A program made the translations under genes and the position numbers. A DNA stretch of 63,076 bases, filler included, from Collodictyon triciliatum (lineage: Eukaryota), in the NCBI GenBank assembly GCA_043381765.1. It is 19 parts of 19 records of this genome, joined end to end, with 100 filler letters (N's around TTAATTAATTAA, not from the genome) between each part and the next. Parts side by side here need not be neighbours in the genome. Positions count along the whole stretch, not along the records: positions 8,186 to 11,329 come from JBHJMP010007735.1; 18 more parts are not named here. One strand, written 5' to 3'. Of the stretch, positions 1 through 63,076 are shown piece by piece (positions within the stretch are counted from its first letter, which is position 1; each line of letters begins with the position of its first letter). The notes under the pieces were generated by a model that was not told where the DNA came from, searched no databases, and saw only the letters and a list, made by a program, of their open reading frames with translations.

Positions 1-2
1 TG

Positions 3-1078
3 GATATCTCGCTAAACGCACGACTGACATCTGTGCCGAATCAGATCGGAAAGATGGCCGCTCTTCGTGAATTAGTAATACACTCTTGCAAACTGATAAC
101 TCTCCCACAAGATATAAGCCGACTGACGCAACTTGAGCTTCTCAATGTATCTCGGAACATTATGGCATTGTTGCCTACTTTTCTATGTCAACTGACCTTC
201 CTACAAAAACTGAATCTATCCGACAACAGACTGGAATCCATTCACAAGACTATTAGCTACATGAGCAATCTCCATCAAATATCACTTAATGGGAGCCGAT
301 TCAGTTCCCTTCCAAACAGCATCACGCAGCTTAGCCTGCTGGAAAGGTGTGAGCTTGATGGAAATATATTCAAGGGTGGAGAGGACAAAGTGTGGGAGGC
401 CTACTTTAGAAACCGCGAGATACTGAATACATCCAGCCAGAATCTGATAGAAATTCCCTCATTTGTCGAAAAGTTTTCCCACATATCTGGGCTAGACATC
501 AGTAACAACAACATTAGTTTCCTTCCCTCATCAATTCGAAATTTCAAGAAGCTTTCAACCCTGAATATCAGCTGCAACAAGTTGTCTCGAATTCCCGACG
601 ATGTTGGTTCTTTACCATCGCTGTCAGAGATAAATGTATCTGGAAATCAGCTTACCGAAGATGAGCTCCTAGTCTGGCAGAATTGCTCCTTCAGAGATTC
701 TAGCGTCAGCCTAATCGAAAAGAGACTCCAGGTATTTCCTGACTGCCTCAGTAGAATATGCTTCATAAAAAAGATTGACCTGAGCGGTAATTTCCTCCAA
801 CAGATTCCTGAGTCCATTACCCAGATGCGAGACTTGAAAGAAATAGTGGTGTCTAACAACAGGCTATCTTCTCTTCCAGATACTATATCCAAGCTCGACT
901 TGACTAAAATTGATATTTCATCGAACCAGATGAGTGATGTAGAAAGAGTTGTATGGGAAACATACGCGACTAGAGGTACGAGTCTAAACATGTCTCGCCG
1001 TAAGATAGAAACAATCTCGGGGTGTCTCAGCAAACTGAGTAACATTCAAGACCTAGACATGTCCAACAACCTGATCGT
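3..1078 (+). CDS. Leucine-rich repeat protein, partial at both ends, intronless over >1 kb
   Basis: Open frame from 3 to the N gap with repeated LxxLxLxxNxLxxLP units (e.g. LQKLNLSDNRLESIH, LSTLNISCNKLSRIP). The ORF-track extension to 1976 only reads through Ns. Confidence 0.85.
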
Positions 1079-2073
1079 NNNNNNNNNNNNNNNNNNNNNN
1101 NNNNNNNNNNNNNNNNNNNNNNNNNNNNNNNNNNNNNNNNNNNNNNNNNNNNNNNNNNNNNNNNNNNNNNNNNNNNNNNNNNNNNNNNNNNNNNNNNNNN
1201 NNNNNNNNNNNNNNNNNNNNNNNNNNNNNNNNNNNNNNNNNNNNNNNNNNNNNNNNNNNNNNNNNNNNNNNNNNNNNNNNNNNNNNNNNNNNNNNNNNNN
1301 NNNNNNNNNNNNNNNNNNNNNNNNNNNNNNNNNNNNNNNNNNNNNNNNNNNNNNNNNNNNNNNNNNNNNNNNNNNNNNNNNNNNNNNNNNNNNNNNNNNN
1401 NNNNNNNNNNNNNNNNNNNNNNNNNNNNNNNNNNNNNNNNNNNNNNNNNNNNNNNNNNNNNNNNNNNNNNNNNNNNNNNNNNNNNNNNNNNNNNNNNNNN
1501 NNNNNNNNNNNNNNNNNNNNNNNNNNNNNNNNNNNNNNNNNNNNNNNNNNNNNNNNNNNNNNNNNNNNNNNNNNNNNNNNNNNNNNNNNNNNNNNNNNNN
1601 NNNNNNNNNNNNNNNNNNNNNNNNNNNNNNNNNNNNNNNNNNNNNNNNNNNNNNNNNNNNNNNNNNNNNNNNNNNNNNNNNNNNNNNNNNNNNNNNNNNN
1701 NNNNNNNNNNNNNNNNNNNNNNNNNNNNNNNNNNNNNNNNNNNNNNNNNNNNNNNNNNNNNNNNNNNNNNNNNNNNNNNNNNNNNNNNNNNNNNNNNNNN
1801 NNNNNNNNNNNNNNNNNNNNNNNNNNNNNNNNNNNNNNNNNNNNNNNNNNNNNNNNNNNNNNNNNNNNNNNNNNNTTCCTTTCCTTTCCTTTCCTTTCCT
1901 TTCCTTTCTTTTCCTCCTCTTGCTTGAGAATTTAATTTTGTCTGCTGTTCATGAAATCAATTTCTCCTGTGAATGAATGATATACCGATATGACTGAATA
2001 GCGAAATCCACCTTTTTTTTTCTTTTTATGCCACAAACCTTCCGCATTTTTCTTTCTTTCCTTCTCGAAACAG

Positions 2074-3278
<1,205 letters not shown>

Positions 3279-3991
3279 NNNNNNNNNNNNNNNNNNNNNN
3301 NNNNNNNNNNNNNNNNNNNNNNNNNNNNNNNNNNNNNNNNNNNNNNNNNNNNNNNNNNNNNNNNNNNNNNNNNNNNNNNNNNNNNNNNNNNNNNNNNNNN
3401 NNNNNNNNNNNNNNNNNNNNNNNNNNNNNNNNNNNNNNNNNNNNNNNNNNNNNNNNNNNNNNNNNNNNNNNNNNNNNNNNNNNNNNNNNNNNNNNNNNNN
3501 NNNNNNNNNNNNNNNNNNNNNNNNNNNNNNNNNNNNNNNNNNNNNNNNNNNNNNNNNNNNNNNNNNNNNNNNNNNNNNNNNNNNNNNNNNNNNNNNNNNN
3601 NNNNNNNNNNNNNNNNNNNNNNNNNNNNNNNNNNNNNNNNNNNNNNNNNNNNNNNNNNNNNNNNNNNNNNNNNNNNNNNNNNNNNNNNNNNNNNNNNNNN
3701 NNNNNNNNNNNNNNNNNNNNNNNNNNNNNNNNNNNNNNNNNNNNNNNNNNNNNNNNNNNNNNNNNNNNNNNNNNNNNNNNNNNNNNNNNNNNNNNNNNNN
3801 NNNNNNNNNNNNNNNNNNNNNNNNNNNNNNNNNNNNNNNNNNNNNNNNNNNNNNNNNNNNNNNNNNNNNNNNNNNNNNNNNNNNNNNNNNNNNNNNNNNN
3901 NNNNNNNNNNNNNNNNNNNNNNNNNNNNNNNNNNNNNNNNNNNNNNNNNNNNNNNNNNNNNNNNNNNNNNNNNNNNNNNNTTACGAGCAAT

Positions 3992-4369
3992 ATGCTCTAT
4001 CCACTCTTTGATGCTTTCGACGATTATGTGGACCTCTTTGGAGATATGTGGGTGACCAGCTGGATTGACTATGGGGTCATTGTATTTGGTTGGTTTTTTA
4101 CAGTCATCTTCTCTATATTCCTGTCAGCGATTCGATTCATATCTTGGCTGTACAATAAAATCGTCCCCCATCGAGTCCGCCATGAAATCAGGAAGGAGCT
4201 TGAATTCTTGGAGGAATTGACTGGCAAGAAACAAAAGAAGCAAGGCGTTGATACTTATGCGGAGACCCGAATGTCCTTTTATCGCTTCTCAATTTGAATT
4301 CTGTGGATTGGAACTTACTTCTTCTGGTACCCACTCTACTTTCTCCGTTACATTTGGATGCTAAAGGAG
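3992..4369 (+). CDS. Hypothetical membrane-protein fragment with an in-frame TGA at 4295-4297
   Basis: Hydrophobic, Trp-rich frame. It continues ILWIGTYFFWYPLYFLRYIWMLKE after the TGA up to a GAG|GTATGT donor-like site. No family recognised. Confidence 0.35.
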
Positions 4370-4842
4370 GTATGTGATTTTGAAATACGTCTTCAATGGT
4401 ACATTCTCCTCACTTAGTATTCGACCCATACACGAATGCTATGAACTAACCATCGCTTTTTTTTAAAAAAAAAATTTTTTTTTGGCGGAACACCGCATTC
4501 ATTACCCGGATAATTTTTTTTTTCTTGATAAAAAAAAGATTGAAGAAGGTAACCTTTGAGCACGCATTGTTATATATGAGTTTTTTTCCCTCAAAAGAAT
4601 ATTAATAACAAATCAATTTTTGATGCAGAAGAGTTAAATATCAAAATCAAAATTTAATTATTTAATTCATTGGCATCAAATAATAGCGCGCCTCCGAGCA
4701 AAGAAGTTGGGTGGCCTAGACTTTGAGTCTTCCAAGAAGCCCAGTGACAACGGAAGCGATTTCGATGTTTGCTTCTCTGAAGAATCGATGATTGTGTCCA
4801 ACCGTTCGCATGGTACAGTGTGTATCTACGGGAAAAAGAAGT

Positions 4843-4942
4843 NNNNNNNNNNNNNNNNNNNNNNNNNNNNNNNNNNNNNNNNNNNNTTAATTAATTAANN
4901 NNNNNNNNNNNNNNNNNNNNNNNNNNNNNNNNNNNNNNNNNN
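4843..4942. other. Artificial contig-joining spacer N44-TTAATTAATTAA-N44 (first of 18)
   Basis: Identical 100-nt spacers start at 4843, 8086, 11330, 14572, 17813, 21053, 24266, 27505, 30746, 33982, 37218, 40454, 43689, 46923, 50156, 53388, 56619 and 59849. The core puts stop codons in all six frames. Confidence 0.98.

Positions 4943-5030
<88 letters not shown>
4943..5030 (+). repeat. (AAT)n microsatellite at contig end, inside an intron
   Basis: Directly visible. Similar (AAT)/(ATT)n tracts lie at ~8280-8356, 11430-11523, 21153-21222, 59756-59848 and 61507-61633. Confidence 0.95.
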
Positions 5031-5032
<2 letters not shown>

Positions 5033-5069
5033 GTAATAGTAGTATAGTAATAAAGAAAAGAAAACTCAC

Positions 5070-5326
5070 TGTTCCAACATCTTTGCATGGCCAAAGTGAA
5101 ACAAATCAAACACGCCATCAGCGTAGATGCGATACGTGCGCTCCGGGTCGATGGGCAACTCCACTATTTCGGGCCCTTTTGCCGCGTCTTTCAAAGCAGA
5201 GGCATCGCCGTTGCTTTCGGAGCTCATCTGGACTCTCTTGCGAGTGGGCTTTGCGAGCGACTCTGTCTGGAGCAGATGAGCCAGAATCGTGAGAGCCCCA
5301 CCAACGGTGAATTCATGCAGTTTCAT
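5070..5326 (-). CDS. Choline/ethanolamine-phosphate cytidylyltransferase (PCYT1/PCYT2 family), first exon
   Basis: RIYADGVFDLFHFGHAKMLEQ carries the HxGH motif and is followed by a CA|GTGAGT donor at 5069. The start is ATG 5326 or ATG 5227. Confidence 0.85.
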
Positions 5327-6491
5327 GCTTGAGAAAGAGAGAATCCCTTCTTCTTCTTCTTTATTATGTGTCTATGGTTTTCGCCTTTGCCTTTTTGTCT
5401 TTATGCTTCTTTTGCTTCACCGAGACTTGCTGATCCTTTCTGGCGATGATGACAAGGCGCGTCCTGCGTGATTTCGGCTGCAGATGCTTTGCACTTTGCA
5501 AAAGGGAAGAATGATAATTCCAGATTTAGAGTACTCCCTGTTTCCTTTGAGGCACAGTGCAAAACATTGCTCATTTGTGGAATACACCGAAGCATTTGTA
5601 TCTGCACCTTCTTTTCTATTTTTTGTGTTTTTGTGTGTGGGTTATATGCGCGATTGGCAAACGAAATATATACGGGTATGTATATTTGTTTGTGGCACTC
5701 ATCAGCCATGTCCAATATTAACTGCGACGAAAAATACATTTGTCTGTCAATTTTATGAGAAAAAAAAAGTAGTGTTATTATTATATGTTGAGAACGGCGT
5801 GTATAAAAAGACATGAGCATAAATGATATATGACCAGGAATGAACGCGCTTGGAATAAAGAAAAAAATCAGACAAAAAGGCAAAGTTGCTCGGAGCTATG
5901 CTGCGTACTCAATAGGATTGATAACATACACATCTTTATTTCTTTTTCTATGAGGCAATAATCTCATAATCTACTTAGTTTTCCATCATGTACCATCACA
6001 TAATAGTGCTTTTTTTTCTTTTTAAATAATAAGTCTGCAAGTGCAGCTATGATTTGCTACAAACAAAAGCCTGGCAGAACTGGCGGCTACAACCATAAAT
6101 ATGTTGAGTGTTTTTTGTTGCTTGCACATATACAAAAAAAAAAATTAAAAATGAAATCCAGTTTGGTAATTCGTTGATTTATTTCAAGGTTGTTCAGTTC
6201 AGGTATCGGCCAAAGTTATCAAAGGAAAAGAAAGTAAGAAAAATAACATTCGCATCAATGACTTGAAATTCCGTTCATCCATGAGTTGAGCTGGTGTGAT
6301 AATCCGATGGGCAGGAGATAATAAAATATCGCGGGGGGATTTTCCTGGATGGACAAGAGAACAGAGTCATCTCGTAAAAAAGAAAAGAAAAAGAAGCAAA
6401 ACGATACTGGATGAACCAATGCGAATAGGTATCCACTTTTGAAATGAAAACCCTTGTGTGACCGCATAGCCGAATCCCACCTTTGAGCCAC

Positions 6492-7827
6492 CTATTGTTT
6501 CTCATTCTCTGCTTTCGAGGATACTTGTTTTTCGCTCGAAGATGGTTTGGGCTCACTGTCTTTTGATTTGGATTTTTCGTTCTCTCTCTTTCGGTCTCGG
6601 CTCCTTGACCGGCTGCGACTTCGGCTGCGGTGCTTCCTAGAATGAGTCAGATAAATACATATATTATAGGCTTACTTGTGACAGACAGATGGCATATCTG
6701 ATAATCATCGGGTTCTATTTAGTAAGGATTTGTATGTGATGGTGTTGAAAGCTAACCTTCTGGAATCTTTATCTTTTTTGGTGTCCTTGTCCTTTTCCTT
6801 GTCCTTGTCCTTGTCCTTTTCTTTTCTCTCCTTTTCGCGCTCTCTATCTTTGTCTCTACGTTCCTTTTCGCGTTCTCGGTCTCTATCACGACCTCTGTCT
6901 CTGTCTCTCTCACGTTCCCGTTCCCGCTCTCTTTCCTTTTCTCTTTCCCGCTCCCGTTCACGGTCTTTCTCTTTCTCTCGTTCTCGTTCCCTTTCTCGGT
7001 CCCTTTCCCTTTCCCTTTCCCGCTCTCGTTCTCGTTCTCGTTCCCTTTCTCGGTCCCTTTCTCTATCTCTGTCTCTGTCTCTGTCTCTTTCCTTGTCCTT
7101 TTCCTTTTCGCGCTCCCTGCTTGAGAACATGGTAAAAAGTGCATCAGCTACAACCCTCGGGTGGATTCGTATCTGGTAAAAGGACGCAATTATGAGTATA
7201 ACTATGAAACGTACTTCTCTGTAAGCTTTTGGTCGTTATCTGGTCCAGGTATGGTTTCTCCCTTTTCTTTTGCTATTGGAAGAACAATTGAATAATGCAG
7301 ACTCAAGTATCCATAATTTTGGTCGTGGGACATGACAGATTTGTACCATGAAAGTCCATTTATACTTTTCTGTTTTTTTTTTTTTTTTAACTTTTGAATG
7401 TGGCTCACCTAATAATTTGGCCTTCAATTTTTCTTCGATTTTCTTGGCTCTATCCTTTGCTTCTTGCAGTCGCTTTTCCTCTATAGGATTCGGCTTCACC
7501 AAGGGCTTCACAATTGCGTTTCGAGCATTATTTATCCTAAAATGCAAAATTAGACACACAATCTAGTTCAGCACTTTATTCAAGGTTTGATACAAGAGGG
7601 ATATCATGGCGTGAAGCATGAAATAAAGAAATAACGCTGTTACGAGTATACTTGATAGCATTTCCATCCACAACGGTTCCATTCATGCTCATAGCGGCTT
7701 GACATCCCTCAAGAGTCATAAACTCGATGAAAGCATAGCGAAATGGTTGCATCTCGTCACCGGCCATTCGTACATATTCCACAGGACCAGCGGCTTTAAA
7801 TAGTTCGATGAGACGCTCCGGTGTCAT
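6492..7827 (-). CDS. SR-related splicing factor, SREK1/SRSF11-like (RRM plus RE/RD/RS-rich tail), 5' partial
   Basis: RRM exon (LFKAAGPVEYVRMAGDEMQPFRYAFIEF) is followed by NAIVKP, a long RERE/RDRD exon and a last exon KHRSRSRSRSRSRD...ENEKQ*, with TAG at 6492-6494. Confidence 0.8.
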
Positions 7828-7907
7828 CTGCGTGCCATATAGCTCACGTCAATACGGGCACAAATATGAATGATACTTTCGAGAAGAGAGAAAGAAAGAA
7901 AGAAAGG

Positions 7908-8085
7908 AAGAAGAAAAAGAAGAAGAAAAAGAAGAAGAAAAAGAAGAAGAAAAAGAAGAAGAAGAAGAAGAAGAAAAAGAAGAAGAAGAAGAAGAAGAAA
8001 AAGAAGAAGAAAAAGAAGAAGAAAAAGAAGAAGAAAAAGAAGAAGAAAAAGAAGAAGAAAAAGAAGAAGAAAAAGAAGAAGAAAA
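7908..8085 (+). repeat. (AAGAAGAAGAAA)n / (GAA)n purine tract at contig end
   Basis: Directly visible. It is the source of the spurious poly-K/poly-R ORFs. Confidence 0.9.
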
Positions 8086-8278
8086 NNNNNNNNNNNNNNN
8101 NNNNNNNNNNNNNNNNNNNNNNNNNNNNNTTAATTAATTAANNNNNNNNNNNNNNNNNNNNNNNNNNNNNNNNNNNNNNNNNNNNTTAGTACATGCAAAA
8201 AAAAAAAAATCGAATAATAATAATAATCGAATAATGATAATAATCGAATAATAATCGAATAATAATCGAATAATAATC

Positions 8279-8358
<80 letters not shown>

Positions 8359-8379
8359 TAGCACTTCTGGCGCTGGTGC

Positions 8380-8660
8380 TGAGAGTCATAAAAAAATGAC
8401 TCCGAGTTTGTGCAATGGACAGAAGTGTTGCCAAATACTAAGTGAGCTTCTTGGGTGAGATAGCCAGTTTTCCACAATTGGTATCATTCAAAGGCCAACA
8501 TCGCGATTAAGTTTTATTGGTTTTACTATAAGGTATAATAATCTTTCGATCGGTAAACCTAGTGCACTAGTATCCAAGGTATAACCACTTTTTTCACAAA
8601 GATTGTGTAGTGGTGAAGGCTGCCAGGAAAGACCCGACAGCCTGTTTTTTTAAAGGAAGG
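8380..8660 (-). ncRNA. Candidate Fanzor omegaRNA scaffold (boundaries uncertain)
   Basis: Cluster of hairpins just 3' of the RuvC-III motif (8617-8643, 8584-8614, 8519-8559, 8383-8402). G-U pairs and a GAAA tetraloop form on the Fanzor sense strand. Fanzor/TnpB guide RNAs are known to overlap the ORF 3' end. Confidence 0.45.
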
Positions 8661-10527
8661 TGTATGCATATTTGGAAGGATTAAAACAACTTTCTTGAGT
8701 ATATTTTTAGCGCTGTTAAAGTCCCTTATCAAGAATAAACTTTGTTTGCTTTCTGACCGATTGCATTCTATACATATGAGACATATATACACCTTTTTTG
8801 AGTTTCATTTCAGTCTCATATATTCCAGTTCTTTTCGCAGTTACAGCACATCCTGGAGGTTCTAAGTTCATCGGCACTACCTGTTTCCAAAACGTTTGGA
8901 TAGTGTTTTTCGTAATCCTCTTCCGATTATTGGCATAAAATGTTTCATCGGGCATTTTCTTCTCCAGTCTCCTTACCTCAGTACAACATCCTTGCCAAAT
9001 GTCTTTTCGATTCGGTCCATAAACAACTCTTCACTTTTTTTTTGTATTAACATACTGTCTCCATCTCATCTTTCGAAAAGTAACGTGTTCATAAAATCTG
9101 GATAGTTCTATCTGGTATCTTTACTTCATAGATACATATTCCCGAAATTTTTCATAATCGACTGCGCATGAATTATGTTTATTCAGTTCTGTCTCTAAAT
9201 CAATTAAAGATACTCTTGATGTCTCAAACTGCTGATTCTCTTCAAAAGTCATTTGACCAAAAGAAAAAGCACTTTGTAATTCTGCTGCCATGTATACCCC
9301 TGAAGCATTGTACTTTTCTTTTTTCTGGTGCAAGAGCATTTCGTGATTTTTAAGAGATTTGCTATCATGTCTTCTTTGGTGTGCCGTGTAACATAATTTC
9401 TTACCTTTCCCATCCGCCATGTAAACAAAATTAAACTTGCCTGCATCCATCCCAACTATATTTTATTTTGTCGCTAATAAAGATAACCGCTCTTCGGAAA
9501 GTTTATCTGTATAAACATGTTCTTTGGTTTTTTATATTTGGATTCTGAATTTGAAATACCTTTCTTTTCAAACAATAATGACACCGCCAAGCCTTCTGTT
9601 TGTATCGTGTATTTAAAATTGTAGTCTCTTTGATGAAAGACCCTCTTCTTCATTTAAAAGACATTATTCCATACTTTCTCTTTGCATCCTGACATATTCT
9701 TCATTAATGATGTTTTTTCCAGTTGATACTAATAGCTATCAAACATGCAGTATCTAGAGTAATATGACACGGTATATTGTTAGTTTTTATAGGGATTGGT
9801 TGTAGTAGTTTGGTTCCAATGTCCTCAAAAATGCGATTCATGTAAATCAGACATGGTATGTACTTATTTGGATTGACTTTGGCGTCATATTCGATGCCTT
9901 TTACAAATATCGCTGGGAATGATATGATTCAAATGTGTTGTAGCCAATCCTTTGTATTGTTCCAATATTTCGAGTTTCTTGAAGATGGATTTTTTTAACT
10001 TTCGTGACTCTGCCTTTTTAATAGCTTCCGTCATATTCACATCTTTAGGGACTGTTTGATTTATAAAGCGCAATAACCTCTTTACAAAATGTTCCTTGAT
10101 GTTGTTATGATAAGCTGTTAGCATTTGCTTTGCCAAGTACGGTAATGCAAGAGATACTCCAACCAATCGGAAAGCGTTATACTCGGGACAAAAGGAATCG
10201 AAAATCATAGAGATAAAAAGTCATCATGTCTTTACTTATCTCTGGTATTTTTTTAATCTTGCAGGTCTATCTTGTGAAACTATTCTGGCGGTCTTCAAAG
10301 TATAGAAAAAAACATTAATTGATTGTTGGGACTTTTGATTTCAGTATGTAACATCTTGCAAACAGATAAGTGTCAGTAACCAAATTATGACACAATAAAA
10401 TCGTATCGTTGATTTCGTCATAGTCATCTGCATTCTTAACAATCGACTTTAGAGATGTTTTCTCATTTCGGTAGTCTTGTTTTATAGACTTTAGATTCTC
10501 AAACTCAAGACGTTTTCTTTTTTTCAT
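8559..10527 (-). pseudogene. Fanzor1-type (eukaryotic TnpB-derived) RNA-guided nuclease, disrupted by stops and frameshifts
   Basis: Stitched frames give KTSLKSIVKN...LPYLAKQMLTAYHNNIKEHFVKRLLRFIN...YDAKVNP...IPCHITLDT...FKYTIQTEGLAVSLLF...NIVGMDAG (RuvC-I D at 9445-9447)...FRKMRWRQY...V(L)R*GDW...MKHFMP...DELRTSRMCCNC (RuvC-II E at 8867-8869, Zn finger)...CLICIEC...RDFNSAKNI (RuvC-III D at 8721-8723). Confidence 0.9.
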
Positions 10528-11429
10528 CTGAAAGTCTTTGTTTTACTTTTTCCTATAGGAAACCACCGAGTTTTCAGTTTTAATAAAACTATAGTCAATC
10601 AGTCAATTTAATAAAAACAACTAAAACTGCATAAAATCGATTCAGGTAAAATTAAGCATCTCGAGACTCTCAAAATGTGCGCATTGTGGCAAACAAACAC
10701 ACAAAGTTTTTATAAGTGATTTGAGACAAAACGCTGAGAGCTGATTCGGCGAGTTCGAAAGGACGGCCGCATAGCCATCGCGACTGAAATTCAACATATC
10801 AGCCTCAAACAACATGATTATCGCCCTAAGTGTGGATAGTATACTTCTTTGAAATGCGTGTTTGGTGGCAGATTTATAGGGTGGGTTCTTGTTTGGGCCA
10901 AGGCAAGGGCTTCTTTGTAATTTTTGGCTTTAAATGACTATATTGCATAAATGGAAAATAAAACATAGGCTGATTATAGGAATAGAATGAGATTATCAAG
11001 TATTTTTAACTTTATTATATATATATACTAATTATACTATTATATTATTCAGGTTGTTTCTTGGGTTTATCAAAGCTCCTGCTTTTGTCAATCAAGATTT
11101 AATTCGATGGTTGTCTGTGCAATAAACTGTTATATAGATGAGTATACTTTCGTTGTATAAAAAGTGTTGTGCCTTGAAAGGAATAAAACCAAATTCGTCA
11201 CAACCATTGTAATGAAGTTTATCCATTTACAGGCGGAATAAGACCAAAGGAAAGAAAAAAGAAAAAAGAAAAAAAGAAAAAAAGAAAAAAAGAAAAAAAG
11301 AAAAAAAGAAAAAAAGAAAAAAAGAAAAANNNNNNNNNNNNNNNNNNNNNNNNNNNNNNNNNNNNNNNNNNNNTTAATTAATTAANNNNNNNNNNNNNNN
11401 NNNNNNNNNNNNNNNNNNNNNNNNNNNNN

Positions 11430-11524
<95 letters not shown>

Positions 11525-11539
11525 GAGTTGTGTATCATA

Positions 11540-24745: not shown

Positions 24746-27276
24746 CCCTGCCATCATAAGCATACACACACGAGAAGTAATGACAAAGATACGTGCCTCT
24801 GAAAAAACACGCTGTGTTGTTCACTTCTCTGTCTTCTTTCTCGTTTATGATGCACATGTGAGCTTTGTGGATACCTCACGTCACCGTACATTCATAACTT
24901 TACCCACTTTCTTGCAACATGTTCATCAAAGACCGTATCAACGTTCGGAGGAGCACATACTTACACTTTATGACTTTACGGAGCACTTTGATTTTCTGCG
25001 GGTTCTTTGGCCTGAAGGGAGAATCGATCTATGCTGGTTGATGACCCACGAAGAGTTTTTTCCTGGTGACAAAGGTTAGTTGGTGCTCATATTTCTTCTG
25101 GTACCTTTGTCACGCCTTTTTTTTTTAAAAAAAAAAAAAAAAAGTAAAAGAGAATGAAAAATAATGACCTTTTTTTGCTACTTAATGAGCAGACATGTTC
25201 CTATTTCTCGCCCTGTATTTAACCTTTCCTTCCGTGATTATGCAGTGTTTACATATGGAGAGGAAGCAAGAAAAGCTTACATTATCATACATGGCAAGGT
25301 GGAAACACAGGACAGTATGTTTATCCTATTCATCAACTTTTTATTAATTTTGTTCTTATATTCATCCCATATTCCCAGCTATGACAAATGAACTTGTTGT
25401 CTTATCATCTGGTGATTACTTTGGGGATGATTGTCTGGTTAAAATGGAACCGAGGTGAACTCATGGAAGAAAAACTCATTTATTTGCCATCGTCGTTGTG
25501 TCACTGTTGTTCCACGAGTGAACTAATCATAAAAAAAAAAATCTGAACCTCGAATAAAATGAGCAGAAAAACGATGGCAAAATGTCTGGAGCGTTGCGAC
25601 CTTCTTGTGATTGACCGGCGTCATTTTGTGCGAGAGATGAAGGTACATTCATTCCATCGTTACCTAGGAAATCCACTTCTTAGTCCAATTCGAACCCAAC
25701 TGCTGCTTGAAATAACTTATATAGAAATAAAAATTTCATTCGCGATGCTTTTAATCATGCGCTATTTTAAAAAAAGATTTCATGAGTAAGCACCTTATCA
25801 TCATGACTCATGGTACAGGCTCAAGAGGTGATGAAACAGGATGAAGGTTCAAAGCAAACAGTCCAGTCTTTGCTAAATGTTGATGAATTGCAAACATTCA
25901 GTCCTCAACATATATCAAAGCTTTCAGGAGGATGTGTGGAGAACACCTTCAGCATCGGAACAAGTATGTTTTTTTTCTTTAAAAAGATACATAGTCAGGA
26001 TGACTGAAGGAAACTTCAAACGAGAAAGCGATTTCATTTGCCAGCTGTCCGGTATGGATTATGGAAAATATTTATGCAGTAAATCTGATTTCGTATAGTC
26101 ATATACCAAGCAGGTGCGCCATCAGAAAATGTATTTATATTAATCAGCGGTCAATGCAAGGTTCCAGATTTATTTCTATCACTTTAGGCATTCTTGTTTC
26201 ATGCATCCCATGAAACAGATACAATGAAGAAGAAAAAGAAAGGGCGTGAAAGTTGGATTCAATTGCTTCTTTTTTCTAGTACATGGACACAACGCAGTAT
26301 GTGCGTCAAAAAAATATGAGGGTATGCCCTTTGCAAATATGTCTAATTTATATCTGAAAGAGTTTATTATTTCGTCTCTGCGCTTTTCTTGATGTTGTAT
26401 TTACTTTTTTTTTTCCAGGTAATTCGCTTTCAGGACATGAAATCTGTCGTAAGTAGTTATGCTCTCTGATAAAAATCTTTATATACTCATTTTGAACCTT
26501 TTTGACGGTTGTTTTTTTTTTTTTTTTGAAATATCAGAGTTTGTATCCCCTTATTTTTTTGACTCATTTTTATTTATTTGTAGGATTTGACAGTGATTCC
26601 AGAGGGACAAATGTTCGGTGACATAGAAATTCTCTTCCGTTGTCCCCGATTGTTTACTGTTGTTGCATTGTCAACAGTCCGCGTCTTTGTTATTCCAAGA
26701 AAGGACTTTTTTTCAAGTAAGAACGAGAAAAAAATAAAAAAAAATTAATACATAAGGCAGTGATGGCACTGGATTATAATAGAAGGATGAAATATTACAT
26801 TTCATAACACCGATAGGGAAAGGCGGCTTGTGGTTATTACTTAGTTCGTTCTAGGGAATATATACATGAATAAGTGAAGAAACTAATGTACAGATAATTT
26901 TCAAACCTAAGGACTTCCTGTTCAGTTAACAGACGATTTGCGCCATTTGGCAAGGAAAAAATTCCGCTGGTTGATGGAACGCTCCAAATATCTCGATGAC
27001 CAAAGGTGAAACGTAAACCCAACCAATCTTTGCAAAATCTGAATGAGAAAAAGCAGAAAAGAAAATAATAATAAGAACATTATCTGTCCAATATTTCCCT
27101 CAAGCAATGCCAAAAATTAATTTTGTCCTGAGTTCCCATAAAATCTATCATAAACTTTAAAAATAATAATTAGTCACGAGCACTCCAAAGTGGTTGACCG
27201 TCTCAATTTCATGAACGAAGTTATAGCTGTTGAAAAGAACGAGACAGCTGAAACACCAGAGGCAGAGTTTGCCCGG
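24512..27276 (+). CDS. Tandem cyclic-nucleotide-binding domain protein (CNBD-like), 3' partial
   Basis: Two cNMP folds are spread over many exons: VFTYGEEARKAYIIIHGKV...SGDYFGDDCL...R...AKCLERCDLLVIDR, and IYQAGAPSENVFILISGQC...EGQMFGDIEIL...PRLFTVVA. Confidence 0.8.
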
Positions 27277-27414
27277 GTTGACTCTTTACCTGATATCCAT
27301 CACCCGAATATGATAGATTTATCATTTGCGTCTCATTTTTTTTATTTTTTCTTGTTTTTTGTTATTTTTTCTTGTTTTTTGTTTTTGTTTTTTTGTTTTT
27401 GTTTTTTTGTTTTT

Positions 27415-27504
<90 letters not shown>

Positions 27505-27604
27505 NNNNNNNNNNNNNNNNNNNNNNNNNNNNNNNNNNNNNNNNNNNNTTAATTAATTAANNNNNNNNNNNNNNNNNNNNNNNNNNNNNNNNNNNNNNNN
27601 NNNN

Positions 27605-27990
27605 GCACACTGGAAGAATGATTCAGCATTCTGTTTTTTTTCGCCTATGGATCGTCTCACTTTCTGGCTGATCGGAAAACATGTAGCGGCTTCCTTTCCA
27701 CATGTCGTCCTCGGTTTCCTCTCTGCTTCTGTGATCGATGGGCGGTTGCGCCAAAGGCCTTTCTGCCAACAAAAATAAAAGGAAAGGCTCAATAGGTTTA
27801 ACACGAGCGATCGGAGCTTGGCCAAACAGAATGTGAGGCAGGAGACAAAGCCAAAGTGTGCGCCACTGCAGGGCCGTGTTTTTTGACTTTCGACAAAAGA
27901 TCGTGGTTGCGCGGGTTGTTTGCTGCTTTGAAGAAGATTGGCGGAGCGACTATGCAAGATCGCTGGCTTTGATGTAAGTGCAAAAAAAGG
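27605..27990 (-). repeat. tRNA-Gly-associated dispersed repeat, copy 1 (truncated by contig end)
   Basis: Its reverse complement matches 38359-38722, with about 8 substitutions and one 22-nt indel by manual comparison. Confidence 0.9.
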
Positions 27991-28061
27991 TGCATTGTCC
28001 GGGAATCGAACCCGGGTCGACAGCTTGGAAGGCTATCATGCTGCCACTACACCAACAATGC
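27991..28061 (-). tRNA. tRNA-Gly(TCC), copy 1
   Basis: Exact reverse complement of 38288-38358, followed by a T7 Pol III terminator. Confidence 0.95.
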
Positions 28062-29048
28062 TTCTTGATTGCCACCCATTAATAATATATATAATTATTA
28101 GCTCATTTCTTTACTGTGCTTTCCCTAATTGGTAATTCTGGCACCAGACCCGAAGAAAACATGGGATATCCAAACTGGAAGATAGTCCTAATTAGGTCAG
28201 GACAATGGGCTCACCAGAAAATTATTTCCTATTATGGACATACTCGCCACGACCCGAATTGAGGGCATTCTGTTGGCAGAAACTGGATTGGTTTGGATAA
28301 GCCGCCTGCGGCCGAGGCCGTGGCTTGAAAAAGGATGACGCACGTTGCTTGTGGGAAGAAAAATGAGTGGTTTGTGACAAAAAAAAAATTGTAAGTCCTT
28401 GGGTGGGGCAAGAAAGAAAAACTGAGTGTTGCAACTTCGATCTGAAATTTTACTGGGAATGAAATTCAGTTGGCTTTTCCCACATATAAATAAAGGGAAT
28501 CAAACGGCAATAGCGATAGTTTTTTTTGCAGCATAAAGCGCGCAAGCCCATTACAGTGTGCTGCTTCTGCTATGCCGCGATGTTGTGATATGAACCAAAG
28601 CTTCATAGCCTCGCGAGGGAAACCAATAGCCCCACACCCAGAGCAAAAGTACTCGGAATCACCTGTGACTTTTCATCCTTTTTTTTTTTTTTTTTTTGCG
28701 GGGGTAATGACTGTGCATGGCCTGTGAGTGTCGGAAGTGGTCACACCGCAATGATTTTGACTATGTCACGAGACAGATTGAGTGTCCTTCCTTTCCACGC
28801 AAAGAAAGCATTTTAGTTGGAAGATAGTAGTCGAAAAAACTCACAGCATGCTGTGGGTCATTGTGCTCTAAACCAACGGATGATATGAATGATGGTGGAT
28901 AGAATGAAGTATCGAAATATTGGATGATGACAACCCCCTATTTTCCAATAAATATTAGAACTCTTTTTTTTCCTCACCACGTCATGCCAGTTAGACAAAA
29001 AAAAAAACTAGAAGGATCCGCATCTGAAGTTGGGCCAAAGGAATTGTC

Positions 29049-30649
29049 GTGTGGCACAAGAGAATGTCGTATGATACAGAGTTGAACAGACTGAAGAAAG
29101 AGACTGGCGGGACTGACTATGACAAGTTGAACCAGGATGTGAAGCGCATGTCTCTCTCTTCCACAGCATCGGCTGGATTGATGGACATTGGAGACTTGTC
29201 TGCCGTCTGGAATAGGAATGAGAATGTTCAGGACGCTGATGCAGTCGTTCTCCGTGAAGTGGAGGCAAAATTCCAGACGAACAAATGGCTTACATTTCTG
29301 GTTGGACGCTTGTCTTTTTCTCAGCCTTTTTATTTTTGTTTCTTTTTTTTCCTTTTTTTTTCATATCTCAATATTTAGTCTTACATTCCCGAGAATTATG
29401 ATAACTAAACTGCTCGAATTATAAATATATCACATCATAGAGAGGAGCTTTCTCACAATTATATATCCATGATTAGGATTCTGCTGCGGAGGACGAATTT
29501 TTGGCCAAGCTATTCTACTCTGCCACAAAGATACACCGCTTATTCTGTTATATTGTCATCGCAATCATGTTAATTTTCTCTGGATTACAATTCACCTACC
29601 CGGACGGACCAAACATGGTGATTGTGTACATCACTTGGGAGTTGCTGCATTTCTTGCTGTGATTCTAGTGTTATCATGGCAAACGTAAGTAGATAACTTG
29701 TGGCCCAGCTGAAATGAATGTGTTTGCGTAGTGCAACTTCTGACAAATCTTGATATCCCAGGTGGTTTCCCGACTATCAAATGAAGATAGTTTATTCGGC
29801 ATTATGCGTTATTTTGACGGCATTTTGCGTCCAGAGGCGCTTCGCTAACTTTGAAGCCTATGAAACATACTCCTTAAGCTTGAACGATGAGTGCTTTCTC
29901 TATCTCATCTACCTATTTGGTGATTATGCCATATTCATGTCTGTACGCCTCCCATTCAAGGTATGCAATAATATCTACTATATTACCACTGAATTTTATG
30001 CTTATCATCCCCGTAAACCACCATTTCACACATACTTTCGGGAAAAAAAGATATCGATACGGATTTACACATTCTGTGCATTTGCATTTCTCCTTGTGAT
30101 TGGTTTTTTTCCGGTCATCAATCCTGTACGCTATTTTGTCGCCATGTTCAGTATGCTTATCGGGGGAGTTTCAGTCGGACTAACAAGCTACAAAAATGAA
30201 CTTCAATATCGGAACCTAGAGGTAAAATTGCGATTCTTTTCTGTGCATGATTTTTAAAATAATCAAATCATCTCGCTTCAGCAAAACTACTGATACACTA
30301 TAATGATTAGGCTAAAAAAATTCTCAATTAATATGAGTACAATCACTATTTTGTTGACGCAATCTATTCATCTTGCGTGGATTTCTATGAAAACCCCCTT
30401 TCTTTTTTCATAAACATCTGACATGGTAAAAATAAACAGAAAAGGAGAGCTGTTGTTCTAAGGCATACCGAGGAAGTTGTCAAGGAGAAGCTTGTTACTG
30501 TATTTTTTTTCCTTACCTCAGTTTTCTATTATCTCTATATTAATTTAAAAGACTTACTAAATCCTGTAAATATCTTAATTTGATAGGAAAAGCTACTACT
30601 CAACATTCTGCCAAATAAAATAGCAAAAAGATTGATGGAAGGAGATGAG
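29049..30649 (+). CDS. Multi-pass membrane class III adenylate/guanylate cyclase, N-terminal part
   Basis: Several hydrophobic exons lead into KLVT|EKLLLNILPNKIAKRLMEGDE, the helical linker that precedes class III cyclase domains. The catalytic domain is not in the contig and the start is uncertain. Confidence 0.7.
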
Positions 30650-30845
30650 GTCTTGCTCATTAGAAATTTATACATTAATTTTGTATGTGGTGGCCCCAGG
30701 AAGCCTCAGCGATTTTTGCTTTTATAATTATTTTTTTTCATTTAANNNNNNNNNNNNNNNNNNNNNNNNNNNNNNNNNNNNNNNNNNNNTTAATTAATTA
30801 ANNNNNNNNNNNNNNNNNNNNNNNNNNNNNNNNNNNNNNNNNNNN

Positions 30846-33720
30846 TAGAACCACAGCACCTTCGACCAGCAACTTATTTCCTCAGTCGAAAAAAAGCAGC
30901 ACACTTTACTCATAACCACCCAAATTGCACCTCTGGACTGATAATACAAGGAGGCTTTTCGAATCAGAGAAATATAATACTTGACTGGGAAATTGATGAA
31001 TGAGTGAGTGAGAGTATTGGAAGAAGTTAGTCTAGGACAAACCCTCAAAGTCAGAATCCAATCTAACTGGAAACCAAAACATGTATTGAAAATTAGTGCC
31101 GAAATCCTCGTTGACGAGAATCGAATTGCGTTCTCTTCTGTCAATAGGAATTAACCAAACACCTTCTGTTTTATCTGCCTTTGAGGTCAAGACTAATTTC
31201 AAAGCCTGAGATAATGCTTCGACTAATAAATCCATTACGAGCATTCCTCGCCAGCTCCTTACTGAATTAAAAAATGCAGGCTCTGTTACAGGGCTCAGAT
31301 ATACTATCACGTCATCTCAATTTCCCGTCATAGTATCATAGTCACCTCCTTATCAAAAATATTCCAAAAGTAAATCTACGAAGTCCTTCTTAAAAGTGAA
31401 AGGAGAGAATAGATAATGGAATGGGACAATATAAAATGACAGGTGAGATTTGAGGAAGAAAATGAGGGGAGGAGAGTTCGACGACAATTTTCAATCAGCA
31501 AACACATTTAGGTCTCTTCTGAACCTTTCTTCATTATTTATGCGCACTATGTTTTGTTTTTCCCACAATTAAATCCCAGTATAATCTCTTCATACAGGAA
31601 AAGAATTTATCCCACTCAAAGTATTATGAGAGATTATGGGTGTGGTCAAGGATTGCGCAAGAGACTGAATACAGATGAGGGTGAATAGAGATGAATGATG
31701 GAAAACCAGTAATATAGAGGTTGAATGAGATAGGTCCTGTCGGAATATGTCTGGATTTATCATTATATTTGACATAGCAGCGCATAAAGTAAATGAAGAA
31801 AGGAGTTCATGAAGAGACATCACATTTGAAATTGCGATGAAAATGGATTGCTGAAAGAGTCATCGTTGTGGGTTAGGGTAGAGGAGCGTTTAAGACACCA
31901 TCAATAACAAGAGTATGGACAGATAAATCTGCAATACATTTTGTCATGATGATTCGCTCCAACTAATTGAGGTAGCAATGGGTGGTTGACAGAAGCGAGA
32001 GTATCGGGAGGATGTTGTCATTATTTAGTAGGGGTGGGAATAACAAAATATGCGGATATTGAAGGGATATTGTCTGATTGACGGAAGAAAATGAGTGGGT
32101 TTCTCAATCAAATAAATAAGAATGAATGAGTATTATGAATGAAACAGATAAAAAAACATATGTTAGCATGTATAAATAATTTGATAAATAAAAAGTATGT
32201 GAGCCTCTCATGAGATGAAAAATTTGGTGATATTTAGGGGATATTGGAGTTCGACAAAAAAAAAATATTGGGCAAAAAGAAAACCGTCAATCGCCGTAAA
32301 TGTTGTGGAATGAGTGATTGAATGACACATTGAACTCAAATATGACGAAAGAGGCTCTTTGAAAAAGAATTACATAGAGATTGAATAGTGATACACGGAT
32401 AAGTAGCGATCTGTGCTTTGGATGTGACCAGGAATCCGGATGAGTTTTAATGTAATATTTACTGCTTTTGTAACAAATGAATGAAAATTATTCACATCTA
32501 TCTTAAAGAGAAGTAAATATTCCAACCCATACACAATCTTATACAAGAGTTTTCGTCAAGTATATTAATTGCAATATGGTAACCACCCTTCCCATCCCTA
32601 ACAATCCAATGCACGAGAGTAGCGCCACGAGATAATTAAAATGCAATGAAGGGTGGATAAATAAATAAATAAATATTGGTGATGTTGAGAAATGTTCTAA
32701 AATGTCTAAATCTACATGACGATAATCCATACAAAAAAAAAACATGATTAAGTGATTTCTGTTATGATTATCCTCATTAAAATAGAGATAAGATATGTAA
32801 GATATATGTTCGGCGTTACGGTCACAGTAATCTTACTCTTCACCGCATCCCACTTCGCCGACATACCATGAGCTTTTGGTAATGCAATCTGCGTATTCAA
32901 TAATTTTTCATAGACAGCAGATAAACATGGATTTGGTTAAAAACTAAAAGGCTTAAGATCGGCTTTACTTTCTCAAACAAACACATAGAAAAGGAAAAAA
33001 AAGGAGTCGCTACCACATACGATGCCAGCTTCCAAAAGAAAAGGTAAAAAGAACATAAAAATAAAAATAAAAGTTAGATTGTTCAAAAAAACCTTTTAAA
33101 AAAGAAAAGGGAAGCGACAAAAGGATCGAGAACTAATTACTAGGTTTGAGAATATTTTTTCTATAGAAGAACAAACTTATATTCTATCAAGCAGCAGATA
33201 AACCCCACGCTATGGACAAGGTGAAATCTGTTGTCTGCGTCTCAATGGGGCGAGTTTTGGCCGCACTCAAGGATCCACGCAGCGCGTTTGGCGAAGGCAG
33301 ATTATTTCGGGCTTCGCTTGCCGTCTGTTTATGGCACACTACATTTTATTCTGAAGAGGAAATAGCCAACGAGATACGGTACAGACATTCCCATCTGTCA
33401 AATTTCAATTTCTGGGCAAGAGCATCGAACAACCTGCGCGCATGGTTACTGACATCAATGGAATATGATTTTTCAAACAGCCAGTAGATTTACAAGCCAT
33501 CCATATCATTATAATAGTCAATTAATTGTTATTAAATTAAATTCCGTATTTGAAATATCGTCTGATTTTTTTCGATCCTTCTTTTTTAAGAGCTCCGCAA
33601 GAATAATTTCCGTTTTCCAGCGAAGCCTAACCGAAAAAAAAAAGAGGAAGAAGGAACTCAAACCAAAGAATGCGATCCCCCTTCGGCTGCCACAGGAACT
33701 GTTGCCCCCGATCCTGCATA
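30846..33720 (-). CDS. Hypothetical multi-exon gene (unrecognised)
   Basis: Several short GC-richer open segments are bounded by GT/AG (e.g. VYLSPVTEPAFFNSVRSWRGMLVMDLLVEALSQALK at ~31165-31305). The full model was not resolved. Confidence 0.3.
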
Positions 33721-33920
33721 GAAAGCGCATTGAAAGCGCCTTCCTTCTCACTAGCCGATGACTTTTACTTCAATCGATCACAATTGCCCTTTCTTTCTTT
33801 TTTTTCTCTCTTTCATTTATCACTCTAAAGTTTAAGAAGCCAAAGGACGATTTGTTGCTTTTGTATGTTACTGCCACTTACTTTGCGCTACATGAAGGTA
33901 GACTTTGGCGGGTTATTGTT

Positions 33921-33981
33921 ATGGCCAAAACATCAGGCCGTGTCCTCTCTGCCTCTGAAATGGAGTTTCTTTCAGAGGATG
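33921..33981 (+). CDS. GINS2: Probable GINS subunit Psf2, first 20 codons
   Basis: MAKTSGRVLSASEMEFLSED resembles the Psf2 N-terminal SxxExEFLAED motif. The fragment is very short and cut by the contig end. Confidence 0.5.
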
Positions 33982-34139
33982 NNNNNNNNNNNNNNNNNNN
34001 NNNNNNNNNNNNNNNNNNNNNNNNNTTAATTAATTAANNNNNNNNNNNNNNNNNNNNNNNNNNNNNNNNNNNNNNNNNNNNCCAAATATAGTATCAGCGA
34101 ACGGTTTCCGGGAGAAATTTCGAGATTGCAGGGTTAAAG

Positions 34140-34181
34140 TGATATCAATATATACTTAATATTAAGTATATATTGATATCA
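34140..34181. repeat. Perfect 42-bp AT-rich palindrome
   Basis: TGATATCAATATATACTTAAT|ATTAAGTATATATTGATATCA, with no spacer and no mismatch. Confidence 0.95.
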
Positions 34182-34568
34182 TGTAATGAAAACTATTTCG
34201 TTTCTTCCCCTTTGTTTCTTGGAGATGTGTTTTCTAATCTTTCAAACACCCAAAAGTCCAAAGAGATGTAAAGGCGAAGCAGAAAAGAAGGGTGTTTATA
34301 TCTCACAAAAGCTCAACTAAGCCACTGGTGTAATTGACCATGTTAAATCCCTCGTGACTCACGCTACCTCTCCTTGTCTATTCACCACAATATCTTATTC
34401 GATCGGTGTTCCAGTTCCTCTTCTTATTCTTTCCTTCTCTCTTTCTTTAGGCGTTTTCTTCTTCTGTAGCAAAACATTCGATAGCCACTGAGTTTTATTG
34501 CGTAGTGTTTTATAAAAAGCCCCTACCCATAATCACACAACGCTCGGGAGAGATCAAATCCTGGGTCG

Positions 34569-36962
34569 ATGCAAACAAACTACCACGTGGCTGAGTGGAA
34601 GCTGACATATACCCCAGACTTGTCGACAGGTAGCGTTTTCAACCCTAACTGACCTCTTGCTTCTCCAAGCCACGCTCACACCATCATTCACGCAATATTC
34701 TTTCATTCTCTTTCATTTTTCTCCCTTTTTCTCTTTCCCTAATTGCTTTGGTCAGTGAATCCTGTTCTAAGCCAAATGGACTCCCTTCCTTCCTATTTCT
34801 TTGCTTTTTTTTTATTTAAAAAAAAAACAATTATTTTCTTTTTTTTTCCCTACCAAGGTGACCTATGTGTACAGGAGGAGATTGCATACATCCACCAGGA
34901 GATTGTCTCACGGCATTCTCGTCAGATTTACTGCCCCTCATTGACGGTTGACTTAATCTCCATCACATGCCCCCAGGACCCGACCGTAGCTTTTCACAAA
35001 CAGGTTTGAACGGGGCAATATTTTTCTTGAGTTATCCCTTCCGCTTACCTGACTGAATATCATGTCATGTAAGGAAAAAAAAAACTAGTTGTGACAATTC
35101 TGCCGGACTGAATATCATTTATAGTTTATTTTTCTATCAGTCTCTTTTCGTCATTATAATATTTTTAAACTAATAAACTCTTCTCCCTTTGATATGAAAT
35201 TTGTTCCAAATAACAGGCTTTTGTAATTTTCTTGAAAACTTTGGTTTAAAATAGCCATTATATGTGTAGATGCAAACCTGTTCTGAATTTCGCTTTCACT
35301 GGGCATTTTCGGCTACCAAGAAACCGCGGACTTTTGTTATTGTTTATAAGGTAAACAAAGGAGTCGGGTTCAGCAAGGAAACGCAGTTAGACTTCTTAGA
35401 TATCAAGGCGCTCTATGGACGTTGGAGGGTTGGTTTTTCTTTTTCCTTTACTTATAATTCTTCTCTGGCGATGTTTTGTATTTCATACCAATTTCAAATT
35501 GTGCAATTAAATTATTAATATTTTTTTATTCCTAGCTTGAAAAAAAAGTATTATACAAATTCCTAGCCATGAAATCCTCCCAGCTAACATATATTAAAAA
35601 AAAATGTAAAAATAATCTAGTGTCCAATACGTTACTTGTGTTTGGAGATTGTTTTACCAAAGCGCGTATCAGTGGCAGAGAAAAATATCATGATGGGAAA
35701 AAATTTCTTCAAAGAATTATCGATATCTTCGAAGCAGAACCACGTCCTTTCATTCGTTTTAAAGAATATATCGGGTGAGGCGTTTGTCAGCATCAAGGCG
35801 TCTTGGATAGGTTTGCAATTTCCATAAAGAATCTAAATCAAGACTCTTTCTTTCTAGAGTTACTCCAATTTATAACACGCATCAATATCATCTTTTTGAC
35901 TTCTATTCAGACCCTACAGCACTGGAGCATCTTACGGCACCTGAGCAGCAGAAAATCAAACTAGCCATATACTCAAAGTCAAAATCAGAACGTGTTTTCC
36001 CTCCAGAATATTGGCATGATGGTCTTGAAACATCTCAAAAGGCTGATGAGCTTAAGTTCCAGGCAGAGTCCAGCCAATGTATAAACACTGGTTTTTATTT
36101 TACTTCTTTATGACTGGGCCAATTTTATCCGACATACAACACGTTGTCTTGCTCTACATCCGCCGTGCTCACATTGTTCCTGTAGCACTAAGAAGCTAAC
36201 GATATTAATTCTCTCGCAGGGGAGTACCTCCGACCCGTCACTGCACGACAAGATCAAGACATGGACTCACGATATGTATCGCACACTGATTACCTTTCTA
36301 GACCAGATTCTTTGCTAATACCTCCCACATCAGATGCTCTTGCTCTTTTGTTGCATTCGGATCTCTTCCACAAGGTTCTCTCCCCCGAGTACAGCACCAC
36401 CCTAGATGCTGAGATGATGAGGTCGCAGCAAGCGATGAAACATCATCAAGACTACGTTGAACGTGAAGGAAAAGGAGACACATCCCATACTATTTCTAAC
36501 AATATACCCGAACAGACTTCACCGCGCACAGAGCCACACAGCTCTCGAAATCACACGATGGAGGCGAAAGCAATGGAAGGCCAATCTATTCACGAACAAA
36601 TCGAGGCAGAATTAAACGCTTCAATCAATCATGTCCAAAGGGAAGTGAAATTGGAATCAAAGCTCGAGGGGACGTTGGGGGAAGATAAGGAATCAAAATC
36701 CCAACCGGGCTCGAGTCTTTTGAAGGATAACAGCAGTCATGATTCAGACTTCGATTCGGAGACTCTGCTAGATTCTCCGCCTGAGCGTGCCCCCAACCAA
36801 ACAACAATGCCAAAGAACAAACTGCCGCCTAACAAAGTCGACTCTGATTCAGAAAGCCAGACCGAAAGTGATTTTGACAGCGACTCGGACACGGATTCTC
36901 TACCCAAACCAATCGCTAAGCAAACTCCTCAACCAAAGCCTGACTCTGAGACTGAGAGCGAC

Positions 36963-37036
<74 letters not shown>

Positions 37037-37097
37037 AAGCGAGAGTGAAAGTGAGAGTGTCTCAGAGGAAATCGAAGATGAGATGGAGGGATTTTGA
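34569..37097 (+). CDS. Hypothetical protein with acidic, (ES)n-repeat C-terminus
   Basis: Six GT-AG exons join in frame (MQTNYHVAEWKLTYTPDLSTG|DLCVQEEIAY...). The last exon contains (GAAAGT)n encoding ESES and ends with TGA at 37097. Confidence 0.6.
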
Positions 37098-38287
37098 GTT
37101 AAACTTTTCCCTCTCCTGACAGAACCTATAAAATATGTGCCCAGACAATATGATGAATAAAACAACCCGCCAACATCTTCACCATCCTGCACAAAATTGA
37201 AAGGAAGAATAAAAAAANNNNNNNNNNNNNNNNNNNNNNNNNNNNNNNNNNNNNNNNNNNNTTAATTAATTAANNNNNNNNNNNNNNNNNNNNNNNNNNN
37301 NNNNNNNNNNNNNNNNNAATATTACCCCATTGGTTTGTTTTCTTTGCCGATTAAAAAAGTTTAATTTCTTTTTATTTTTTTTCTTTTCCCCCCCCCCCCC
37401 CCCATTTCGATCGGTTATATGAATGAAAAATACTATACAAATCAATCAAACTTACTCTACCAATCCATAGCTCTCTCCTTCATTTATTTTCTGCTTCCAC
37501 TATGATATTGTTTTTTTAAACAACTGTATATTTTACCTTTACATTTTTCTGGTCTACAGTATTCAAATGTGAAATCAAAAATACCCTGCCAGGTATGACC
37601 AGACAAAAAAATGCCAGGAAAGCCCACCCCCAGAGTGGGAGGATTTGACAATTCAGGACACGAAAAGAAACACGCGTTCCCTGGCATGCAGTCTCCTGTG
37701 AACAAGTCTTTCGTAGAATCTCCTTTTTTTCTTGTCAATCGAGAAGCAAAAAGTGCTTTGAAGAAACTGCAGGAAGGAAGATTACCTGCTTGATTGCAGA
37801 GCATTCTATTTTCGTTCCATTAATTCTCTATCATATAACCGTAAAGTGCATTTGTACGCACCAATTTTTAAAACATTATCTCCCTTATGCTCCTTCACTT
37901 TCCTTATTTTGAACTTTCCTAAATAAAATATCGCATAAAATGCTGGTGAGATGAACCCTTCATGCGAGAGAGCACAACTGAAACGGATTCACACTAGTAT
38001 CTTAATGGTCGAATTATTTTTCAACTAAAAAAAAATAAATCAATAATAATAATAAGTTGGGCACCATCCTAGCGCAACACTAAATGAGAGTTACAAAGTT
38101 GCGGAGGTTCTGCTGCGGTAACCTGTGCCCCCTAATATTTGCTCCGCCCATGATATCACGAATACTGGCATCCTCGCTGGTAATCGCTTCATTAGTTACT
38201 AGGGAGAGAAAAAGACAGGGAAAATCAGAAGCAATAATTGTATTTTTATTGAATCTTATACATATAAATCTTCCACTATCACAAGGA

Positions 38288-38358
38288 GCATTGTTGGTGT
38301 AGTGGCAGCATGATAGCCTTCCAAGCTGTCGACCCGGGTTCGATTCCCGGACAATGCA
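38288..38358 (+). tRNA. tRNA-Gly(TCC), copy 2
   Basis: 71-nt cloverleaf: GCATTGT/ACAATGC acceptor stem, ATAGC-CTTCCAA-GCTGT anticodon arm, CCGGG-TTCGATT-CCCGG T arm. A TTTT run lies 6 nt downstream. Confidence 0.95.
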
Positions 38359-38722
38359 TCTAATTTTGCACTTGCAACAAAGCCAGCGATCTTCTTCAAA
38401 GCAGCAAACAATCCGCGCAACCACGATCTTTTGTCGAAAGTCAAAAAACACGGCCCTGCAGTGGCGCACACTTTGGCTTTGTCTCCTGCCTCACACTCTG
38501 TTTGGCCAAGCTCCGATCGCTCGTGTTAAACCTATTGAGCCTTTCCTTTTATTTTTGGTGGCAGAAAGGCCTTTGGCGCAACCGCCGATCGAACACAGAA
38601 GCAGAGAGGAAACCGAGGACGATATGTGGAAAGGAAGCCGCTACATGTTTTCCGATCAGCCAGAAAGTGAGACGATCCATAGGCGAAAAAAAACAGAATG
38701 CTGAATCATTCTTCCAGTGTGC
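38359..38722 (+). repeat. tRNA-Gly-associated dispersed repeat, copy 2
   Basis: Matches the reverse complement of 27605-27990. The true 3' end is unknown because copy 1 is cut by its contig end. Confidence 0.9.
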
Positions 38723-39004
38723 ACGCCACTCTTTCAAATTACTATTATGTCTAATTCTTTCTTTTTCTTTTTTTGAAACAAATAACACAAACGTTCTCGC
38801 CTTTTTGTGCCCTGCTTCAAAGTACTAAACCACGTCTCTTTTTGTAGCGTACGTACCATCGCGTGGTTGTTTGTATCACTTTATCCTTTATGAACACTTG
38901 ATGATTCACCTCATAAAAAGGAAAGAGGCTCATGTTTCCACCATCATATGAAGACTACAAATACCAGCTCATGTTTGCTTCCTTTTTGACTGGCTTTGTT
39001 TTAG

Positions 39005-40326
39005 CACAAACTGGTGGATATTCGGCTGCTTGGTCTTGACAAGCTTGTTGCTGCACTTTTTGTCCTGTTTTCTGTATGGCAGCTATTGGCTGATGCTCAT
39101 CTGTACGCGTCCTCCTTTCGATTTGCATTTAATCAGATGACTGATATTTTCTGCTTTATTTCTGATTCAACGTCTAATTAAAAATCAAATATTCATCTCA
39201 GCTTTTCAAGACTACATAATCCATCCTCTTTCTTTTTTCCTTTGAACAGATATCTGTACATATATATGCTCTTGAACTTATGCTTACAATAAATACCTTA
39301 CTTTCTTTTTCGCAGTCCTTGCATACGCAATATTCCCTGTTCCACTTTTGATCCTTTCTGAATCTCCGTCAGGGTATTACTTTTTAAAGAACGATGCAAA
39401 GTAAGACGACTGCCACTCCCATCACATCATTGTCTGCAAATGTTTTGTCCCCCTTCTAATTCTTTTCAAACGGACGCTTTGATGAAGGCGCTATGTTGTG
39501 ATGAGATATAACTACTTTTTTTTTTCTTAATTCATTACCTAAACATTATTTTATGATTTTTGTGATTCTTTTGCACGAATTTCCTCCAGAGTGCTTCAAA
39601 GCTTAACTATTTTATTGATTCATATAGTCCGTGGGAAAACGTGGCTTTCTTTCTTACAGGCACTATTGGCACATCATTTATAGGTTTCCATCCACACACA
39701 TATATTTTTTTTCCCAGTCAGATTGAACCTACGATTTGTTGTAAACGCCCAAAAATGTATATTAATATCGACCGCCAACCATCCAAATGATTTTCTGGTA
39801 AATTTCGCTAAAATATGAATCACTACGAACACCAACTTTACAGCGTTGCCCCTGACTCTGCTTCATGTTGACCTCGTACGTTTCTATTCAAATCTGTCAA
39901 GCGGATGATTACACCCATTTTTTTTTTTTTTTTACTCTCCAACAAATCGCTTTCCTCATTCCCTAAGCATTTTTTTCGCTGCAGATACAGAGAGGCGCAT
40001 TCTGGATTAACACCTTGGCCGAAATTGCGATGATGGCTGGTGTATGGGTGTTTTACCAGCATAATTCTAGCAGTACTCAAAAATACACATATCTCACTTC
40101 CTTGTAAATATCCATATCTCAAAAAGCCAACGTGCTCGCTCTTCTCTCTTCTCTGGACATAAACCTTTGCTTTTACAACCCCTGAAAAGAAATAAAAAGG
40201 ATCTTGCGTAGCCCACATCCCGCTCGCCTCATTCACCAACTTTTTTATGCGAGCAATCGACGCAATCTCTATAGAGTCTTGGAATTGTCACCAGGTTCAG
40301 ATGCATTCAGCCACTGGGTTATTACG
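39005..40326 (+). CDS. Hypothetical multi-exon gene (unrecognised)
   Basis: Short AG/GT-bounded open segments: HKLVDIRLLGLDKLVAALF, HYWHIIYRLNLRFVVNAQKSLPLTLLHVDL and PHPARLIHQLFYASNRRNLYRVLEL. Confidence 0.3.
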
Positions 40327-40360
40327 GTTCTATCTCTCATCGCTTTTCACTTGTGTTTTT

Positions 40361-40452
<92 letters not shown>

Positions 40453-40671
40453 TNNNNNNNNNNNNNNNNNNNNNNNNNNNNNNNNNNNNNNNNNNNNTTA
40501 ATTAATTAANNNNNNNNNNNNNNNNNNNNNNNNNNNNNNNNNNNNNNNNNNNNCGTCTTTTTCTTTTTCTTTTTCTTTTTCTTTTTCTTTTTCTTTTTCT
40601 TTTTCTTTTTCTTTTTCTTTTTCTTTTTCTTTTTCTTTTTCTTTTTCTTTTTCTTGGTTATATGGAGAGAC

Positions 40672-43406
40672 CTGCGAAATCGACGCAACGTTACAATGCA
40701 CCGAATGATTTCCATTCCATACTCATACTCCTTCGCAGGTGTGATTCGCCGCTTTCTTTTGAGCCTGAGAATTCTCCACCAATTCTGAGCATTCCAAAAA
40801 AAAATGTGCGATATAGAAAATTAAAAAAAAAAAAAACTCCAACTCTTGGATTCTAATTCTTACTCAATATTGTAGAAATAACGATATATTGCAATATTGG
40901 CATCATGCTTCTGATATGAATCATCTGTGCATGTACGTAACGCAATTGCCTGAATTAATGATGCTGCTGTCTCTTCTATTTCTTTGTCCAAATTAGATTT
41001 TCGAACCCAATCCACTGCAAACTAAAGAAAAAAATTAATTAAAAAATTGGACGTTGACGCTTTAAAAAATGATGGGTTTTACTTCATAATAATCCAAAAT
41101 ACAAATATAAAAGTCATCAAAGAAAGGTTCGTTATGCTGGTCTAATTATTCTCAATATATCATTATGGAGAAGAGAGAGAGATAGAAACCTTTTCTCTGC
41201 GAGTGAGTGATAAAAATTTCCCCATCACAGTCACAAAAAGCGTTCCTAATATCATGCCAACAAAACCAGCGCTCTGAAACAAGTGATAAAAAGAAATTCA
41301 GAATAAGAGATGAAATATACAAAACGAGGACCAAAATATCTCATCCAAGAAGCGAATCTTGCGATGAGTGATGAAAAATAGCAAAGAATTTCTTTATTCA
41401 GATACACTAAGACAAGAAAGTGAGCATAACATACAAAAAAAAAAATTGAATAAAGTACAACACTCAGGATTGCAATATGAGCATAAGTGTAAACGAATGG
41501 GAATAATGTGGATTAATGCATATGACATTCAAAACATATATGTTAGGAATGCATAAACAAACCATCGCGGAAATCCGACCAAGAGATGACATCGCTGTTA
41601 TATCACCATAACCAACTTAAAAATGGATGCGATTTTAATATTTGATTATAGTTGGATTACTCTGCTGTCAAGCATAATTTGTTGGCATATAACATTTGAG
41701 GGCTCTATTTCCATGTTTGATGTGTAAACAATTGGGTTGTTCCACGAGAGAAATAATCATTACTTGTTGTCATGGTCACAGCAGTATACTAAAATCCGAA
41801 ATGGTGGGAGAAACGCGATATATTTTATATTTAATCGTAAGAAACAAGTTGAAATTTCTATTTCCAAAATGAAAAAAATGAAACCCAAAGCGATGCAGAA
41901 AAGGTGAATGAGTCCTGCTCCACTCTATAAAGTCATGCATGCCGATTGATTAAATACGAGATGGAGTAAGATTTTTTAATTTCATATCATTAGATTAGTT
42001 TGGCTTGTGTCCACGTCAGTCAGACCATGAATAATCATGATAGTTTTATTATAGAATTAACGAAGAAGACTTATCTATCATATTACCTTTCGAAGACATA
42101 AATAGAAAAAGCAAACGACAAGTATGTAATTATCAATACGAATGCCACCAACGACGCTAGAATTTCAGGAAACGTATTTTAATGGGCAATATTTTCATTT
42201 CAATCAAGATGAACATATATATCACAAAAGTTGATATTATATATTATAGTAAGCTAGGTTATTACCGGGGTGATGCAAAAAATACATTCGAATATGAATA
42301 ATCCATCCATCTAGGCCAGAACCCTTTCTGACTGCGAATCTAATATAGAAAAAAATTACTGTCTTATTCCAACACGACTGTTATAGTTGAATCTTGAATT
42401 GGAAGGTAATAAGTGGAAAAATTGGTTGTGGCTTATCTCCTTTACTTCTCACCAAAGAGATTAAAAATTGGACAAACATACCCATTATCAATTTTAATCT
42501 TATTGCCGAAAGGAATAGAAGTATTACCCTCTCTGAAGGATGTGTGCCCGATTAACATAAATTGGTGAGAAATCTTTGATAACTCGCAGAATCAAGTAAA
42601 ATCGCATGAACATGAAAAGACCCAGTTTGTCCAGTTCTTCATCCAAGATGGAGTTCAAGTAAGGGGGGATGTGCCATCCACAAATCATGATTTCAAGCAT
42701 GAATGGAACCCCGCGCTGCCTCATTATCGAAGGGATATTGTGGAACCATGTCTGAAAGTACCCAGCCGAGAATTTGTACGTGACAACGCGGTAGTGTTCC
42801 ATAATCTGTATGACTATGATGCTCTTTTTTTTAAAAAAAAAAAAACTTTATGCACGATTGAAAATATTTGATATGGAAGGGCTTCATAGACAGAAATAAT
42901 GATGAATTGGCCCAACATCACAGTATTAATTATAAAAAAACACAGAGAAATCCCCGAATAAAACAAATTAAAGGTGCACAATAATCCATTTGAGCTAAGC
43001 TTTGTAAGATGTTTCTTTGACTCTTTCAAGATCGTCTCTCCTTTTGAATTTCTTACCAAGCAAGAACGTCGATATTGAAATCATCAACTTCAACGTATTT
43101 GTTGTGCTGTTGTTAAGAATTCTACGCCCGTCCCAATTGACGAAGTTCTGGGTATGAAGGTCAATTGCCAATACAGAATACTAGACTCCAAACCAACGAA
43201 AAAAAATATAATAATAATAATCGGAATTAAGTAAAAACAATAATGATAAGAATAATATATGAATCATAAAAACCTCAACCACCATCAATACCACCCCTAA
43301 CATCGCATTGATAAAAAGCCTCAAATTCTTTCGACGGAATTTTTGATCTAAAGAGAGATGTAGAGCGAGTGGGTCCTGCTCATCTATCAGTCTATTGAAG
43401 TTCTCG
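40672..43406 (-). CDS. Small-conductance Ca2+-activated K+ channel-like (KCNN/SK family), partial
   Basis: GVVLMVVE...LKLMISISTFLL...LEIMICGWHIPP...LFMFMRFYLILRV...IYVFER...SLWYTAVTMTT|IGYGDITA...GRISAM...LTRREKFAVDW...AASLIQ. The TTIGYGD selectivity filter is split by an intron. Confidence 0.85.
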
Positions 43407-43578
43407 CTATGATAAACAAGATATCATTGTAGTTAGTGCGCAGTCATCTTGATTAAGATAATTTCATTATAACTGTTTTTTCTTTATTCTCCCTTTCAGT
43501 TTTGTGCAAGATGATGGGGGTTGTCACTATTTCATTTCAAATATAATGATTATCATACTCATTCATTGATTGATTGGT

Positions 43579-43688
43579 TTGTAATTGTTTGTAAGTGTTT
43601 GTAAGTGTTTGTAAGTGTTTGTAAGTGTTTGTAAGTGTTTGTAAGTGTTTGTAAGTGTTTGTAAGTGTTTGTAAGTGTTTGTAAGTGT
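43579..43688 (+). repeat. (GTAAGTGTTT)n 10-mer tandem repeat
   Basis: Directly visible; it runs into the contig end. Confidence 0.95.
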
Positions 43689-43788
43689 NNNNNNNNNNNN
43701 NNNNNNNNNNNNNNNNNNNNNNNNNNNNNNNNTTAATTAATTAANNNNNNNNNNNNNNNNNNNNNNNNNNNNNNNNNNNNNNNNNNNN

Positions 43789-46700
43789 GATAGCAGCTGC
43801 CTTTTGGAAGTATTCAACGACTTGGTCCAATCTAAATGCATGCACATTATTGATTATTCAATATTTATTGTTTTTTACTGCTATTAATCAAATATTTAAA
43901 ATTTTAAAATAATAGAAAAATCTACCTTTTAAGCTCTAAGTTTGTTCGGCCAACATTCTCCAGGGAAGTCGCATAGTCAGCATGTCTTTCGCCCAATGTT
44001 CTCACGCGAATATCCAGCGTCTTCGTATAGGCCTCCAAAGCACCCTTAAAGCTAAGATAATAAGAGTAAATACATTATTGCTTCAATTAAAAATATAAAT
44101 AATTTATAGAAAGAGATACTCCTTCAAATCATGGCTGATGTCTCCAATCATTTCATAGCAGGCCACGACATTCGGATGATTTTCACCCAGGGCAGACATG
44201 AAAATATCCAGTGATTGCTTTAATGAGGACAAGGCCTCAGTTTTCCTATATAAGATAGTTATTTGATATTTATTTAGTTAGTATTGTATTATGCATAATT
44301 TTAACCCCAAATAGAGTCCATACAAATGAAAGATATGAAGCCAAATATATTTTGCAAATTGAAAGGAATAATTGTTTTATGAAAATATCTGTAAGTTAAA
44401 AATCCAAACTTTCCACTGGCAAGATGAACGTTTGCAATAAACTGGATTGTCGAGGCAACAGATGCATGCTTGACTCCCAGCGATTTTTCAAGGATTGATT
44501 TCGCTTTTTCGTAGTTTTCAATAGACTCTTCATACCTTGATGATTCAATCATATTAATATCTCAAATTATAATTGATTAAAACTGTCTTTAATGGATATA
44601 TGTGCTACTTTTTCCCAGCCAGGGAGACATGGCCATAGTTCTGGTACGATGTTGCGACCAGAGGATGCTCGTTTCCGACTTTCTTTTGGCGGATTTCCAT
44701 GGCCTTTTCATATTCAACCAGAGCCTGCTCATTCCTATCATAACAAATTCATCAGCATACATATATATTTACAAAATAAAGGCAAAAAAAATTATAGTTG
44801 AATCAATTATTACTTTGACTGCTTCACGTAGATGTCTCCGAAGCGGTCATGTGATTGGGCCACTTGCAAGTCGTTCTCGCCCAGTTGTTTGATTCTCAAT
44901 TCCAGTGATTTCTTATATTCATCAAGAGCTTCATCGATTCTGTTTAATAAGCAAATCAGAACAATTATTGAAACATTATTCATAATTTATTTTACAGTTG
45001 AAACCGAGCCTTACTTATCCTGTTGTTGGTAGATGATTCCCATTTCTTCGTGAATGGTAGCAATACGCAGGGAATTGTCTGTATTTTTCTCAACTGAATC
45101 GAGGCATCTCTTGTAGTAGACCATGGACTCAGCCCAGCTGTTTATTTTTATTTTATTTTAGAAAGTTGGCATTATAATCATCATGTCATGTCATGTCCTA
45201 ATTTTAATCATTAAAGTTTTATTTTTATTTTTTTACTTTTGGAGGTTCTTGTAGACACGACCAAGGTTCAGATAATCAGCAGCCTTCGCATCTATGAATT
45301 GATAGATTATTGAACGTATCCATATATAACTCATATTCATGACATAAATTCTTCAAAAATTAAAAATAAATTGCATGCCTTCTGTCTGATGCTTTCCAAG
45401 ACGCACATTCAGAACAGACAACAAGAACGAATTCTCAAAAGACTCCAAGAAAAATCCAACCAGCAGTTCTCCCACTTTATCCAAAGACTGAAAAAAAAAT
45501 TAATAGATAAGTCATGATTGATAATTTAAATTTATTAGTAACCTTCAAAAAAATAAAAATAATTAATAAAATTACCTTAGCCAAGCTTCCATAAGCATCT
45601 TTGTAGTTCGCAGCTCCGCTTGCGTTGATTGCTCTCCAGCATGTAAAGAACTCGTAGCGATAGCGACCACCAAGCATGATGCTGATAACCTATGAAAATT
45701 TTCAAAATTAATCAGTGAAAATCGTTTCATTATGTATAGAATACTCGATTAAAAAATAAAAATAAAGAAATTACATGTTTTTGCTTCATGTATTCCACAA
45801 GCAAGTCAAACGAACTGCCCTTCAGAAGCTGGTAACATATCTCAGCAGCAAGCTCCTCATCCGCGTCAGAAGCCTCAGAATACTGGCCAAACAGCCATCT
45901 TCCGTATTTTTCGTGCGTTTTTTCCATCTCCTGGTTTTCGGAGAAGTAGACCTTTTCGGTGGTCTCCAGCAGCAGCTGGTGAAAGTACATGTATCTATGA
46001 TAAACAATAATTAGCTTTATATCCAAATAAAATAATAACCGAAAACACCGATTAACGAACGAAAAAGATTGAGAAATAACACCAACCTTCCATTGCGGAC
46101 GAAAAGCGACTCAATGAGGGTAAAGAAAAAGGATTTCCTATTTGAATGAATAAAAGATAAGTTAAATAAAAAGAAAATGAGAAAGGGTTAACCTATTAAT
46201 TCTATTAAAATTCAAGAGAAAGCAAACCATTCAGCAAGCTCGAATCCTATGCCAATCGCATCTTTCATGTACTTGTCCAGGTCACCTTCACTCAGGCCAA
46301 TGCGGGAGACAAAGAGAACCTTCATCGAGAGGGAGACATATTTGACCTTTATTGTCTCTTTTCCATCAGTTGAGGCGACTGTACAATTAAAAAAAAATCA
46401 TTCAACAAAAATTGCTATTATAATTTGAATTTTTTTTTTTTGTGAAATATGTACAATCTGTACTCACCTTTCCTGTCAAACTTCGTTTGCCAGCGCTTGA
46501 TAATGAGAGTGTAAAGCTCAATGACACCGTTGGTCGAAAGCAGGGTATTCAGTTCATCATCGAGCTTCTCATAGACACCAAAGACCCTGGCCTCATCCAG
46601 AATGATGCGGAGATAGAGCGGATGGCCTATAATAAATATCAGATAAGAATAAATAATCAATCCTTATAAGATTTAATCAAAATATATACTCTTTTTAAAA

Positions 46701-46870
46701 AAATGTCTCACCAGTATCTTCAATGTGAGCCAGAATCATTCTAAGTTGCTTTTCGTTCAGGGTCTTGTCATAGCGAGTGAGGAAGGATTTGACACCAACC
46801 TTAATTTCGCCCTCGGTCAACTTGGCGACAGGAATCGGCTCCAGTCCACTTTGCTTGGCAGACTTGTGAC
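43789..46870 (-). CDS. NPHP3-like STAND NTPase-TPR protein, internal part
   Basis: Post-NTPase helical/winged-helix motifs (GHPLYLRIILDEARVFG, VSRIGLSE, YMYFHQ) are followed by 42-aa kinesin-light-chain-type TPRs (LGENHPNVVACYEMIG, LGERHADYATSLENVG). The P-loop itself lies outside the contig. Confidence 0.8.
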
Positions 46871-47191
46871 AGATACATTAAGTAAAGTTCCACTCAAATC
46901 ATTTTTATGCAGAAAATAAACANNNNNNNNNNNNNNNNNNNNNNNNNNNNNNNNNNNNNNNNNNNNTTAATTAATTAANNNNNNNNNNNNNNNNNNNNNN
47001 NNNNNNNNNNNNNNNNNNNNNNTCTTTTTTCTTTTTTCTTTTTTCTTTTTTCTTTTTTCTTTTTTCTTTTTTCTTTTTTCTTTTTTCTTTTTTCTTTTTT
47101 CTTTTTTCTTTTTCTTTTTCTCTTTCTCTTTCTCTTTCTTTTTCTCTTGTTTTTCATGCTGGACCAACCTCTGGATTCTATGCCAGTCAGT

Positions 47192-48759
47192 TTATTCGAG
47201 CTCCTCTGCTGCGAGAATGCGCCGGTGGACTGTGAAGTATTTTTGCCCGTTGCTGCGCGTCACCTTCTTTCCCTCCTCGGTCCCGTGAAGCATCACATCC
47301 ACGCACGGGTCATCAGCCTTGAGTTTAGTGAAGAACACGATTAAGCAACCCCTGATTTTCGTTTACAAAATGCCCAACATCCATCTAGTATACGAAACAA
47401 TAACAAAGACCATGGACAGGCGCCTCGTTAAAGATGGGGAAGAAAAGAAAAAAGTGTTTGCGATGTTCTATATTTCTTTTTATGTCTATATTTCTTTTTA
47501 TGTTCTATATTTCTTTTTTTGTTACTAGAATTTAAAGCAAGAAGGAAAAAGAAAAGAGAAGAGGAAGAAAGAGAAAGAAATGGTCGGAATGCTTCGGTTT
47601 TTTCCTCCTGTATACCACTTCGTCCTCTGGAATCTTTTGGAAAAGAGGGTGACTGGACAAACAGGAATCCATCCACACATGAAGGGCTTTTACGTCTGTG
47701 GCAGTGTACAGCAAAGAATTCTCCTTCAGAAGGAAGGCGTAATCGGCCAATAGTGTGGGGCTGTTGCAAGGACATACCGATAGTTATATCAAGGTTTTAT
47801 GACAGATAAAGGCTACCCAGTAAGGGAAGAAAATAAATAACTTAAAAATAAATAGAAAAAATGAGAAAGTTGGCTGTGTATTAAGGGAGGCAGGACAACT
47901 GCAAAAAAAAAAAAAAACTAGAAAACATAGCGATAATACAGGGATAAAGATTACAAAGACTAAGTTCATTGCTGATTATCGGATATAAAGCTCACTTGAT
48001 GATTCGGCGTCGTTGGTGCATTTTCTTAAAGTGGGGGTCTGGGAAAAGGAAAAACATTTTTTCTAGCTAAAGTGAAATTGTTCAATTAGTCTATCCCCAA
48101 AAAATTCAGTGTTTCATAATCATTAATTAGTAACGAGTATGTTTTCCAGGAACAGGGTTTATACCTGACCCTTGTAAAAGTGGTTTGTTAGTAGCTTCAT
48201 TGCATTTGTATGTATCACAGATATGTTCTGATAGGATCCTGGGTTGTCTTCTCTCAGTCTTAGAATCCTGAAATATTCACAGAATAAACAAGATAATAAA
48301 CCTGATGAAGCAAAGAATAAAAAAAGATACGGTGTGTTTCAAAAAAAAGACTCGTAATATTGTATTTCAACTAGCGATTGTACATGTTGCTCACCTTTCA
48401 GTTGTATATTTATAAACAGGGTCCCTTATCTCCAATCCAGCTGTATACTTCCCGGGAAATAAGCGAGACAGTTCGACTGGTTGAATTCGGTGGCCAAGAT
48501 AGGTTTCATGAGAAAATCATATAAATTTTCCAAAAAAAAGTGGCAAAAGACGGATGAGAAAGAATGGCTATTAAATAATAAAGTGCAGTTAAAATAATTT
48601 AGGAAATGGCTATAATATGCATTAAAAATCCTAACTAAATAAAAAAAACCTAATAATCCACCATATCCACACCCAACATCCAAGAATGACACTGGTGAGT
48701 TTTGTACCGAATCACCCCCTAATAGGAATATCAAATCAGCAAATAGAATGCATAAAATA

Positions 48760-48815
<56 letters not shown>

Positions 48816-49438
48816 TCCAATCTCGGTTTAGGTATGGTTTCGAATCGATCCGATAAGTCAATCGAGAGAGAGGCAAAGATATGTTCGAATGGAGGGCCTT
48901 TGGTTATATTTTCTGCTCTCAAATCTACATGAAGGCACCACGACTTTACCAGTGTATTGTTTTGCCGAGACTGATGGGAAATGCTTCGTCCAATCAATAG
49001 CCGACGGGCCGATTGGGCTGTAATTAAGATACGAATATTTACTTTTACAGGAAATGATTTTTTATTTTCACTTTTATTTTCACTTTTATTTTCACTTTTA
49101 TTTTCACTTTTATTTTCACTTTTATTTTCACTTTTATTTTCACTTTTATTTTCACTTTTGCGAGATATGACAGTGTTGGAATTACGAAAGAAAAAAAGAA
49201 AGAACTTCACGGCTTCGTGCCCTCATAAAATAGACGACGAGAAAACATACTAAGCTGTGTTGAAGTCTGCCAGAGGATTGCGATGTGGTCGAACGTTGTG
49301 GTACTTGTTGAGACGCTTTCTTTTTCGCGGCTGCTCAGTAGTTAAACCAGCCGTGGTGAACAGCCTGACCAGAAAACGCGACTGAACTGGCCAGAGACAA
49401 CCAAGTGCTTCGTTCCTTGGGCATCTAAGCAGGTGCAT
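47192..49438 (-). CDS. METTL1: tRNA (guanine-N7)-methyltransferase METTL1/Trm8-type, apparently complete (8 exons)
   Basis: HRNPLAD...DWTKHFP...FLDVGCGYGGLL...GLEIR...NISVIHTNAMK...FYKGQLEKMFFLFPDPHFKK...RRRII...LYTATDV...TEEGKKVTR. TAA at 47192-47194. Confidence 0.93.
49060..49158 (+). repeat. (TTTTATTTTCAC)n 12-mer repeat in METTL1 intron 1
   Basis: Directly visible; it is the source of the spurious (KSEN)n ORF. Confidence 0.9.
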
Positions 49439-51732
49439 CCTTGCTTATCCTTCGACGCTGCTTGGCCTTTTCGTCCCTCGCCAAAATAAAAAACAGAGAA
49501 GTTGAAAAAAAAAAGGGGGGGAAAGAACAACGAAGAAAAGAAAAAGAAGGTGTGGGTGATATGCCAAAGTCACACGCCGCAAAGATACGATTCAGGCTGA
49601 AGCGCTCCTCCCTTGATTACCGAACTGGAATATATTCCACATTTAATTTTGTTTTCATTTCCAGAATAAGTTTTTCCTCTGGGCGGTACTATTTCCTAAA
49701 TTGCTCTCCCGAAAAGGGCAGTGTGATGCAAGAAAAAATCTGATGCGAAACATGCGTTCATCACCACCACCCTTCCGAATCCAAACAGACAAGCAGGAAA
49801 ACCACCGGAACGAAGGCACAAACAAAACAACCCGAGCATCCTTTCGTTTTCCAGTCCTTCCCCAAAGAGATCACTAAAGCAATAAATGACGCTGCAAACA
49901 AGCAAGAGGGACTCTGGGGTGAATCCATCAGAAAAAAAAAGCAAATAACGAAAACAACCAGACACAAAACTGGCACAAAACAGCCTGCACATGAGTTTGT
50001 TAGGAGAAACAAGAAGAAAAAAACAGAGCGATTCATACAGAGGACTAGGATAAGTCAGCCCGAAAAATAAGCAAGAGACGAGAGCTGGGGAAGCCAGAGT
50101 CTCGTAGGTCAAATTATGATTACAAGAAGAACAAACTCTGGTATTGAACGATGACNNNNNNNNNNNNNNNNNNNNNNNNNNNNNNNNNNNNNNNNNNNNT
50201 TAATTAATTAANNNNNNNNNNNNNNNNNNNNNNNNNNNNNNNNNNNNNNNNNNNNTCCTTTCCTTTCCTTTCCTTTCCTTTCCTTTCCTTTCCTTTCCTT
50301 TCCTTTCCTTTCCTTTCCTTTCCTTTCCTTTCCTTTCCTTTCCTTTCCTTTTTTCTTTTCTTTCTTTCGTGGGACAACAAAACCGCAAGATGTCGCAGGC
50401 GCGCAAAAACAAAACCGCAACAAAACCGCAACAAAAACAACAAAAACAACAAAAACAACAAAAACAACAAAAACAACAAAAACAACAAAAACAACAAAAA
50501 CAACAAAAACAACAAAAGAAGGGTTTCGAAAGTGCCTCTATTTTTCCTCTTGGCGAATAGCCCAGTTTCCTCTTGGGATCTACCACCTTTCAACACCGCC
50601 GCTTCTTAAACGCAAAGAATATTGCGTGGGTGACTTCATCCGATTCTTTTTCGTCGCATTTAAATGAATAGAGCAGAATTCTAACAAAAAAAACAAAAAC
50701 AAAAACAAAAACAACCGTTTGGAGTCCAGAAATAGTATCTGCCCCACGAAAAAGAAAAAAAAAAAGACAGGCAGCCGTGGGCGAAGGGTGCGTGAAAGAG
50801 TACGAAGCAGGGGTATCGGGCCTGGAAAGACGATGCGCACTTTCATCTTTGGAGCCTGCGAGCCGCTCGCTTGGCGGTTTGGTCTGATTTTCAAAGCCCC
50901 GTAGCCAACGTGCTTCTATATTGCTGTGCATTTTTTTTTTTTTTTGCACAAACACCTTTATTAGCTGCCTGTTTATCGCCTCATGGCTGAGCTTCGTTGA
51001 CTTCCACCCAGCACAGGAAAATGGTAGATGCTATTTCGTCTTTATTGGGCTCGGCGCCCACCGCCCTGCTCAACTCAAGCTTCATCCAAATACCAGCAAC
51101 CATCGTTTTCCAGTGCCGGTGGCAGCCCCTCTGACTTTGCGAGCGCTTGGATGCTTCTCGTCGGAGTGAACTTGTTGTGCAGCCGCATTGGTGTTGGTGG
51201 CCTTTGCTGCATCGTGATAGCCACGCAAACACAGAATGAAAGGAGGTGGAAAGGCTCTCGAGCCGGGTCTTTTCATCACAAACAGAAGCAGAGTCGTCGA
51301 AGGGGCAAATAACCGTCTTTCAGCCTTGGATCAGAAATGGGATAGGCTGCGGCTGTTGCTGACTCGCCGCAGAGATTCACAGTCTCTATCCCCTCACACA
51401 GAGCCGCTAGTCTTGTGACTCGATCAAAAGTGTGAAGAAAAAACAAAAACAAAGATAACGCAGCGTAAAGCAAAAAGTGTGTTTCTGATCTACAAGTCAC
51501 TCGCCACCGTCACAACACACACATACACACAGCCATGGCAGCCTTGCTCTCGACTCACAACACAAACTTATCATTCCTCTTCCTGAAGGGCACTCACTTA
51601 TTAACCCGCACATCATTCTCTCTTTCCTCTTCTTTTTCTTTCTATTTGATCTTCCTAAAGTCGCACTTTCTTTCTCGCTCTCCCTCCTTTTCCTCACCTC
51701 CACAGAGCAACTCCAGACGCACCAGACTCCTC

Positions 51733-52662
51733 ATGGGCTACGACTCTGATCAGTTCGTGCAGGCGATCGAAGAGGATCTCTTCTGCTCGATCTGCCAAGA
51801 AGTCTTCCGCAATCCCTCTGAAGTCCGCTGCTGCCGACAGCTCTATTGCCGGCCGTGCCTGGACGATTGGCTTCAACGCTCGCGAACCTGTCCACTATGC
51901 CGCAAACCACTCAGCAGCGGCGATCTTATGCCGCCCCATCCCATCATCCGCAACATGCTTGGACGGCTGCTTATCCGCTGCGATCGGTTCAAGGAAGGCT
52001 GCAGCTTCACAGGCCGCCTATCAGACTTGGACAAGCACGACAAGGAAGAATGCATCTACCGCCCGGTTCCTTGTCCAGCTGGCTGTGGAGAATCCGTCGC
52101 TGCACGCAGCCTCGACTCACATCACCGCACATGTACACACAACAGAGACCCACACGAAATCCACAAGGAGTTTCTTGAGCTGCAGAAGCGGATGCTGGCT
52201 TTGGAGGCCCGCCTTGCCCTCTCGCCACTCGAGCTGCAAAATCCTGTTCAAGCATCTCCATCGACTCTGCCGCGAAGTCCTTTGCAGCCACCCGCTGAAC
52301 TTCCTCACGGCCAGGCTCTCTTCTCTTCCCCTTCATATCAAAACCCAGTGCCCAGTACAACCCTTGCGATGCCAGCACTGATACCAGCACCAATATCAAC
52401 ACCAGAATCAGTACCAGCACTAGCTCCGTCTTCTGTGATTGCTCCTTGTGTCCATCGTTGGGAGCGAGATCTCTGCCGCATCTGCGTCAAGTGTCTCCAG
52501 TGCACGGAGTATGGCCGCACTTGTGTGTGCCAGCGGGACAACCCCAGTCGCAGAGTGCAGGCTGGCGATGTGTGTGGTTGCGGCTCCGGTGTTGCAGGTT
52601 GTACAAGCTGCCGTATCTGTTGGAGATGTGCGGGGTTGCCACGTGCGCCATCTGTTCGTTAG
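51733..52662 (+). CDS. Intronless RING + TRAF-type zinc-finger protein with C-terminal Cys-rich domain (putative E3 ligase)
   Basis: MGYDSDQF...CSICQEVF...C..YCRPC...CPLCR (RING), then C..FKEGC...H...C.YRPVPCPAGC...H...C (TRAF zinc finger), a short coiled coil, a Pro-rich linker and a Cys-rich tail. TAG at 52660-52662. Confidence 0.88.
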   Translation: MGYDSDQFVQAIEEDLFCSICQEVFRNPSEVRCCRQLYCRPCLDDWLQRSRTCPLCRKPLSSGDLMPPHPIIRNMLGRLLIRCDRFKEGCSFTGRLSDLDKHDKEECIYRPVPCPAGCGESVAARSLDSHHRTCTHNRDPHEIHKEFLELQKRMLALEARLALSPLELQNPVQASPSTLPRSPLQPPAELPHGQALFSSPSYQNPVPSTTLAMPALIPAPISTPESVPALAPSSVIAPCVHRWERDLCRICVKCLQCTEYGRTCVCQRDNPSRRVQAGDVCGCGSGVAGCTSCRICWRCAGLPRAPSVR

Positions 52663-54125
52663 GACTAGCTTTTTGTTGAGTTGTTGCTGCGCATACTCAG
52701 GTAAGATTCTCGCTCTACAGCACTCCCGATTTTCTCGTTTGATGTTTGCGGAGCGTAGTTACATCATGATATTAAAAAGGAAAAAAAAAGAATTTGCACC
52801 CACAGATATTATTTTTTTCACTATATACATACTATTTTAGTATGAACGTGAATCGTATTTACATACCAACTCTTGTATTTTTTTTGATAGGGAAAAGGAA
52901 TCATTTACACCTGGAGCGTTGCAAATTATAACAGTAGTCTTTTAGTCTTGGATACTAGTGGAACTGGTGCATTATCCCGCTTTGAAGATTTACGTATTCT
53001 TTAGAGAGGAAGTCCGCGCATCCTCGCATCCTCGCATCCTCACATCCTCGCATCCCTTACACAAAAGTTTTTTTTCTACCCAAGCTCGAATAGATAAAAA
53101 ATAATGAAAAATAATACACCTGCATTATTGATATAAACCTCCATCCAAAAAATAACAAAAAAGACACTGGTGGGCGTCTTCATGAAAAAGTCTGATACTG
53201 TGGTTCTTTCACGCGCCGCAAAATAGCAACCTCAAGTGCGAATACATACCTTATTTTGTTAAACCGATTCCAAGTGTGGAAAATAATCGGAGTTCATTAC
53301 GAAGTCTTTACGATGCCGCTTTCGGATCTGGGGTAAAACAAACAAAAAACAAACAAAACAAAACAAAACAAAAAAAAAACAAAAAAANNNNNNNNNNNNN
53401 NNNNNNNNNNNNNNNNNNNNNNNNNNNNNNNTTAATTAATTAANNNNNNNNNNNNNNNNNNNNNNNNNNNNNNNNNNNNNNNNNNNNAGTCTTTGGGGTT
53501 GGCGGGGGTTTTGCCTGGGTTGGTGTGTGCGCTGACTCTGGAATCGGCGCGAGCTGTGGTGTGGCTTCGCCTTTGTTGTGGCGCAGCGTCCAAATTTGGA
53601 TGTAAAGGGTGGAGAGGGGTATGAAGCTAAATCTCGGCCAGCAGGCACACCACACTCAACCAGCCGAGTCCAGTGCTGTTCGCAGACCACATTCTCGTCG
53701 CCAAAGTGAGGCTTGTTTGTCAATGGTGTGGTTTTCGTGCAAAGCCAAAGGGAGGGCTTCGACCGGGCTCTATTCCCAAGTCGGTTGCACGCGGACTATA
53801 TTCAAGAATTCCGAGCACTGAGACCACACGTCCACAATCACAGTTGTGCGCGTGATCGATAGGTGCGAGTGGTGATGCCGAAGGAAAAGAAAAACGAAAG
53901 GAAAAGAAGAAATTAAAAAAAAAAGGAATCAAAATTAAAAACGAATAAACGAACAAAAAAAAAAAAAAGAAAGGCAAAACGGTAGAAATGGAAGAGATCT
54001 TGTGTTGAGAGATTCGCACCAGAGGCGTGTTTGGCGAGAAGTGCTCCCCTTGTGATGGAGGGCTGATCAATCATTGTCGAACAGGAGAGCAAAGGCAGTA
54101 GAGGAAAACAAACAACCGAGCCCAA

Positions 54126-55662
54126 ATGGCAGAAGCGTCTTCCTCATCATCTGCAGACACTTCTGTGGGGCCGAAAAAAGCCGCAGCAACCCCAGGTGGG
54201 CCGGGTGGAGCCAAGAAGCAGGTCTTTGTTGTCCTGGAGCACTGTCCGCTCGAGACTGGAAAGGTAAGATGATGGCATCAAACCTTCGAATGTCTTCAGC
54301 AACACACTCAAGAAAGAAAAAAAAAAGTATAAAGCCATAAAGTCAAAAGACGGAAGTAAAAGAAAAAAAAACTTCACCAAAGAGGAGGATAAATAAAATA
54401 AAATAAATAAATTCTTAAAAAAAAAAAAGAAAAGAAAAGATAAAACAAGTAAGCGCATACAGCAAAACTGACGAAAAATCCCACGATTAGATCGGAAAAG
54501 ATTTTGTGCTGCTCAACTGCGACGACCACAAAAACTTTCTCAAGAAGCACGGAAAGGACCCAGCTGACTACCGACCAGACATCGCCCATCAGGTATATTT
54601 GCTTTAGCCTGCCCCAAAGTGCCCACCCACACATAAACAGGCACATATACGGGCGCCGGCCTTTCCAGGAGATCTTTTCAACTTCCTTCATTTGCAAGCC
54701 TGGTAGAGTCAAACCACGGCTTGATGCTGCTGCATACAACTTTGCCAGACTCAGAGCTAATCCATCCAATGCTGCGCACTGCACAGTGTCTTCTCACATT
54801 ACTAGACAGCCCTCTCAATAAGGCCGGCTATCTTCGTATCTTTCTGCACACAAAAAACAACACCTTGATCGAAGTGAGCCCGCACATCCGTATCCCTCGT
54901 ACCTACAAGCGTTTTGCGGGGCTGATGGGTTTGTTACAGCAAGCAGACTGATTTAAATATCTACATGTGTGTATCCGTCAGATGCCATGGACTAATCAAT
55001 TTACATGAATTCAGTTCAACTGCTTCACGATATGGTCATTCGCGCGGGAAGCGGATCAGAGAAGCTGATGCATGTGATAAAAAATCCCGTGACTGATCAT
55101 CTCCCCGTTGGATGCCCCAAAATCAGTAACTCACATGCTTAATATCACAAACTCGATATGATTACTGGCTTTATATCATGACAGTGAGCCTCTTTGATGG
55201 AAAGAGATACGAAAATCAAAAAGAATTTGAAAAAGCATGAAAATAGCAAACCTCTAAAACATTCTTGCACCATACATCTTGATCTTATTTTTAATATAAT
55301 AATTTTGTTCGCCTGTTTGATTTCATTTTCATTTTCAAATCTGTTTTTTTTTTTCCATATATTTTGAAGAAGCGAGGTTTCAAAGTAAATCCTTTGGCTA
55401 ACAATTTTTCCTCTTCTTTTTTTTTTCTTCCGATCTCACAGAGTGTTCGTACAATTGCGAAAAGCTTGTCGATCTGAAGCAGTATCTTCCCACATTCTCC
55501 GGCCAAAACGCCATTTGTTTTGTAGTCGGAGGCTTCTCCCATGGCAGCATCGAAATAGACTACAACACCGACACGATTGCATTTTCAGAATACCCTCTGA
55601 GTGCCTCCGTTGCTTGTGGGCGTCTGTGCACAACATTCGAGCAGATGTGGGGGATTCTCTAA
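54126..55662 (+). CDS. EMG1: 18S rRNA pseudouridine methyltransferase Nep1/EMG1, complete (5 exons)
   Basis: [12 protein letters not shown]|...LLNCDDH...[21 protein letters not shown]...[18 protein letters not shown]...[10 protein letters not shown]...YPLSASVAC...FEQMWGIL*, ending in TAA. Confidence 0.96.
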
Positions 55663-56032
55663 CTCGGTCGAAACAATCCTTGGAGATACTGATTCCAGAG
55701 AGGTTTCAAGCAATAAAAATGAATATTAATTCTTGCGAGTTTTGACAGAAAAAAAATAATGAAAGGACAAAATGAAGCGGTAAAGCAAACAAGTATCCGT
55801 CAATGGCGGAGGGTTTTGAGCCCCACTTCGGTCTCTTAGCTCCTGTCTCTATCGGGTCTGTTATCTTTGTATCGGTAATTTTATCGCAAATTGAACACGA
55901 TTCGAGTATAATTGTAACGAAAATGATATGCGAATATCAGCACATTAGCAAAATAGTGCCCCTTTTTTTTTATTTCATGAGTGCAAAGTGGCAGTGAGGT
56001 TATTATTATTATTTGTAAGAAACACACTAGGG

Positions 56033-56618
56033 TTAGGAATCCGGTGGCGTTGGGCCTTTGTCTCGTCTTGCGGGTCTTGTGCGGGATTCGACACGACTAT
56101 TGTACAGCGACATAACGCAGTCCACAGAGTGCCTGATGGCCCTTAGGGTCTCGAAAAACGCGTGATTTTCTGAAACATGTGCAGAGTCTATCACAGAGCC
56201 GGGTTGCTGGGAGAGGAAAGTGGTTGTGTATGAGTACAAGTCGTTCGCTGTGTCATCGACCTTTCCTGTGCTATCCCTGGCACTCATGCGGTGTGATGTC
56301 TTGGCCTGGGAGCGGTCCTTGGCAACTTGCGCGTGGAGTCGTGAGGGATTCATTGGTCTGGAGTTTAAGAGCTTGCTTCTTTGGCGATGAAGGTCGGTCT
56401 GAGGTTGATTGCTCCTTTTCTTTGTGACCTTGAATCCCGTTTGGTTGGACTGCTTCATGGCCGCTGGGCGACGTTGTTTCATTTGTATGCGGTTTGGTGG
56501 GCGTGTATGTTTGGATTCAACTCTGGTGTGCTTTGTAGCTCTTTTGAGCGTGTTATCTTCCATAGACAACGAGGAAGAGGAGGAGGAGGAAGAGGAGGAG
56601 GAGGAGGAGGAGGAGGAG
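56033..56618 (-). CDS. Hypothetical low-complexity protein, last exon
   Basis: An open frame of about 195 codons runs from the (TCC)n contig end to TAA at 56033. No family recognised. Confidence 0.4.
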
Positions 56619-56958
56619 NNNNNNNNNNNNNNNNNNNNNNNNNNNNNNNNNNNNNNNNNNNNTTAATTAATTAANNNNNNNNNNNNNNNNNNNNNNNNNN
56701 NNNNNNNNNNNNNNNNNNAAAAAAAAAAAAAAAAAAAAAAAAAGAAAAAAAGAAAAAAAGAAAAAAAGAAAAAAAGAAAAAAAGAAAAAAAGAAAAAAAG
56801 AGTTAATATGTGAATTTCAAAGGCTTAACAATTTGTTTCATTATTGTTCAAAGCTCCTTTCTTCCAGTAAAAAGCATCAGAAAAAAGCAACAGTAAATAT
56901 TCAAAAAAAAAAAAAAGGACCAATTATTGGGTAGAGAAGATTCAAGAGAGCTAATCAC

Positions 56959-58084
56959 CTGAAAGTCTGTTGTTAAGTAGAACTAAAGAAAGCATCGTCC
57001 CATGGTTGTAATTGGGTATTGATCCTTTATCAAATTATATATAAGAGAGAGTCTGGACAATATCATGACGTAAACAGTTAAACCTGATACAAGAGTGTTA
57101 AATATGCTGATTGTGATAATATTATGAAGCTTGGAAAACGTGGGCAGCTGTCCTACATTTCACATAAGAATATTAATAATATTGACTAAAATTATTTATA
57201 CAAATTATCTCTCGCATTAATTTAAAATAAAAAAGAACCTCTCAGTTTGTTTTTCTGAATACCCAAGTCTAATAAGTTTGGGAGATTATAGTCTGGTATG
57301 GTGCCTATGAGAGAAGTTTTTTTTTTTTAAAAAAAAGGAAGAACGAAATCATACAGCAGTAAATATAGATTATTGTTAAGAACCTGTAAGCATATTTTCG
57401 GACAGGTCAAGTGTTTCTAGATATGGTGTGTTCACTAAAGAGGGCAGATTGCCTAATTTATTATTGTTGTTACTATGGCTTTTTTTCAAAAATATATCTA
57501 TAAACAATATAAAATCTTGTCTGAGGGCCGGACTTCAACTAACGCAAACATAAAAAATAAATTTGAATACAATTTTTACCAACTGTTAAATGGAAAGTAT
57601 TTACCCATATGCTGATTATGACCATCAAATATCATTTTTAGAATAGGCGTATCAATAAATTCCGGTACAGTACCTAGGAGCAAGTATTCCATGAAGCATT
57701 TGTAAATATAACTAAACAAAATACATTTTTTTCATAAGCTGAGACATTTGAAAAAAAAACCTGATATTTGATTTAATCCAATATTGACCAAAGTTAGCAT
57801 AGGACAATCAAACTTGGGTATTTCACCTTTCACATTACCAGAAATTAGAAGAGTTAATTGTATTTGTATTGTTTTGTGCGATACAGATATATACTATTTC
57901 CATTAGTGTTACATAGGATATTACATATTGCCACAAGAAAGGAGAGAATAGTGTCGGTACCCTCAAGTGCATTAAAAAAGGCAATGAAAAACTCTAAGAG
58001 CGGTACTCCATAAACAGACGGGATAGTTCCTATGAATAATTATTAATTTTGCCATCTTCAACTTCAGCTATAAGAAGCAGGTCC

Positions 58085-58115
<31 letters not shown>

Positions 58116-59684
58116 GGTTCGATGGATACCTGATAATTTGTTATTGGAAAAGTCCATATATCCCAAGAACGGCATACTCGGCCATAAGGGTATTGTCCCT
58201 ATTTGTATTAGTTCAACATAATTATTCCAAAATTGTCTCGTTAAGTCTTTCTTACACTGAAAAGAAAAATATCATGAATATATTGACCTTTTAGATTATT
58301 TGCACTTAAATTTACATATTGTACTGCCCTCAAATGGCTGAAATGGGGAAAAGTTCCTAATATATGTATATATCAATTAGATTCCTTTAGTAATATACAT
58401 TTGTCCAATACAATATGGAAAAAAAAGTATTCGAGTTGATTCAAGATTACCCTCCAAATTATTTTCTGTAAGGTAGATTAAACGAAGGTGGGGATTATGC
58501 CAGAAATGAGGCACTAAACCTAATACATGCGAAACTGGTCATTAGGCTGCTTTATATACAAAAGCCATTAAAAGATTTACTGGTATCTAAAAATGTATCC
58601 CGGTAAACCTGTAATGGAAGTACTGAATACAAAAACTTCTAAAAGCAGCGGATTTCCCATAAAATCAGGAAGCTCGCCTATGAATCAAAAATGTGTATAC
58701 AAATATATATTAACAAATGAACATTTATCAAAATTTAAAGGCTTGTGTACTTGATCCATAAAGTAAATAGAATCAGCTTACCACTAAGATTGTTCTCCCC
58801 GACTGAAAGGGTTTCAAGGAAGGAAGCTCTATGAAAGTTAGGTGTAGAGCCGCTGAAATTGTTGCTTGAAACATCAAGCGCGGAAAGTATCGGCATATCA
58901 TCAAAATTCGGAATTTTTCCAGAGATCAGGTTACCGGATAATATTATATTAGAAAGGGAAGGCAATGACTCGTCAACAAGAGTTCCGTACAAGTAATTTT
59001 TATCAAGATGAATACTTGATAACCATGGCATATTCTTGATAACAGAAAATAGAGCGCCTGCATCCCCAGATAAAAAATTATCCCTTAGGTTGATTGAAAT
59101 GACTGGGCAGATGTTCCCCTAAATGGATCGAGAAATCATTTATTTAATCTGCAGAAGCAAGATAGTAGAACGATTAATGGTCAGCGAGGTGTGATATGAA
59201 GATTGCAAAAGTCAATAAAAAATAATACCATAATATCTGACTCTGCACACGTCTCAAGACATTGGATTCCATACCAGAAACAAATTGGAATAGACGAGTT
59301 TTTCCAACCGTAGCTCTCCAACCACAAATCGCCGTTGAAGTATTCGTAAAAATCAACCAATGATTCATACAAAACATTTGAATAGGTATCCCTTTTATTA
59401 TAGTCCGAGTTTCTGTGTATCATAAAATGAGCTCCTGGGATAGTGCTTGATGGGTCTACTGAAATAGACTCAAGTGTATATTCATATGTGCGTATTGACT
59501 CGGGCATCGCAATTGAATCCTTTTCACCATATTTTAATTCACAAATAAACTCATGTAGTTCAAGAAGCAGAGATATTGCTTCATGGTGAGAGAGAAGCAA
59601 CAAGTCTTCTTTGGTGGCCTCGCATACCATATCCATATCACGGGTGCTTTTGAAGATTCCGACAATTTGTATTTTGATGAGCAT
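56959..59684 (-). CDS. LRR receptor-like protein (plant-type LRRs with N-terminal cap), partial
   Basis: Cap LVDFYEYFNGDLWLESYGW...ICFWYGIQC, followed by LxxLxLxxNxLSGxIP repeats. The distal repeats are encoded one per 66-69-nt exon. Confidence 0.88.
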
Positions 59685-59753
59685 AGTTTTTGAATAGATG
59701 AATGATTAACTCTTATCACACTGGTACGAAAAATACCGATACGAAAAATAACA

Positions 59754-59848
<95 letters not shown>

Positions 59849-60399
59849 NNNNNNNNNNNNNNNNNNNNNNNNNNNNNNNNNNNNNNNNNNNNTTAATTAA
59901 TTAANNNNNNNNNNNNNNNNNNNNNNNNNNNNNNNNNNNNNNNNNNNNTATTGCGTTTTTTTTTTATTGTTCCCTTCAACTCTGTCTCTCTCAGAGTGTT
60001 CACCACATTTATTGACGTTGTGAGATATAGAATATATCAACCCTTATGAAAATTTCTATTCACGCAAACAAACAAACAAACAAACAAACAAACAAACAAA
60101 CAAACAAACAAATAAATAAATAAACATGCAAACAAACAAGCAAACAAACAAGCGAAGGGACATATTTATAGCGTAGATTTACAGCTGTGGACATGAAAAG
60201 ATGAGGGAACGATGATATTAACCACACAAGCAAACAAATGATAGCAATAATTGCAGGAAAAAGATAAAGGTAAAAAAGCTTTAAAGGAGGAGAACATAGG
60301 AAACGAAAGCAGTGCGAAGCATAAGAAAAAAAAAGAGATGGAAGAAGGAAGAAAAAGAAGCAGAAAAAAAGGGGGAGGAAACAAACATCAGCCTTCCTA

Positions 60400-61188
60400 T
60401 CAAGTGCTTTTAAATGAATAGATAGCAAGGGACAAGAAATTGAACATGACGGGGAAGATGCTGTTCACAAATGACTCTCCAAAGCGCACGCCGTTTGGCT
60501 GGGCCTTCTCTCTGAACGATGGGACGAGGACAGAATGGTGGAGATGAGCCCAGACATAGGGCGTAACCAAAAGGACCAACTGCACAAAGGCAAACAGCCT
60601 CCACTTCAGCCCCGAGTAAAAAAACGGAGAGTCTGCGCAACAGACCGCCGTCAGCGAGCCGAGCGCCAAGGAAACCAGCATCACCAGAACCAGATTCAAG
60701 AACCCGACAAGCACAAAGCCCGGATAGTACAGGTCGGCGCAGAATGCTTGGTTGCAGGAGTCGTAGTCTCCATAGACAAGGCGGTCGTCACCATAGCACG
60801 CCCCAGAGGCGTAGAAGCGAAAGAGGCCAAACTCATAGCGCGCCTCGCATTCCTCCGAGTCAAGCAGCTCCACAATGCTCCACTGATCCGCCCCGAGGAC
60901 GGCTATGATCCACACAATGCTCGCCACGTTGAATAAGATGCAGCACACACGAAACACCCAGTCTGCGCACAGTGCGCGCACGACGCTTCGGAGCAGCGGC
61001 GAGTTGGAGAAGATTTCTGCGGGCAGAAAAGCCTCGTCTCGTGGCCGGATGGAGCCGTCGGCTGAGCCTGTTTCGTAGTCTTCTCCGAGAAACATCTCCA
61101 GCAGCTCGACGGAGTTGTGGCTTGGGCTCTGGGTGGCCTGTCGCAAGGACTCTGGTCCAAGCAGGATGGATCCGTGCCGGTGCGTCAT
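60400..61188 (-). CDS. Four-TM membrane protein, claudin/PMP22-like
   Basis: TM1 is followed by DQW...FGLF...C...C...C in a long loop (W-GLW-C-C-like), then three further hydrophobic segments, the last preceded by FGESF. Confidence 0.55.
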   Translation of the reverse strand: MTHRHGSILLGPESLRQATQSPSHNSVELLEMFLGEDYETGSADGSIRPRDEAFLPAEIFSNSPLLRSVVRALCADWVFRVCCILFNVASIVWIIAVLGADQWSIVELLDSEECEARYEFGLFRFYASGACYGDDRLVYGDYDSCNQAFCADLYYPGFVLVGFLNLVLVMLVSLALGSLTAVCCADSPFFYSGLKWRLFAFVQLVLLVTPYVWAHLHHSVLVPSFREKAQPNGVRFGESFVNSIFPVMFNFLSLAIYSFKST

Positions 61189-61505
61189 TGGAGAGGTCTG
61201 GGGAAGGCAACGGCACATAAGGTGACTGTTTTGCAAGACTTTCTTTTCTTTTTTTCTTTTTCTTCTTTTTTTCTTTTTTTCTTTTTTTCTTTTTTTTTCT
61301 TCGACGCGGCTGGTTGATGCCCGATCCAAGCCATTTTGTAAGCTCTGGAGAGGGCGAGCTTGGATTGGAAAAAAAAACCCATATATTAGATACGGTAAAA
61401 GTTGTCAGTCATTCGCTAAACGGGGCGCCTCGTACTTTTCGTTCTTGCCCTAACAATTATATTTTTTCCTTTATTCGGTTCAAGGGAAGGAATAATTTTA
61501 CCCTG

Positions 61506-61609
<104 letters not shown>

Positions 61610-61822
61610 TATTATTATTATTATTATTATTATCATTTGTGCTGGAATTACACTGGGTTGTGGTGCTTTTGTCTCGTCGGTTAGATATGTGATATTATTG
61701 TATTGCCATTTATTTAAGGCTGAACGGACGACGAATTTTTTTACGCAACTGAGTTGTGGGGAAGCGAGTGGGCCGCTCCTCGGATGTTGTGCCCAATCCC
61801 AATCTATCCTGCTAGAAGGAAC

Positions 61823-62799
61823 TTAGCTCTTCAGCGCATTCAAGCGGGCCTGCATTTCTGCCATGTCTTCCTCCTCTTCCTCAGGAGCAGCCGATGCTTG
61901 TGCTCTGGCTCCTTGCTTCGCGCGCTGCTGTATGAGAATCATGCAAAGAAAGTGTGAGGGTGGTTGAATCGCCTTTATCTCTCATTTTACCCACAAGCGA
62001 GCGAGATACACACATCGAAAGGAATCACTGCTGTGGTATGTCTTCTTTTTACATAATATTGAAGTAAATATCAATATTAAAAGGGCAGTATATAATCGAG
62101 ACATAAGTCCATAGTAAGACGATGGAACGAATAGTACGGGCATGGAAATTACAATAAAAGACATGAAAATTATATAGCACGAAGGTAATACACAAACCGC
62201 CACTGGATTAGATAGACCCGCTGTGGATGAGGCCTCTCCAAGGACTTCACCCATGATTTTCTCGACTTCAACATCAGCATCCTCCTCCAAGGTGGGGTCT
62301 TCAAGGGCGTCATCCATCATCTCTTCGATGAATCCGGCCTGAATACATACAAGACGCCCAAATATCGGGAGATTGACTATTGATACTATACGCAAATCGC
62401 GAATGGATTCATATCCGAAAGTAATAAATTGATCAATTTTATAAGATTATCCTTTTTTTTTAAAAAAAAAAAAGTACACCTTCATCATTTCTTTGGACAT
62501 TGCTTGCATCGTTGTCGAAATATCATCAATTCGGATGAGTTGATTCATAGCTTTCATCACTGTGGCAGATTTTTGCATATGTCCAGCAACGCGGACAGTC
62601 GCTATTTTTCATTAATGCATTTGTTAACCAAAACAATGTTTGGATGTTTACGCAAAAAATTCTAGATATGTAGAGTTTGCAGTTTATTTGCATGTGACAT
62701 AACGATAACAGTTTCGTATGATTTTAATTGCGCACCGAGATTCTGCTGGATTTGCATCGAGACAGAGTTCATCTGAGCTTTTGCGTTGTAGAATCTCTC
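61823..62799 (-). CDS. CHMP3: ESCRT-III subunit CHMP3/Vps24, 5' partial
   Basis: KAQMNSVSMQ...VAGHMQKSATVMKAMNQLIR...MSKEMMK|AGFIEEM...EEDADVEVEKI...EMQARLNALKS*, with TAA at 61823-61825. Confidence 0.92.
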
Positions 62800-63076
62800 C
62801 TATAATTGTTTATACATACACTCAAGAAAAAAAGATTGCATAATTGATGAAAATATATTGATGTATATATTCAATCAGGTTTTGAATCTCCTCGATATTA
62901 CATTGGAACATATATAAATCACCTCGATTAAAAAAATGAAAAGATTCATCGAATCTAATCGCCTCGATATATTTCGTGGTTTTGTTTGTTTGTTTGTTTG
63001 TTTGTTTGTTTGTTTGTTTGTTTGTTTGTTTGTTTGTTTGTTTGTTTGTTTGTTTGTTTGTTTGTTTGTTTGTTTG

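Follow-up and report, generated by a model that had tools for sequence, protein, structure and literature searches.

A probable decayed copy of a multi-copy Fanzor1 family in a eukaryote with DNA in freshwater metagenomes

The minus-strand stretch at positions 8559-10527 of the window (the whole stretch of DNA that we analyzed, 63,076 nucleotides with filler) is, with a probability of about 0.93, a decayed copy of Fanzor1 that belongs to a multi-copy repeat family of a eukaryote with DNA in freshwater metagenomes. Fanzor1 is a eukaryotic, TnpB-derived and transposon-borne RNA-guided DNA endonuclease. The accessible parts of two papers catalog it widely in eukaryotes and viruses (PMC10432273; PMC10530073). 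Because Fanzor1 is known from many eukaryotes and giant viruses, the window copy is an ordinary relic, although a correctly identified one, and a member of a known family rather than a new family.

Results

Assignment to Fanzor1

The minus strand between 10527 and 8559 can be read colinearly as a single protein of approximately 640 codons. The sequence-only reading, made earlier on this DNA, had proposed that five minus-strand fragments with frameshifts join into one protein of approximately 600-650 aa; the joining and the length were borne out, whereas the number of fragments was not, as eight frame segments were found. The tblastn matches of the window are colinear, with alternating frames. 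The frameshift-aware alignment that had been suggested was run against P0004, a giant-virus protein of 634 aa, and covers residues 1-616 over positions 10524-8614, with 253 of the 596 aligned codons identical; it recovered the six stops named earlier. The frame-2 read-through of the window, with stops represented as X (P0001), was compared with 1.84 billion library proteins and yielded 337 matches at E ≤ 1e-3, including 69 at ≤ 1e-10 and three at ≤ 1e-30, and the top match was P0004 (E 3.5e-50). The closest intact full-length proteins found are giant-virus Tc1/mariner Fanzor1 proteins (P0004; L001-L004, e.g., on a 254-kb GVMAG contig): a reading with X at the breaks gave, in blastp against L001 and P0004, E of ~1e-138 and 38.5-38.8% identity, and as P0004 guided both this reading and the alignment, the blastp identity and the tree (see below) are slightly biased toward P0004.

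The assignment to Fanzor1 is supported by sequence statistics at three levels. (i) In direct comparison to the PDB, P0001 matched only two chains at E ≤ 10, GtFz1 of Guillardia theta (PDB 9CER; E 0.038) and SpuFz1 (E 0.25, marginal), and the top match of a different window frame (P0003) was again GtFz1, at adjacent residues (E 0.079). GtFz1 is the best direct match of these two frames (fusion-chain residues 534-621 and 629-690), yet it is distant, given that each match is marginal and its profile score is below those of SpuFz1 and PpFz1. The P0001 match comes from the REC-region fragment (Table 1), which also aligns to SpuFz1 residues 520-573 and is 78% identical to P0005. (ii) P0004 matched SpuFz1 (9.2e-37, residues 14-607), PpFz1 (7.2e-34) and GtFz1 (7e-16), with no other PDB match at E ≤ 1. 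(iii) A family profile built from 40 full-length relatives matched PpFz1 (1.6e-93), SpuFz1 (5.1e-93) and GtFz1 (1.7e-70); the next match, and the only non-Fanzor1 one at E ≤ 0.01, was to LaTranC chains (2e-3). Full-length similarity, reached via P0004 and the family profile, is to characterized Fanzor1, not to Fanzor2 or TnpB, and the Fanzor1 identity claimed earlier is upheld.

Several single-fragment searches came back empty. In the PDB, the RuvC-I frame alone (P0002) had no Fanzor match, its sole match being formate dehydrogenase (E 1.1), and the 81-aa C-terminal fragment alone had none; Pfam found nothing relevant on nine window fragments and three read-throughs; and a word-based search of longer proteins, queried with the RuvC-I fragment, returned 56 candidates, none of which scored. 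The lack of Pfam matches and the empty word-based search are what would be expected if the motifs resembled TnpB/Fanzor by chance in AT-rich non-coding DNA. Such a coincidence is refuted, however, because P0001 reaches E 3.5e-50 among 1.84 billion proteins; moreover, the colinearity of the reading extends over 616 residues, and 36 of the 40 positions that are conserved (≥90%) in the family are kept in the window, including D372, E530 and D581 (numbering of P0004 and of the family alignment, hereafter A1). We consider a chance resemblance to be vanishingly improbable and continue with the Fanzor1 assignment.

The domain PF07282 (Cas12f1-like TNB/OrfB zinc ribbon; cut-off 26.3 bits) was not matched in any of the window fragments or read-throughs. 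Among 10 intact relatives, one scores above the cut-off (P0009, 28.8 bits), six score below it and three are unlisted. In the window this domain is split by frameshifts, and the PF07282 model is weak for this clade.

Table 1. Features of the Fanzor1 copy and its surroundings in the window
Feature	Position	Strand	Remark
Fanzor1 pseudogene	10527-8559	-	ATG at 10527 (N-terminus MKKRKR) to TAG at 8559
Alternative pseudogene end	TGA near 8597	-	If A-run 8645-8651 holds a further frameshift
Upstream non-coding repeat part	10528-10750	-	X8 contigs cover 10533-10750, summed depth 54-136
REC-region fragment, helical, with conserved LPYLAKQMLTAYHNNIKEHF block	9885-10220	-	Matches GtFz1 and SpuFz1
QTEG	9591-9602	-	Counterpart of the nearly invariant family TDG
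RuvC-I catalytic Asp codon in IVGMDAG	9445-9447	-	Aligns to invariant D372 of A1
In-frame insertion, ~34 codons	9211-9312	-	Gap in P0004 alignment
GDW, canonical RuvC-II position (Fanzor without Glu there)	8964-8972	-	Aligns to SpuFz1 GDW
Relocated RuvC-II catalytic Glu codon in DELRTS	8867-8869	-	Aligns to invariant E530 of A1
C4 zinc finger CxxC...CxxC	8763-8848	-	CCNC 8848-8837, CLICIEC 8774-8763, read from sequence
RuvC-III RDFNSAKNI	8700-8726	-	Catalytic Asp codon 8723-8721
In-frame stops, first four of eight	TAA 10315-10317, TAG 10267-10269, TAA 10177-10179, TAA 9654-9656	-	
In-frame stops, last four of eight	TAA 9463-9465, TAA 9121-9123, TAA 8973-8975, TGA 8805-8807	-	
Seven frameshift sites	Near 10172-10179, 9906-9916, 9716-9731, 9513-9540, 9038, 8887, 8831	-	
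Candidate guide-RNA (omega/fRNA) scaffold remnant	8526-8650	-	Putative; 3' end of gene

Catalytic site and motifs

The motifs IVGMDAG, QTEG, GDW, DELRTS, CCNC...CIEC and RDFNSAKNI each lie where the sequence-only reading had placed them on the minus strand. The alignment supports the retention of the catalytic triad: D372, E530 and D581 align to D777, E935 and D1000 of the SpuFz1 chain (fusion offset 394), i.e., to native D383, E541 and D606 (residue numbers from PMC10432273), a mapping that was made by sequence through one intermediate (P0004) and not by structure. Misaligned D-E-D residues, one of the grounds on which the earlier reading was to be given up, did not materialize, as the triad aligns by sequence. 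A RuvC-II Glu next to the zinc finger and a TDG-like QTEG had also been claimed, and both were recovered in A1, the former as E530 and the latter with T, E and G aligned to T318, D319 and G320; QTEG aligns to TTDG of SpuFz1. Also kept in the window are G496 and W498 of A1 in GDW, C564 and C567 in the zinc finger, and R580, D581, N583 and N587 in RuvC-III. Two active-site neighbors that are invariant or nearly so in the family are altered in the window, DPG to DAG and TDG to TEG.

The window and the family alignment both have the rearranged active site, with G(D/N)W at the canonical position and DE.TS by the zinc finger; DELRTS directly precedes CCNC, and the zinc finger itself is split by the frameshift near 8831 and the TGA at 8805. 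The rearranged Glu position is described as a Fanzor feature in PMC11832414 and PMC10530073, and the relocated Glu marks Fanzor and their TnpB2 ancestors (PMC11832414). The motif D-X(125,275)-[TS][TS]-X-X-C4 zinc finger-X(5,50)-RD, given for TnpB/Fanzor by Bao & Jurka 2013 (PMC3627910), is found when the frameshifts are bridged, with the Asp at 9447 approximately 196 codons ahead of TS (8860-8855), which is followed by two residues, CxxC (8848-8837), CxxC (8774-8763), 12 residues and RD (8726-8721). The 34-codon insertion is missing in P0004 and in the remaining full-length relatives that were compared; it is carried by P0032, and length differences that match it appear in the matches to P0006, P0007, P0009, P0011 and P0012. 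Comparison with the run contigs revealed no GT..AG joint for this insertion.

Lesions of the window copy

We found eight in-frame stops and seven frameshift sites (Table 1), with a possible eighth frameshift at the A-run 8645-8651; frameshifts were placed by frame changes between colinear matches and by the alignment path. All six stops named earlier are present, although that list was incomplete, as TAG at 10267 and TAA at 10177 are also in frame. No ORF of the window copy is able to give the full protein. Across several lesions, the window sequence recurs with 0 differences in contigs of three other public runs (X1 at 8695-8932, X2 at 8727-8877 and X3 at 9663-9888), and hence the lesions of the window copy are not assembly errors. 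With eight stops and 7-8 frameshifts, reproduced in independent contigs, the window gene is clearly dead and is therefore a pseudogene member of Fanzor1, not a working one, as its description as a fossil had implied.

Other copies of the element have sense codons at 10317, 9122, 8973 and 8807 and read through at 10177 and 9463; at 8973, 9122 and 8807, sense codons occur in all covering contigs except the exact-match ones. The frame is restored by an indel at 9038 in 11 contigs of the public run X8, two of X2 and two of X3, and similarly by indels in three contigs at 8887 and in six contigs at 8831. One could suppose that the gene is intact and functional, and that the breaks represent introns, an alternative code, programmed frameshifts or sequencing errors, considering that the frameshifts at 9038 (A-run), 8831 (A-run) and 8887 (GG) fall in short, indel error-prone homopolymers and that some Fanzor genes have introns (PMC10530073). 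However, the protein alignment is colinear and leaves no space for introns at the breaks, none of the 12 joints listed is of the GT..AG type, and neighboring genes have long clean ORFs in the standard code (e.g., 353 aa at 22847-23908). The eight stops are substitutions with sense codons in other copies, and the lesions recur exactly in contigs of three other runs. An intact gene is, accordingly, very improbable, and we retain the pseudogene interpretation.

Repeat family and element ends

In run X8, 353 contigs fall on the Fanzor1 stretch, 17 at ≥99% identity, 67 at 95-99%, 145 at 90-95% and 124 at <90% (the public runs with matching DNA each have a share of ≤0.10, and no RNA run is listed among them). 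The Fanzor1 element is multi-copy, and many lesions of the window copy are private to it; for this reason, we agree with the earlier suggestion that the lineage hosts, or hosted, a Fanzor1 family. No fully intact close relative was present in the protein library, in which the short database 'proteins' P0028, P0032, P0039 and P0065 represent ORFs called on further decayed family copies. Neither tblastn nor blastn detected a second Fanzor1 copy in the window, and locus scans with the window fragments and P0008 found nothing in JGI metagenome contigs or IMG/VR.

At the 3' side of the gene, X8 repeat coverage collapses left of ~8541-8557. Guide RNAs of Fanzor1 and TnpB lie at the element 3' end (PMC10432273), and the candidate scaffold remnant at this place contains an 11-bp hairpin (8643-8616). 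The RNA fold of 8470-8650, computed from a single sequence, has a z of -3.18, with one of 200 shuffles folding equally well; Rfam returned no family. At the 5' side, the repeat continues upstream of the gene (Table 1) and its end may lie beyond 10750, in or past the N run at 11330-11429; the part at 10528-10750 has no ORF with a Pfam family. A comparison of the 3' end with 10500-11329 revealed no inverted repeats beyond chance (score 23, vs. a shuffle mean of 20.4 with sd 2.8). A search of the window detected no transposase remnant, and its tandem repeats are microsatellites only. The flanks of the Fanzor1 copy hold ordinary eukaryotic genes and microsatellites, and the host is intron-bearing. 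An aminoacyl-tRNA synthetase ORF, compared with a protein atlas to place the host, drew both eukaryotes and bacteria and gave no information on the taxon.

Comparison with known systems

Among intact full-length relatives, the nearest come from giant-virus contigs of 57-254 kb (L001-L004), where they sit in Tc1/mariner-type elements that were found by a locus scan with P0004 alone. These proteins resemble the window protein in length (632-634 aa), in the basic N-terminus and in all motifs, and the conserved 3' part of the elements stops ~50 nt past the stop codon, much as the window repeat ends a similarly short way beyond its ORF. The viral elements are, however, intact and carry a DDE_3 transposase (1.3e-13) beside the Fanzor gene and a small 69-aa ORF upstream, no trace of which accompanies the window copy; conversely, the window copy has at least 15 breaks and the 34-codon insertion, resides in a cellular genome and is one of many copies. 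Fanzor1 in Tc/mariner elements is a class described by Bao & Jurka 2013 (PMC3627910). In the tree, the window copy groups with P0008 (SH-aLRT 99), and both belong to a set of seven rows that also includes the giant-virus clade (SH-aLRT 97).

This position beside a clade from giant-virus contigs, together with the spread of Fanzor by viruses that is proposed in the accessible part of PMC3627910, could be taken to mean that the copy is a remnant of an integrated giant virus, or was delivered by one, and does not belong to a resident host transposon family. Yet, identity to the viral clade is only ~38%, the flanks contain the eukaryotic genes and microsatellites described above and no viral genes, many diverged copies occur in the run of one organism, and IMG/VR yielded no close relative of the window fragments. 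We regard such a viral origin as unlikely and favor a resident repeat family.

SpuFz1 (Spizellomyces punctatus, PDB 8GKH; Saito et al. 2023, PMC10432273) belongs to the same family as the window copy. They share the GDW, TDG-like and DE.TS..C motifs along with the counterparts of the catalytic triad, and in both, a single ORF locus of ~2 kb is part of a multi-copy family, with 42 Fanzor1 loci in S. punctatus, of which 19 are full-length (PMC10432273). In Spu-1 elements, the inverted repeats (30 nt) are clear and a guide-RNA scaffold of 75 nt has been demonstrated, whereas the window copy has only a candidate scaffold and no recognizable inverted repeats. TnpB (IS200/IS605, e.g., ISDra2) and Fanzor2 have the RuvC and zinc-finger core and the Bao & Jurka motif in common with the window; however, the canonical TnpB Glu position is Gly (GDW) in the window, where the active Glu is relocated, and the large helical N-terminal half of the window protein is Fanzor1-like, in contrast to TnpB and Fanzor2.

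Discussion

The window copy itself is unable to make protein, and what follows concerns an intact copy, as which we infer it was formerly active. The element 3' end would be transcribed into a guide RNA, to which the intact protein of ~640 residues would bind, and the protein would recognize a short motif beside the target. DNA would then be cut by the RuvC site, composed of the Asp of IVGMDAG, the relocated Glu of DELRTS by the zinc finger and the Asp of RDFNS; by analogy to TnpB, this would help the element to persist.

For annotation, a 2-kb stretch without a called gene is explained as a Fanzor1 relic. Practical value hinges on an intact copy, which the window locus cannot supply. The window copy adds one eukaryotic lineage and a sub-clade, which shares ~38% identity with the intact relatives closest to it, to the range of Fanzor1, although these may already stand in Fanzor surveys. 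Through the window copy, a cellular repeat family is connected to the Tc1/mariner-Fanzor1 clade of giant viruses, in line with the old proposal of spread by viruses. It is conceivable, although less likely than not, that the family is still alive, as a high-copy Fanzor1 without its own transposase, sister to the giant-virus mariner-Fanzor1, that arose by transfer between virus and host followed by amplification in the host. In that case, one or more copies would be intact, with the 34-residue, lineage-specific insertion in their RuvC region, and would provide a new orthologue of Fanzor1 that has a guide RNA and a target motif of its own.

Structure of the locus

The window is AT-rich, microsatellite-rich and eukaryotic, and the genes neighbouring the locus have long clean exons in the standard code. 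On the minus strand, from 10542 to 8559, stop-to-stop fragments in alternating frames carry IVGMDAG, QTEG, GDW, DELRTS, CCNC, CLICIEC and RDFNSAKNI, the motifs that a sequence-only reading had placed there, with DELRTS immediately preceding CCNC. That reading had joined five ORF pieces across six in-frame stops. All six stops lie where it put them and two more were found (see the table). The locus comprises eight frame segments, not five. A straight read-through encounters a total of 8 stops and 7-8 frameshifts.

Features of the locus, the window and the related viral locus
Feature	Position	Strand	Detail
Stop TAA	10315	minus	sequence-only reading
Stop TAG	10267	minus	additional; poorly conserved N-terminal part
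Stop TAA	10177	minus	additional; poorly conserved N-terminal part
Stop TAA	9654	minus	sequence-only reading
Stop TAA	9463	minus	sequence-only reading
Stop TAA	9121	minus	sequence-only reading
Stop TAA	8973	minus	sequence-only reading
Stop TGA	8805	minus	sequence-only reading
Catalytic D372	codon start 9447	minus	D in window; SpuFz1 chain D777
Catalytic E530	codon start 8869	minus	E in window; SpuFz1 chain E935
Catalytic D581	codon start 8723	minus	D in window; SpuFz1 chain D1000
In-frame insertion, ~34 codons	9211-9312	minus	after RuvC-I strand
Hairpin, 11 bp	8643-8616		inside folded 3' 180 nt
X8 contig joints	10562/10563->10662, 10615->10716		skip of ~98-100 nt
Microsatellite (AAT) x45	8213-8357		downstream of locus
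Microsatellite (AAAGAAAA) x10	11251-11329		upstream of locus
44-N run pairs, 12 bases apart	4843-59948		every ~3237 bases, e.g. 8086-8129/8142-8185, 11330-11373/11386-11429
Long N runs	1079-1875, 3279-3980
Inverted duplication, 463 nt	27605-28067 / 38282-38722		92.7% identity
tRNA-Gly(TCC)	27991-28061	minus	on duplication arm
tRNA-Gly(TCC)	38288-38358	plus	on duplication arm
69-aa ORF	L001 9740-9949	plus	basic

Family assignment

Pfam matched neither the locus fragments nor the three read-throughs in which X replaces each stop, and a word-based protein search with the RuvC-I fragment was also empty. The failure of Pfam on the broken copy is explained by PF07282: of 10 relatives, 1 exceeds its cut-off, 6 score under it and 3 show no match. 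An exhaustive HMMER search of 1.84 billion representative proteins with the frame-2 read-through P0001 (554 residues, roughly 310 of them in the correct frame) returned 337 matches at E<=1e-3, 69 at E<=1e-10 and 3 at E<=1e-30. Of the full-length matches, the 634-aa protein P0004 scored best (E = 3.5e-50). Against all PDB chains, the sole two matches of P0001 at E<=10 were the Fanzor1 proteins GtFz1 of Guillardia theta (0.038) and SpuFz1 of Spizellomyces punctatus (0.25). The frame-1 read-through independently had GtFz1 as its top match (0.079), over residues directly after those matched by P0001; the frame-0 read-through gave nothing relevant. P0004 matched SpuFz1 (9.2e-37, residues 14-607), PpFz1 (7.2e-34) and GtFz1 (7e-16), with no other PDB match at E<=1. 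The profile of A1, an alignment of 40 full-length relatives, matched PpFz1 (1.6e-93), SpuFz1 (5.1e-93) and GtFz1 (1.7e-70), and the first match after these three Fanzor1 proteins was LaTranC (2e-3). The Fanzor1 identity proposed earlier is borne out by these steps, from P0001 to P0004, from P0004 to SpuFz1 and from the A1 profile to Fanzor1 (1e-93 to 1e-70), and the comparisons support reading the locus as a Fanzor1 fossil, a new but no longer functional member of a well-known family.

Active site

A frameshift-aware alignment was run with a custom script, using P0004 against the minus strand from 10560 to 8540. Residues 1-616 align over 10524-8614, with 253 of 596 codons identical. The path crosses six in-frame stops, identical to the earlier set, and ten frame changes, of which those at 10299 and 10247 are probably an alignment detour round TAG 10267, and that at 8645 is uncertain as a real lesion. 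A1 has 40 positions with a conservation of 90% or more; the window keeps 36 of these and differs at four (D319 to E, P373 to A, E399 to D, R601 to T). The catalytic residues, invariant in A1, persist as claimed: D372, E530 and D581 align via P0004 with SpuFz1 D383, E541 and D606 (native numbering, offset 394 from the chain of the MBP fusion 8gkh_P), which are described in PMC10432273 as coordinating two Mg ions. The canonical RuvC-II position holds G (GDW), and the active Glu, that of DELRTS, adjoins the zinc finger. PMC11832414 and PMC10530073 describe this rearranged RuvC site, with its relocated Glu, in Fanzor and in the TnpB ancestors of Fanzor. The locus also carries the TnpB/Fanzor motif as defined by Bao and Jurka (PMC3627910).

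Repeat copies and lesions

Public runs carrying window words, each at most a tenth of the sampled words, were chiefly freshwater or lake metagenomes, together with one organism's run, X8. With contigs placed on the window at >=80% likeness, 353 X8 contigs fall on the locus (17 at >=99% identity, 67 at 95-99%, 145 at 90-95% and 124 at <90%), and their summed depth over 8558-10750 is 100-450; therefore, the element is repetitive, and its many copies have diverged. Three metagenome contigs, each from a different study, are identical to the window over stretches that include lesions (X1 8695-8932, X2 8727-8877, X3 9663-9888). Because they reproduce the lesions, the breaks are not assembly errors, unless X1, X2 or X3 is the window's own source.

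The differences between copies described here are the best supported; beyond those listed, there are 495 substitutions and 89 indels. The window stop at 8973 is a sense codon in all covering contigs (9 from X8, 2 from X2, 1 from X3), and the stop at 10317 in the single covering X8 contig. Among the differences listed, the stop at 9122 is a sense codon in 12 X8, 1 X1, 4 X2 and 3 X3 contigs, and frame-restoring indels occur at 9038 (11 X8, 2 X2 and 2 X3 contigs) and, in X8, at 8887 (3 contigs) and 8831 (6). The stop at 8807 is a sense codon in 16 X8 contigs, and the X1 and X2 contigs share the window's letter. The database protein P0005 (137 aa, 78-83% identical to the window) is uninterrupted across the lesions at 10177, ~10175 and ~9911, as is P0008 (291 aa) across those at 9911, 9730, 9654, 9524 and 9463. 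P0028, P0032, P0039 and P0065 are short ORFs called on further decayed copies; right and wrong frames are mixed in every one of them. The ~34-codon insertion is common to P0032 and absent from P0004 and the other full-length relatives compared. P0006 (378 aa) is related to the C-terminal half of Fanzor1, and the name '6-pyruvoyl-tetrahydropterin synthase' that one source gives it is probably a mis-annotation. An intact copy of the window's Fanzor1 family is thus plausible at most: the protein library contains no full-length relative above ~40% identity, and the clusters of close database fragments have one member each.

Giant-virus relatives

Loci L001-L004, on giant-virus contigs 57-254 kb in length, carry P0004-like genes with 0 stops, and L005 has an intact but more distant Fanzor gene. 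In L001, the neighbours of the Fanzor gene are a DDE_3 transposase of 346 aa (Pfam, 1.3e-13) and an ORF of 69 aa, and a ribonucleotide-reductase-like gene is close by; the layout is the Tc1/mariner-Fanzor1 arrangement described by Bao and Jurka (PMC3627910). Homology between L001 and L003 spans the upstream part and ends ~50 nt past the Fanzor stop codon. The 69-aa ORF sits between the transposase and Fanzor1 genes, has no Pfam family, and has counterparts in L003 and L005, being conserved even in the distant L005. The joined translation of the locus guided by P0004, with X at breaks, was 38.5-38.8% identical to the viral clade (413 bits; next full-length protein, 287 bits). In an ML tree of 46 rows (quick, unrooted, from a short search and with the P0004-guided window reading), the window groups with P0008 (SH-aLRT 99), and the two belong to a 7-row set that also includes the viral clade and the protein P0070 (SH-aLRT 97).

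Element ends and candidate guide RNA

The window contains no transposase remnant and no second Fanzor copy; the ORFs flanking the locus showed no Pfam family, nor was any inverted repeat found that links one end with the other. On the upstream side of the ATG, repeat coverage reaches 10750 or further; past TAG 8559, it drops sharply within ~20-35 nt. The element's 5' end may lie under the N pair at 11330-11429. The regular spacing of the N runs resembles masking more than a biological pattern. Several X8 contigs skip a stretch upstream of the gene, so that this non-coding part differs in length between copies; no tandem repeat accounts for the length variation at 10562-10716. Microsatellites flank the locus, and the two arms of an inverted duplication elsewhere in the window have ~390 nt of common flank beside their tRNA genes.

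For the last 180 nt (3') of the window gene, the RNA fold is more stable than those of shuffled sequences (z -3.18), and Rfam gave no match at this end; the fold is only a candidate remnant of a guide-RNA scaffold. PMC10432273 shows that the guide RNAs of SpuFz1 and GtFz1 derive from the element's 3' end. Judged by homology, an intact copy would encode an RNA-guided double-strand DNA endonuclease, with a guide RNA that would likewise come from the 3' end.
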